A program made the translations under genes and the position numbers. From NCBI RefSeq assembly GCF_018350175.1, contig NC_058381.1, forward strand, positions 2,480,001 to 2,544,000: DNA of 64,000 bases, given 5' to 3'. Shown here piece after piece: positions 1 to 64,000 of the stretch. The stretch comes from Felis catus (lineage: Eukaryota). Each line of letters opens with the position of its first letter. Position 1 is the stretch's first letter. The notes below the pieces were generated by a model. The model worked only from the letters and a program-made list of their open reading frames with translations, did not search any database and was not told the DNA's origin.

Positions 1-150
1 CCTTGAAGCCGCGGGGTCCCGGACCCAGCCCGCTGCCCCGCGGTCGCGCTCCCGGTCCCTGGAGTCCCGCGGCCGGATCGCCGCAGCCCCTCTCACCTGG
101 CCTCAGCGTCTGTGGCTGGCGGGTGGGCCAGGCCGGGAACAGCTTTTAAC
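1..150 (-). promoter_or_regulatory. SOX15: Probable 5' UTR/core promoter of SOX15 (CDS lies left of the window)
   Basis: CpG-rich left edge with a TATA-like GGTTAAAAGC on the minus strand (~142-151), about 1.1 kb beyond the FXR2 poly(A) signal. Assigned by conserved synteny only; no SOX15 codons are visible. Confidence 0.4.
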
Positions 151-1253
151 CAGACTCCTCCCCATTCCCTCCCAGCAGACCGCGCCTCCTTAAGGGCGCC
201 AACGTTCCCCCTCCCTTAGGCAAACCCAGGTGTCCCGGGCCTCCCAGCCCCCAACGCTCCCCCTGGGGCACCACGCCCCCTCCCCACCCAAGACCCAGAT
301 GTGGAGCCTTCCGCCCCTGGTAGCTCTGATCCGCTTCCCCTCCCTTCTTGAGCTTTGGCAATTTAAAGTCAATTTTTTGGCACAATGGGATCAAGCACAG
401 GAGAATCAAAAGCCCTCAGGGTCACAATTGAGCCTGGAGGAAGTTGGGAACACCCCACCCCCTACCCCAAACCCTTTTCTAGTGCCTACTGCTCCTCCAA
501 ACCCCTGACCTGGCCCTGGGGCAAGAAAGGCAGTCGGGAGGCAGGCCATTTTTGTTTCCTGAGTCATCCCAGCAGGTGCTCAAGTGATGATTCAGCCCCT
601 TTCTCCAGGTGAGAAAACTTCAATCCTCCCAACTCCAGCCCCCAAACCGTGGTTTCTCCACCGCCTGTTGTATCTCCAAACCGGAGTCTGAAGGCAGGGA
701 GCCAGGGACCCCAAGACAACCCACCCCCAGGACTGAGCAGTCAGCAGCGTGGATGCCAGAGAAGAAGCCTGCATCCAGAGCAGAGAACCAGCAGGAGCGA
801 GAGCTGGCCACCTAAGTCGCAGAGGCTGTCGTGAGGGAACCCTGCTCCCCATCCCGCCCCAGGCCCAGCCCAAGCCCCAGGCCTCAGGTAATCGGATTAA
901 ACAGCCGGCCCTGGCTCTCAGCAGAAACGGGCTGGAGCCCGAGCGCCGCGGAGCAGCCCTACCTAGCCTGCTGTGACTCAGGGTAAAGGAGTGGCCCAGC
1001 TCTCCTACCAGCAGCCCGGGGGGAGGGGAGAAGCCAGAAGCCACAGGCCACGGTCCTCTGGACTTGAAAGCGACCAGGGCCTGGAGAACCTAGGAATGTC
1101 AGGAATTCCCAGAAGTAGACAATCTTTGGAACCCTAGAGAAGCCAGGTGTGGAGAAAACGGAAATGAGGGCCCGGGCAAGTCAAGCCTAGAGAAACCGAT
1201 GTGCCAAACTTGGCCCAAGGAAGGCGCGAGAACCACAGAGCCATTTGGATTTT

Positions 1254-1259
1254 TTTATT
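1254..1259 (-). terminator. FXR2: FXR2 poly(A) signal AATAAA
   Basis: tttatt on + (AATAAA on -), about 590 nt past the FXR2 stop and preceded by AU-rich 3' UTR sequence. Confidence 0.7.
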
Positions 1260-1703
1260 CTCTTTTTAAATACTGTACAGTGAAAAATAAATACGCCTTC
1301 TCATCCACCAGACAAGGTTGGTCCCCCCTCCCCTGGGGGACCTTGTCACCCCCCTTCATACACACCCCTGGTTCTACTCCAAAACCTTCCCCATGCCTCC
1401 CACCCACTTATACCCTTACTATCCCCGTCTTCCACAGTGATGAGGCCCCAGAAATGGGGGGTACAGGATGGGAGGAGGGATAGCAGGGGAGCCCCCCTGA
1501 ACTGTCAAATCTGGGTGGATCAAGGAGCACCCCGCACCAGCAGGCGGAGAATGGGGGTGTTCAGAGAGATCGGGGCATTGGAGGATAAAGGCACATCCAG
1601 TCTGATGGGGAAGGAGAGAGGCTCCCCTCACCCTGGGGGTAAGGGTGGACAAGAGGGAGGGGGGTATGACCCTGTTACACACCCCTCCACGAGCTCCTGG
1701 AGG

Positions 1704-1834
1704 NNNNNNNNNNNNNNNNNNNNNNNNNNNNNNNNNNNNNNNNNNNNNNNNNNNNNNNNNNNNNNNNNNNNNNNNNNNNNNNNNNNNNNNNNNNNNNNNN
1801 NNNNNNNNNNNNNNNNNNNNNNNNNNNNNNNNNN
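1704..1834. other. Assembly gap (N run) in the FXR2 3' UTR
   Basis: Run of N. Confidence 0.99.
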
Positions 1835-1842
1835 TGGAGGTT

Positions 1843-4800
1843 TTATGAAACCCCGTTCACCAAACTACCCAACTCCAGGGGGGCGGAGAGCTCCCCGTTC
1901 TCTGAGGGGCCCTTAGGAAGCTTGCTGACAGAGTCGCCCTGGGGAGGAAGTGGGAAAGGAGGATGGTCAGTAGAAATTCAGGTAAGACATCCCTCACCAT
2001 CCTAGTGCTGTGGCATCTGGCGCCCCAACGGCTAGTCCCCTGAGCGGAGTCTCTAATAACTCTTACAAGAGTCCAGAAGCACCTTAACAAACCTCCCTCT
2101 GTCCTGCTCAAACTTTCCACTATTCTAGACGGCGGTCTAGACTCCGGACATCGCTTCCTCTGCGATTTAGCAAGAGGTTCCTTTGCGAATTCCTTGTGCC
2201 CGCCCAGCAGAGAAAAGGAGGTGGGCTGAAGGACATCTCGCCCGCCTACCTTCTGTCCTGAAAGAGAGTCCTCGGAGGGTTTAGTGCGTTCCAGGGGCGG
2301 CCGCTGGCGGCTCTGAGACTCTGCTCGGGAGATGTAGTCAGCCACAGTCACTGGGAAAGGCAGAGGACCAAGAGTTTCAGAAGGAACCAGGTGTCCAGCT
2401 CCCGGACACCCACCAGACCCCAACCCCCCGTTTTCATACGGGGGGAGGCAGCCCGTTCTCTCCACTCCGAGGAAGGACGCCGGCACCCAGTGTGAGCTGA
2501 CCTGGCTGCCGGTCTCCACTGATGGAGCCATCGGTCCTGTTCCCACGGTTACGGCGACGGCGGCTCCGGTTCCGACGCTGGGGTCTTGACTCGTCTTCTG
2601 TGGGACAGAGAAAAACCAAGCCGTGCACCTCATCTCCCACACCTCCGTTCCTGCCCAGCTCGAACTCCTTGAGACCCCAGGCAGAGCCCTTACCCAGGCC
2701 GTTCTCCGTCATGCCGGGCCCGTCCGATTCCAGGCCTCCGTCCATGACAGTCCTGTCGTCGTCGGTGCGGCGGCGGCGGGAGCGGCGGCGCCTGGCGCTT
2801 GCTGGGGGGGGTTCCCCGGGCTCTGAATCAACCGGGGGCTCTGGTTCAGACGTGTCCAGTAGGCTGTAGGGGTTACTGTCTGGATCTTTCAGCACTGGTT
2901 ACAGGAAGAGGAGGACCTGGTCATCACGTGTCCATCATTTTCCCTTTCGGCCTACGCTCTCGAACCCAGCTGTCTGATACTGGTACCTGAGCTAATAGAC
3001 GAAGCGTTGTATCTTGTGGTGGGCCGGGGGGCAGGTGGGGGCCCCCTACCCCGGCCCCCAATCGGCCGCCTCCGGCTTTCTTCCCCCCGGGTTGGGGGGT
3101 CCCGGTCACCAGGCCCAGCTCTGTTGGGCTCCTCTCTCTTCTCGGACTCAGTCTCAGAAGCTGTGGATGGGTCTGAGCTGGGGCCTGAAGGAGACAGTGG
3201 GCTTCGGTCAGGGTCACTCACCCCACCCCTCCCACTCACAAGTCCCCCAGCCAACGGCATCTTCAATGTGTCCATCGGCCTTCCCTGGAGATTCCGCCCA
3301 GACCCCTGCTTCTCCAAGGCCCACCGCTGTTCACCTCCCGCAGCCGTCTTACCGTAGGCGGGACCGCCCGTCCTCCGGCCGCGGCCCCGGCCCCCATAGC
3401 TGCCCCCGTAGGTTCGGGTGGTGTGGAGGGAAGAGGAGGAGCTCTCATCCGTGGTATAGCCAGCCTTGTCACTGCCACCGCTGCCGCGCCCGCTCCCGGG
3501 AGGGCGGAAGCCCAGCCCGATCTGGCGAAGCTGTTCGTCAATCTGCAGCCTCTCCAAGCGAAGCTGCTCCACCTCCTGGTTGGGTGGGGGATGGAGAAAG
3601 ATACCGAAGGGGGAACAGACGTGAGCTCGACGACCAATCCTCACTCAGGCTTCTGCGCCCTGACCGTCCCCATACACCTAAACTCTCCGGAATGCAAGAC
3701 GGAAGACACTGGCTCAGCAAGGAAGATTCTGCGGTCCAACCCTACAGCCCCAGATCTCCATTCAGTGCTTTCTGTTCTACTCAAGATACAAACTGGGCGT
3801 CACAACTGCTAACTTTATCCACCAGTAGCCTTCGTCTCCTTCCTACACCCAGATCTTTCCCGTCCCAGGCTTCCGGCTCGGGTACCTGCAGGTAGGAGAG
3901 ATGATATTCCAGCAGAGCCTGGGCATTACTGATATTCTCCCGGGTGCCAACAAATATGAAGGGAACCATGCCCTGCGCGGCAGAGAGGACGGGAGGGTTA
4001 GGAGGGTCGATGCGAGTAGTAAGTCCACCCTGGCCCCTCCGGAAGCTCAGCCAGTGGGACCACTCTGGGCTCTGCATCTTCTGGAGGACACAAGTCCCCA
4101 TCCTCCACCCCTAGAGATCCGGGCCCACGGAGAAGGGGCTCTGCGAACAACCCCACCTACTCCTGGAAACCAATCTCCAGATGCAGACGCCCCGTACCTC
4201 CTCCCTGGGGTTCTTCTTGTCATTGTCACCTTCTACGCGAACCCTCACCACACCAGATTTATCCACAATCTCCTGGATCACTTTCCCGTTCTTCCCAATC
4301 ACTTTGCCTGAATGGGTAAAGGAGGAATTAGGCCTTTTTTTTTTTTTTAACAGAAAAGACAAAAAGTAAAAACAGATCAACAGTTTTCCAGCTTCTATAT
4401 ATGGATTCGGTTTAAGTATTCTCCTGCTTGTAAGTCTCTGGTGAGTTTTCACAGGACAAAAGTTTACGATCCCTGGAAATCTGTTCTTCCATTTCCCTCA
4501 ATCCTACAAGACTGCTGGCTCTGTCCTTGTGAAACTGGGAGTCCGCAGGGAGGCGCCAAGCCTAGAACCCCTTTAGGGAATCTCACACCGAGCCCCACCT
4601 GTATTCTTTTATCTGCACACACCCTCAACTCACCAACAAGGTTCCTGGGCACTTGCACGGAGTCCTCAGAAAACTCCAGGTAGCTTCGGGCCTGTCGGCA
4701 CGCCTCAGGAGTCTACAGAGAGCAGCGGGGAGCAGTTACTCACACAGGGGCCCTGGATCTCAATCGTCTTCCTGCCACCCTCTGCCTTTGGGAAAGCGTG

Positions 4801-7800
4801 CTGCCACCAAGTCAGAGAAGGAGGTGGACAGGACTCAGGCTTCCTTGCCACCTCACCCTTTCTTCTCTCTACCCCCAAGCCACCTAANNNNNNNNNNNNN
4901 NNNNNNNNNNNNNNNNNNNNNNNNNNNNNNNNNNNNNNNNNNNNNNNNNNNNNNNNNNNNNNNNNNNNNNNNNNNNNNNNNNNNNNNNNNNNNNNNNNNN
5001 NNNNNNNNNNNNNNNNNNNNNNNNNNNNNNNNNNNNNNNNNNNNNNNNNNNTGGAAGGCTGCCGCCAGCTGCTTACTTGTCTGAAAGGAAAAGGCGCTGC
5101 CGGATCCCTGGTGGTGGAACCCCACACACCCGTCCCAGGCACCTGACGCTCGGCATGACTTCGATGAGAGAAAAACGTAAGGAAACAAGTCAGAACTACC
5201 CCAGATCCACTGACCCCAGGACCTGCACAGAGAATTCGGGAATCTTTCATTCCACTCCTACCTTGCAGACGCCAATGGCCTGGCGGGGAGAGGAGGTAAA
5301 TGAGGGCAGAGTTTGGCTGGCAGCCGCCAAAGTTCTGGATTTGGCTCTAACATGATCTGGCTGTGTGATCCTAAACAAAACACGCTCTCTGCGTCTCTAT
5401 TCTGTCATCTGCTGAATGATTACACCTGACTTACCCCATTCCCAGACTAGCAAGAGGATTAAGTAAAGTCAGCGAGAAAGGACCTTTCACAAGGTAAATG
5501 CAAGGCTAAGGAACTACTGTTACCTTAACCAAACTATTATCAACCCCCAAAATAAAACCCGACAAGTGGAGTAGAAAGCAGGGGTTGAAAAAGCAGGAAA
5601 GGAGCCGTGGACCACCACACGACCTCATTTCGCAACCTGCTCTTAGACACCTGGGTACCAGGGCAGGAAGACAGGGAAGGTTCTAGAAGAGGGAGTCCTA
5701 GGTAGGAAGCCCCAAACAAGAAAGATTTCTGAAAAGGGACATTCTACTTCCTACTTCCACGACAGATGAGGTTGTGCTACGGCAACGACTCACACTGAGG
5801 CAAAAAGAGAAAGCTGAATAAAAGGGACTACATTGGCGATTCAAAATAAAAGAATTAGGGAGGGGAGAAGAGGATTTACAATGATTTACAAATGTCCTCT
5901 AGAGAAGTTTGCCAAGGGTTTTATTTCTTAGACGGCCTGATGAGTACATGGGCACTGGTATTTTTTTCCTTTGCAATGTTTCAAAACAATTAGAAAAAAA
6001 AAAAAGGGCAAAAAATAAGAGCAATTCTCTCAAAAACAAAGACATGCTCCTATTCTTTTTTTTAAATGTTTATTTTTGAGAGAGAAGAGCACACATGCAC
6101 ACATGAGGGACAGGCAGAGAGAGGGAGGGAGACAGAGGATTCGAAGCAGGCTCCGTGCTGAGCAAAGAGCCCGATGTGGGGCTCAAACCCACTAACCTCG
6201 GGGTCATGACCTGAGCCAAAGTCGGACGCTTAACCGAGTCACCCAAGCACCCCTATTTTTTTAATTTAACTTTTAATGTTTTTATTTATTTTTGAGAGAG
6301 AGCAAGACAGAGTGTGGGCAGGGGAGGGACAGATAGAGAGGGAGACACAGAATCCAAAGCAGGCTCCAGGCTCCGAGCTGTCAGCAGAGAGCTCCATGCA
6401 GGGCCCAAATCCACAAGCTATGAGATCATGACCTGAGCCCAGGTCGGACGCTTAACCAACTGAATCAGCCAGGTGCCCCCTATTATTTTATTTTTTTTTT
6501 TTTTGAGTAAGCTCCACGCCCAACGTGGGGCTTGAACTCACAATCCTGAGATCGAGTCGGATACTCTACTGACTGAGCTAGCCAGGCGCCCTGACGTGTT
6601 CCTATTCTTAAGACCTTGCACATATGGCTAACTTAGTATCCGGCACACTTTGCCACGCTGATCAATACACCCAGGTCCTAGGAGAGTCGAACAGTCTACT
6701 TTCGTTCACCAGAGAATCTGCTCGCTGGGACCTGGAGCAGACAGAATTTGTATCATCTGGGGGAAAAGGTGAATTTTTAACTGCCAGTGCTCTGAGTAGC
6801 ATCCCTGCAAAAGTGAAAGAGTAGCATGATCCAGAATTTGTTCAAGCTCAGAGAAAAGCCTCCCCAAGAGCTCAGTTCTCTTGATAAATGGAAACACACA
6901 CCCACCCTGCTTGTTTAGGACAGTACACTGCCTAAGGAAAGAGAATCTGACCATAAGATATCAGAACTGGAAAAGACCTTGTAGGAATATTCTAGTCTAA
7001 CTACCTCATTATCACAGATGGAGATTAAGCCCACAGAAATCAAATGATCTGCCAAAGGTCAATATTTGACAAAACAAGACTTGGGATTCCAAGTCCAGTG
7101 GTCCTTCCAGCGTACAAATGGTTCTCACATATATCCTGCAAAGCATTTTGATTCCCAGAAGGGATATGGGCACACCCCCTCTTCTACTTTTAGACAGAGC
7201 TGCTCTGATTGATCTGTTTTATGCATTGCGTTTTCAAGTAAAATTTCACTTGATCAAAAGGTCCCACAGTGAAGAAAAAAGTTTGAGAACAACTGTACTA
7301 TTATAACACGATGGAGCTCTGCCATCTGGAGGAGTCTGGGATGACACAGTAGACTCAAGTTTAATGGCCCAGAAAGACCTTAGTCTTTCTATTCTGTAAA
7401 CACAAGAGCATGAGTGAAGGATGGAGGTGGGACAGGGGGAGGACAACAATACCATTCAGCAGGAAAAAGTGGAGCCAGAACTCACCTCTAGGTGTTTGGT
7501 AGCTTCTTCGTTGCGGGACATGAGTAGCAGTTTGGTGCGCAGGCTTCGAAAATGCATATCACCCAACAGGGACGCCCGCTTCACGGGAGCCTCTGTGGTT
7601 GACTGGAAGAAACCAATGGAAAAGTCATTTTAAAAAAGACTGAATACACACTGGGGGAGAGCCAAGAGCTGGGATATCTGGATGCCTGAATATCTAGAAA
7701 AGGACAGGTGGTATGAAACGAAGCTAAGGAAGAGAAAAATCATTGTCCGTCTCACAAGGGCCTACTATCTGAGGACCTAGGGGAAGTGATTTTAGGGAGC

Positions 7801-10800
7801 AAGCAGAGCTGAGAACCGTACAGTCTACTTGAGTCCAAATACGCAAGGGAGGGTCCAGCCCAGATGGCAATACAATAGACAGGTTAGAAAAATAAATGAT
7901 GGTCCTACACGAGGGAAACTAGGGAAACGTGGGCTACCTGGGCCCTCGGGGGTCAGGAACAATAAAGTCTCCTTTGACAAGTAAATATAAGCACCTCTGA
8001 GCCCCTTCCTTTCTGCAAAGGAGTTAAAAAGGTAGAAGGAAAAATTGCTAAAAGGGCTTACGTGAAATTCAGGTGGAGTAACTCACCAGAATGAAGAGCT
8101 CACTATTTGTGATGTTGAGAAAGATGCAGTTCGCACCCAGCGCTTTCTTGAACTCTTTATGGACGTTTTCATTTGAGCAGCTGCAGAGGAAGAGAAGAGC
8201 GCTCAGAGGCACAGAGCAGAGTGCAGTCAGAGGCTCAGGGAAGGGGGGGGGGATGACAAAAACAAGAAAAGAGGAAGGACTGAAGTAGAGAACAGGGATG
8301 AAGAGAGGAACTGGGAGCAGAAGGGGCTCTGGAGAAGACAGGATGGAGAGCGTTGGGAGAAATCAGGGCGGAGGAGGAATGTCAAGGGGCCCCCTCCCGA
8401 CACCAATAACTCACGCCTCTCTCAGATCCTCAGGCACGGCCATGGTCACTTTGAAGAAGCTGCCTTTGGTTGCAAGAGGATTGGGATTGACTGGCCGGAG
8501 CCGCTCCAGGGTGACAATCTCATTGTAAGTGGCATCACAGGCAGCATATTCGATGACATAGAACTGGCAGAAAGGGAGAAAGAATGGAGAAGTTGGGGAT
8601 GACCTGAGCACCTGCCTCCCACCCTTCTGTGACCACGGTCTTTGCCTCAACAGCTCTCCAAGGGCCTCCGAGTCAACTCACATCTCCCTTCATCATCCGC
8701 ACCCTGGCCAGCCACCAGCCGCAAGGTTCCTGTTCATTGGCTCGAGAATAAACCTGAAGAAAAGTTGAAAATAAAAGACTTACTGAGGACCATCCCCAAA
8801 CATCACAAGTTGAAGAAGCATTCAGACACCTGACTGGCACGCTACGACAAAGGAAACTAGAGGAAGGAGCAAATTAAAAATCAGACTGATTTTATGTGCC
8901 GTTACCATAGATGGAGAAAAAGTGACTCCTCGAAACTGGGAAGCCCCTGAGAGTCTGGTTGGACACACAATGACAGGGAACCGGTGCATTTCACTTTTTC
9001 ACAGGCCACCGGGCTGGGTGTAGCGGCTCAGCATGGAGAGGGAAGGAGAGTGAACCAAGCAGTGAGGAGCCTAGGGTACTAGTATCAGGGCAAGGAAGAC
9101 GGCAGAAGCCTGGGAAAAGTGACATCTAGAGAGGGTGGGCCCCGTGGCCCTTACCTCAACCTCATCCCCTTCTGTGATCTCTTTATTATAGTCAGCTGGA
9201 GGCGGTAGCCGGACGTCCCCAAAGGGAATCTGTCTCTCACTCTGCCAGCTGCAAGGGAAACCGTGACATGAAAGCCATTCGGGCCAATGTGGTTGCCCGT
9301 TTTTTCAGGAGGGGGTTATGGCCTCTTCTGGGCAATTGCCACCTTCTCTGGTGATCAGAGGCTAAATTCCAGGTCCTCCTCCATAGTGGTGTCTTCTGTC
9401 GCTTGCTAGCACCTAAATACTAGGTCACATGTCCCCCACCCTCACCTGGGATCCACAGAAGTTGACCGCCCCTCCCCCAAAGCCCTGGCTCTCTCCCACC
9501 TATTACAGGCCTCATAGGACTCAGCCACCCCTTCTTCTCCACTCTCCTTCTAGGACCCAGTATGCTGCATTCTCTATTCCCAAGGTCTTACTTGTTTTCA
9601 AAGAAGATGGTGACAGAGTCTTCATGGACATCCTTCACAAAGCCCTAGAATGGATTTTAGGACAAATTAGATGAAAGAAAGAAGAAAAGAAAAGAAAAGA
9701 AAAGAAAAGAAAAGAAAAGAAAAGAAAAGAAAAGAAAAGAAAAGAAAGAGAAAGAGAGAAAGAAAATGACAATTTACCACCACTGTGGCCATCAAGGGAA
9801 CAGATATTTAGAGGCCATTACCTAGAGTATTAGATGGGGACAGAAGCAATCTAAAGATAGGGCCGGAAAAACCTGTACTGGGGAAAAAGTACGAAATGTT
9901 GAGATAGAGACAAAGGACATGGTACTGGCATGGAAAGAAAAGTGGCAAAATCCAGAAATAAGATGAGACAGAAGTTAAATAGAAGGGGGACAGACCACCT
10001 CCATCAGAACAGCTTGGAAACCGATGGTCTAGCATGGCTCCCACAGGGGCCTCCCTATCTGTCTGTCTCCTGTTGTGCTGAGCAACTTGCCAGAGTTCAA
10101 TTAAAATACCAACAACACTCAGCAGGGCTAAGAATATCCCATGAGACAGTGTGAGGCTGTCCTGGAACACCTAGAGGACATCAGGATCCGCCAAGAGAGA
10201 GAAGGGTCTAGCGCCCCGATGCAGCAAGAGACCTGAGCAAACTTGGTGCCTTCACGGCTGGGTCCTAAGTGGATAATCAGAACACTGGTGTTCAAAACGA
10301 TGAACACAATTTACGGAAGGAAAAATCGTGACTTAAGTGATGTGAGATTCTGGAATCCTAGACTGTGATACGCTGCTATGAATATGAAAAGGATAAAATT
10401 CGTAGAAAACCCCAATCTTGAGATGATGACATGGGAGAGGAACAGGGATGACGGACTAGCTGGTCCACTTCCTACTGCCTGTGTCCTCACTGAAGAGGCC
10501 AAGGCTGTGTGTTCCCCCATTTTTCTACCTTCTCTCTCGATTTTTCACATACTCAAAATGAGGGACTAACTCTGAAAGTCTAACTGATCAATCTGTTCTT
10601 TTAGAATTGAGCTTTTAGTTTCCTAAGAAACCTTTGCCTAATCTAAGGCGACAAGGTTTTCTTATATTTCTTCCTCTGAAGTTTCATAGTTTTTATTTTA
10701 CATTTAGGTTTGTGATCCACTTTGAGTTGAATTCTGCATATGGTGCGAGATATGATCAAAAGCCATTTTTTATCCATGAATAGCCAGTTATTTGAACACC

Positions 10801-13800
10801 ATTTGTTGAAAAGACTACCCTTTCGCTACTGAATTGCCTTTTCACTTTAGTTCAAAAATCAGGAAGTGCAAATTAATTTATTAATGACAGAAAGCAGATC
10901 CATGATTGACAGGGAACTTTTGGCAGTGAAGGAAATATCTTGATTGTGGTCACGGTCTGACATAGATCTATACAGATATTTAGACAGATGTATGTATGTC
11001 AAAACTTGAACAAACTATATTTTGAATACAGGTACTTCTCTGTTTATACCTCAATAAAGCTGTTTTTAAAAATTAGGGGTTTCAAGGGCACCCGGGTGGC
11101 TCAGTCGGTTAGGCGTCCAGCTTCGGCTCAGGTCATGATCTCACAGGCCGTAAGTTCGAGCCCCGCATCGGGCTCTGTGCTGACAGCTCGGAGCCTGGAG
11201 CCTGCTTTGGACTCTGTGTCTCCCTCTCTCTCTGCTCCTCCCCCACTCATGCTGTCTCTCTGTCTCTCAAAAATAAAATAAAACATTAACAAAAAAATTT
11301 GTTTAATAAAAACTTAAAAATTAGGGGTTTCAAAAGGCTAATGCACAAGAACTATTCCCGAGCTTTGCGGCTAGGCACAAAAGCTGAGCTCAGGAGAGAA
11401 AATACCAAAAATGCAGACTCGTCTCCCTCGCACCTCCAAGAACTGGTCAATCACATCTTACTGTACTGCTGTTTCCTTACGGTGAGAAAAGCGAAATCCA
11501 GATTTCACTGTCGATACCGGCTGACCACCCTTCCCTTCTTTCGGCACAGATCTCACGGCACCTTCCTACTGTCCAGGGAACTTGGTGGTACTCCCGGGGC
11601 CGCCCGGCCTCTCCCTCACCTGTACTTTACTCTTCTCTGTCATTCCCCTCCCCAGACAGGTTTTCTCCACTCTTCGTTCAGCTCCATCAATACCCACTCC
11701 TACTATTCTCCATGCCAAGTCTTCTGACACAGTTTTGCCCCTCAGTTATTTGCCCAAGTCCTTCTTCTTGCCTTTTGGGTCCTCCTCCCGTCAGCACTCA
11801 CACTGCATCTCTGGCCTCCCTCTTCTTTTCTCCCTTTATGAGGGTCTGTCTGGATTTCTAGAGACATTTCAACCGGCCTCTTCTGCTGACTTTATCCAAT
11901 TCTTTGTCCAAAACGTCTATCTCCAAGCTTGAAAAACAGTGTGAGAGCGAGATCTATTCTCAAAACATTTAGGGATGAGATACAAGGCAGTGGAAGAGAC
12001 AGAGGAAGAGAACCACTTGTCTTCTCCCTTGGGAAGAGGTTCCCACTCCCAGATATGCTCACCCACAAAAGATATGCCTACAGCCCTAATCCAGTTCTCC
12101 CCCAGTATGTCAGGGTTGGCCCTCAGGCAGAAGTAGCAATCCCTGTGTTTTCAGCTACCATCATCCCCAAGGCAGAAACGTAGAGCTCAGAAATGGAGTT
12201 TCTCTACACATTACTCAGCAGTTCAACCAAATGCCACACACTCTTATACTTCCAGGGTCTTTTTCCTTCAAATATTCTCCCAGACAAGCTTGCTCCTCGA
12301 CTTCATATTCCAACCCAGTCTCTGCTCCTTACTCTCACCTGCATCATCGGTCTGTTTTCCTCCAAAGATACCAGTGGAAGAAGGTGAGCTCCCAGTTCTG
12401 CTCAGTCCATGCTCATTAAGAAGATAAGCAGGTGAGGGCAGGAGCAGGTGAGTCAATCTCTACAAGGCCAACTAGATGCAAAGATGACTCAATTTGGCGG
12501 CCATGGCATATCGTGGCTTTGGCTTATAGGGCCTAGGACCAGACAGAAGAGTGACCCAGGTTTCTAGATGCTTGTTTCCTCAGATTACAAAGTATGCAAT
12601 TAGCCCTCACCTCCATCCTAGTCCTGGGCTCTGAGAGGAGGGACTTCTGGGAGAAAAGCAGGCAGGGCCTGGGTAAAAACCACAGGTTGAGGCTGAGGAT
12701 GCTAAATTTCTTGAGAAAGGAATGGAAATTTGGGTACCCAGGTAAGGCCTGGGAACTTGCTAACTGTGCCCTGAAAGGTGAACAGACATTTCATTTCATC
12801 TGAGAGTACAACTCAGAGAATAAAATACACTTAAGAGCCGCAAGAGAAGACTTGGCGGGATAGCTACAGGAGAAGCGAGGGCCCAGACCCGACCTCCGTC
12901 CTAACTTGGAGGATCAACAGCAGGACCCAATTCTAAGACAGGAGAAAGGGGCCTTCCCAAATTCGTAATTCTAGAAACATGGTAAACACTCTTTGACCCA
13001 CACCAAAGTTTGCTGAGTCATGAATATTAAATCAGTAGCAAGGTCAGAATGGCTAAGTATCTATATGGCACTGAAAAGTTGAAGAAAGATTAGTCTGAAT
13101 TTACGGATTTGTTTTTAACTGTGCCATGGGGCACAAAATGCTAACGTGGCCCGAACAGAAAACCCACATCACCTGGCTTTCAGCTCAACTGCAAACTCTA
13201 CTCTCTGATTTCAAAATATCCTCTCCCTGATTCTCCCAAGCCCATCACTGCCACGGCCCACAGTGGAAAAAAGGAAAAACTCAGAGAGAGATTTCAGTCT
13301 GACGCTTACACGTGGAGAGGGAAACGTCTCCCTTCCCGTTCGTCTCACACAGTTAATCTGAACTAGATACCAATCTTTCCCAGCGATGCTTAGCTCCTAT
13401 GCTTCCTAGAATAAAAGCAAACGTCGTCTCTCAATCTCAAACACTAAGCATCACTTTTCTTGGAACCCAGAGTTTAGGAGTGGGACAGACCAGGACGAAG
13501 GACAAAACAGTGGGGAACACGGGGCTAAAATCTTAGCAGGGAGGGCCTTTCAACAAAGGTAACCCAAGTTTGAAGAAAAAGGAGACAAGAGACAAATGTA
13601 CTCATCGGAATCGGAAAGGAATTAGAGACTTTTGCCAAAGAAAACAGAAATGCTACGGGGGCAGGCTAGAAGAAAAAGTCCCATGTTAGAAAAGTATGCA
13701 CAAAAAGATGACAGAAGAGATCTTCTGGGAGTTTCCTTCAGACTTGGAATAAGGTGGTTCCTGGGGGAATACACTGGAACACAGAAGTGGTGGATAAAAC

Positions 13801-15432
13801 GCCAAAGACTGAACTTGATAGGATAAGTTAAGACAGATGATAAGAGTAGCCAGAGGCACTGACTATAAAGAAATCTGGGGAGGCATTTCTGGGGAGAAAT
13901 GCACAGGCATTTAGGGTGGGTAACAAAGGCTGCACTGAACTGATCACCTGAAGCTGGGGCAGAAACCTTCCACTACTAGGGCAAACTCGAGACCCTTTCC
14001 ACCTACACGCCTTCACAGGAGAAGAGCTGGAGAAAGTCATTTCCAAGGGCACGAAGGTGGAGCAATCTACTAAGGGAGAGGAGGCACGAAAAGAAGTGAA
14101 AGAAAGGGGGCCCTTCTCCAGACCTGTGATGTTACAAGAAGCTATCTCTGCTGTTGCTCCTCAGGGCAAAATGAAAGAAGGCGGGGAAAAGTCTCTGCGG
14201 CGACTCCAGGCACAAAAGTCCAAAAGAGGCTCAAAATAACAACAGTCACACAAAGAAAAATTCCTGGGCGGCAAAAGGAGTCTCCCTCTGGCTTAATCTA
14301 AATGAGGGGAAGGAGAAAAAAAAAAAAAAAGTCCTAGAAAATGGATTCGGAATAAAGGTGGTAGTAAAAGGAGTTGTAAGGAACCAAACGAGGACCCTTT
14401 ACAACCCCCTTGTCCAAAAGAAGGCGGGTCAGATTCCCAAATTGAGAGAGTCGGCCAAGAAGTCTTCCGGAAGTGGAAACCCTTAAGATCCTTGAGGAAA
14501 ATCCCCACACATTCCCCCCTTCAGAGGTTACAGATGGTGAACACGAAGCCTGCACCCGCCGAGATGCGAAGAACCTACAAGAACGATCTCAAGACATCTG
14601 AGGTCAAAATGAGATGACAAAAAGAACCCCCATCCCCGTAGAACCCGGAGAGCGGCTAGCCTTGGGATAAAGGGGTGGGGTAAGAGACTCGTGAAAAGAT
14701 GCCACCTTACGGCTAGGAGGGAACTTGACCGGCACAACCCAGAGTTGCCGAGGTCAAAGATAGCAAATGTCACAAATGGATTCCGACCGTTTCTCCTTGG
14801 GTTGGGAGCAGAAACGTAACACGAAAGTGGGGTGAGTCTTCCAGGGCCAGGAGGCAGAGGCCTCTGTGAGGAAGATAAAAGGATCTAATATGGGACGGCC
14901 TTCCCAAGGGGGCAATAGGGAAGAAGAAAGAGAATTCTCCATGTGCTTGGACCGTGCGGAAGAGGGGGGTGGGGGGTGGGATGTGATTCAGGTCTAAGGT
15001 AGGTCTCCTACTGGGAAACAAGAAAAGTCAACGAGAAGCGGGGAAAATGGGGTCTCCGTTGCGGGGGGGGGGGGGGGCGCGGACGCTGATCCAAGCACAA
15101 TAATGAACACTGATGTTCATTCTCTCCGAGACCGGGGTCAAGAGCAGGTGTAATTAATAGAGAGACCAAAAATAGGAGGAAGGGGGTGAACTTCCAGAGG
15201 TCTCCCCGGGAGGGCTGCGGGTGGGAGCGTGGGTCTAAGGTTCGAAGGGCCAGGACTTCGCTCCAGAGGCGCGATCCCGCCCCACTCTCCCCCTCCCTGG
15301 CTGGGGGGAGGGCGCCGAAGACCGGTGTCCCCGGCCGGCGCGCCGCCTCACCTTGTAGAAGGCCCCGTTGGAGCCGCGCACCTCGACGGGCAGTCCCGGC
15401 TCCACGTCCCCCCCGGAGGCCAGGCCGCCCAT
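1843..15432 (-). CDS. FXR2: FMR1 autosomal homolog 2 (Agenet/Tudor, KH, RGG RNA-binding protein), 17 coding exons
   Basis: Exons (minus strand, GT-AG): 15352-15432 ([27 protein letters not shown]), 9592-9644, 9155-9248, 8682-8753, 8415-8563, 8087-8180, 7486-7602, ~4910-5080 (mostly in gap; TSKQLAAAF visible), 4634-4712, 4198-4307, 3886-3972, 3353-3575, 2987-3184, 2694-2894, 2502-2597, 2250-2350, 1843-1938 (...LVNGVS*). Phases are consistent and the peptides match mammalian FXR2. Confidence 0.97.
4888..5051. other. Assembly gap hiding most of FXR2 exon 8 (KH1)
   Basis: N run begins 29 nt into exon 8. Confidence 0.97.
6058..6592 (-). mobile_element. Cluster of three CanSINE (SINEC) copies
   Basis: Reverse-complement SINE bodies (gagagagag...gtcggacgcttaacc...ggtgcccc) with poly-T tails. 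Confidence 0.85.
9682..9747. repeat. (GAAAA)n microsatellite just upstream of the FXR2 exon 2 acceptor
   Basis: About 13 copies of gaaaa. Confidence 0.95.
10590..11085. mobile_element. Degraded old L1 fragments
   Basis: L1 ORF2-antisense-like motifs (caccatttgttgaaaagactaccctt) followed by an L1M 3'-end-like segment (tatacctcaataaagctg). Confidence 0.6.
11086..11312 (+). mobile_element. Full-length CanSINE with target-site duplication
   Basis: gggcacccgggtggctcagtcggtt head, (CT)n, A-tail; taaaaattaggggtttcaa on both flanks. Confidence 0.9.
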
Positions 15433-16320
15433 GGCGCCGCCGCCGCCTCCGACTGCCCCGGCGGCGGCTGCAGCGGCGGTCTGAGTCCGGGCCGGGCCGG
15501 GCCCCCGNNNNNNNNNNNNNNNNNNNNNNNNNNNNNNNNNNNNNNNNNNNNNNNNNNNNNNNNNNNNNNNNNNNNNNNNNNNNNNNNNNNNNNNNNNNNN
15601 NNNNNNNNNNNNNNNNNNNNNNNNNNNNNNNNNNNNNNNNNNNNNNNNNNNNNNNNNNNNNNNNNNNNNNNNNNNNNNNNNNNNNNNNNNNNNNNNNNNN
15701 NNNNNNNNNNNNNNNNNNNNNNNNNNNNNNNNNNNNNNNNNNNNNNNNNNNNNNNNNNNNNNNNNNNNNNNNNNNCCCTGCCGCCGCCGCCTACTGCGCA
15801 GGCGCACCGGGCACCCGCCCGCCGCGCGCGGGGCCCCGAGGGCCACGGCGCAGGCGTCAAGGCTGGCGACCCAGCTCGCGCTCGCCAGCGCATCAGGGCT
15901 TCCACACTCCCTTTTGCTCTCTCACGCCCTCTCCTGGTCGCCTCCTTGCGCCTGCGCAGAGCCAGACGGCTCTCTTTCTTCACCACCCCCCCTCCCCCCC
16001 GCCCCACTCCACCGCCCACATCTCTTCCTTTCCCCGCCCCACAACACTGATAACTAACCAATCGTGCGGAGGGAGGGGCCGAGCCCACTCGGTCGGATTG
16101 GATTTCTGCTGCTCCTGGGCAGGCCACACCCACTTCGCCGCTGTGAGCTTCCCCGGGCTGGGGCAAGTGAGGGATGGGCATGCGCCTGAATGACTGCTTG
16201 GTCACTTTCCCCACCTTTGTCTTTCTCGGTGCGCACGCTCCAAAGGAAAAAATAAAAAGAGGAGTCAAAGGAAAAAAAAAAAAAAAAAAAAAAAAAGGCC
16301 TGGTGCGCGTGCGCTGTGCT
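15150..16320 (-). promoter_or_regulatory. FXR2: FXR2 CpG-island promoter with several NRF1 (alpha-Pal) sites, CCAAT and GC boxes
   Basis: CpG-dense; TGCGCAGGCGCA at 15795-15806, TGCGCCTGCGCA at 15947-15958, further GCGCnnGCGC-like sites near 16180 and 16305, CCAAT ~16058, ATTGG ~16097. Confidence 0.8.
15508..15775. other. Assembly gap in the GC-rich FXR2 5' UTR
   Basis: Run of N flanked by GCC-rich sequence. Confidence 0.99.
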
Positions 16321-17910
16321 TAATCGTCGACAAGCACGTATCGACTCCTGGGAGCATGTGTGACTCGGTGCTGTAGATTGAAGAGTCGCGTTCTTGCCTG
16401 GAGAAGATTCCGATCATGCATATAATGAAAGGTTAATTTCAAGGCAGTACCAAAAAGCAAAGGCAACTTAGATTAGCACAAGATTTGGTATCCAAATGCT
16501 GAGGATGTTCAAAATAGGAAAAAATGTTACGGAGGAAGGGTAGTAGAGGGAAAACTCCGGATTCTTGAACTGAGATAGGGAATTTAGTTGCAGAAATAAA
16601 TAAAGTAGCACAGAAATTAGGATCACGTGTTGTGCATTTGATCAGTTAGCGAGTGTTTATATCGACCTCACTGTGTTCCAACAGCCTTAATAAGTGCCAG
16701 GGATACAAAGACGAGATGTAGTAGTGCCTACCCCCCATAAGGATTTTATAATACATTGGGGAAGGGACTGACAAGTTTAAACAAATTAACAAATAAGTGC
16801 ATCGGGTTCCACTGACGTTTTGATAGAGATAAGGACTAGGTAGAGTGGGAATCCCAATGAGACAATGAAAAGTTGCTCTTCAGAGTAACCTTCAGGAAAG
16901 TCTTCAGGAAAGACTGAGGAGGGGAAGTGAACGGAGAGGTGGGGGCTGAGTAGGCGTTTGCGAGAGGAAAAGTGCAGTAAAAGGATTCTTGAGATATCAG
17001 GAATTACAGTGATGCAGAGAAGCAGAAAGCATGTCCTTTGGGGAACCACAACCAGTTCAAGTAGCATTTGGCTTGAGGAGCTACGGGAAGGTAGGCTGTG
17101 AGGGACTTGTAAATCAGATAAAGGAGTGGCTTTTCCCTTATCAATACTGAAGAGCCACTGAGAGATTTTAAGCAGTGTAATCGGATAAGATTTTCATTCT
17201 ACAACTATGGAGGATAAAGAGTAAGGGTGGTCCTAAGGCGCGGGACCCCGTGAAGAGCTGTTGATTGCAGGAAAGAGAGAGGCTGAGGACCTAACTTGGA
17301 TGAGGACTGCCAGCAACAAAGGGACAAGCTGGTCTGAGCCTGTTCCGTTTGCAGCGGGATCAACAAGAATTGGTGATGAGGGTGGAGTGGGGTGGGGTGA
17401 GGAGTCCCTGAAGAAGTACTCGGGGTTACTGAGTGAATGGTGATGCCAAACGTGGAAGAAAGAACTCAGGAGGCAAAGTTTTGGAAGACACGTTGATGAG
17501 GTTGAGGGTCCACCATTCAGGGGGACATCTCTTGTCTTCAACAAACGTCTCGTTCAACATATATAATTTCTTTTAGTCTTCCACTGTGCCTATACTAGGT
17601 TGGTTCTTAAGCATCCTATACTCCTTTGGGGTGCTCCTCGTGGTTGTACTATTAATAATTTGTCCAGCGTCTGTCTTCTGCCATCTGTGAGGTCCGCGAG
17701 GCCAGAGACTGGGTTCCGTGTCTGTCTGTGCCCACCATTGTATACCCGGTACCTAGCACGGTTCCTGGCCTGGCAAATATTAACCGAAATGAAGGGATCA
17801 ATGCTCTGCAGGTCAATCGACACACATGTTCCTGCTCCAGGAGAGGTCTCGGCTGGAGAGATGGATGTTGTAGTCATCGGCATGTGAGTCGTAGTTAAAG
17901 CTATAAAACA

Positions 17911-18440
17911 GGGGCGCCTGGGTGGCACAGTCGGTTAAGCGTCCGACTTCAGCCAGGTCATGATCTCGCGGTCCGTGGGTTCGAGCCCTGCGTCAGGCTC
18001 TGGGCTGATGGCTCAGAGCCTGGAGCCTGTTTCCGATTCTGTGTCTCCCTTTCTCTCTGCCCCTCCCCCGTTCATGCTCTGTCTCTCTCTGTCCCAAAAA
18101 TAAATAAACGTTGAAAAAAAAATTAAAATAAAAAAAATTTAAAAAAAAATTAAAAAAAAAAAGCTGTAAAACAAAAATAAACCTTGGGGCGCCTGGGTGG
18201 CTCAGTTAAGCATCTGACTCTTGACTTCACGGTTCACGAGATAGAGCCCTGGGTTGGGTTTAGGCGGTGCAGGAGTTCAAGCCCCAGGTAGGGCTCTGTG
18301 CTGCCGGGTTCGGAGCCTGGAGCCTGCTTTGGATTCTGTGTTTCCCTCTCTGTATTCCTCCCCCACTTGTGCGTGCTCGCTTGCGCGCTCTCTCTCTCTC
18401 TCCCTCCCCCCCTCAAAAATAAATAAAATTTTTAAAAAAG
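17911..18440 (+). mobile_element. Two tandem CanSINEs (17911-~18160 with TSD aaagct[a/g]taaaaca; ~18186-18440)
   Basis: ggggcgcctgggtggc heads, CT-rich region, poly-A tails. Confidence 0.9.
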
Positions 18441-19396
18441 AAGAGTACAGGCCGTCAGACTGAAGAATTTGAATTTGGGCTCTTAAGCAATAGCAGTAGC
18501 TGAATTTTGTTTTAGAAGTGACACCGTCACCAACTTCCGAGCCTCTGACACCAACAGTCCTTTCGGGTTTAACGTTTGTTCACCGGCTGTAGTCATTGTT
18601 CATTCAGGCAAAGGACAGGAGTGGGAGAAAGGAGAACAGCATTTCCGATGGGGAATGGCACATTCACAAGGCCCAGAGGGGAGAGTACAGTGCCCCTAAG
18701 GTACAGAGGTTAGACTGTATAGAGTCTAACTAACACGGTTATAACCAGCATGGACGGGAAACACGTGGCCGGAAGGGTTGGGCCAAAGTTTGCAGGGGCT
18801 GGAACATATTTAGAAGTTTGGACTTGCTACTAAGAGAAGTGGGAACCATTACAGGACTTTCAGCCAAACTGCCTTTTAGTAAGATTACTCTAGCTGGATG
18901 ATGAAGGATGTGTCAAAAGAATGGCCCAACTTGTCTTTGGACTTCTAAGTACATAGGGATTGGGAGGAAGACAGAATGATGGATAGATTGCTGGATGAAT
19001 GTTGGATAGATACTGAAAATGGGAACTAAATGAAAGTTTACATACTGAATGTTGAGACTTGCCTCAGATCTCTTCTTCACCCAGCTCTAAGAATACGTAC
19101 AGACTGGGCCGCCCAGCTGGCTCAGTTTTTGGAGCCCGAGACTCTTGATCTCACGGTCATGAGTTCAAGCTCCTTGTCGGGTGTAGAGATTACTGAAGTA
19201 AGTAAAATTTAAAAGAAGAAGAAGAATATATATAGCCAAGCTTCTACCTTCCAAATGGGAGTCTGGAAGAGTCTTCTGGTAAATCTGATCAGATGAGAAA
19301 AAAGACGAAGGATACTGGCATTAGGGGTTCCTCAAGGAAATGGCCTAGTAGATCACCCTAGAGTGAAGTCCACAGTCAACACACCTCCTTATCTGC

Positions 19397-19433
19397 CACA
19401 CACACACACAAACACACACACACACACACACAC
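19397..19433. repeat. (CA)n microsatellite
   Basis: Interrupted CA repeat. Confidence 0.9.
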
Positions 19434-19722
19434 GAGTTTCCACTGGTACCTTAGCATCCCAATCTTAAATATGAGCAGACAACTGAGGACTGCCTGACAT
19501 TTGAGGAAAGCCTCTAAAATGAAAGATTATGCAAGACGAGAAACATTAAAAAAATATATATATCCTCAGAAAGATGAAAACATATATCCATGAAGCAACA
19601 GAATGTTTTTAAAATGCAAAGAACAAAAAACAAAGAAAGATCTCCTAGAAATTAAAAACATGAAAGCAGAAATAAAAATTCAATAGAAGTGTTAGGAAAT
19701 AAAATTTTAAAAATCTCCCAGA

Positions 19723-20876
19723 GGGGTACCCGGGTGGCTCAATTTTTTTTTTACATTTAGTTATTTCTGATAGAGACAGAGCACAAGTGGAGGAGGGGCA
19801 GAGAGAGAAGGAGACACAGAAACCAAAGCAGGCTCCAGGCTCCAGGCTCCGAGCTGTCAGCACAGAGCCCGACACGGGGCTCGAACCCACAAACCGTGAG
19901 ATCATGACCTGAGCCAAAGTCAGACGCTCAACTGACTGAGCCACCCAGGTGCCCCCAAAACAATAATAATTTTAAAAATGTTTTTCTGTAACTGAAGAAC
20001 ATGAGTTTCGAGATGGCAAAGACCCAGTGGGTCCACACTAAAACATTTCCACATAAGATGTCAGAAGGCTAGGAAAAACTGAAGATCCTAAAAGTTGTGG
20101 TTGGGGGAAAAGAGAGAGAGAATAAAAATAGGCTTCATACAAAGACTCCAGAATAAGAAACTTTTCAGGCTTCTTGGTAAGAGGCAACAGCAGAAGCTTG
20201 AAGGCCACGGAGAAATGCCTTCAAAATTCTTAGGGCACATTATTTCCAACCTAGTGTTAGATACCCAGGCACGCTGTCAAGTACAAGAGTAGAATTTTTT
20301 TTTGAAGTTTTTATTTCAGCAATCTCTACACCCAACGTCAGGTTCAAACTCACGACCCTGACACCTTGAGATCAAGAGTTGCATTCTCTTCCAACCCAGC
20401 CAGCCAGGTGCCCCAAGGTCCCAACAAATTTATCTCCCAAGTATCTTTTCTTAAGAAGCTCCATCAAGGGGCATCTGGGTGGCTCAGTCGGTTAAGCAAC
20501 TGACTTCGGCTCAGGTCATGATCTCACGGTTTGTGGGTTCGAGCCTCGCATCCGGTTCTGCGCTGACAGCTCGGAGCCTGGAGCCTGCTTCGGATTCTGT
20601 GTCTCCCTCTCTCTGCCCCTCCCCTACTTGTGCGTGTGCGTGCTATCAAAAATAAATAAAATGTAAAAAAAAAAAAAAGAAAAGAAGAAGAAGCTCTATC
20701 AAAATAAACCAAGGAAAAGATGAAGAGACAGGTATTCTGCAAGGGAATCCAGAAGGCGGGCGCCCGGGTGACTCAGTTGGTTAAGTGTCTCTCGATTTCA
20801 GTTCAGGTCGTGATCTCACGGTGTGTGAGTTCGAGCCCCACGCTGGGCTCTGTGCTGATGGTGTGGAGCCTGCTTG

Positions 20877-20924
<48 letters not shown>

Positions 20925-23384
20925 CTTCCCCCATGCTCACTCTCTCTCTCTCAGAATAAATAAATAAAAACTTAAAACAAAAGATGGCTGTGCACGGAGA
21001 ACCTGCAGTGCGGTCTAAAGATCAGCCACTCCGTTGGAGCAAGCAGGTCTAAAGTCTCCGCCAGAAGATTCTTCAACTGGAAGAGATCAAATTCCTTACG
21101 TGTTTGTATACCCTTAGAGCACAGGTAGCACAACTAAAGGAGAATTTGGGGGGCGCAGTACACAGAAAACTAAGCAAACAAAAAGGACAAAAAAAGTATC
21201 AGTTCCAGAAAACACATAAATGGCTGGGGGGTGGGGGGGAAGACCCACAGGGCTCAACTGTGAGGATCATTTGCATAATCACGGCAGTGTAAACACCCAA
21301 CAGATCCATCCGGAATTGTGATACAATGTTGGAAGCAGGGCAGGCTGGGGGATGGGGGTGGGGTGGCGGTGGAGGCCGAACGGAGAGTGAACGGTGGGAA
21401 GTCAGGGCTCGTGCTAAAACAGAAGCATGGAGAAGCGGCAGCATTTGGGTGCTATTTTTAGTCTGACATATACAAATGGGTCCAAGACAAAACATAATAA
21501 CAATTTAAACACTCAATTGAACCAATGGTCTTTCCCGAACCTTGGGCGTTGTAAGACTAGTGTTTTTTTCTATCAGCGGTAGAGCAGTATGGGACTCTTT
21601 AAATAATATCAAGTAGGGACGCCTGGGTGTAGCTCAGTCGAGTGAGCAGCTGACTTGGGCTCCGTCAGGGTCTCAGGGTTGGTGAGTTCCAGCCCCGCAT
21701 CTGGCTCACTGCTGTTCAGCGTGGAGCCTGCTTTGGATCCTCTGTCCCCTTCCTTGCCCCAACCCACTTGCACTCTCTCTCTCTCTCAAAAATAAATTAA
21801 AAACAAACAAGCAAACAACATTTTAGGTACATAATAGATAAATAACATGCATAACTATGATTTAAAAAAAAAAATACTGGGGCCCCTGGGTGGCTCAGTC
21901 AATTAAACATCTGACTTCGGCTCAGGTCATGATCTTGAGGTTTGTGCCGAGTCGGATTCTGTGCTGACAGCCCCGAGCCTGCTTTGGATTCCGTGTCTCC
22001 CTCTCTCCCTGCCCCTCCCCTGCTCGTGCTCTCTCTCTGTCTCAAAAAATATGTATTAAAAAATATGAATAACCTCATGGAAGGGGGCTGTTACAGGAGG
22101 GGGCTGGGAAGTCAGGAGGCTACGGCAACTTTCAAAGAGCGGTGATAGCAATGTGCAGGTTTGACAGATTTGAGAGTTGTCTTAATGATGCTTTCTGAAT
22201 GCTCCCTTTAAGAGCCCTCCTCCTCAGTGCCCTCCCCTCTGTTCTCCCGGCCATGGCCAGAACCCAGGGCCTTATCACCTCATACGGATCAGCCCCAACG
22301 TCTAACAGAATCACCTCGCAGGAGGCTCATACAGTGATGAGTGGGCAGAAACCCAAGGCCGGCCGTGGCTGCAGCACAGAGTGATGCTGGAGTACAGACA
22401 TCCTGTCAAAACCGGCCGAGAGAATAACATGAAAACCGTGCACACCAAGAAGCAAAGGCAAACCAAGATGGGGACAAGAGAAATTTGGGAAACATTACGT
22501 TTCCTAGTTTATGCCCTTTTCTTCTGCATTAAACATTTTTTTAAAATGTATTTATTTGTTTTGAGAGAGGGAGAGAGCACAGAAGCAGAGAGGAGAGACA
22601 GAATCCCAAGCAGCAGAGCCTGATGCGGGGCTCAAACCCACGAACGGTGAGATCGTGACCGGAGATCAAGAGTTGGTCGCTTATGGGGCGCCTGGGTGGC
22701 TCAGTCGTTAAGCGTCCGACTTCGGCTCAGGTCATGATCTCGCGGTCCGTGAGTTCGAGCCCTGCATCGGGCTCTGTGCTGACAGCTCAGAGCCTGAAGC
22801 CTGCTTCAGATTCAGTGTCTCCCTCTCTCTCTGACCCTCCCCTGTTCATGCTCTGTCTCTCCCTGTCTCAAAAATAAATTAAACGTCAAAAAAAAGTTGG
22901 TCGCTTAACCCCACGGAGGCACCCAGGTGCCCCTGCATTGAGTTTTACTTATGTAGCCTTTTGTTAGAAGAAGAAGAAGAAGAAGAAGTGAAACCTGGCA
23001 TCGCAGAAAACTCAGGGAATCTGAACTAGCAAGTGGGAAAACCTGTCCCCTGGACACCCAGACCCCTTCCTCAGAAGCAACTACACTCTCTTTATGCATC
23101 TCTCCAGAAAGGATGCATTCTAATGCAATCGACATTGAAAAACAGCCCCATCACTAGATAAGTTGATCACGTTCAAAAGATACAAATCCTGTCAGATTGA
23201 GATGAGCCAAGGAGCCATAGGAGACTGGATTTTTCTGGCTCCCATCTGGGGGAGGGGTTGACCAGCTTCATTATCTCCTGATCAAGATTGTCCTAAGGCC
23301 CATCTGCTCTAAATTGGTGTGAAGGGCCCAAAATTGGAATCATTCAAGAAGAATTGAGCCCCTGATGTGTTCTCTTTGGCTGAA

Positions 23385-23421
<37 letters not shown>

Positions 23422-24416
23422 ATCTTTAAGTAATGTCTACACCCAACGTGGGGCTCCAACTCACGACCCTGAGATCAAGAGTTGCACACTCTTCAGGCAC
23501 CCCTCTTTTGTTTTTATAATTTAGATTTTAAGGTGGATCGTCAACCTTTTGTTTTTAATGTTTGCTTATTTTTGAGAGAGAGAATGGAACAGAGAGAGGG
23601 AGACAAAATCCGAAACAGGCTTTGTACTAACAGCAGACATGGGGCTTGAACCCACAAACCACGAGATCATGACCTCTGACCTCTGATCATGAGCTGAAGA
23701 GGGACACTCAACCGACTGAGCCACCCAGACACCCCAGATCTTCAATTCTTTACATTGCCGCAGAAGTCTAGAGATTGTGTTTCTTACAATTTATACGTTT
23801 ATGCTACTTGCCTGCCCTCATTCAGTGTCTAAATTATGACCAATGGTTCATCAACAAAAAGAATAATATGCCACCAGGGGCGCCTGGGTGGCTCAGTCAG
23901 TTAGGTGTCCAACTTCGGCTCGGGTCATGATCTCACGGTTCATAGGTTCGAGCCCCGCGTCGGCCTCTGTGCCGACAGCTCGGAGCCTGGAGCCTGCTTC
24001 GGAATCTGTGACTCCCTCTTTCTCTGCTCCTCCCCCACTCACACTCTGTCTCTCTCTCTCAAAAACAAATAAACATTAAAAAAAACTTAAAAAAAAAAGA
24101 AGAATATGCCACCCACAAAAGTGACGACGGATGTACGTTTAATAGCACAGGGAGATGGGTCTGATATATTGTTGGAAAGTATACGATCCCACCTCTACTC
24201 ACTTAACTCCTCATGTGTATGTATGGACATTGAAAATTCTAAAGAGTTGATACCAGAGGATTAATAACAGTTATATAAGTAAGATTACAAATTCTGCTTT
24301 TTTTTTTCTTTTTCAGTGAAGCCCAACATGGGGCTTGAACTCACAACCCTGAGACCAAGACCTGAGCTGAGACCAAGAGTCAGAGGCTCAACCGACTGGG
24401 CCACCCAGGCGCCCCT
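19723..24416. mobile_element. SINE-dense intergenic region between FXR2 and SAT2: more than 10 CanSINEs in both orientations (e.g. 19745-19955 -, 20468-20680 +, 20757-20975 +, 21616-21800 +, 21879-22050 +, 22535-22935 nested, 23550-23735 -, 23877-24105 +, 24295-24416 -) plus old L1 fragments
   Basis: Repeated CanSINE head, body and tail motifs; boundaries approximate. Confidence 0.85.
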
Positions 24417-24681
24417 ACGCATTCTATTTTTATTTCACGCGAACGTTCCACATTTTCTACAACGAACCCGCGTTATCTGTGTAATAAGATAGTACGAAAG
24501 TAGGACGTAAGCTCATTTCCTTCCTTGTTTCCCGGGTCCTTTGGTTTTGCTGAACTGAAAATACAGACTTTGTGACTTCTGGGGGGGAAAAAAAAAAAAA
24601 AGCACTAGCAAGCTGAGCAGACTTTTTTTTTTTTAAGTGGAGGCCAGTGGTCCTTCCCAGGGCACCCCCCCCCGAAACACC

Positions 24682-24697
24682 ACCAGCAGGTGGCATC
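24682..24697 (+). promoter_or_regulatory. Candidate CTCF site
   Basis: CCAGCAGGTGGCA matches the CTCF core CCASYAGRKGGCR. Confidence 0.55.
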
Positions 24698-24972
24698 CTG
24701 CTCCAAACGTTGAGCCAGCGGGCCAGCCTCACGCCTGCGTCCTGTAGCGCGCAGTTCAGACACTGGAGGCCTTTGTCTGAGTCCCAACTGTGACCAACAA
24801 GCCTGATGTGCCAAGCTGGCACTTTGCTCTTCTTGTCTCCATGTTCCGCAGCCCGGAGCCAGGGCTCTGGCCCACGGAGGGTGAGCGAAAGTCACCTTGG
24901 GCCCACCTTTCCCCCCCGGCAGCAGCCTCCACCGAGCAGGGCACTCGAGAAGGGTCCTGAAGTGGCCGGAGC

Positions 24973-24978
24973 TTTATT
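24973..24978 (-). terminator. SAT2: SAT2 poly(A) signal AATAAA
   Basis: tttatt on +, about 215 nt after the stop. Confidence 0.75.
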
Positions 24979-25192
24979 GCACCATCAACTCCTCCTCCAC
25001 CAGCACCACATCGGGACTCAGCGATTCTCATCCTCAACAGGGAGATGGAAGGGCCTCTCCCTCCGTTCTGCCCTTTCTGTCCTTCCGGTTGAGCGGCTCC
25101 CAACCTCTCTTCCTTCCGGGAGGCCTCTGTCTGGAGCGCTTGAGCAGGTGGGGAGGGAGGAGGCCAAAGACAGAGATGCCCAAGGAACGGCG

Positions 25193-26501
<1,309 letters not shown>

Positions 26502-26509
26502 CGCCATCC

Positions 26510-26840
26510 CCACCGTCTGGGACTGAAGCTCGGGACCCTCCCTTCCGTTCCGCAGACGCGGCTGAAAAGCAGGTAGCTCTCGAACGGGCCTGCACACCGG
26601 GCCCCGAAGAGCCGGGGGCGCCGCGGGCAGCGGCCGCGGGAGTGGTGGGCGCCCCCCTCCCCCCCGCCCCGCACCCTGCCCCGGGCGCGCCCCCGCCAGC
26701 CAATCAGCTGGCAGAGCAGGCTCGCCCCGCCCCCCCAGCCCTGCCCCTCCCCCCACTCCCGCCCCCCCCACTCCCGCCCCCCCCTCCCCCCGCCACCGCC
26801 AGCCCCGTGACTGGGCCCCCGGGCAGGGGTCAAGGCTGGA
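26510..26840 (-). promoter_or_regulatory. SAT2: SAT2 CpG-island promoter (divergent from SHBG)
   Basis: CpG-rich, multiple GC boxes, CCAAT at ~26700. Confidence 0.7.
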
Positions 26841-27394
26841 CTGCGGGCTCCCTCGCTGTGGTTGCCTGGGTGCTGGTCGTCCCGTGGTGCTGTTCAGCCT
26901 CTGTGGTTGAAACCGCATGGATCAAAAGTCACCTGCCAGCCGGCCCCGAGTCCCCCCCACCGCCACCACCCCTGCTCCAGCTGTGAGAGCTGTTTCCTAG
27001 GGGTCTTGAGTGGCTCCGAGTGGCCCTGCCCTCGGGAACAGTGGTATTTCAACACGGGTCAGGGAGGGGGTGATGAATTTCTATCGGTACGTGGTAAGAT
27101 AATGAGGAGTGGCAGACGGGGCCTCTTCTTAGGAGCCACTAAATCACCCTCCGGGACGGTACCTCCCCGCTGAGGCGAGCCTCCGAGGCCTGGGAAGATA
27201 GTGAGGGAGGAGCTCAGAGCAGATACCAGGCCCTGTGCCTGCATGATCTCCGTGAATCGTCATTCGCAGTCACCCCGTAAAGTAGGTATTATTTTTCACA
27301 TTTTGTCAGCAAGAACACTACAGCACCATGGTGGAGGGACTTGTGCAGAGGCACCCAGCTAGATATTTGGTATTCCGCATTTCAGCTGTAGTGC

Positions 27395-27598
27395 TTTCTT
27401 TCTTTTTTTAAAATTTATTTGTGATGTTTGTTTATTTTTGAGGCGGGGGAGGAGCAGAGAAAGGGATACAAAGGATCCCAAACAACCCGTGGCTGACAGC
27501 AGAGAGCCCCAGGTGGGGCTGGAACTCACCAATGGTGAGATCAGGACCTGAGCCGAAGTCGGACGCTTAACCCACCGAGCCACCCACCCAGGCGCCCC
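27395..27598 (-). mobile_element. CanSINE upstream of SHBG
   Basis: Reverse-oriented SINE body ending ...ccaggcgcccc. Confidence 0.85.
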
Positions 27599-27779
27599 TC
27601 CGCTGTTGTTCTGATGGAGGATGCTGCTTGGGGTGCAGGGCAGGACTGCGTCTGGACCTCGGGCCTGGGGAGGCAGCCTCCTCAGGTGGGCAAAAGACTT
27701 CGGGGACCCAGGTCAGGCTCTAGAGGAGGAGAGGGGAAAATGGGGTATCTGTCCTGGCTCCTACACTTTCCCAGCAGGG

Positions 27780-27974
27780 GGAACATAAGTGGACAAGCTC
27801 CGTCCCTCCCCCGATTTGTCCACAGAGGGGGCGGAGGGTGAGTGCCCAGTCTCCTGCCCCCCTTCTTTCCACCCCGCCCCTGCCCAGGGACAACCTTTAA
27901 CCCAACACCAACTGCCTGTCCCCAACACATTGTCCCCAGGGTGATCTGAGCCACAGAGAGGACCGCGGCCGATT
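27780..27974 (+). promoter_or_regulatory. SHBG: SHBG proximal promoter (TATA-less; HNF4/DR1-like ACAACCTTTAACCC at 27890-27903)
   Basis: Position upstream of the ATG; motif resembles the human FP1 element as I recall it. Confidence 0.6.
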
Positions 27975-30900
27975 ATGGAGAGCAGAGGCCCACTGGCCGC
28001 ATCGCCGGGGCTGCTGCTGCTGCTGCTGCTGCTGCCGCTGCCACCTCACGGCCACCAGGTAAGGGCCCTGAGACAGTCTCTCTACCCAGGTGCAGGATTA
28101 GGACAAGGTGCTCAGCCCGTGTGTGCGTAGAAACGAGCTACCCTTCGGCTCTGCCCTCTTCCTTCCTCTCCTCTTCGTGCGGTAGCCTGTGTCTCTCCTG
28201 CCGTCGTCGCTGGGTCTCTGGCGTGTCTTCCTACCTTGTTTATTTTCTCTCTCTGATAGAGGATCCAGGACCCTCCTGCTGTGCACCTCAGCAGTGGCTC
28301 AGGACAAGAGCCTATCACCATCATGACCTTTGACTTCACCAAGATCAGGAAGTATGAGGTTGACATAGCCCCTTGACCTGGTCCCCTGACCCTACCTTCT
28401 GTGCCTCGGGTCTTCACTTTTCCCTGCTTCCCTCTCCGCCGCTTCACCATCCCTGACCCCGCTTTTGTCCCCACAGGCCATGCCCCACGCACCATCTTTC
28501 CTTCTGTGTCCTTCCAGAACCTCTTCCTCCTTTGAGCTTCGAACCTGGGATCCAGAGGGAGTGATTTTTTATGGCGATACCAACCCCCAGAAGGACTGGT
28601 TTGTGCTGGGGCTTCGAGATGGCAGGCCCGAGATCCAAATGCGCAACCACTTGGCCCAGCTTACGGTGGGCGCCGGGCCCCGGCTGGACGATGGGAAGTG
28701 GCACCAGGTGAGCCAGGCCCGGGCCTGCGCTGGCCTGCGGAAGGGGAACAGAACCGGGTCTCCGGGCAACCCCTTACCACCGTCGTCTTATTTGACCCGC
28801 AACGAAACCGCTATGGAGTTGCGATTCTTGTCTCCCATTTTTTCAGAGGGGAATCTGAGGCTCAGGTCCTGAGCGAGCCCAGGATGCTAGCTGCCTCCAC
28901 AAGTCCGTGTTCTTTCTGCTATACTTGGCTGCCTCTGCAGAAGGCGGTGGAGGCAGGCCCCAGGGGCCTCTGATTCAGCTTTGCTTCGCCCCGTCCGGCA
29001 GGTGGAAGTGAAGGTCCTCGGGGATTCGCTGCTGCTGAGTGTGGATGGGGAGGAGGTGCTGCGCCTGAGACAGGTCTCTGGGCCTCTGGCCGGCAAAGTC
29101 CAGCCTGTCGTGAGGATTGCACTGGGGGGACTGTTGTTCCCTGTCTCCAGTCTCCGTTTGCCGGTAACCGACAGCACAAGGGTGGGAACCCACCCCAGGT
29201 GGTAAAGTGTTGCTGCCCGGGGGACCACGGGGGTCTAAGTCCACACTCTTAAAGGAGAGGGGACAGCATGCTAGCCGCGTGGGAGAGGCCAAAGGCTTGT
29301 GTCTCAGAGGAGAATAAACTGAGCGTGGAGAGGCTGGGACAGGGGTTCACGTGTCTTGATTGCCACATCCCCACATCTTCCCTTCCCTGCACCGGCTCCA
29401 GCTCGTCCCCACCCTGGATGGCTGTCTGCGCCGGGAAAATTGGCTGGACCAACAGGCCCAGACCTCGGTGTCTGCCCTGACCAGCAGCCTCAGAAGCTGC
29501 GCTGCAGAGTCCCAGCCTGGCACATTCTTCCCTCCGGGGACTCGAGCAGAATTCAGTCTCCAAGGTAAAGGCGGTTTTTCCCTCCATGGCCGGCCCTGTG
29601 TCTGCCTTCCCCTGTCTCCTTCCACCACTAGTTTGCCTCCTTCCTTGAGTCCCCAGCCTTGAGTCCTCAGAAAGGGTCACCCATCCCCCCACCCCAGACA
29701 TCCCCCAGCCTCATGCAGAGCCCTGGGCCTTCTCTCTGGACGTGGGACTCCAGCTGGCAGCAGGTTCTGGCCACCTCCTTGCCCTTGGGACCCCAGAAAA
29801 CCCTCCTTGGCTCAGCCTCCAGCTCCAAGATCAAGTAAGAGGGGGTGTTGCCTGTATTCAGTGGAGCCTGGGAGTGGCAGGGGGAAAGGGGGACCCCAAA
29901 CTGTCAATATTAGGAAAGCTTAAGGTGGACGGTAGGGACATATCTTGACACGGACCAGGGGCGCCTGGGTGGCTCTGGCGGTTGAGCGTCCGGCTTCAGC
30001 TCAGGTCATGATCTCACGGTCCGTGAGTTCGAGCCCCGCGTCGGGCTCTGTGCTGACAGCTCGGAGCCCGGAGCCTGCTTCGAATTCTGGGTCTCCCTCT
30101 CTCTCTGCTCCTCCCCTGCTCATGCTCTGTCTCTGTCTCTCTCTGTCTCTCAAAAATAAATATTAAAAAGAAAAGAAAAGAAAAGAAAACTGCCCACAGC
30201 AAGCAAATGGCGTTTATTTATTTATATTTGTTATTTATTTATTTATTTTTATAATTTTATTATTTATTTTGGAAAGAGAGAGCATGTGCATGTGCTAGCA
30301 GGGGAGAGGAGCCAAGAGGGGGAGAGAGAGAATCCTGAGCAGGCTCCATGCTCAGTGAGGAACCCACCGTGGGGCTCGATCCCACGATCCTGGGATCGTG
30401 ACCTGAGCCAAAATCAAGAGTCGGATGCTCAATGGATTCAGCCTCCCCAGGCGCCCCAAGATTTTATTTTTAAGTAATCTCTACACCCAACGTGGGGCTT
30501 GAACTTATAACCCCAAGATCAAGAGTCACATGCTCTACCGAGTGAGCCAGCCAGGTGCCCCTACAAATGGCTTTTATCTGGATCGCATTTACTTGGGATC
30601 GGTGTGGTTTTATGGAACATCAAGCCAGGAAGATTGGGGCAGCACGTAGGGGGCGGAAATGGTTGGCAGACAGAAGGTACCGCTCAGAGGCCCGACTGAG
30701 GCAGCAAGGGGTGTGGGCCACAGGGGTCCAGGCGGTTTGTTCTTTCCTCCCCCGGTCACGTCCCTGTCCCACACACTCCGCAGAAAGTGGTGCTGTCCTC
30801 TGCGTCGGGCCCACAGCTGGATCTGCCTCTGGTCTCGGGACCCCCTCTTCAGCTGAAGCTGGGCGAGTCTGGGGTAGTCTTGAGCCAGAGGCCTAAGAAG

Positions 30901-31392
30901 GAGATCCTTGCCCTGCCTCTCTTGGATCCTGCCTCCCTCCTCAACCTCTGGGTCCAGCCACAGGGGCGCCTCTTCCTGGGGGCTCTGCCAGGTAAGAGCG
31001 ATGTTCACGCTCCTCAGCACGCCGTTGGAATCAGCTAGAGGGAGAGGAGGAGAAGACAGGCAAGGCCATGTTTTTAGGGAAAGGAAACTTCTGGGAGCCT
31101 AGAAGAAGAGGCCACAAGAAGAGAGCGGATAAAGGACCAGTGAGAGGAAGTGCTTTAGAAAATTTAGGTCAGAGAGCTGGGGTGGGGAGGAGCTTTGTGG
31201 GTCCAAGCTGCCCTCATGACCCCTCTGTGTCCCCTCCCTCTAGGAGAGGCTTCTTCGGCCTCCTTTTGCTTGGATGGCCTTTGGGCACAAGGCCAGAAGT
31301 TGGACATGGACCGGGCCCTGAGCAGAAGTCAGGACATCTGGACTCACAGCTGTCCCCAGAGCCTAGGCAATGACACGGACAGCACCCATTAA
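27975..31392 (+). CDS. SHBG: Sex hormone-binding globulin / androgen-binding protein (two laminin-G domains), about 394 aa, 8 exons
   Basis: Exons 27975-28058 ([13 protein letters not shown]8PLPPHGHQ; see finding on donor choice), 28260-28351, 28518-28707 ([22 protein letters not shown]), 29002-29163, 29402-29564, 29698-29834, 30784-30991, 31244-31392 (...[17 protein letters not shown]). Total 1185 nt in frame. Confidence 0.93.
28011..28034 (+). repeat. (CTG)8 poly-Leu tract in the SHBG signal peptide
   Basis: Eight consecutive CTG codons. Confidence 0.9.
29958..30562. mobile_element. Three CanSINEs in SHBG intron 6 (+ 29958-30190; - ~30215-30456; - ~30460-30562)
   Basis: SINE heads and tails in opposite orientations. 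Confidence 0.88.
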
Positions 31393-34327
31393 ACCCCCAC
31401 CTAAGAATCCCCTCGAATGTCACTCGTTCATTCGCTCGACACATCTTTACGGGGTATCTGCAACGTACCAGGCACTGCGCTGAGCGATGGGCTGTACTGA
31501 TGAGTAACCTCCCCCCCCCCCACCTTGTTTCCTGCCCTCTGGCTGCTCAAGGTCCCCCGGGGGAGGCAGACATCCATCAAAGACTAACAAGTAAGTGGAT
31601 AATCGGAAACTGATAAGCGCCGTAGAGGGAATTGTAAAAGCTTGAAGACCAGGGGCCTTAACCTAGTCTGGGGGTCCAGGCAAGCTTCCCGAGGAGGAGG
31701 AAGCCGTGACTTCTCAGCCTGGGAGTTCAGCAGCACCGACAGGCAGATGTGCGCACCAGATACGGGTCACTTTCTGGGAGCCGGGAGCCCCCCTCCTTCC
31801 CCAGCATTTCCTGCCTGTGGGGCTTTAGCATTCCCCTCGCGGAGGCTGGTCCTGAGAGGCCTGGAAGGAAGGGAAGAAATGGAATCCTGCTGTTCCCTTA
31901 GCCGGGCCACTGCTGTGCAAAGAAGGAGCAGCAGGGGGCATGGGAGAGCCCTAGAGGGAGGGGGGCGGGGGTTCTGGGGACCGGGGCGGAAGCAGCAGGG
32001 AGAAGGAAAAAGGGAGTGGGGCAGAGGGCGAAGCAGCCGGCATCTCTCCTAGTCTTGTCTCCGTCCCCTTGCTGCCTTCCCAGACCAACCCGTCTCTAGT
32101 CCGTTCAAGGAGAGCTGGTTTATGCTGGTCCCAGCTGGGAAAAACAGACAGATTCAGGAATATCTCTGCCCTCAGAGAATGTGGTGACCCAGTCCTCCGC
32201 CCCTTCCCGTCGCCTCGGCAGAATCTTGGTGTCCCAACCCCTACTTGGGGCACCCTCGGGAGCCCTGGCACCTCTTCTCCATCCTCTCCTCTCGAGGACT
32301 GTGTTAGCCCATCCCCCAACCCCCCAACCCATGGGGATCCCAGTGTCCCAGCCTCCTGGCTTCTTAAAATGATTTGCCTACCAGTCACCCTGTTGCCAGG
32401 GTGACTCACTCATTGGACCTGTCATCCCCTTCTGCAGGGATCAGCCAGGACCTAAGTGACCCCAGGGTAAGGAGGCTCCAGGACTGTGTCTGGGGTGGAA
32501 GACAGCCTAGGCTTCTCCCTGGACCCTCCCAGTCCCGAGTTTGCTGGTCTACAGCTGCTGCCACACAGGCAGAGTGCCTTTGGAGCGTCCTCAGCATGGC
32601 CAGGAAGCCCAGATTCAACTCTGGTCCCCTGGGCAATGTTTGGGGCCCACCTGGGCCATTGGGTATGTCCATTCGACCGATAGTCACTGAGGACCTACTG
32701 CGTATCAGGCATTGTTCTAGACGCTGAGGATGCCTGGATGAAAAACACAGACACGGTGCCTGCTTTTGTGGAGCTCACACTGGCGGGGAGGCGGGGGTGG
32801 GGGGTGGGCAGGGGGGAGGTGGGCAGGGGCAGACGGCCCGTAAGAAAAATAAATAAGCAAGATCATTTCAGGTGGCGGTTAGTGCTATAAAGGGAATAAT
32901 ATCCTGTAACGTAATAGAGGGCGGCAGTCGACAGACAGCCTTAGCCGGTGGTCAGGGAAGGCCTCTCTAAGGCAGTGTTACTTGAGCAAAGACTTGAATA
33001 ATGAAAAGAAACCAGTCCCGTGGGGGCCTCGGGTGTGAGCCAGTGGGGGGCGGGGAGGGAGAGTTAAAAGATCCAAACACACCTGGGTTCCCATCAAGGG
33101 GTTGTTCTGAGCAGCAGCTTCGTGAATTTTTGTCCCTGCGGATTCTTCCCCGGGGCTGGCTTTTCTCTCGTCCCTGCACCCCACCCCGTCCAGGACACCG
33201 TGCCCCCAACCTCTCTTTCTCCAGGCTGTCCTAGATTCCAGGATTCCTGATTACCATCCAGAGCTGTCTACACTCTTTCATTAAGACTGACTTTGCTCCG
33301 ACACAGACCCTGCCAGGCCCCCACCAAGGGCACCTACGGCGTCTGCCCAGTGTCCCCTGCCTCTCCCCCACCCTTGCGGACCTTTCCGGAACTTGGCAGG
33401 ATACCCCACAGCCTCCAGGCCTGGTCTACCCACTCACTCCACCTTCTGTGCTTCCCCTCTCTTCCCTCCCTCCTTCCCCTTCTCTTTTTCCTTCTTGTAA
33501 CCGAGTTTCTCCGCTCCGGGCGACCATCACCAGTGGCCATCTCCGGATGCTTTCACCCTGAAACACCGAAGCTCTGTCCCCGTTAAATAATAATCCCCCA
33601 CCCCCACGCACACACACACACGCACCCACATCTGTGTGTTAGAGCCCACTTCTTTCCTTGTTCTTGTCTCTGCTCAGGGCACGCAGACCTCATGACAGAC
33701 CCTGGATCTGGGAGAGGGGCTGTGGGAGTTTTTCTTCCCTTCCCTTGTTTCTGGAGATGCCGGAGGCAGGACTGGGTTCCGGGAGGAGGTTGGTTCTTTG
33801 ACCCCCATTCCTTCCTTCCTTCCTTAGCCAACTTCCCTGTGAACACCGATGCTGCAATGAATAGCAATGCTCCCTCCATCACACCCCTCCTCATGCTGAC
33901 CCTCACAGAGGGGAAGATGTGCACGGAACAGCAGGTTCCACAGCCTTCCCCTGAGACGTACGGACGCGTTCATTCTTTTCCGAGGGTGTACAGGACAGAA
34001 CTGAGCTAGCAGTCTGGAGGGCATCCCCAGGCCAGCGTCTGCCAGGCTGTGTGTGTTGAGGGTAGGGTCTAGGCCTCATCTCTCCAGATCGGACCTAGCT
34101 CAGTTTGATTCTCCTTGTCTCATGGAGGAAAGGGCAAGTTGCCTCCGCGCAGTTTCTAGCAGAAGGAGGCCTTCCATGTCTAAGTCCAATTGGGCAACCG
34201 GACGCTGTTTTCCATAGCTCTGTGGAGTGCTCGGGTATAGAGGGTATATACGACAGGGTATATAAGACAGAGGCCTGTTCTCGAAATGCTTGCAACCTGG
34301 TTGAAGAGATAAAATACCATAAGAGTC

Positions 34328-34555
34328 AGGGCGCCCGGGGGGCTCAGTGGGTTAAGCATCCAACTCTTGATTTCGGCTCAGATCATGATCTCACGGTTCG
34401 TGGGTTCTGGCCCCGCGTCGGGCTCTGTGCTGACAGCTCGGAGCCTGGAGCCTGACTCAGACTCTGTATCTCCGTCTCTCTCTGCCCCTCCCCTGCTCAT
34501 GCTCTGTCTCTCTCTCTCCCTCTCAAACATAAATAAACGTTAAAAAAAAAAAATC
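34328..34555 (+). mobile_element. CanSINE
   Basis: gggcgcccggggggctcagtgggttaagcatcc head, poly-A tail. Confidence 0.9.
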
Positions 34556-35283
34556 CAAACTATGCCCTTTGGCCTACAAGGACCTGTATGATGTGCCTAC
34601 CTCTCGGATCTCTTGCTGCGTTAATCTTGCTTTCTCTCGTTTGAAGCCCAGCTTTGGCACTTAGACTTTCCTCCTCCTGGAAGATTCTTCTCCTACAGTT
34701 CCCTGTGGTTCCTTGGGTTCCTTGGGTCTCACACTGAACGTTAGCTCTCCAGTAAGGCCCTCCCTGCCCATGCAGGGGCTCTCTGTCACACCACCCTGTT
34801 TTATTTTTTCTGCGTAATATTATACTACATTGTTTTAGTTGTTTGCTTGTTTTTTTCGTTTATTGGAACGAGAGTCCCAGGAGCACAGGGACCAGAACAG
34901 TGCCTGGCTCTAAGTAAATGCTCATTAGATACGCATTGAATGAATGAATGGGAGTTGCGGCTGGACTCTGAAGGGTGGGCAGCCTTCCAGGACAAGGGAA
35001 TGAAATGGACAAAGGTGTGAAGTCAGGAGTGAGCACAGCCTGTCCTAGGAGTGGCCGGGTCAGGCTCAGCTCCAGCAGAGGATCAGTTGGGTCCTAGTGG
35101 GAAAGGGGGCTGGGGACACAGGCTGGGGCTAGGCGCTGGAATGCCCTGAGGCTTAGACAAAAGAATCAGGGCTCCGTCCTGCACAGGGTGACAGGAAGCC
35201 AGTGAAGACCTTTGAGCTGAGGAGTGGCCTAATTAAAACTGTATCTGGAGAAAATTAATCCGGAGCCTGCAGAAGGGGCTAAG

Positions 35284-35996
35284 CAGAGCCCGCTGTATAA
35301 TTTGCAGGACCCGGTCCAAAACGAAGATGTGGGATCCCTTGTTCAGAAGGCAGGAAAAAAGTGCCGCTCACGGTACCGAAAGAGAGCATGTTTTCATTTC
35401 TTCCGTGGTTCTTTTCTCAACTTTTCATGGTTTTTCTTTTTTTTTTTTTTTTTTTTTTGCTATTTAACGTTGTTTGAAATAAAGAAAAATTAACTTTTTC
35501 CTGCCCTCCGCTTACTCATGAGCACGGAAGGACTAGAAGCCAAAGGAATTATGGGCAGCTCAGCTCTTCCCTTTCCTTCCCTGTCATCGTCGCCAGCAGA
35601 AGTGGTTGGCTGGATCAGGAAACAGCGGGACCCAGAAAGGGGAGGAGAAGAAGAAGATGCCTCAGTCACCCGTGTCTCCTAGAAGGCCGTGGCCTTCTAG
35701 GGTTCACGGCCTTCTAGGGTTCAAGGTCATGCAGCTGGACGCATAACACGCTTGCTGTCGCACGCCCGATGGGTCCACCGGAGTTCTACACCGGGCGGCC
35801 TCACGATGGCACGTTCCATACATCTCCTCGCTCACACGCGTCCTCCATCGTCCCGTTGGACTTCGCGCACAAATTGCAAGTTCGAAGATAAAATTATGAA
35901 GCGTTACGAGATGGTGAAAGCACCAAACCAGCCACATGGGCCATTCTGAGTGGGAGCTTTGGTTGAACAGACCCCCAAGTCCGTAAAGCTGGGCTG
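35284..35996 (+). mobile_element. MER45-like (hAT-Tip100) DNA transposon fossil
   Basis: Start cagagcccgctgtataatttgcaggacccggtccaaaacgaagatgtggg and end aagttcgaagataaaattat...gggccattctgag resemble the MER45 consensus as I recall it. Confidence 0.6.
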
Positions 35997-36879
35997 GAGG
36001 AAGAGAATTTGAGGAGGAGGGCGAGAGTCAGAACCTGGCAGTGGTGAGGACTAGAGCCAAGGAAATTGGGTGAGAGGCCGAAGGGGAAGAAACCCCTCTC
36101 CAAGGCAAAGCGACAAGATCCGAAGAGAGATGAGAAGAGAGAGGTCATGATTCTTAACTCGAGGTCTTTAGAGGCTCTTGTACCCCTCCCCCCCTCCCCA
36201 ACTAGACTGTGGGTCTCTGGAGCCCCGTGAGAACTGCGAGGTTGCCTCCCCAGGGCTAGAGTTGCACAAAGTCTCTAACAGGTGCTCAAATGGGCCATGT
36301 CCGTGGACCCCAGTGGGCAAATGGGGAGGGGGAGTTCACACCTGGGGGTTGGGGGGAGACACAACACCTGAGGAGATCTGGATCCCGGCTGGGGTCTCCG
36401 GGCAATGCCAGGGGCTAGGGATGTGGTGACAGGGAGAGTTGGGTGGGGACATGGGGAAGCCCCTAGGCTTGGAGAGAACCAGGGGCTGTGGGATTGGAGA
36501 AGGAGGTGTTGGGGGGAGCTGGTAGCGGCTCCCCCAAGGGGAATTTCCCTCCTGTGGTGGCTTCTCTCCATCCTGTGTGGCCTGTTCTAGCTTCCATCCC
36601 GGCGGGTCTAGCGCCCTGGCTGGTGCCTTCTGTTTTTCTTGGTCTCTGGCTCTTTCTCTATCCCTCTCACATTTGGCCCTGTCTGTCTCCGGATCTTAGT
36701 CTCCAACGGCCGGCCTGGGGCCCCTTCGCCGCAAAGATCGGCTTCCCTCTCCAGCTCTGTCTCTCTCCGGGGTTCCCTTTCCCTCCACTCCGCCCGGACA
36801 CGCCCTCCATCCCCTTCTTCCACCTGATCCACTGTGGTACCTGGGCTGGGGGGAGGGGAGAGACCTCCGGGTCTTAAAG

Positions 36880-37030
36880 AGGCGGCAGGGGGGCGGACCC
36901 AATCCCTCTCTCCATATTTGCATATGCATGAGGTCGCCCGGGCCAGCGGCGAGGAGGCGGGGCTTCTGGGGGTGGGAAGGGGGCGGGCCCCCCACCGCCG
37001 CCGAGTATAAAGACTGCGCGCCGAGACCGC
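36880..37030 (+). promoter_or_regulatory. ATP1B2: ATP1B2 core promoter: GC boxes, CCAAT, octamer ATTTGCAT (36916-36923), TATAAA (37006-37011)
   Basis: Motifs read directly, about 640 nt upstream of the ATG within a CpG island. Confidence 0.75.
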
Positions 37031-37652
37031 CGGCCCCGCACTGCTGAGGAGCGGAGCCTCCGCCCGGGGGACCCCCATCCCTGGCTGTCCCCCAATTGCG
37101 CGTCCCTGCCCCACCCCCGCGGCCGAGCCACCACTGGTGTGGCGGTCTCCGCTTGGCGGAAGAGCCTTGAGCGGCCACCCGGTCCCTCCCCACGGCCTCT
37201 TTGCATCTTGGATTTCGGGGCAGCCCCCTCCCCCACCCCTCCCTTGCCTCCTTGCACCCCTATTTTTTCTGCGCCTCGCTCGGGTTTTGCAGCCGTCTGT
37301 TTTTGCATCCCTTTTCATTTTGTTTCTAGAAGGTTTGGGGGGGTGAGGCTGCGTCGCACCCCTTCCTCTTTCTAACCTCCCCTGCTCTGACAGCCCCCTT
37401 TTCATCGGAGCCCGGGGGCGGGGTGGGGGGGCGCTAGGATCGGTGCATCCCACGCCGCGCTGCCAGCACCCCGCAGCGCGTGGCCGTGCACCCCGGAATT
37501 TGCAGCGGCTGCCCATCTGGGGAGGGTCTCCCTCGCCCCCGCTGCCTTCGCTCCCCGCGCGTTCCGGAGCGTGGCGGGGGGGCTTCTGCGCGCCGCACCC
37601 CAGCTTCTCCGCAGCCCCCCGCCCGGCGCGGGACTCGCCCCCCGCCGCCGAG

Positions 37653-40600
37653 ATGGTCATCCAGAAGGAGACGAAGAGCTGCGGGCAGGTGGTTGAGGAG
37701 TGGAAGGAGTTCGTGTGGAACCCGAGGACGCACCAGTTCATGGGCCGCACCGGGACCAGCTGGGGTACGCAGGGCGGGCCGCGCGCGGGGCGGGGCGGGG
37801 GTCCTCCGGGCGACGCCCCGGGGGGGCACCAGGTCCCGCGGGCTCGGCCCCGGTTCCCTTCCCGGGTCCCCGGCGTCCTGCCCTCCCCCCCCCCGCCCTG
37901 CCTGGCTCCGGCCTGGGAGGGGGCCGAATCGCCGGTCTAATCTCCCCGGCCGGCCGCTGCGGAGGCGGAGAAAGTAGGTCACTGCCGCCTTCCCGCCCCC
38001 CGCGGAGCCCCCTCGCGCGGGGGGTCGCGGGCTCTGCGCGCGTGTCCGCGCCGCGGCGCTGCCGCTCCCTCTCCGGGCAGGTCCGCTGCACACGGCCGCC
38101 CCCCCCTTCCCCAGAAGAGCGCCCCTTCCCTCCCTCTGGCTCTCACTAGCTCGCCAAGCCCGTCTATTTTTAGCTCGTGCCCATCCCCTGGACCCTGGGA
38201 ACATTCATGAGGGGGCGGGTCTTGGAGAGGTGGGGGGGACCGCGGGGGGGGGGGCTCTTCACAGCGGAAGTTGTCAGTATCCCGCTGCTGTTTGGAGCTT
38301 TCTCTGTGGCTGCTTTGTGGGTGGGGGGCTGTTGGAGAGGGGTGGCCCTGGGAGGTTTTGGAGGTTGGATGTTCGGCTCCGATGTCGCAGGCGGAGGGAG
38401 GAGTGGTCACCAGTGGTGAGACGTGCGCATACATCATCCGGCAGAGTGTCCAGACCTTCCCAACCCACAGCGGGACTGCGAGACTCGGGTGTAGAGGGAG
38501 TTGTCCCCAGGCGAGGGTCTGGTGCTGGGCTTGAGTGCAGGTGAAGGGTGGCTTTCTTCCAAAAGGGATTGTTAAGCTTGGGAGGTCAAGCATAGGGGAG
38601 CCTGTTGTGACACAACCTATGATTCCTCCACACCGGTTGAACACTGTCCCCATCAGCCCACCCACCAGGGCAGTCCTCGCCTTCAGGAAACTGGGGAGTC
38701 CAGTCCCTGGGGTGGAAGGGATCCGTGATAGCTCCGGGAAACCTGGAGAAGCTTCATGGGGACAGTGTCGTCTGAGATAGAAGGACGGGGGTTCCTGGGT
38801 GGTGGCAACAACAGACACTTAGGCTGAGGAGTGACGGGGTTACATGTCACATGCAGCAAGGACCTGCTCCCCGCCCGGAAGCCTCCGGGACATTCTACCT
38901 TTGCTCAGCCGCCTCCCCCCGGGTGCTGTGCGTGAACTGGGGGGTGGGGTGACCGCTGAAGGTTCGGGGCGGCTCTGAGAGATTTCATAGCTAGACGGCA
39001 GCTGCGTCCAAGGTGCCACTTCTGTGGGGCGCCTGGAGAGAGAAGAGTTTGCTGTCTGAACGTGAGGGTCCGCGCTCCGAGGGGCGGGGTGAGAGTTTGG
39101 TTGCGAATGGTGGCCAGGGCCAGCTTGGAAACTCATCGCGCCCGACAGCTTTAAGCACGAGGACCCATGAAGCAGTAACAGGTGCTGTGCCTCTGTAGGG
39201 CCGCGAATGGTTGACAAGTTGGGAACGGAATCTGATGCCGAATGACCGCGGCCTGTACTTGGGGTTGGGGCAGCAATGAGAAGTTAGGTCTCTTGCGGCC
39301 TCCACGAGGCTGGGCTTCACTATGGGACCGGAGGGGGCGGGGGGTCATGGCTGGACGCCAGACACCAGGGCCTGCTTCCAGCTCGTCTCATTTTGCTCTC
39401 CAGGGCAGGCTCTCAGATGTCCCCGAGACTCTGTGACCCGTCCGGGTGCAGAACGTCTGAGTGGGAGAGGGGTCTGCGGGGATAGGTGAGGTCATCTTGG
39501 AACCCGCTGACCCTGTTTCCTCCTCCCCAGCCTTTATCCTCCTCTTCTACCTCGTCTTCTATGGCTTCCTCACGGCCATGTTCACCCTCACCATGTGGGT
39601 CATGCTGCAGACGGTCTCTGACCATACCCCCAAGTACCAGGACCGACTGACCACACCGGGTGAGTGATGCGGCTTCTGATGACCCGGTTACCACGTGCGG
39701 GGAAGTCCTTGAAGTCTGCCTCCTTCCCGTTTCCCGCAGCTGAGAGCTTTGTGATCTGGGAAGGTGCTGTGGGGTCACAGGAGATCTCCCCCTGTCCCCA
39801 CCCCGTCCGTCACCCTGCTGCTCCCTGTGTCCGGCTTCCTCCCTCCGTGTGTGGTCCCTCGTCGGATATGCATACGTATACGTATATCCACTTGTCTGGT
39901 ACAGGCTTGATGATTCGCCCCAAGACTGAGAATCTTGATGTCATTGTCAACGTCAGTGACACTGAAAGCTGGGACCAACATGTTCAGAAGCTCAACAAGT
40001 TTTTGGAGCGTGAGTGAGGGGCCGCTGATGTGGCCGTGCAGGGGCTTGGGCAGGCGACCGGGGGACCCTGGAAGCAGAACACTGGCCCCGTGACTCTCTC
40101 TGTCTCTCTCCCCCACCTCCTTAGCTTACAACGATTCCATCCAAGCCCAGAAGAATGACGTCTGCCGCCCTGGGCGCTATTACGAACAGCCAGACAACGG
40201 AGTCCTCAACTACCCGAAGCGTGCCTGCCAGTTCAACCGGACCCAGCTGGGCGACTGCTCTGGCATCGGGGACCCGACCCACTATGGTTACAGCACCGGG
40301 CAGCCCTGTGTCTTCATCAAGATGAACCGGGTACGTGTGACCTTGGTCACCAGGGAGAATGAAGGAGGGGGCTGGGGTCATCATCTGCGGGCAGTTGCTT
40401 TTCACTGGGGCGATCTGGGGAGGTTTGAGCGGCTTCGAGAACCAGAGGCGTGGGGCCGTGGGAGGCCAGGTTCTGTGGAGGGGGGGAGGCTGGACACGTG
40501 TGTCTTCGCCACCTTGTTTCTCTAACTCCTCGTCCTCTCTCTTCATTCCAGGTCATCAACTTCTACGCGGGAGCGAATCAGAGCATGAATGTTACCTGTG

Positions 40601-41754
40601 TGGGGAAGGTGAGTTTGTGGGACCCTGTCCACCTGCCCGTCCTTTTGCCTTTCTTGGCCTGCACGTGATTCACTCGTGTCTTTCTGTCTCCCTTGCTGTC
40701 AGAGGCCCCGTCACTCTAGGGACAAGGGGGTAAGAGGGCGTGCCAGCGTGGCTCCAACTCCCAGGGGCTCCCACCACTCTTGCTTCTCTCTAGATGCTCT
40801 CGCGTGGATAGACACCCACCTCTCTGAGCCCACCCAAGCCCCGGCCTCTGCTTCTGTGCCTGACCCCTTCCACCTTCTCCAGTCCCTGATCACCGTGTCT
40901 TCCGCTCCCCCTCCCGTGTCTCACCTTGCTCTTTAGTTCTTTTTAGGTTTCTGGTAGTTAGGGCCACTCAGTTGTCCTGGGAACCCTGCGGCCCCCTTCT
41001 CTGTCCTCTCTAGAAACTTCCTGTCCCCCTTTACACACGCGCACACACACACCTCCCCTTCCTTCCGAGCCCTTACTCACTTATCTGTTCTCTCTTGGCT
41101 CTGCTTCAGAAACCGATTGCTGAGACCGGGGTAAGAAGGTGGTGTGGGAGGATGAGTGGGCGGCTCCAGGGTCATTAACACCCTTCAGGACTTCCCAGTC
41201 TGACGGAGAGACAGGACAGCCCCTCCTGCGCACATGCACACACAGACTCACAGCCCAAGGGAAGCAGATTGGAGCCAGAAATCACTTGGGGCGAAGGAAG
41301 AGTAGAGGGCAGTCTGGAGAGCTTCTGGGTTCCTGCCGCCCCTAACCCGCTCTCCCCCTACCCTCCTGCTCCCCCACAGCGGGACGAAGATGCTGAGAAC
41401 CTCGGCCACTTTGTCATGTTCCCTGCCAACGGCAGCATCGACCTCATGTACTTCCCTTACTATGGCAAAAAGTTCCACGTAAGTTTCGTGGGAGGCCCGG
41501 CCCTGTGGCTCCCCCCGGGGAGCGGGGTCCTGGGGGAGGAGGCTGGAGTTGCCAAGGGCCTGGACCTGTGCTCTCCTCCTCTGGCCCAGGTGAACTACAC
41601 GCAGCCCCTGGTGGCCGTGAAGTTCCTGAACGTGACCCCCAATGTGGAGGTGAACGTAGAATGCCGGATCAATGCCGCCAACATCGCCACAGACGATGAG
41701 CGGGACAAGTTCGCGGGCCGCGTGGCCTTCAAACTCCGCATCAACAAAACCTGA
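37653..41754 (+). CDS. ATP1B2: Na+/K+-ATPase beta-2 subunit (AMOG), 290 aa, 7 constitutive exons
   Basis: Exons 37653-37764 ([37 protein letters not shown]), 39531-39659 (TM helix), 39905-40009, 40125-40330, 40552-40608, 41380-41478, 41590-41754 (...FKLRINKT*). Total 873 nt. Confidence 0.98.
40703..40729 (+). CDS. ATP1B2: Putative 27-nt alternative microexon of ATP1B2 (RPRHSRDKG)
   Basis: tctttctgtctcccttgctgtcag | exon | GTAAGA; phase 0-0, no stop. Confidence 0.65.
41110..41130 (+). CDS. ATP1B2: Putative 21-nt alternative microexon of ATP1B2 (KPIAETG)
   Basis: tctctcttggctctgcttcag | exon | GTAAGA; phase 0-0, no stop. Confidence 0.65.
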
Positions 41755-43899
41755 GGCCCCTTCCTCCTGCCCCCACCTCTTTCCTATGGATGCCTCTGGA
41801 ATGTCCCTGACCCTGCCTGATCCCTCCCTCACCCGCCCCAAAGGTATTTTTTATAACAGAGCTATGACTTGTTTGAGCCTCACGCCCCTTTTCTTTACTT
41901 GTGAACCCAGCCTGATGGCCATTGTGGTCCCCTGACTTCCCTCCCGTCTCCACCCTCCCCTCCGGCTTCCAGCTCCGTCAGAGGCAGGGAGGCAGGATCC
42001 CAGGGAGGCCGGCCGAGGAGTTGGGGGCCGTTCTCGTTCTGGTTTAGCTGTGAGTGGGGTGTCTCCACCCCTGCTGTCCCCAGAGAGCAATAGAAGATGC
42101 CTGCCTGCCCGCCCACCTTCCCACCTGCCCACCTTCGCACCTGCCTTCACCTTCATCCACCTCCCCCCCGCGCCCCCCCCCCCCCCACATCTCCTTCCAT
42201 CCCCGGTTTGCAGACACGAACGTGGCCCTCCATTCACCTTCCTCTGTCTCTCCCACGCTTTCTGCCTCATCGACACCGTCACCGTCTCGGTGGCTTCTGA
42301 CTTTATCCGGCTCCTCCGGCGTCGGCAGGGGTGTCCCCATGTCCTCTCCATCCCCGTTCCCTCCTCTGAACGACAGCTGTCTGTAACTGAGGACGAGGTG
42401 GCTCGGTGGCCTTTTCCCTGCCTTCTGGCACATTTTTCTCCTCACCCTGCGGTGACTGGCGCGAGCTGGGGACAAGGGTCTGGAAGAGGAGTCCCTGTTG
42501 GTTCTTCTTGAAAGTTCTCTTCCTGTCACCCAAACAGGCACTCCTCGGAGGGATGGGGTTGACCTAGGCTGAACGTCCACTTTGTTTTTTTGCCGCCGCC
42601 GACGGCTTACTGTCTCCCTGTTTGTTTTCCCAGAATATCCTTCAAGTTCCCTTTCCCCAGAGCGCTGGGGGAGGGCAGCCATTTTGGCTGGGTCCCCAGT
42701 GGCCACCTTGGAAACGTCAGCTGGCTGTGGGACTGTTTCACCTCCTTCCCCTGGGCCCGGAGCCACCCCCCTCTCCTCCCTCTGGCTTCTCTTAGCACGT
42801 TATCAACTAATCACTAGCTCCTCCCCTCTCCTCTGCCTCTCGGCCTAAACGCTGCCAATAGCCCCCCAGTCTAGGCTCTGAACTTCTCGGCCCATCTCCT
42901 TCGGGACCCCTTGGCGTTTTTAAACGACCCCGTAGTGCCCATAGAATGTCACATGAGGGGCCTCTGGTGTTCTTGAGTGATCGTGCCCTTCATTTCTGCC
43001 CTCTCTAACTCCCCATTTCTTTTCTGACCCTGCAGCCTCCACACCGCCCCCCCCCTTCAGATGGACCCTTCCCTCCTCCCCTCTCACTGGATCTGAGTCT
43101 CTTCCCTTGGGGTCCCCCATGTTTTCCTGCATTCCCCTCGCCCCAGTGGTCTCTCTCTGCAGTTATTTAATGCCTGTGTCAGATCTACTGTAAAAAGAGG
43201 ATAAAGTACAATAGAATGAGAGCAATTATATATATAAATATATATCACACACGGAACCCTGCGTGTGGGTTGTTCCTTTCTGAGCATTCGGAAGAGCTCT
43301 GGGAAGGGGAGGGAGGCGATCTGGGTGATTTGGGGGTCGCCTGGGCCTCGGGGGTCCTGCTTCCCAGCTTTGACTTCATCCAGTGTCCAAACGTCTACCT
43401 TCCAGATCGCTCCTTCTTTCATACTGTCTTTGAGACGGCCCAGAGCAAGAGAGGCAGGAAGCCTACATCCCTTTGTGGGGCGATACTTACGAAGTGCCTA
43501 CTGTGTGCATTCTAGGCGCCGTGAAGATACACTTATGAAAGAGACAGACTTCCTGCTCCCAAGGAGCTCCCCAGTTTAACGGGAGAGGTGAGGAACACAC
43601 GAGAAACTCTCCTGCCAGGTAGACCTAAACGTGCCTCCAGGGAGGGGAGAAAGCCAGTGAGGAGAATATTCAGAGCGGTCAACGGGCTTTCTTTCTACTC
43701 CGGGGCTTCCAATGGCAGGTTTCTTAGAGCCTTAAAGGGTGGGGTGGTTGGGGAGAGAGAACAGCCTCAGCAAATGCCCTGGGACATGGGGAAAGTGGAC
43801 CGAAGAAACAGATCTCAAAAAACAATGTGAACCGTTAGGACCCTGATTGGGGGTGAAAGTATACACACAAGCGTAGGAAAAAAAAAAAAACAAAACAAA

Positions 43900-46800
43900 G
43901 GGACGGACAGGTGCACAGAACGGTGTTTACTGTGACATACGTGGATGGGTTTAGAGCTACTTTTTATTTTCTTGGGCTTTATTTTTGTTGGTTTGCTTGC
44001 AACGAGTTACGATTTGCCTTGCAAGATAGCTTTATTGCACAAGCATCCGTATACACGATTTCATCACGAATGAGTTGTATACGCACACGCGAATGCACGC
44101 GCACAACCTGCTGGGGTTTGCTCGTTATCATGCCGGAACTGGATCCCATCAGACCCACTTTTGTGCATTTCACTGTTTTTCACTCAATGAATTTTCTTGT
44201 GCCGTTATGTCACCTGGTAGAGCTCGGATGCATATATTTATTGATTTATTTAATTTATTAAAAGTTTTTTCAATGTTTATTTTTGAGAGAGACAGAGACA
44301 GAACGCGAGTGGGTGAGGGGCGGAGAGAGAGGGAGACACAGAATCCAAAGCAGGCCCCAGGCTCCCAGCTGTCAGCACCCGGAGCCCGACGCGGGGCTCG
44401 AACTCACAAGCTGTGAGATCATGACCTGAGCCGAAGTCGGACACTCAACCGGCTGAGCCACCGGGGCGCCCCTGCATATATATTTTTTAGATGGCTGCAT
44501 GGTATTTTTTTCCCGTTGGGTCATTCTTCCTTGAATCTGTTCAAGCTCCTTGATAGCTACAGATAGAAACTGTTTTCTGCATTGCAAAATTCTGCCCTGC
44601 CCCCCTGCCCTAAGCAGTGCTTGCCTTTGTTAAAAAGTGTTAGGTCTTCCTTCACATGTCTAGTTTTTTTGTAGTTTCTGGGCATCCAGTCACTAGAGTC
44701 ATATGCCTATTATCCAGATTTCTGTGGGTGTTGGCGGGGGGCGGGGGGAGACTGGATTTTAATTTCATTAAAATTTTTATTTTCCCTTCAATTCCCCTGA
44801 TCTTTATTTCTTTTTACGTGTGGTGTAATTCAGAGTTTTACTTTTTAGTTTTCTCAACCTCACTTTACTTTTAAAAAAATCTAGGGAGCCTGGCAGGCTT
44901 AGTTGGTAGGACGTGTGGTTCTTGACCTTGGGGTTGGTGAGTTTGAGCCAAATGTTGGGCATAGAGTTTAGTCAATAAGAAAACTATTTATTTATTTATT
45001 ATTATTTAGAAATCTTTTTTTTTAAGTTTATTTACTTATTTTAAGAGAGAGAGCATGGCGGTGGGTAGAGAGAGAGGAGAGAGGGAATCCCAAGCAGGCT
45101 CTGTATTGACCGTGCAGAGCCCAATGTGGGGCTTGAACTCATGAACTGTGAGATCATGACCTGAGCTGAAGTCGTATGCTCAACTGACTCAGCCATCCAG
45201 GAGCTCCAAGGGGAAAAAAAAAATTTTTTTTGAATGTTTATCATTTATTTTGAAAGAGAGAGAGACAGGGGAGTGAGCACGGGAGGGGCAGAGAGGGAAG
45301 GAGAGAGAGAATCCTAAGCAGGGTCCACAGTATCAGCACTGAGCCCGATGCGGGGCTCAAACTCATGAACTGTGAGATCACAACCTGAGCCGAAATCGAG
45401 AGCCAGACTCTCAACCAACGGAGCCATGCAGGTGCCCCATACGCCAAGCTATATTCATTTGATTTCGGTCATTTTAAGTGTGTTTTCTGTTACCTAGGAA
45501 AGTAAGTAGGTTTCCCTCCATCCTTTTTTTTTTTTTTTTTTTTTAAGTAATCTCTACATCCGACACAGGGCTCAAACTCATGACCCCGAGATGTTTAAAA
45601 CATTTATTTATTTACTTTTTAAAAAGGTAATCTCCATGCCCAACATGGGCTTGAACTCATGACCCTGAGGTCAAGTGATCGTGCTGTTCTGAGCCAGCCT
45701 GGTTCCCCTCTCTGTGACTTTTTGAGAAGATAAAAAATATTTATCTACTATCTACCTGATTAAATTCTAACTCCAAGAGTTGTTTATTATGGTCTCTAGA
45801 GTGCTTAGGCGCATGGTCCTATGATCAAAAAGGCAAAGAGATACTTAACCAGTGTTGTTTTCTTTTTTTCTTTGATCCTCTTGAATGCATTATAACATTG
45901 GCCGTGTGCATCCCTGTATGGTTCTTTAATCGAAATTCTCTTAGTGTTTAGCCATTAGGATATCTCCTTGTATTCTTAATTTTTTTTGAAGCAATGGATG
46001 CTGACATTTAATCAAATTCCTTTCAGCATTTCTCGACAGGATCATATTTTTCTTCCTTAATTTGTTAACGTCACGAATTATGTTGATAGCTTTCTCTACA
46101 AAATCAACTTTGTGCCCCCGGAGTGAACCTTTACTTACGGCGTTAATCTTCTTTTAATTCATCAATGTATTCTGATACTATGTTGAGAGTTTTGCTTCTA
46201 AGTTGATTTAGCTTCTAGGTTTTTACAGTCTTTATTATCAGGTTTTATATTAATGAAACCACAACTTTACATAAATTGGAGATTTCATTCTTTTCCTGTG
46301 GCACAGAATAGTTTAAGTTGCATTGGACCAATCAATGGTCCTTGCTGTGTTTTCAACAAGCCCTTGAGTTTTTTAAAATTATTATTATTTCATTTTTAAG
46401 TAAACTCTATGCCCAACGTGGGGCTCGAACTCATAACCCCAAGATCAAGAGTCACATGTTCTGACTGAGCCAGCCAGGTGCCCCTTCTTTTCCTATTATA
46501 AATTTATCTTTTTTCTGAACTCCTGCTTTTCGGGGTGCCTGGATGGCTCAGTTAGTTGAGCCTCCAACTCCAGCTCAGGTCATGATCTTTCTTGCATTCT
46601 GTGAGTTCCAGCCCCGCGTCAGGCTCTATGCCGACAGCTCAGAGCCTGGAGCCTGCTTCGGCTTCTGTGTCTCCCTCTCTTCCTGCCCCTCCCCCCTCAC
46701 GCTCTTTCTCTCAAAAATAAAATAAAAACATAAAAAAAAATAACCTCCTCCTTTTGGATTTTACCCTTTCAACCAAGTTTGCTTTCTTTTTCAACAATTT

Positions 46801-47050
46801 GTATCATTTTTAGGATGCATGCTGGGTTCCTTTGGTTTCTCTTTCTCCTTTTTTAGTATTTATTTATTTTTGAGAGAGACAGAGCGTGAGCAGGGGAGGG
46901 GCAGAGAGAGAAGGAGACACAGAATCGGAAGCAGGCTCCAGGCTCCCAGCTGTCAGCACAGAGCTCGATGCGGGGCTCGAACTCACAAACCGTGAGATCA
47001 TGACCTGAGCCGAAGTTGGACGCTTAACCGAGTGAGCCACCCAGGCTTCC
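43900..47050. mobile_element. Old antisense L1 fragments interrupted by about 8 CanSINEs between ATP1B2 and TP53
   Basis: T-rich L1-antisense-like sequence; SINEs at ~44265-44471 (-), 45015-45207 (-), 45225-45438 (-), 46385-46484 (-), 46532-46740 (+), 46850-47050 (-). Confidence 0.75.
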
Positions 47051-48620
47051 CAAGAAATATCCCAAATCCCAGTGGTACAGGGCTTGGGCTCTGAACTTGA
47101 GAGCCGGGGCCACGTCTGCCATGGGCCCCCACGTTCTAGAACAGAGCCAGGCAGAGGAAGGCACCGGTGAGTGCCTGTAGCCTAGACAGATGCCTGGATG
47201 AACGCGAGGGAAGGAAGGCAGGTAGGACCAGAGAGTCAGGGACCCAGTGACCTGTGGTCACCTCTGCCCATCGCAGAGTTGGCCTGCGAACCCAGCCTTG
47301 TTCCCAGCCCAGTGATCTATCGGCTCACGGGGGTTTGGGCAGAGCCGGATCGGATCTGCTTTCTGAAGGAGCAGAGCAGAAATGGACCCGGTCCCATTGC
47401 TGGGGACGCAGTCTAGGGAGATGCGAGTCAGGGGTGCCGGGTGCTGGTCAGAAGGCATTTTCAAGGTGACCCGTCTGGAGGAGTGAGGAGAGGGAAGAAG
47501 TTTCGAGAGCGCTGGTTTGCCAAGGCCCCGGAGGGTGGGGAGAGATGGTGAAGCTTCAGGTCTCTGAAGGAGATGGTTCCAGGTCTCCCGGGGAGCGTTT
47601 GGCGTTCCCCGGCGAGAGAAAGAGAAAGAAGGTGGTCTTGAGGCCAGGGGGGCTGGTGGGTGCACGGCCATCTGGGACCCTTGGGGCAGGTCACGCCACT
47701 CCCCGCCTGGTTGAGGAAGCTGAGAGGACGCTGGCCCCAGAACCCTCTCTGGACCTTAGCACCCCTCCCTCTGCCTCCAGGGAGGAGGTGGGCCAAGCCA
47801 TGTCCCCAGTGTCTGGCCGCCCCTCCAAGCGCTGGCTCTGGCAGCAGTGGGTGATGGAGAGAGCTCCCCCCCCCCAGCCCCCCTCCCTGGGAGCCAGCAG
47901 CACCGAGGAACAGGACAGGCGGGGGAGCAGAGCTCCCCAACCTCAGCTCTCCTCCCTACCCCCAGAAGCCCTTTGAGGTTTTCCTGGCAGAGTTTAAAGC
48001 TTCAATTCATTGAATTGCCTGGCCTGAGGCCCAGGATGAGGGGATGCCGGGAAGGCCCCAGCCCCGCACCCCGGCCCTCACCTTAGCCGCCCCCACTTTC
48101 CTGGGACCCTGGCTGGCAGGCCTCCCCGGCTGTCTTCATCCAACGGCACCCACCATCTTCCTCCTCGGGGACCCAGGTATCCTGCCCCTTTCTCGTGAGC
48201 AGATGGCCACCCCAGAGGCTCAGGCTTGCTAAATCAGACATTTAAATCCCATAATCCTTGGTGAGAGGCTGACAGAGGGGGGCAGCAGCCCAATCCTCGA
48301 AGCAGGGGCAGGAGAGAACCTTGTGCCAGCCCTGGTAGGGCAGGGGGGCGGGGGAGGAGGGACAGTTGGTTCCCGAGTTATGAATGGAGTCCCCCCCTCC
48401 CTTGTTGTCATGCAGCCCGCAGACTGACCCAGTCTCCAGCTTTTGTTCTCCTCCCGGAACCCCGGCGTGGCACCCCCCCTTCCCCCCCCCAGCCCCCACT
48501 CCCCGGGACACTCAGGTGGCTGCCTCCCAACATCACCTCCTGACTCGCCCCTGCGGCCCGGCAGGCCCCACGCAGCCTCCACGGGCACCCGCCCCTCAGA
48601 CACACAGGTGTTAGCAAAAT

Positions 48621-48626
48621 TTTATT
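48621..48626 (-). terminator. TP53: TP53 poly(A) signal AATAAA
   Basis: Minus strand ...tattttacAATAAAattttgctaacacctgtgtgtctgagggg, with a GU-rich downstream element. Confidence 0.88.
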
Positions 48627-49482
48627 GTAAAATACGAAACCGATATAAAAAGGGGATATAAAAAGGGGAGAGGGGGAAGGGTGTGGGGAAATACGCAGAT
48701 GTGCCTCCAAGAGTGCAAAAGAAATTGATCCTGAGGAGTCGGGGGCAGGGAACAGACCTTGATAGATACAGATCCTACACCAGGGATCGGATCCCTCGCG
48801 GGCGTAGGACAGAGTCAGACTTCCTTTTAGGAAGTGAGGTTCGGCGAGAGGGAAGACAGGATTCGGCCGGGCCAGCAAGGAGGGGACCCCTGACCAGCTG
48901 TCCCGGTCGTAGGAACTTGATCATCCCATCCACCAACAGGGACGTTAGGGAATCAGCACCCGTGAAGGCACCAAGTCTCAGACATCGTGTAATAAAACAA
49001 CTGTTTGGGGGCAAGACGTGTATCATTTCATTAACCCTCACAACAAACACCGTGAGGTAGGTATGGTTATTAGCATTTCATAAAAATGGACAATAAAATC
49101 GGGACAAGTTCAATAGCTGGTTAAAATGGTAGAGAACTGGGCTTGCGGCCCAGCGTATGATTGGTTCTAGAATGCTCTTTATAGGCAGGAACATTCTCCT
49201 ACCTCCCTCACGGTTCCTCATAGTAAAAAATCCTAAAAAACTCGGTTGGAAGGTCCCACCTCCCCCTACTAACCAACTACGTAGGCCAACTTTGTTAGCA
49301 GAGCCTTAGGCTAAGGTAAGTGGAAAATTTCATGGTGTTTCCGAGGCATACCTGTACCAAGCAGGGGAACAGACCAAGCTTGTGTGTTCAAGCTCCCAAG
49401 TCCCAAAAATGCCAGGGAAGGAGGACAAGGGTGAGGGTGTCAGTTGGGGCGGGGGGGGGGGGGGACCGGAAGCAGAAGGACA

Positions 49483-52809
<3,327 letters not shown>

Positions 52810-53159
52810 TGTGGCCCCTGGGAGGACAGTGCGGCCGCTGTGGAGGGAAGGAGGGTCCGGCATGAGACACACCCAACCCCGGGGTCCCCCGTCTTCCCGG
52901 GAACAGGGCTGCCCCTGCCCCACCCTTTGCCAGCCCCTGGCACATGTCCTCCAGACACAAAGGTACCCAGAGAGGGAATCCCAACCTTCCCACCACTGAA
53001 CCCACGAGCCTTCGTGGAAGGGTACCCTACTTCTGTTCTCTTTCCTGTTAAGAAGGATGAAATGACTGTCAGCCACTCCCTCCACCTGGGGGACGATCCC
53101 TCCATGGACCCCTGACATTCCCCGCCAGATCCCTTCATCACAAAGCCTTCTTTCTTTGT

Positions 53160-53315
53160 TGTTTTTTTTAATGCTTATTTATTTCTGAAGGAGAGAGGGA
53201 CAGAGCGTGAGCAGGGGAGGGGCAGAGAGAGAAGGACACAGAATCCAGAGCAGGCTCCAAGTTCTGAGCTGTCAGCACAGAGCCCGACGCGGGGCTCGAA
53301 CTCACGAACTGTGAG
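53160..53315 (-). mobile_element. CanSINE fragment in TP53 intron 1
   Basis: Reverse SINE 3' half with poly-T. Confidence 0.85.
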
Positions 53316-54573
53316 GTTCAAGAACCTTTGACAGGTGTCCTGTCAAAGAACCACCAGCCAAACTCTGTCATCTGATTCTAATTCCAGGGTGGTATGCCAT
53401 CAGACACCTTTGCTTGTTCCTTTCGGCTGTTGCCTCTGGGGGACTAGAAACTTCCTCAGTGCAGCCACGTTATCTGTTGTGCTCACCTCAGTAATGTAGG
53501 TAATGCCAGATGCCTTGCGTCTGGTTGGGCTCTCTAACTGTAAGTGAATTGTCGTGCCCAAGCCATGAGCAAGCGGGCTGTGAGCGGTCCAAGGGGCAGG
53601 CGAGTTCAGAGGGGTGGTCCCAGTCCGGGCCGGGGCACTTGCCACCATCTCGTGACATCTTCCCTGACTCCAAGTTTATCAGCTTTGCGAGAAAACACAC
53701 CTGCCGTGTGGGTCCAGGTTCATTGCTTTTTTGTTGCTGTCTCGTAGGGCCTTGACAAACTATCACCCCCCACCCTCGTCCCAAGCAGCTTTTTCCATTA
53801 TAATCTCCCTTAACATCCGCCTCCACCTGCGTGGGATCCAGGGCGCGCTTTCTTGTGGGTTCGGTTTGTGAAATCCTTTCAAGCGCCTCGTCTCATTTGT
53901 CTCGGTCACCTGACAGGCGAGGAAGCCCGAGTCCCAGCGAGAGGTGAAGTGAATTGCGTGCCCGACACACAGGCGAATGAATGAGCTTTTATTCAAAATG
54001 ACCGTTCAAACGTCTGGGAGTAAGATGCTTACTTCGTCACAGACGACTCTGCAGAGCCCTCTTTTGTAATCAGTTAAGGCTGGAGGTGCAGATTTGGGTT
54101 GACAAAAGTCCTTGGATTAAGAGGTTGGCAAAGGGCTACCTGTCACGGCGGCTAACGCTGGCTGACGGGGGTATTGGCTACGCACGTGCGTGGAAGGAAG
54201 CAAGAGAGGGCCCCAGGGGGGAGTGATCCCAAACATTTGCTTTGTGGGGACGGACCAGGACCCCTTCTCCATCAGTGATCAAAAGAACTTTGAGATTTTA
54301 TGGAAGGGAGCTCAAGAGAACGGGGAGGGGGCTCAGAAGTCAGAAGGGTTGAAATTGCACTGTTAACACTTGCTGGGTGACTTTACCTATGTTAACAGGC
54401 TAGCCTTTTGGCTTCCTCCCATGCAAGGCACTGAGTTTTTGTGTGTTTAGTGAAAGGTCCCCAGGACCAGGGAACATGGAGCAGCTGTAGCAGACAGATC
54501 ACGGGCTCGGGAGCCGGACAGGCTAGGCCGGCATTCCAGGCGCACCACCTAATATTCGCAGGATTTGGGGAGG

Positions 54574-54594
54574 TGAGGGTTAGGGTTAGGGTTA
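54574..54594 (+). repeat. Short telomere-like repeat tgaggg(ttaggg)2tta within a MIR-like element
   Basis: Read directly; flanks resemble the MIR core (ttacttaagctctcggagcc). Confidence 0.75.
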
Positions 54595-55916
54595 CTTAAG
54601 CTCTCGGAGCCTTAAGTGTCCTTTGCTCTAAAACTGCACCTTACTTATTACGGATGATGTAAAGAGCTGAGAAAAGTGACTGGAGCGTAGGAAGAGCCCA
54701 AAATGTGCCACCACGGGGGCTGTGCGGCCACGGTTAAGTCCGAGACTCAGTCCCGCTGGGAGGGACACAGCCCCACAGACAGAGGTCTCCCTCTCTCGGT
54801 CCTGGGCAGCAACTAAATGCTCAACGTTTCTCTCTCGAAAATGCACAATCACTAGGAAACCTTTTCAGAGCAGGTACTCCCCACGGAGAAGAGCCTCAAG
54901 GGCCATTAAATGAAACTGTCAGGAGCGGAACCAGACTTTCCAAATGGCTGGGGAGGCAGGACTTGACATTGATATCCCTGGCGGGAAGGCCATAAACTCA
55001 GCTGGGACTCCAAGGGCAGGCCCACCCCACTACCATCATGACAATGGCTGCTGTTTGTAATCAATCCCCACAGGGGCCCACTGCTTTCCGTGGCTTATCT
55101 CATTAATCCTCTCAAGAAGCCTATAAGGTAGGTGTCATCAGCCGAGGGAACCCGAGGTTAAAGTAATTAAGTCACTCACCCGGGCTCAGGGCCAGGGATT
55201 TGAACCTGGGCTGTCCACAGCCACCTCCAAGCTCTAAATAATTATGTCCCCCCCCACCCCGGGGCTTCATCCAGAGCCTTGTGCCAAAAACATTTGTTTT
55301 GGCTGAAAGCTATTTGATTGGGGGGGGAAGAAAAAAAAAGAGGGTTCTGGAAAGTAGTCAGGGCAGCGTCTGGTAAAACGGAACACCTTACTACTTTGTA
55401 CCGGGAGGCTAGCGCAAAAATGCAAAAATGTTCGTCAGTATGGTTCCCAGATGGCAGGTGATAAGAAACAATGTTACTATCAGCAGGGAGTGGCTAAATG
55501 ACAGTGGTATCCTCACAAGAGAAATTTACTACAGCAATTTAAGGAAATGAATTTATTTGTATATGTGTAACTGGATATAGCTCAGAAACCTGTGTATTAA
55601 AAAATACAATTTGCAGGGCGGGAGGTGGGGAAGAGTCAAACACAGTAAAACATACGTAGTTCATGTAAATTAAAAATACAAAGACTACAGTTGACCCTTG
55701 AACAAGGGTGGGTGGGGGTTAGGGGTACCAACCCCCTGTGCTGTTTGAAAATCCGAGTGTATCTTTTGACTCCCCCCAAGTTTAACTACTAATAACCTAC
55801 TGGTGAGCTATGATCGTTTTGATAGGATAGTAATGGTTTCAGAGAAAGGGGGATATGTATGCTTATGGGGGGGGGTACTGTCAAAGGGTTCTAGCTTGAT
55901 TAATAACAAAAAAAGG

Positions 55917-56110
55917 GGGTGCCCCGGTGGCTCAGTCGGTTGAGCGACTGACTTTGGTCCAGGTCACGATCTCGGTTTGTGAGTTCAAGCCCCACATCGG
56001 GCTCTCTGCTCTCAGCGCAGAGCACGCTTCGGATTCCTCTGCCCTTTTCTCTCCGCCCCTCCCCTGCTCGCGCTGTCTCCAAAAAATAAAAAAATAAAAT
56101 AAAAAAAAGA
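55917..56110 (+). mobile_element. CanSINE
   Basis: gggtgccccggtggctcagtcggttgagc head, A-rich tail. Confidence 0.88.
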
Positions 56111-56424
56111 TGGTAGTCATACGTGTGTAATTAACATACGGACTCAGATAAGACAAAATATTGTTATAATTATTTGGTGTACTTATTCGGTGGGAATAGA
56201 AGTGTTGTGTATTTTTCTAAAATAAAGCTAAAGAAGGAAATGAGATAATACTCTGGACAATTTCACAAACGTATGTCTAGCTGCTCCCCAGAAGCCCACC
56301 AATGTTTCTGAGGCAAAAAATCTACATAAGTCGAAATGCATAATTTTACCATTTAGATAGCAAAATTGGACAAATTGATACAAGCTTGTGACCCAGCCCT
56401 ATCAAGCCCAAGATACTTTGCCAT

Positions 56425-59160
56425 CTTTCCTTCTAACAGTCATACAGCACCATTTATTCACTTTCCTTTCCCCACGGATTCATTTTGGGGCCTTTGTAGA
56501 GGACCATTTGACCACACTCATGTGTCTTTTCCTGGGCTCTAGTCTAGTTCATGGTTGTCGTCCGACTGTAGCTTTATAGGAATCTTGAGGTCAGGTAGTT
56601 TAAGACTTCCAACTTTGTACTACACTTTCATTTCGGAGTCAGCTGATCAATTTCTACAAACGAACCTGCTAGGATTTTGCATGGGACTGAATTAAATCAC
56701 TTTTGACCTCTCAACACTATTGAGTGTTCCATCCATGAATATGGTACTCTGTTATCTACAACTTCCGTAAATTCTCTCAGCAATATTTTGTAGTTTTTAA
56801 TATAGAACTCTCGTCCCTTTTTTTTTTTTCAATTTATCCCCAGGATGCCATGTTTCGGATGTTACTATAAGTGGCATTGTTTTTACAATTCATTTTCTGA
56901 CTTCAGATTCAATGGTTGCTATTATATAAAAATACAGTTTATGTATATTACCTTTAAAACCTGTGACCGTGCTATAATCATTTATCAGTCATGGTAGCTT
57001 TGCTTTTTTAAAGATTTTAGGGGCGCCTGGGTGGCTCGGTCGGTTAAGCATCCGACTTCAGCTCACGGTCCGTGAGTTCGAGCCCCGCGTCGGGCTCTGT
57101 GCTGACCGCTCAGAACCTGGAGCCTGTTTCAGATTCTGTGTCTCCCTCTCTCTCTGCCCCTCCCCTGTTCATGCTCTGTCTCTCTCTGTCTCAAAAATAA
57201 ATAAACGTTAAAAAAATTTTTTTTTTAAGATTTTATTGTTTAAGTAATCTCTACACCCGACGTGGGGCTTGAACTTACAACCCCGAGGCCAAGAGTTGCA
57301 TGCTTTAGCGACTGAGCCAGCCAGGCAGTGCCCTTCATTATAGTTTTTCAATGAATTTTCTATTAGCTTGGCTAACACCTTCAGTACAATGTTGAAGGGG
57401 TGAGAGTCCAATCCTTTTCTATTTCCTGATCTCAGAGGACAAGCATTTGGTCTCTCGCTATTATGTATTGATGGTAACTCGATTGGAGGTGCCTTTGAAC
57501 AGCCTAAGTTTTCCTTTTTCTGGTTTGCTGGGGGGTTGGCTTTTCTTTTTTGTCATGAAAAGGCATTGCATAATGTCAAGTGTTTTTTATGCAGCTGTTG
57601 AAATCATCATAGGATTTTTATCCTTCAATCCATTAATATGGCAAATTACACCGATCGATTTTTTGAATGTTAATCATTGCAGTCTAGAGATAAACTCCAC
57701 TTGGTCAGGATGTATTTATCATTTCTATATACTATCAGATTTGATTTGCTAAAATTTGTCACATTTTTGCATATATATGTGCTAGCAGGAATACGGGTCT
57801 AAATGTTCTTTTCTTGCAATGTCCCCGTCTGGTTTTGGTATCAGGATTCTGAGGATTATCCTAAAATTAGTTTGGAAATGTTACCTCTTCTTTATTCTGC
57901 AAGAGTTTGTGTTAGATTGGTATTGTTTCTTCCTCAAAGTTAGAGAAGAACAAAGGAGAAATAGAATAGAAAATAGCATTAAGGTGGCAGACGTAAACCC
58001 AAATTTTACAATAATTGCATTGCATTTAAATGGGCCAAACGCTCCAATTAAAAGCAATTTAGTGGGGAAAGGAAGGCTGTTAGGAGCTAGGAGAACGGGA
58101 TACCCATATAGGAAAAACCAAAAATAAAAACAAAACCTTGACCCGTATGTCCCATCGTGATAAAAATTATTTTAAAATTAATTAATTATGGCTCATAGAC
58201 CTAAGTATAAAGCCTAAAACCCTAAAGGTTCTAGAGAAAAATATCCTAGAGTATCTCATGACCTTGGGGTCAAGCAAAGGTTTTTCTCAACAGGTCACAG
58301 AAAATCTTTGAAAGATAAAAGAAGAATCTTCTGCTCCTCTTCAACAAATAGGCAAGCAACAGGTCAAACACAGGAGAAAACACTTGACAAAAGACTCCTA
58401 TCCAGGATATATAAAGAACTGCCTGCAACGGAACACAATTTTTAAACAGCACATACACCAACTTAAAGAAATGGGGGGAAAGATGTAAAGAGTCACTTCC
58501 ATTAAGACGTAGGAATGGCCAATAAGCAGGTGGAAATGGATCATAGTGCAGAGGACTGCAAATTAACACCACAACGATGTACACAGTGTTAGGAAGACTG
58601 ACAGACCACGCACATGTGAGGAAGGACAGATCTTGCTGGTGGGAATGTAAAACGGGACAACCGCTTTGAAATATAGGAATTTGCAAGTTTACATCTCCTC
58701 TCTTACCTAGCAATTCCACTCCTAAGTAGTCGTCCAAAAAAAAAAAAATTGTACAAGAATGTTAAAAGCAGCTTTATTAAGAATAGCCCCAAACGGGAAA
58801 CATCTCAAAGGGTCATCATAAGAAGAATGGATAAACAATCCATCGTTTATTCATCCAATGGAGTAGGCTAAATACAAAGCAGCAAAGCATTGATACAAGA
58901 CTGATACACGCAGGAATGTCACACGGGTGAATGGCACAGGCATTACGCTGCAGGCGAGAAGCCTACACAAAGGAGCACATACTGTGTGATTCCATTTACA
59001 GGACGTTCTCCAAAGGGCAAAACTGGTGACAGAACCCAAAGATGAGGGTCAGAGATCGACTAGGAAGAGAGGCACGTCCACCTTCTCCGGGGCGATGACA
59101 ATGTGTATTTTGACGGGCTTTACGCGGTGGTTAGTTGCCACGACTCGTCTAATTGCAGTC
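56425..59160. mobile_element. Old L1 in TP53 intron 1: antisense ORF2 part (~56425-57940, interrupted by SINEs at 57020-57330) followed by a sense ORF2-end/3' UTR part (~58055-59160)
   Basis: Typical L1 motifs: cagcaccatttatt, tcctgatctcagagg (antisense); aattccactcctaagta, catactgtgtgattccattta (sense). Confidence 0.75.
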
Positions 59161-60493
59161 GGCGGAAACGCTACCCCAATTTCGGAACAAGCAGCACGCA
59201 AGCACCGCGCGCGGGGTCCAGGACGCAGCAGGTGCGCCGACCGCGAGCGCAGGCTGGAAACACCGCGCCCCAAGTGACTGACAGGCGGGAGGCCGGCCCC
59301 CCGTCCGCTCGGCTCGGCGGGCCCCGCCCCCTCCAGGCCCGCCCCTTCCGCCCCCGCGACGTTCGCTCTGCGTCCGAAATCGGAATGGCTGGGCTGCAGC
59401 CGGATGCCGGAGAAACCGTGTCTCCGCCACAGACGGACCGCGCATCGTCGCCCGCTTTCACCATTTAATTCTCAAACGTACCCATTCTCGAAAATACCCA
59501 GGGCTTGCCCTCGGCACGCTTTTTAAGACCCCGTCGCACGCAATGGTAGCGTCCGTCCAGATGGCAGGCAACGGGGTGGAGCACACCATTCAAAGAGGGG
59601 GAGGGACTGAGGTTTGCATCAAAACAAATACCCCTTCCCTCCCCGAAGCGGCTGCTAAGTAGCTCGGGAAGGACCAAAAAAAAGTAGAGGAGGGGGCTAG
59701 TAGCCTCCCTCCGCAAGTTAGAGGAGCCTGTCGGAATGACATTTTCTCTCTACGCCCTCTCATCGGGTGCACAGTGAGCTGCTCCGGAAAAAGAAACCGG
59801 AAGCGCTCCTGTAAGTGGCAAAATGTAAATGCAGAGCCAAACAATAACAGGGCTCGTGGGCCTCTCCGGCCCGGACAGTCCTCCCGGGCTTCGCGGGCAA
59901 ATCTCTCGTTGAGCACTTCCCACTTCCACAACTGACAGTCTAATTGGATTTGCTCCATCTAGCGGAGCCGGGGACCGGTTGGAAAGATCACTCCAGGAAG
60001 GACAAAGGTCCGGAAGTTATGGGACCTGAGCAGCTTGGGCTTCCCGGATCATCCCCCGAATAATCATTTCGGAATGGAGCCCGAGGTTCCACCAGGATGC
60101 TGTGGGCCCTAAAATCTCGGATCACGGGTCCCCCAACCAAATTCCGAGATCCGAGCGTCTCATATCCTGATGCTTTGTGCGTCCTATTTCAGGGTTCCCC
60201 ACACCCAGCCCTGGGATGGGGGTGGGGTGGGGGAAGAACCCTTTAGGCCGGCTGAAGGACCCACTCCTCTGTTCAGCTCTGAGTTCGGCTGGTCCTAACA
60301 TCCCCATCATCCACACCGAGGCCTCCCAACATTGCATTCCTATGTCGGTGCCGTCAACCAAGCGTCCATTCCCCCAAATCGCTAAGTCCCCAGTGCCCCA
60401 TCCCCAGACCCCACAATTCTCCCAAGCTGAAAATACACGGAGCCAAGAGCCGGTGACTCAGAGAGGACTCATCTGGCTCAGGCAGGAGCTTAC

Positions 60494-60667
60494 CCGAACC
60501 TCAGGGGAGCGTGTCACCGTCCTGGGAAGCACGCTCCGAGGCCGGACGCCAGAGGACCCCGGAGCCCAGCAGCTACCTGCGCCTAGGATGGTGGCTCTGG
60601 ACTTTTGAGAAGCTCAAAACTTTTAGCGCCAGACAGAGCACATGGGAGGGGAAAATCCCAATCCCAG
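60494..60667 (-). other. TP53: TP53 non-coding exon 1 (5' end approximate)
   Basis: Minus strand ...ggcgctaaaagttttgagcttctcaaaagtccagagccacc...gaggttcgg|GTAAG resembles the mammalian TP53 5' UTR; exon 2 acceptor at 52837. Confidence 0.85.
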
Positions 60668-60715
60668 CAACCCCCGCGAGGCTCCTGGCACAAAGCTGGA
60701 CAGTCGCCATGACAA
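60639..60715 (-). promoter_or_regulatory. TP53: TP53 P1 promoter: E-box CACATG (60639-60644), NF-kB site GGGATTTTCC (60650-60659), NF1-like TGGCA half-site
   Basis: Motifs read directly at the positions known for the TATA-less TP53 promoter. Confidence 0.75.
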
Positions 60716-60904
60716 GTAAGGGCAAGCAGTTCGCCGGGGGGCGGTGGGAGTGAGACAGGATTCTCGTCGTGCTGGTGCTGCAGCTACTTGACACTGGGGT
60801 GGGGAAGTTCGACCAGCCAGAACTGGGAGGGCAGAATCGGTGGAAACCATTTTGGAAGACTCCCGCCACTGTGTCAAATATGAAGGTGGAAGAAAGAAAG
60901 ACAC

Positions 60905-61226
60905 TTGTCATCCCTCTCCCAGATAGCTGGATAGTTTCTTCTCATCGGCTAAAATGCCACCTTTTTAGGAAGGACTTCCTTAATATCCCAATCCAACGTA
61001 TTCCTTCAGATACTCTGTATCACACCATCTTGTTTAATTTCCTTCACAGCCCTTGCCGCTCTCTGCAAAGATGTGTTCCTTGCCTTAAATACACAGCAAC
61101 GTAAGCCTTTTAGGGAGGGCAGAACCCTTGTGCTGCTATCTTACTCATTGTTGTATTTCTCAGTGCCTGGTACAGTACTGGGTCGCAAGGAAGAGCTCAA
61201 TAATAAATACTTACTGAATGAATGAA
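60905..61226 (+). mobile_element. L2-like 3' end fragment between the TP53 and WRAP53 promoters
   Basis: Ends with cagtgcctggtacag...ctcaataataaatacttactgaatgaatgaa, the typical L2 terminus. Confidence 0.6.
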
Positions 61227-61290
61227 AAGAGACGGAAGTGTGAGGAATTTGGCGAATGAGAAGCAAAAGGATCAAAATCAAGTATAGCGC

Positions 61291-61673
61291 TAGCGCCCTC
61301 TTGCAGGTGAGGGGGGAGTAGGTGCTTTAAGAGTGACGGAGGGAGACGGCAGGGGGAGCTCAAGCCCTTCAAACAGAGGCGGAAGCTTTCGGACTACAAC
61401 ACCCAGCAGCCACCGGGAGCCCCAGGGCGTGATGGGTACGGTAAACCCTCGTGACCTGTTACGTGCTTGCCCCGCCCCTCTCCCGGGTCGCCCGCGAAAT
61501 CCGATCGGGAGGCGGAGGTCCAATTGAAAGGTGCGGCCAAATCCCGCGAGAGCGCGTGGCTCTTAGGGACCGAGCGGGTTGAGGAACGCCGAGCTTGCCA
61601 CCTTGGTGTCCCTGTGTCCGCCTCGCCTTCCCGGGGTCTTCCGCCCCCTCCCGGAGGAAGGAGGCAGGCGCAG
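61291..61673 (+). promoter_or_regulatory. WRAP53: WRAP53beta promoter and exon 1beta: CTCF-like site (61291-61308, minus), ZNF143/THAP11-like ACTACAACACCCAG (~61393-61406), donor after 61673
   Basis: Motifs read directly; CpG island; CAG|GTAGGT donor 95 nt upstream of the coding-exon acceptor. Confidence 0.6.
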
Positions 61674-61769
61674 GTAGGTGCTCCAGTTGGGCGTCCGGAG
61701 CCTTGCGAACTCTGCGGCCGGGCGAGGGTTGCCCGGCCGAGGCCAGTGTGGCCGCGCGTCCTCGGCAGC

Positions 61770-62864
<1,095 letters not shown>

Positions 62865-63239
62865 TGATCGCAAACAGAACGTTTCTTCACGAACGTTCAC
62901 AGGTAGCACGTTCTACCCTGGACGCGGAGATATTTAAGGTGGTGTTTGCCCGTTCTTTACCCGTGAATGTGTGTTTTCCATCAAAGAACGGTGGGTCTGT
63001 CGTGGCGGTATTTAGTTGACTTACAGATAATTATTGAACGACTGCCAATGTGTCAGTTACCGTATTTGGTGCCGGCATAAAGTGCTGAAGGAGACAGAAG
63101 AGCTGGTTTGCTGTCTTGTGTGGGAGACAGGCGACAAACGTGGAAACTGACAAACGAGGAAGTTCGTTATAAAGGATAGCAAGTGGTGTGAAGGAAATAA
63201 ATAGAACGAGGAGGAAGTAACCAGAGGACGCCACTTTAC

Positions 63240-63905
63240 TTATGTATTTTAAGTTTATTTAGAGGGAGAGAGCTCGAGCACGAGCGTGCTCAAGTGGAGG
63301 AGGGGCTGGGAGAAGGAGAGAAGAAGCCCAAGCGGGCTCCGCACCGTCAGTGGAGATCCCGACCGCGGGCTCAAACTCATGAACTGTGAGATCGTGATCT
63401 GGGCCAAGATCAAGACGTTTAAGCGAGCCAGCCAGGTGTCCCTAGAGGAGACCGCTTGAGATAAACTGGTCAGGAAGGAGCTCTGAGCAGGAGACGGTTG
63501 AGTTGAGACGTGAAGGGTGATGGGGTCAGTTATGTGAAGAACGTCCCGGGAAGAGGCAATGATTTTACAGAGGCCCAGGGCTAAGAGGCAGCTTTGTGTG
63601 TTCAAGGAATGGAAAGTAGGCCAGTGTGCCTGGACTGAGGCCAGTGAGGGGGAGAGTGTGGTGAGGACGGATTCCACAACCCATATCGGGTTGGATCTGG
63701 TGGGTAGGCCATTTGGGGTTTCTTTGGGAAGCCAGGGGAGAGTTTTAAGACAGAAGAGTGTGGGGCGCCTGGGTGGCTCAGTCCGTTAAGCGTCTGACTT
63801 CATTCAGCCCAGGTGAAGATCTCATGGTTCGTGAGTTCAAGCCCCGCATTGGGCTCTCTGCTCCTTTTCTGCTCTCTGTCTCTCTCTCAAGCATGAATAA
63901 ATGTT
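63240..63905. mobile_element. CanSINEs (~63240-63443 -, ~63762-63905 +) within L2-like sequence in a WRAP53 intron
   Basis: SINE head and body motifs. Confidence 0.8.
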
Positions 63906-64000
63906 AGAAACACACACACACGGAAGAGTGAAGGGATGGCCAAAGTTTAGAGAGCGGATTGTGGTGAGCAAGAGTGAAATCGGGGATCCATCAGGATGCG

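What the first reader, a model, noticed from the sequence alone, without database searches (positions are those of the whole stretch)
28050..28100. SHBG exon 1 donor shift: a strong upstream donor bypasses a frameshift and deletes the usual signal-cleavage and O-glycosylation segment
Seen: exon 2 (28260) needs phase 0. The donor at the human-like position (ACCCAG|GTGCAG after 28089) gives a 115-nt exon, which is out of frame. A near-consensus donor CAG|GTAAGG after 28058 gives 84 nt, in frame: [36 protein letters not shown]. The 31 nt between the donors still resemble the human GWA/LRPVLPTQ codons (33 nt as recalled) with a 2-nt loss. Inference: a new donor arose and the released exon end decayed. 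The protein would lose the Ala-Leu signal peptidase site and the Thr7 O-glycosylation site. If the old donor is used instead, SHBG is a pseudogene or NMD target.
Basis: partly seen in the sequence, partly recalled or inferred. Interest (0 to 1): 0.7.

Follow-up and report, generated by a model that had tools for sequence, protein, structure and literature searches.

The report
Cat-lineage SHBG splice donor shift
In this cat gene for the blood sex-hormone carrier SHBG, the first coding exon ends 11 codons early at a newer splice site, as database proteins of cats, hyenas and meerkat also show; the protein stays intact and likely still secreted, lacking only a short tail and one sugar site, so this is an ordinary, already annotated change.

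Summary
Observation confirmed. ATG 27975 to donor 28058 is 84 nt (in frame with exon 2 at 28260); to 28089 it is 115 nt, with a stop at codon 63. A contig of an RNA-type run carries the 28058-28260 join; no 28089 join was seen. The 394-aa product equals the RefSeq cat protein. All 21 of 21 feliform entries with an exon-1 start (16 species: cats, hyenas, meerkat) lack the 11 residues; 0 of 28 caniform entries have that short join. The 31 nt are a real exon relic: 8 of 10 codons match dog, the best of 126,632 windows. So not a pseudogene. The Thr7 site is lost, but mustelids and whales lack it too. The human Ala-Leu cleavage site is lost, yet bear SHBG is cut right after GHQ (PMC8804615), which the cat keeps, so secretion likely survives. 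The 2-nt loss itself was not covered by reads. A splice-site shift is a known kind of event. The scan's notes hold no SHBG finding, only a comparable camel DNMT3L shift. Low interest.

The parts
27620..27685 (+). 3' part of an upstream non-coding exon (5' end not mapped), donor CAG|GTGGGC, spliced to 27940
   Evidence: joint skipping 254 nt with GT..AG ends in 2 of 2 RNA-type contig runs, 0 of 1 DNA-type run; ends checked
27975..28058 (+). SHBG exon 1 coding part, 84 nt, 28 codons: signal peptide with an 8-Leu run, ending G-H-Q
28059..28066 (+). newer, strong splice donor (CAG|GTAAGG), 8 of 11 matches to the donor consensus
   Evidence: used in run X3 contig
28059..28089 (+). 31-nt relic of the ancestral 33-nt exon end, now intronic; 2-nt loss near 28075-28077; Thr7-equivalent codon at 28084-28086
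   Evidence: 8 of 10 codons match dog; top of 126,632 windows
28090..28097 (+). ancestral weak donor (CAG|GTGCAG), 5 of 11 matches to consensus; now out of frame
28260..28351 (+). exon 2 (phase 0 start, R-I-Q-D-P-P-A-V)
28518..28707 (+). exon 3
   Evidence: exon 2-3 join seen as loose ends in X3 and X4
29002..29163 (+). exon 4
29402..29564 (+). exon 5
29698..29834 (+). exon 6
30784..30991 (+). exon 7
31244..31392 (+). exon 8 coding part to TAA; keeps the C-terminal N-glycosylation sequon (N-D-T)

Best explanation
Cat SHBG exon 1 is spliced at a strong donor after 28058, giving an intact 394-aa precursor 11 residues shorter at the signal/mature boundary than dog or bear; the donor likely arose by one G-to-T change in a feliform ancestor, and the protein is predicted to be cleaved after Gln28 and secreted without the Thr7 O-glycan. 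Shown: the join in an RNA-type contig, the open frame, the relic. Inferred: the ancestral Gly codon (GGN) after Gln became GTA, creating CAG|GTAAGG, which outcompeted the weak ancestral CAG|GTGCAG 33 nt downstream; because 33 is a multiple of three the frame held; the released codons then drifted and lost 2 nt, which makes any use of the old donor end in a stop at codon 63 (predicted NMD) and so locks the change in. The mature chain would start at Arg29, eight residues short of the human mature chain and outside the crystallised steroid-binding domain.
For: Run X3 contig (138 nt, depth 36.5) lies on 28258-28351 and its loose 5' end equals window 28027-28056; unspliced contig over 28078-28276 has depth 6.2; no 28089 join listed in any of 4 runs. 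Spliced frame is identical to P0134, RefSeq cat X1. 21 of 21 feliform entries with an exon-1 start (16 named species in 3 families) have no residues between H-Q and R-I-Q-D; of 28 caniform entries 23 have 11, two have 13 and 17, two have 2, one not parsed, none 0. Hyenid entries include GenBank deposits and Swiss-Prot SHBG_CROCR. Donor match 8/11 against 5/11. Bear SHBG made in insect cells is cut at 26|27 and 27|28, i.e. after G-H-Q (PMC8804615 section 7). The same paper says hyenid SHBG yield in CHO cells rises with a longer Leu run (passage), so hyenid SHBG, which has the same join, is produced. Human T7N is listed as 'Produced/Loss of O-glycosylation' (PMC5064763 Table 2 passage). PDB chains 1d2s and 1kdk match the cat protein only from residue 33 and 32 on. 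One copy of the region in the genome.
Against: The join is seen in 1 of 2 RNA-type contig runs (X4 had no contig across either join; X24 laid 0 reads); X3 is RNA by guess; contigs show presence, not absence or level, so minor use of the old donor is not excluded. Most feliform proteins are automatic gene models and may lean on each other. No hyena, meerkat or other felid DNA was seen, so the shared GT, a single origin and the order donor-then-deletion are inferred; viverrids, euplerids and Nandinia were not found. No signal-peptide predictor was run; the cat has Arg, not Gly, after Gln28, and the bear's second site (27|28) is gone. Bear has Pro after its human-like Ala, which may be why it is cut early (own knowledge).
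Confidence: 0.88

Rival explanations
1. The old donor after 28089 is mainly used, so cat SHBG is a pseudogene or NMD target.
For: The old donor is still intact and would give a stop at codon 63, 880 nt before the last junction. NMD would deplete such transcripts, so their absence is weak evidence.
Against: In-frame join seen; 394-aa open frame with all eight exons intact; Ser42, Asp65, Phe67, Asn82, Asp50, Glu52, four Cys and the Asn367 sequon kept; same join in 16 species.
Confidence: 0.02
2. The 2-nt loss is an assembly error; the interval is 33 nt and both donors could give in-frame products.
For: No independent read covered 28059-28077.
Against: No homopolymer at the site; no feliform entry carries the 11-residue form (0 of 21). 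Even if true, the short join is the one seen.
Confidence: 0.04
3. Frameshift first: the 2-nt loss broke the gene and the new donor was selected as a rescue (the 'bypass' of the title).
For: The present sequence alone cannot order the two events.
Against: It needs a null stage; donor-first needs none because 33 nt keep the frame (inference). The short join spans three families, while the indel is known only from this genome.
Confidence: 0.05
4. The short exon is used but the signal is cleaved poorly, so felid SHBG is partly retained or low in plasma.
For: Pro-rich c-region; no Ala at -1 or -3; Leu run as short as 4-6 in jaguarundi, lynx, puma and Geoffroy's cat; bear SHBG with a similar signal is secreted less well than human from insect cells (PMC8804615 passage).
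Against: In that paper swapping the bear signal for the human one did not raise secretion; hyenid SHBG with the same join is produced (passages citing a paper I could not read).
Confidence: 0.12

Closest known systems
RefSeq Felis catus SHBG isoform X1 (XP_003996230.2 and three more; P0134)
   Same: Identical 394-aa protein, same exon 1-2 join.
   Different: None in sequence; the record as seen says nothing on the relic or its origin.
Hyenid SHBG (Swiss-Prot SHBG_CROCR A0EQL2; GenBank ABB89081, ABC17851, ABC17852, ACV49771; Hammond et al. 2012, PMID 22253421)
   Same: H-Q joined directly to R-I-Q-D, no Thr7 segment.
   Different: Leu run 7-11 instead of 8. The paper was not held; I saw only citing passages, so it may already describe the short exon.
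Evolutionary splice-site shift into an exon (Kim and Hahn 2012, PMC3538075; CESAR, PMC4914097; passages only)
   Same: New donor near the old one shortens the exon in frame; e.g. NUB1 loses 14 residues; 360 such exons were collected in mouse, rat, cow and dog.
   Different: 33 nt is longer than the usual 3-6 nt; here the old donor is not mutated but made useless by a frameshift in the released bases.
Ursine SHBG (PMC8804615, passages and section 7)
   Same: Same P-x-x-G-H-Q signal end; cleavage shown after Gln26.
   Different: Bear keeps the 11 residues and Thr10, plus an N-G-S sequon that the cat lacks (S-S-G-S).

Membership tests
SHBG (functional orthologue) | Open frame over eight exons with two laminin G-like domains | tested here: met
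   394 aa, canonical GT-AG ends; Pfam PF02210/PF00054 on homologues; E 1e-103 to human SHBG structures
SHBG (functional orthologue) | Steroid-binding, calcium and disulfide residues (list from PMC8804615 Table 1) | tested here: met
   Ser42, Asp65, Phe67, Asn82, Asp50, Glu52, His83, four Cys, Asn367-x-Thr kept; Met107 and Met139 are Val, His136 is Gln, Ala160 is Thr, Asn351 is Ser
SHBG (functional orthologue) | Cleaved signal peptide and secretion | not testable with these tools
   Hydrophobic core present; site inferred from bear; no predictor run
SHBG (functional orthologue) | O-glycosylated Thr7 (feature of human and bear, not universal) | tested here: not met
   Absent in cat, hyena, meerkat; Thr in 53 of 82 parsed non-feliform entries, Ala in 8 mustelid and Arg in 5 whale entries
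Splice-site shift into an exon | New site used in transcripts | tested here: met
   one RNA-type run
Splice-site shift into an exon | Released bases still present and homologous to the ancestral exon | tested here: met
Splice-site shift into an exon | Outgroups use the old site and lack the new one | tested here: inconclusive
   Outgroup proteins keep the 11 residues with Gly or Glu where the cat reads Val; no outgroup DNA seen
Pseudogene | Disabling change in the used reading frame | tested here: not met

The most novel reading that the evidence does not exclude
A single donor-creating mutation in the feliform ancestor rebuilt the SHBG N-terminus (new cleavage point, no O-glycan), was locked in by a frameshift in the released codons, and left secretion dependent on a CTG-encoded Leu run that now varies from 4 to 11 across cats and hyenas, tuning free sex-steroid levels lineage by lineage as proposed for the spotted hyena.
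Probability: 0.15. Interest if true: 0.5.

Novelty: new member of a known kind. Interest (0 to 1): 0.22.

Why it matters
Modest. It explains why feliform SHBG precursors are about 11 residues shorter, gives a clean example of a splice-donor shift made irreversible by a later frameshift, offers a possible feliform marker, and warns that human-guided annotation would wrongly call the gene broken. It predicts the mature N-terminus (Arg29) for felid SHBG assays. No effect on steroid binding is expected, since the lost residues lie outside the solved domain.

Tried and rejected
Rescue of the 115-nt exon by nearby acceptors: none in frame. Second gene copy: 1 match in the genome. Raw-read junction counts: run X24 laid 0 reads (about 2 in 100 of the run read), no test. 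DNA check of the 2-nt loss: the X16 contig stopped at 27999; metagenome pattern scan 0 matches. Search for viverrid or other feliform N-termini: 24 hits, only puma was new. Hammond 2012 and Hammond 2011 were not held. Six paper searches on SHBG (listings, plus passages of PMC8804615, PMC5064763, PMC4890500) gave no description of a feliform exon 1 donor shift; subscription papers are outside that library and no supplements were opened (Fig. S3 of PMC8804615 holds the bear cleavage spectra). Only 4 of the 24 listed runs were laid, and only on 27620-28470. A first uORF calculation used an acceptor one base off and was replaced.

Full report
Observation. The window holds an eight-exon SHBG gene on the + strand, once in the genome. 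From ATG 27975 the donor CAG|GTAAGG after 28058 gives 84 nt, and CAG|GTGCAG after 28089 gives 115 nt; exon 2 begins at 28260 in phase 0. Joined at 28058 the exons give 394 aa, identical to P0134, named RefSeq Felis catus SHBG X1; joined at 28089 they give 62 aa and a stop in exon 2 at CDS base 187, with the last junction at 1067.

Which donor is used. Four of 24 listed runs were laid on 27620-28470. In X3 (RNA by guess) a 138-nt contig of depth 36.5 lies on 28258-28351 and its loose 5' end equals window 28027-28056; with the shared AG this is the 28058-28260 join. A contig of depth 6.2 runs unspliced over 28078-28276. No 28089-28260 join was listed in any of the four runs. X4 had no contig across either join, X24 laid no read, and the DNA-type X16 contig stopped at 27999. 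So the short join is shown in one run; its share is not measured, and the bases at 28059-28077 were not covered, so the 2-nt loss rests on this assembly alone.

The relic. Left-anchored the 31 nt read V-R-A-L-R-Q, right-anchored L-S-T-Q. Dog has G-L-A-L-R-Q-G-L-S-T-Q here, mink and otter G-R-A-L-R-H-G-L-S-A-Q, bear G-R-A-P-R-H-G-L-S-T-Q. With one broken codon allowed, the best score is 8 of 10 (dog); human scores 6. Among 126,632 31-mers of the window, 1 scored 8 and 4 scored 7. The first codon reads Val (GTA) where most outgroup proteins have Gly, which fits one G-to-T change that made the GT (inference from proteins; no outgroup DNA seen). The new donor matches an 11-base consensus (recalled) at 8 places, the old one at 5.

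Distribution. Of 42 stored entries from feliform clusters, 21 have an exon-1 start and all 21 join H-Q to R-I-Q-D; the other 21 start later and were dropped. The 21 come from 11 felid species, 4 hyenids and meerkat. Of 28 caniform entries, 23 have 11 residues there, two have 13 and 17, two mustelid isoforms have 2, one was not parsed, none has 0 (names; only 15 of 27 members of the largest felid cluster were listed). Most are automatic models, but the hyenid set includes GenBank deposits and a Swiss-Prot entry. The simplest reading is one event before cats, hyenas and mongooses split; viverrids and Nandinia are untested.

Mechanism. Shown: strong donor, in-frame join, relic. Inferred: the new donor outcompeted a weak one 33 nt downstream, removing 11 codons without a frameshift; the freed bases then lost 2 nt, so that return to the old donor now gives a predicted NMD substrate. 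Frameshift-first rescue needs a null stage and is less likely, but the order is not shown.

Consequences. The Thr7-equivalent codon (28084-28086) is intronic, so that O-glycan is lost. This is not unique: Thr stands there in 53 of 82 parsed non-feliform entries, Ala in 8 mustelid and Arg in 5 whale entries (some other letters come from odd isoforms), and human T7N is listed as produced with loss of O-glycosylation (PMC5064763, Table 2 passage). The human-type Ala-Leu cleavage site is lost, but recombinant bear SHBG is cut between residues 26 and 27 and between 27 and 28, directly after G-H-Q (PMC8804615, section 7); the cat exon ends on that G-H-Q, so cleavage after Gln28 is likely. Against this, the cat has Arg next, the second bear site is gone, and no predictor was run. 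Hyenid SHBG, with the same join, is produced according to passages citing Hammond et al. 2012; I could not read that paper. The key steroid-, calcium- and disulfide residues are kept, with Met107, Met139, His136, Ala160 and Asn351 changed, the first three positions and Asn351 also differing from human in bear. PDB chains 1d2s and 1kdk match from cat residue 33 and 32, beyond the lost segment.

Comparison. It works like, and meets two of three tested marks of, an evolutionary splice-site shift into an exon (the third, outgroup DNA, is inconclusive). Such shifts are well known: 56 of 85 human-specific sites in PMC3538075, 360 exons in PMC4914097 (passages). The protein product is already annotated. 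Six searches of the open library showed no description of this shift, but the most relevant paper was not available. The scan's earlier notes contain no SHBG finding; a camel DNMT3L donor shift is a similar kind of case, not checked here.

Verdict. Real, correctly observed, shared across the feliform proteins seen, and most likely harmless to function. New member of a known kind; interest 0.22.

Noticed in passing
window 28012-28035 (CTG run in exon 1); proteins P0124, P0005, P0170, P0126, P0003, P0134, P0054, P0146: The signal-peptide Leu run varies: jaguarundi 4, lynx 5, puma and Geoffroy's cat 6, Panthera and leopard cat 7, cat and fishing cat 8, spotted hyena 7-8, other hyenids 11. Leu-run length is reported to affect hyenid SHBG yield (PMC8804615 passage), so some felids may have low SHBG.
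   Followed up: partly
window 27620-27685 joined to 27940: An upstream non-coding exon splices into exon 1, 35 nt before the ATG, in both RNA-type contig runs. If the transcript starts before 27614, an out-of-frame 85-codon upstream ORF overlaps the main start and a 24-codon one ends 25 nt before it, which could damp translation.
   Followed up: partly
window 28352-28358: A minor donor 7 nt past exon 2 is used in run X3 (depth 8 against 22); it shifts the frame and supplies the ATG of the 337-aa RefSeq isoform X2 start M-R-T-S-S-S.
   Followed up: partly
proteins P0091 (sea otter X1) and P0096 (mink X2): Two mustelid isoforms drop 9 of the same 11 residues (G-H-Q-G-R then R-I-Q-D), hinting at an independent alternative donor in the same stretch; no DNA seen.
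   Followed up: no
proteins P0122-P0124 (jaguarundi), P0147-P0148 and P0007 (lynx), P0170 (puma): SHBG models of these cats have odd lengths (423, 335, 319, 341 aa) or diverge after exon 2, which may be assembly errors or damage to the gene in these lineages.
   Followed up: no
window about 27400-27600 and 29960-30560: SINE-like repeats by eye, one just upstream of or overlapping the non-coding exon; not tested.
   Followed up: no

What the first reader, a model, noticed from the sequence alone, without database searches (positions are those of the whole stretch)
40670..41140. Two in-frame microexons in ATP1B2 intron 5 with neural/retinal microexon architecture
Seen: 40703-40729 (27 nt, RPRHSRDKG) and 41110-41130 (21 nt, KPIAETG). 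Each has a long pyrimidine tract, a TGC about 8 nt before the exon start, the identical strong donor GGG|GTAAGA, phase 0-0 matching exons 5 and 6, and no stop. Inclusion of both would give ...[30 protein letters not shown]..., a 16-aa basic insert in the ectodomain next to a disulfide Cys and N-glycan sites. Established: UGC near the 3' splice site marks SRRM3/4-dependent microexons, and beta-2 is the retinal Na/K-ATPase subunit bound by retinoschisin. I recall photoreceptor-enriched Atp1b2 alternative splicing being reported in other vertebrates, so this may be unannotated here rather than wholly new.
Basis: partly seen in the sequence, partly recalled or inferred. Interest (0 to 1): 0.75.

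Follow-up and report, generated by a model that had tools for sequence, protein, structure and literature searches.

The report
Known photoreceptor microexons in ATP1B2
Two tiny extra exons in the sodium-pump beta-2 gene match exons already catalogued as retina-specific (both in mouse, one in human) and already built into public cat-family gene models, so they are real but known; together they would add a 16-residue loop that likely alters how the pump's outer face contacts its surroundings, a role still untested.

Summary
ATP1B2 intron 5 holds a 27-nt (40703-40729) and a 21-nt (41110-41130) in-frame exon with pyrimidine tracts, TGC at -9/-8 and GGG|GTAAGA donors. They are known. Felid RefSeq models contain them letter for letter. 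The mouse orthologues (MmuEX7006831, MmuEX7006832) and the human 21-nt exon (HsaEX7009188) are catalogued retina microexons, with rod PSI 95.5 against brain 0.5, and a gene-therapy vector is built on an Atp1b2 exon. Two corrections: the exons are photoreceptor-specific, not neural, and Musashi matters as well as Srrm3. The insert lies in the membrane-distal patch proposed for adhesion, away from the mapped retinoschisin determinant T240. Lizards, a turtle and teleosts carry inserts at the same site with clade-specific sequences. I found no functional test or peptide evidence in ten literature searches, and obtained no junction reads from this species. The scan had not noted this on other DNA. 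Verdict: already known; the insert's function is open.

The parts
37653..41754 (+). ATP1B2 coding span (Na,K-ATPase beta-2/AMOG), 7 constitutive exons, 290 aa
   Evidence: open spliced frame, GT-AG junctions; exon 4 100% identical to named ATP1B2 proteins; PF00287; laminin-G gene upstream, TP53 downstream
40552..40608 (+). Exon 5 (57 nt), ends at K203 in phase 0; holds N193, N197, C200
   Evidence: the mouse flanking exon is also 57 nt
40673..40702 (+). 3' splice site of microexon A: pyrimidine tract, TGC at -9 (likely SRRM3/4 site), CAG
   Evidence: UGC motif role from PMC9303857 passages
40703..40729 (+). Microexon A, 27 nt, RPRHSRDKG; orthologue of mouse MmuEX7006831
   Evidence: in P0056 and P0082; 94-nt upstream intron in both mouse and window
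40934..40961 (+). Cluster of four UAG motifs (40934, 40944, 40955, 40959) downstream of A; likely Musashi-binding enhancer
   Evidence: 7 TAG in the 380-nt intron, 13 of 1000 shuffles reach 7; cluster criterion from PMC4991804 passages; binding not tested
41080..41109 (+). 3' splice site of microexon B: pyrimidine tract, TGC at -8, CAG
41110..41130 (+). Microexon B, 21 nt, KPIAETG; orthologue of mouse MmuEX7006832 and human HsaEX7009188
   Evidence: in P0082; human exon placed after C200-K203
41380..41478 (+). Exon 6 (99 nt), begins R204 in phase 0; holds patch I region 4 (213-221)
   Evidence: the mouse flanking exon is also 99 nt

Best explanation
These are two in-frame microexons of ATP1B2 whose mouse orthologues are spliced in almost only in photoreceptors, likely under joint control of Srrm3 (upstream UGC) and Musashi (downstream UAG), and which would add a 9- or 16-residue loop predicted to sit on the membrane-distal face of the beta-2 ectodomain, where it likely retunes the subunit's adhesive contacts rather than forming the retinoschisin site. 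Shown here: the exons, their signals, the reading frame, their presence in felid protein models, and same-site inserts from teleosts to mammals. Taken from papers: photoreceptor specificity in mouse and retina specificity in human, Srrm3 dependence in zebrafish and Musashi dependence in mouse. Inferred: the same splicing in this felid's retina, direct binding of both factors here, a flexible loop, and an effect on beta2-beta2 or beta2-matrix contacts of inner segments. My odds by step: real photoreceptor exons 0.97; Srrm3-plus-Musashi control 0.75; adhesion-surface role about 0.45.
For: Identity: (57/94/27 nt and 99-nt geometry shared with mouse). Specificity: rod PSI 95.5, brain 0.5, listed neuron types at most 0.23; retina 73 and 59 against neural 0.04 and 0.02 in mouse, and 50.8 against 0.12 in human. 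Srrm3: the zebrafish atp1b2b 27-nt exon falls by 26 and 35 PSI points at 60 and 72 hpf while gene expression is unchanged, and by 62 at 5 dpf; zebrafish P0235 has a 9-aa insert at the same site. Musashi: Msi1 shRNA abolishes the Atp1b2 exons; the 27-nt exon is at 0.40-0.47 against 0.17-0.24 in the Msi1/2 knockout table (I infer that sample 1 is wild type); UAG cluster. Neither factor alone switches on the human 21-nt exon in cell lines. Position: between patch I regions 198-201 and 213-221, described as the top membrane-distal surface and suggested as the adhesion interface; coil, 40% exposed; my model has coil with pLDDT below 50 at residues 152-166 between a strand and a helix. Beta-2 mediates homophilic aggregation in CHO cells, and modelled interfaces include N197 and N193, M216, A219-D224.
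Against: I found no experiment on the insert, no insert peptide and no solved vertebrate beta-2 structure among 20 PDB matches. The adhesion interfaces are in-silico only, and the text of the 2025 model never names K203 or R204. Low pLDDT may reflect thin alignment coverage of the insert. Deleting photoreceptor-specific exons in five other genes left ERG responses and histology unchanged. Only 7 of 16 insert positions are invariant among four mammals, against 14 and 15 of 16 in the flanks, and mammal-fish sequence likeness is not significant (356 of 5000 permutations). Msi1 knockdown also makes photoreceptors immature, so part of its effect may be indirect. I have no RNA junction evidence from this species.
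Confidence: 0.45

Rival explanations
1. The insert tunes the photoreceptor retinoschisin / alpha3-beta2 / Kv2.1-Kv8.2 complex, raising or lowering retinoschisin affinity on inner segments relative to cells that make the plain form.
For: Retinoschisin docks on the beta-2 ectodomain, and some combined patch I mutants that include region 213-221 lost binding. The complex sits at inner segments, in the cells that include the exons.
Against: Binding maps to T240/patch II, does not need glycans and occurs with the plain form, judged by residue numbering; the authors put the patch I losses down to structural change. Retinoschisin also colocalises with beta-2 in the inner nuclear layer.
Confidence: 0.2
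2. The insert is a tolerated or only weakly useful by-product of the photoreceptor splicing programme, with no measurable effect on pump or cell.
For: Photoreceptor-specific exons in five other genes were dispensable in mice. The insert sequence differs between clades and evolves faster than its flanks in mammals. Beta-1 partly replaces beta-2.
Against: The same site carries a frame-keeping insert in mammals, lizards, a turtle and teleosts. In 21 teleost records G5 and W9 are invariant and Y2 and K3 are kept in 20 of 21, which points to selection on the peptide.
Confidence: 0.2
3. The insert changes the pump itself: glycan processing at N193/N197, folding at the C200 disulfide, surface delivery to the inner segment, or apparent K+ affinity.
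For: The insert starts three residues after C200 and within ten of two sequons. Mutations in this region altered antibody recognition. That beta subunits influence trafficking and K+ affinity is recalled knowledge.
Against: The site is described as membrane-distal, away from the alpha subunit, and both of my models keep the fold with the insert present.
Confidence: 0.13
4. In this species the two segments are chance or silent splice-like sequences, or pan-neural exons.
For: No junction reads from this species were examined; the RefSeq X isoforms are computational models.
Against:: exact felid models, orthologous exon lengths and spacing, and near-zero neural inclusion in mouse and human.
Confidence: 0.02

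Closest known systems
Mouse Atp1b2 RetMICs MmuEX7006831 (27 nt) and MmuEX7006832 (21 nt), and human HsaEX7009188 (21 nt); Ciampi 2022, PMC9303857 datasets
   Same: Same gene, same intron (between the 57-nt and 99-nt exons), same lengths and order, same 94-nt first sub-intron as mouse, insertion after K203.
   Different: The sub-introns A-B and B-exon 6 are 380 and 249 nt here against 359 and 300 nt in mouse (worked out). The human 27-nt exon is not in the human RetMIC sheet, although chimpanzee P0039 carries both inserts.
Felid RefSeq ATP1B2 isoform X2 (P0056; XP_019269116.1, XP_019672659.1 and others) and isoform X4 (P0082; XP_019269118.1, XP_019672660.1 and others)
   Same: P0056 is identical over 299 aa to the window's isoform with A; P0082 carries A+B exactly.
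   Different: P0082 is a 253-aa model that starts at M54. A full-length 306-aa felid record was not among the 132 proteins compared; only part of each cluster is listed.
Rod-specific Atp1b2 event of ASCOT (Ling 2020, PMC6952364) and the SLED.RAB vector (Ling 2022, PMC9526712)
   Same: The ASCOT interval chr11:69601924-69602330 runs from the outer end of the 21-nt exon to the outer end of the 27-nt exon; an Atp1b2 exon drives photoreceptor-restricted expression in rods and cones.
   Different: In the passages I read these papers use the exon as a marker or tool and do not test the protein insert. I did not establish which of the two exons the vector uses.
Teleost atp1b2b 27-nt microexon (zebrafish DreEX0015736)
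   Same: Same length as A, same insertion point, eye inclusion dependent on srrm3. Matching the event to the insert of P0235 rests on gene and length.
   Different: Different peptide, with conserved Y, G and W; likeness to mammalian A is not significant. No second module appeared among the 105 fish records parsed.

Membership tests
Retina microexons (RetMICs, Ciampi 2022) | Length of 27 nt or less | tested here: met
   27 and 21 nt; the limit is inferred from the paper calling 28-50 nt exons short RetLONGs
Retina microexons (RetMICs, Ciampi 2022) | High inclusion in retina, near zero in other and neural tissues | not tested
   Not measured in this species. Published for the orthologues: mouse 73 and 59 against 0.04 or less, human 50.8 against 0.12; rods 95.5
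Retina microexons (RetMICs, Ciampi 2022) | UGC close upstream of the 3' splice site | tested here: met
   TGC at -9 and -8. Of the six constitutive acceptors, two have a TGC within 30 nt, at -13 and -21
Retina microexons (RetMICs, Ciampi 2022) | UAG (Musashi) motifs in the downstream intron | tested here: inconclusive
   Met for A (7 TAG, a cluster spaced 10 and 11 nt; 13 of 1000 shuffles reach 7), not for B (1 TAG in 249 nt)
Retina microexons (RetMICs, Ciampi 2022) | Dependence on SRRM3/4 | not testable with these tools
   Published: the zebrafish exon is down in the srrm3 mutant; the human 21-nt exon moved 0 with SRRM3 and +7.6/+8.1 with SRRM4, below the paper's threshold of 15
Retina microexons (RetMICs, Ciampi 2022) | Orthology to catalogued events | tested here: met
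   Flanking exons of 57 and 99 nt, 94-nt intron, same lengths and order as mouse; orthologous peptides
Pan-neural SRRM4 microexons | Inclusion across neurons and brain | not tested
   Not measured in this species; published values for the orthologues say no (brain 0.5, listed neuron types at most 0.23; neural 0.02-0.12), so I do not file it here
Na,K-ATPase beta-2 (ATP1B2/AMOG) | PF00287 beta chain closest to named beta-2 proteins, lying between an SHBG-type gene and TP53 | tested here: met
   the SHBG-ATP1B2-TP53 order in other mammals is recalled

The most novel reading that the evidence does not exclude
Photoreceptors make their own beta-2 subunit: from teleosts to mammals the same spot on the adhesive top surface carries a photoreceptor-only peptide, and this peptide is a recognition switch that sets which partner (beta-2 on a neighbouring cell, the interphotoreceptor matrix, or retinoschisin) the inner-segment pump binds. 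The retinoschisin and adhesion work I read would then have been done on the non-photoreceptor form.
Probability: 0.3. Interest if true: 0.62.

Novelty: already known. Interest (0 to 1): 0.27.

Why it matters
As a discovery it adds little: both exons are catalogued, one is used in a vector, and felid models contain them. What is left is a gap between two literatures. The splicing papers list the exons without testing the protein. The beta-2 papers I searched for 'splic' (PMC6497308, PMC12191355, PMC12429690) have no occurrence of the word, although about 95% of rod transcripts carry the event in mouse. Alpha3-beta2 anchors retinoschisin and beta-2 loss kills photoreceptors, so a test with and without the insert is cheap and bears on X-linked retinoschisis and on the unknown AMOG partner.

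Tried and rejected
One search used exon boundaries off by one base for four exons and gave a broken translation; one search corrected them. One search listed 24 runs, 18 holding the stretch, tissue unknown; none was laid on the locus, so they are no evidence, and junction use in this species remains unshown. Peptide evidence: a 7-residue stretch spanning the primate B/exon 6 junction had 0 hits in six supplements of PMC11450717 and 0 in the library; that paper's validated novel peptides are in five other genes. This is weak, because basic inserts give very short tryptic peptides. The first fold (31 rows) was poor, mean pLDDT 55; the second (142 rows) reached 68.5; Foldseek only confirmed the beta-subunit fold. 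Sequence homology of fish and mammalian 9-aa inserts: not significant, 356 of 5000 permutations. A furin-type RxxR is present in the felid and bat insert but absent in lemming, chimpanzee, lizard, turtle and zebrafish; for three mammals I read this by eye because the scan was anchored on the wrong cysteine; rejected as a conserved mechanism. Rows set aside: 3 of 17 inserts are 40-46 aa and look like retained-intron models; 15 of 120 fish records were not parsed. No complex prediction was run, since one job cannot compare forms with and without the insert. Supplements of PMC10987577 and file 5 of PMC9509328 could not be read; 6 of 18 files of PMC9303857 were searched only by event id, not by gene name. 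Earlier scan notes concerned other genes or were empty.

Full report
Observation. The gene is ATP1B2. Exons 37653-37764, 39531-39659, 39905-40009, 40125-40330, 40552-40608, 41380-41478 and 41590-41754 splice at GT-AG junctions to an open 290-aa frame. Exon 4 is 100% identical to named beta-2 proteins, and a laminin-G gene lies upstream and TP53 downstream. In the 771-nt intron 5, segments A (40703-40729) and B (41110-41130) are as described: phase 0-0, stop-free, pyrimidine fraction 0.82, TGC at -9 and -8, donor GGG|GTAAGA. Of 110 possible AG...GT pairs in the intron, only A, B and a frameshifting variant of A passed a tract-plus-donor filter. A stricter scan found only A and B in the whole window on both strands, and 0 of 2000 shuffles gave two hits; its criteria were chosen after the fact.

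What it is. Public protein models already contain the exons. P0056 (felid isoform X2, 299 aa) is identical to the window's isoform with A, and P0082 (felid isoform X4) carries A and B exactly; the identity also places the window in a felid. Of 95 fetched proteins with both flanks recognisable, 17 had an insert after K203. Three are long and look mis-modelled. The rest include 16-aa inserts in chimpanzee, lemming and a bat, 9 aa in a titi monkey, 10 and 17 aa in Anolis and Pogona, and 16 aa in a softshell turtle. In teleost beta-2 records, 21 of 105 parsed (120 examined) carry a 9-aa insert at the same point, zebrafish included, with G5 and W9 invariant. Its likeness to mammalian A did not beat permutation (356 of 5000), so position and length are shared and sequence homology is unproven.

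What is published. Ciampi 2022 (PMC9303857; passages and supplement rows) lists mouse MmuEX7006831 (27 nt, retina PSI 73.3, neural 0.04), mouse MmuEX7006832 (21 nt, 59.1, 0.02) and human HsaEX7009188 (21 nt, 50.8, 0.12) as retina microexons and places the human exon after C200-K203 in a coil. Matalkah 2022 (PMC9509328; passages and supplement rows) gives the mouse geometry: a 57-nt exon, a 94-nt intron, the 27-nt exon and a 99-nt exon, the same figures as the window. Ling 2020 (PMC6952364; passages, one section, one supplement row) reports the interval covering both exons at PSI 95.5 in rods and 0.5 in brain. Ling 2022 (PMC9526712; passages and supplement passages) built a photoreceptor-specific AAV vector on an Atp1b2 exon. 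The exons are therefore photoreceptor-specific, not neural, and they are known.

How splicing likely works. The UGC motifs fit SRRM3/4. The zebrafish 27-nt exon drops in srrm3 mutant eyes by 26 and 35 points at 60 and 72 hpf, before gene expression changes, and by 62 at 5 dpf. In cell lines the human 21-nt exon did not respond to SRRM3 or MSI1 and rose only about 8 points with SRRM4. Msi1 knockdown abolishes the exons in mouse retina, with the caveat that it also leaves cells immature. The 27-nt exon is about halved in the table for the adult Msi1/Msi2 knockout (0.40-0.47 against 0.17-0.24; the sample order is my inference). The window has 7 UAG motifs between A and B, four clustered at 40934-40961 with spacings of 10, 11 and 4. 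This matches the Musashi clusters of Murphy 2016 (PMC4991804; passages). B has only one UAG downstream. I infer joint control by both factors, in line with the model of PMC10987577 (passages), which its authors call untested.

What the insert likely does. It follows K203, three residues after C200 (a disulfide cysteine by recalled beta-subunit topology) and near N193 and N197. My better model (142 rows, mean pLDDT 68.5) keeps the fold and shows the insert as low-confidence coil between a strand and a helix; thin coverage could cause the same signal. Net charge is +2 to +3 in four mammals and comes mainly from A; 7 of 16 positions are invariant, against 14 and 15 of 16 in the flanks. Plossl 2019 (PMC6497308; passages and one methods section) puts residues 198-201 and 213-221 in patch I, the top membrane-distal surface, and suggests it as the adhesion interface. 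It maps retinoschisin binding to T240 in patch II, independent of glycans. Its numbering is that of the form without the insert, so I infer that retinoschisin does not need the insert. Beta-2 mediates homophilic aggregation (PMC9322774; passages), and docking models place N197, or N193 and 216-224, in the beta2-beta2 interface (PMC12040271, passages); these are models only. I commit to a change in adhesive contacts as the most likely role (0.45), ahead of tuning the retinoschisin complex (0.2), no measurable role (0.2) and pump or trafficking effects (0.13).

Against my reading. Photoreceptor-specific exons in five other genes were deleted without effect on vision. I found no peptide evidence (PMC11450717, passages and supplement search), no solved vertebrate beta-2 structure, and no functional study of the insert in ten searches of a library limited to open-licence PMC papers and bioRxiv. 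Subscription papers, bioRxiv supplements and unread supplements could hold one. PMC12191355 and PMC12429690 were seen as passages only. No RNA reads of this species were laid on the locus, so inclusion in felid retina rests on RefSeq models and orthology.

Verdict. Observation confirmed; interpretation partly supported; already known. Interest 0.27. What remains open is the function of a conserved photoreceptor-only insert on the outer face of the pump.

Noticed in passing
window 41479-41589 (+): Intron 6 is 111 nt, in frame and stop-free, so exon 6, intron 6 and exon 7 read through as one frame; retention would add 37 residues. Probably chance in a GC-rich intron.
   Followed up: no
window 40701-40704 (+): The acceptor of A is followed at once by a second AG; its use would give a 25-nt frameshifting exon.
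   Followed up: no
window about 28390-28870 (+) and about 50400-53200 (-): Laminin-G domain exon (SHBG-like) upstream and TP53 exons downstream on the opposite strand.
   Followed up: partly
proteins P0049, P0122, P0123, P0128, P0129: Lizard models come in 289, 299 and 306 aa. The single-insert form carries the second (10-aa) module, whereas mammalian single-insert models carry the first. The lizard second module resembles mammalian B by eye only.
   Followed up: partly
window 41110-41130 (+): Felid B differs from chimpanzee, bat and lemming B at the otherwise shared Pro and Asp positions (3 or 4 of 7 identical), while A is 6-8 of 9 identical.
   Followed up: no
proteins P0012, P0132, P0010, P0024: Several public models in bat, horse and seal include exon A or B fused to intron sequence, which looks like mis-annotation of these microexons.
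   Followed up: no
window 14677-14685 (+): The only other copy of the same 9-nt donor motif in the window; it did not pass the microexon scan.
   Followed up: no
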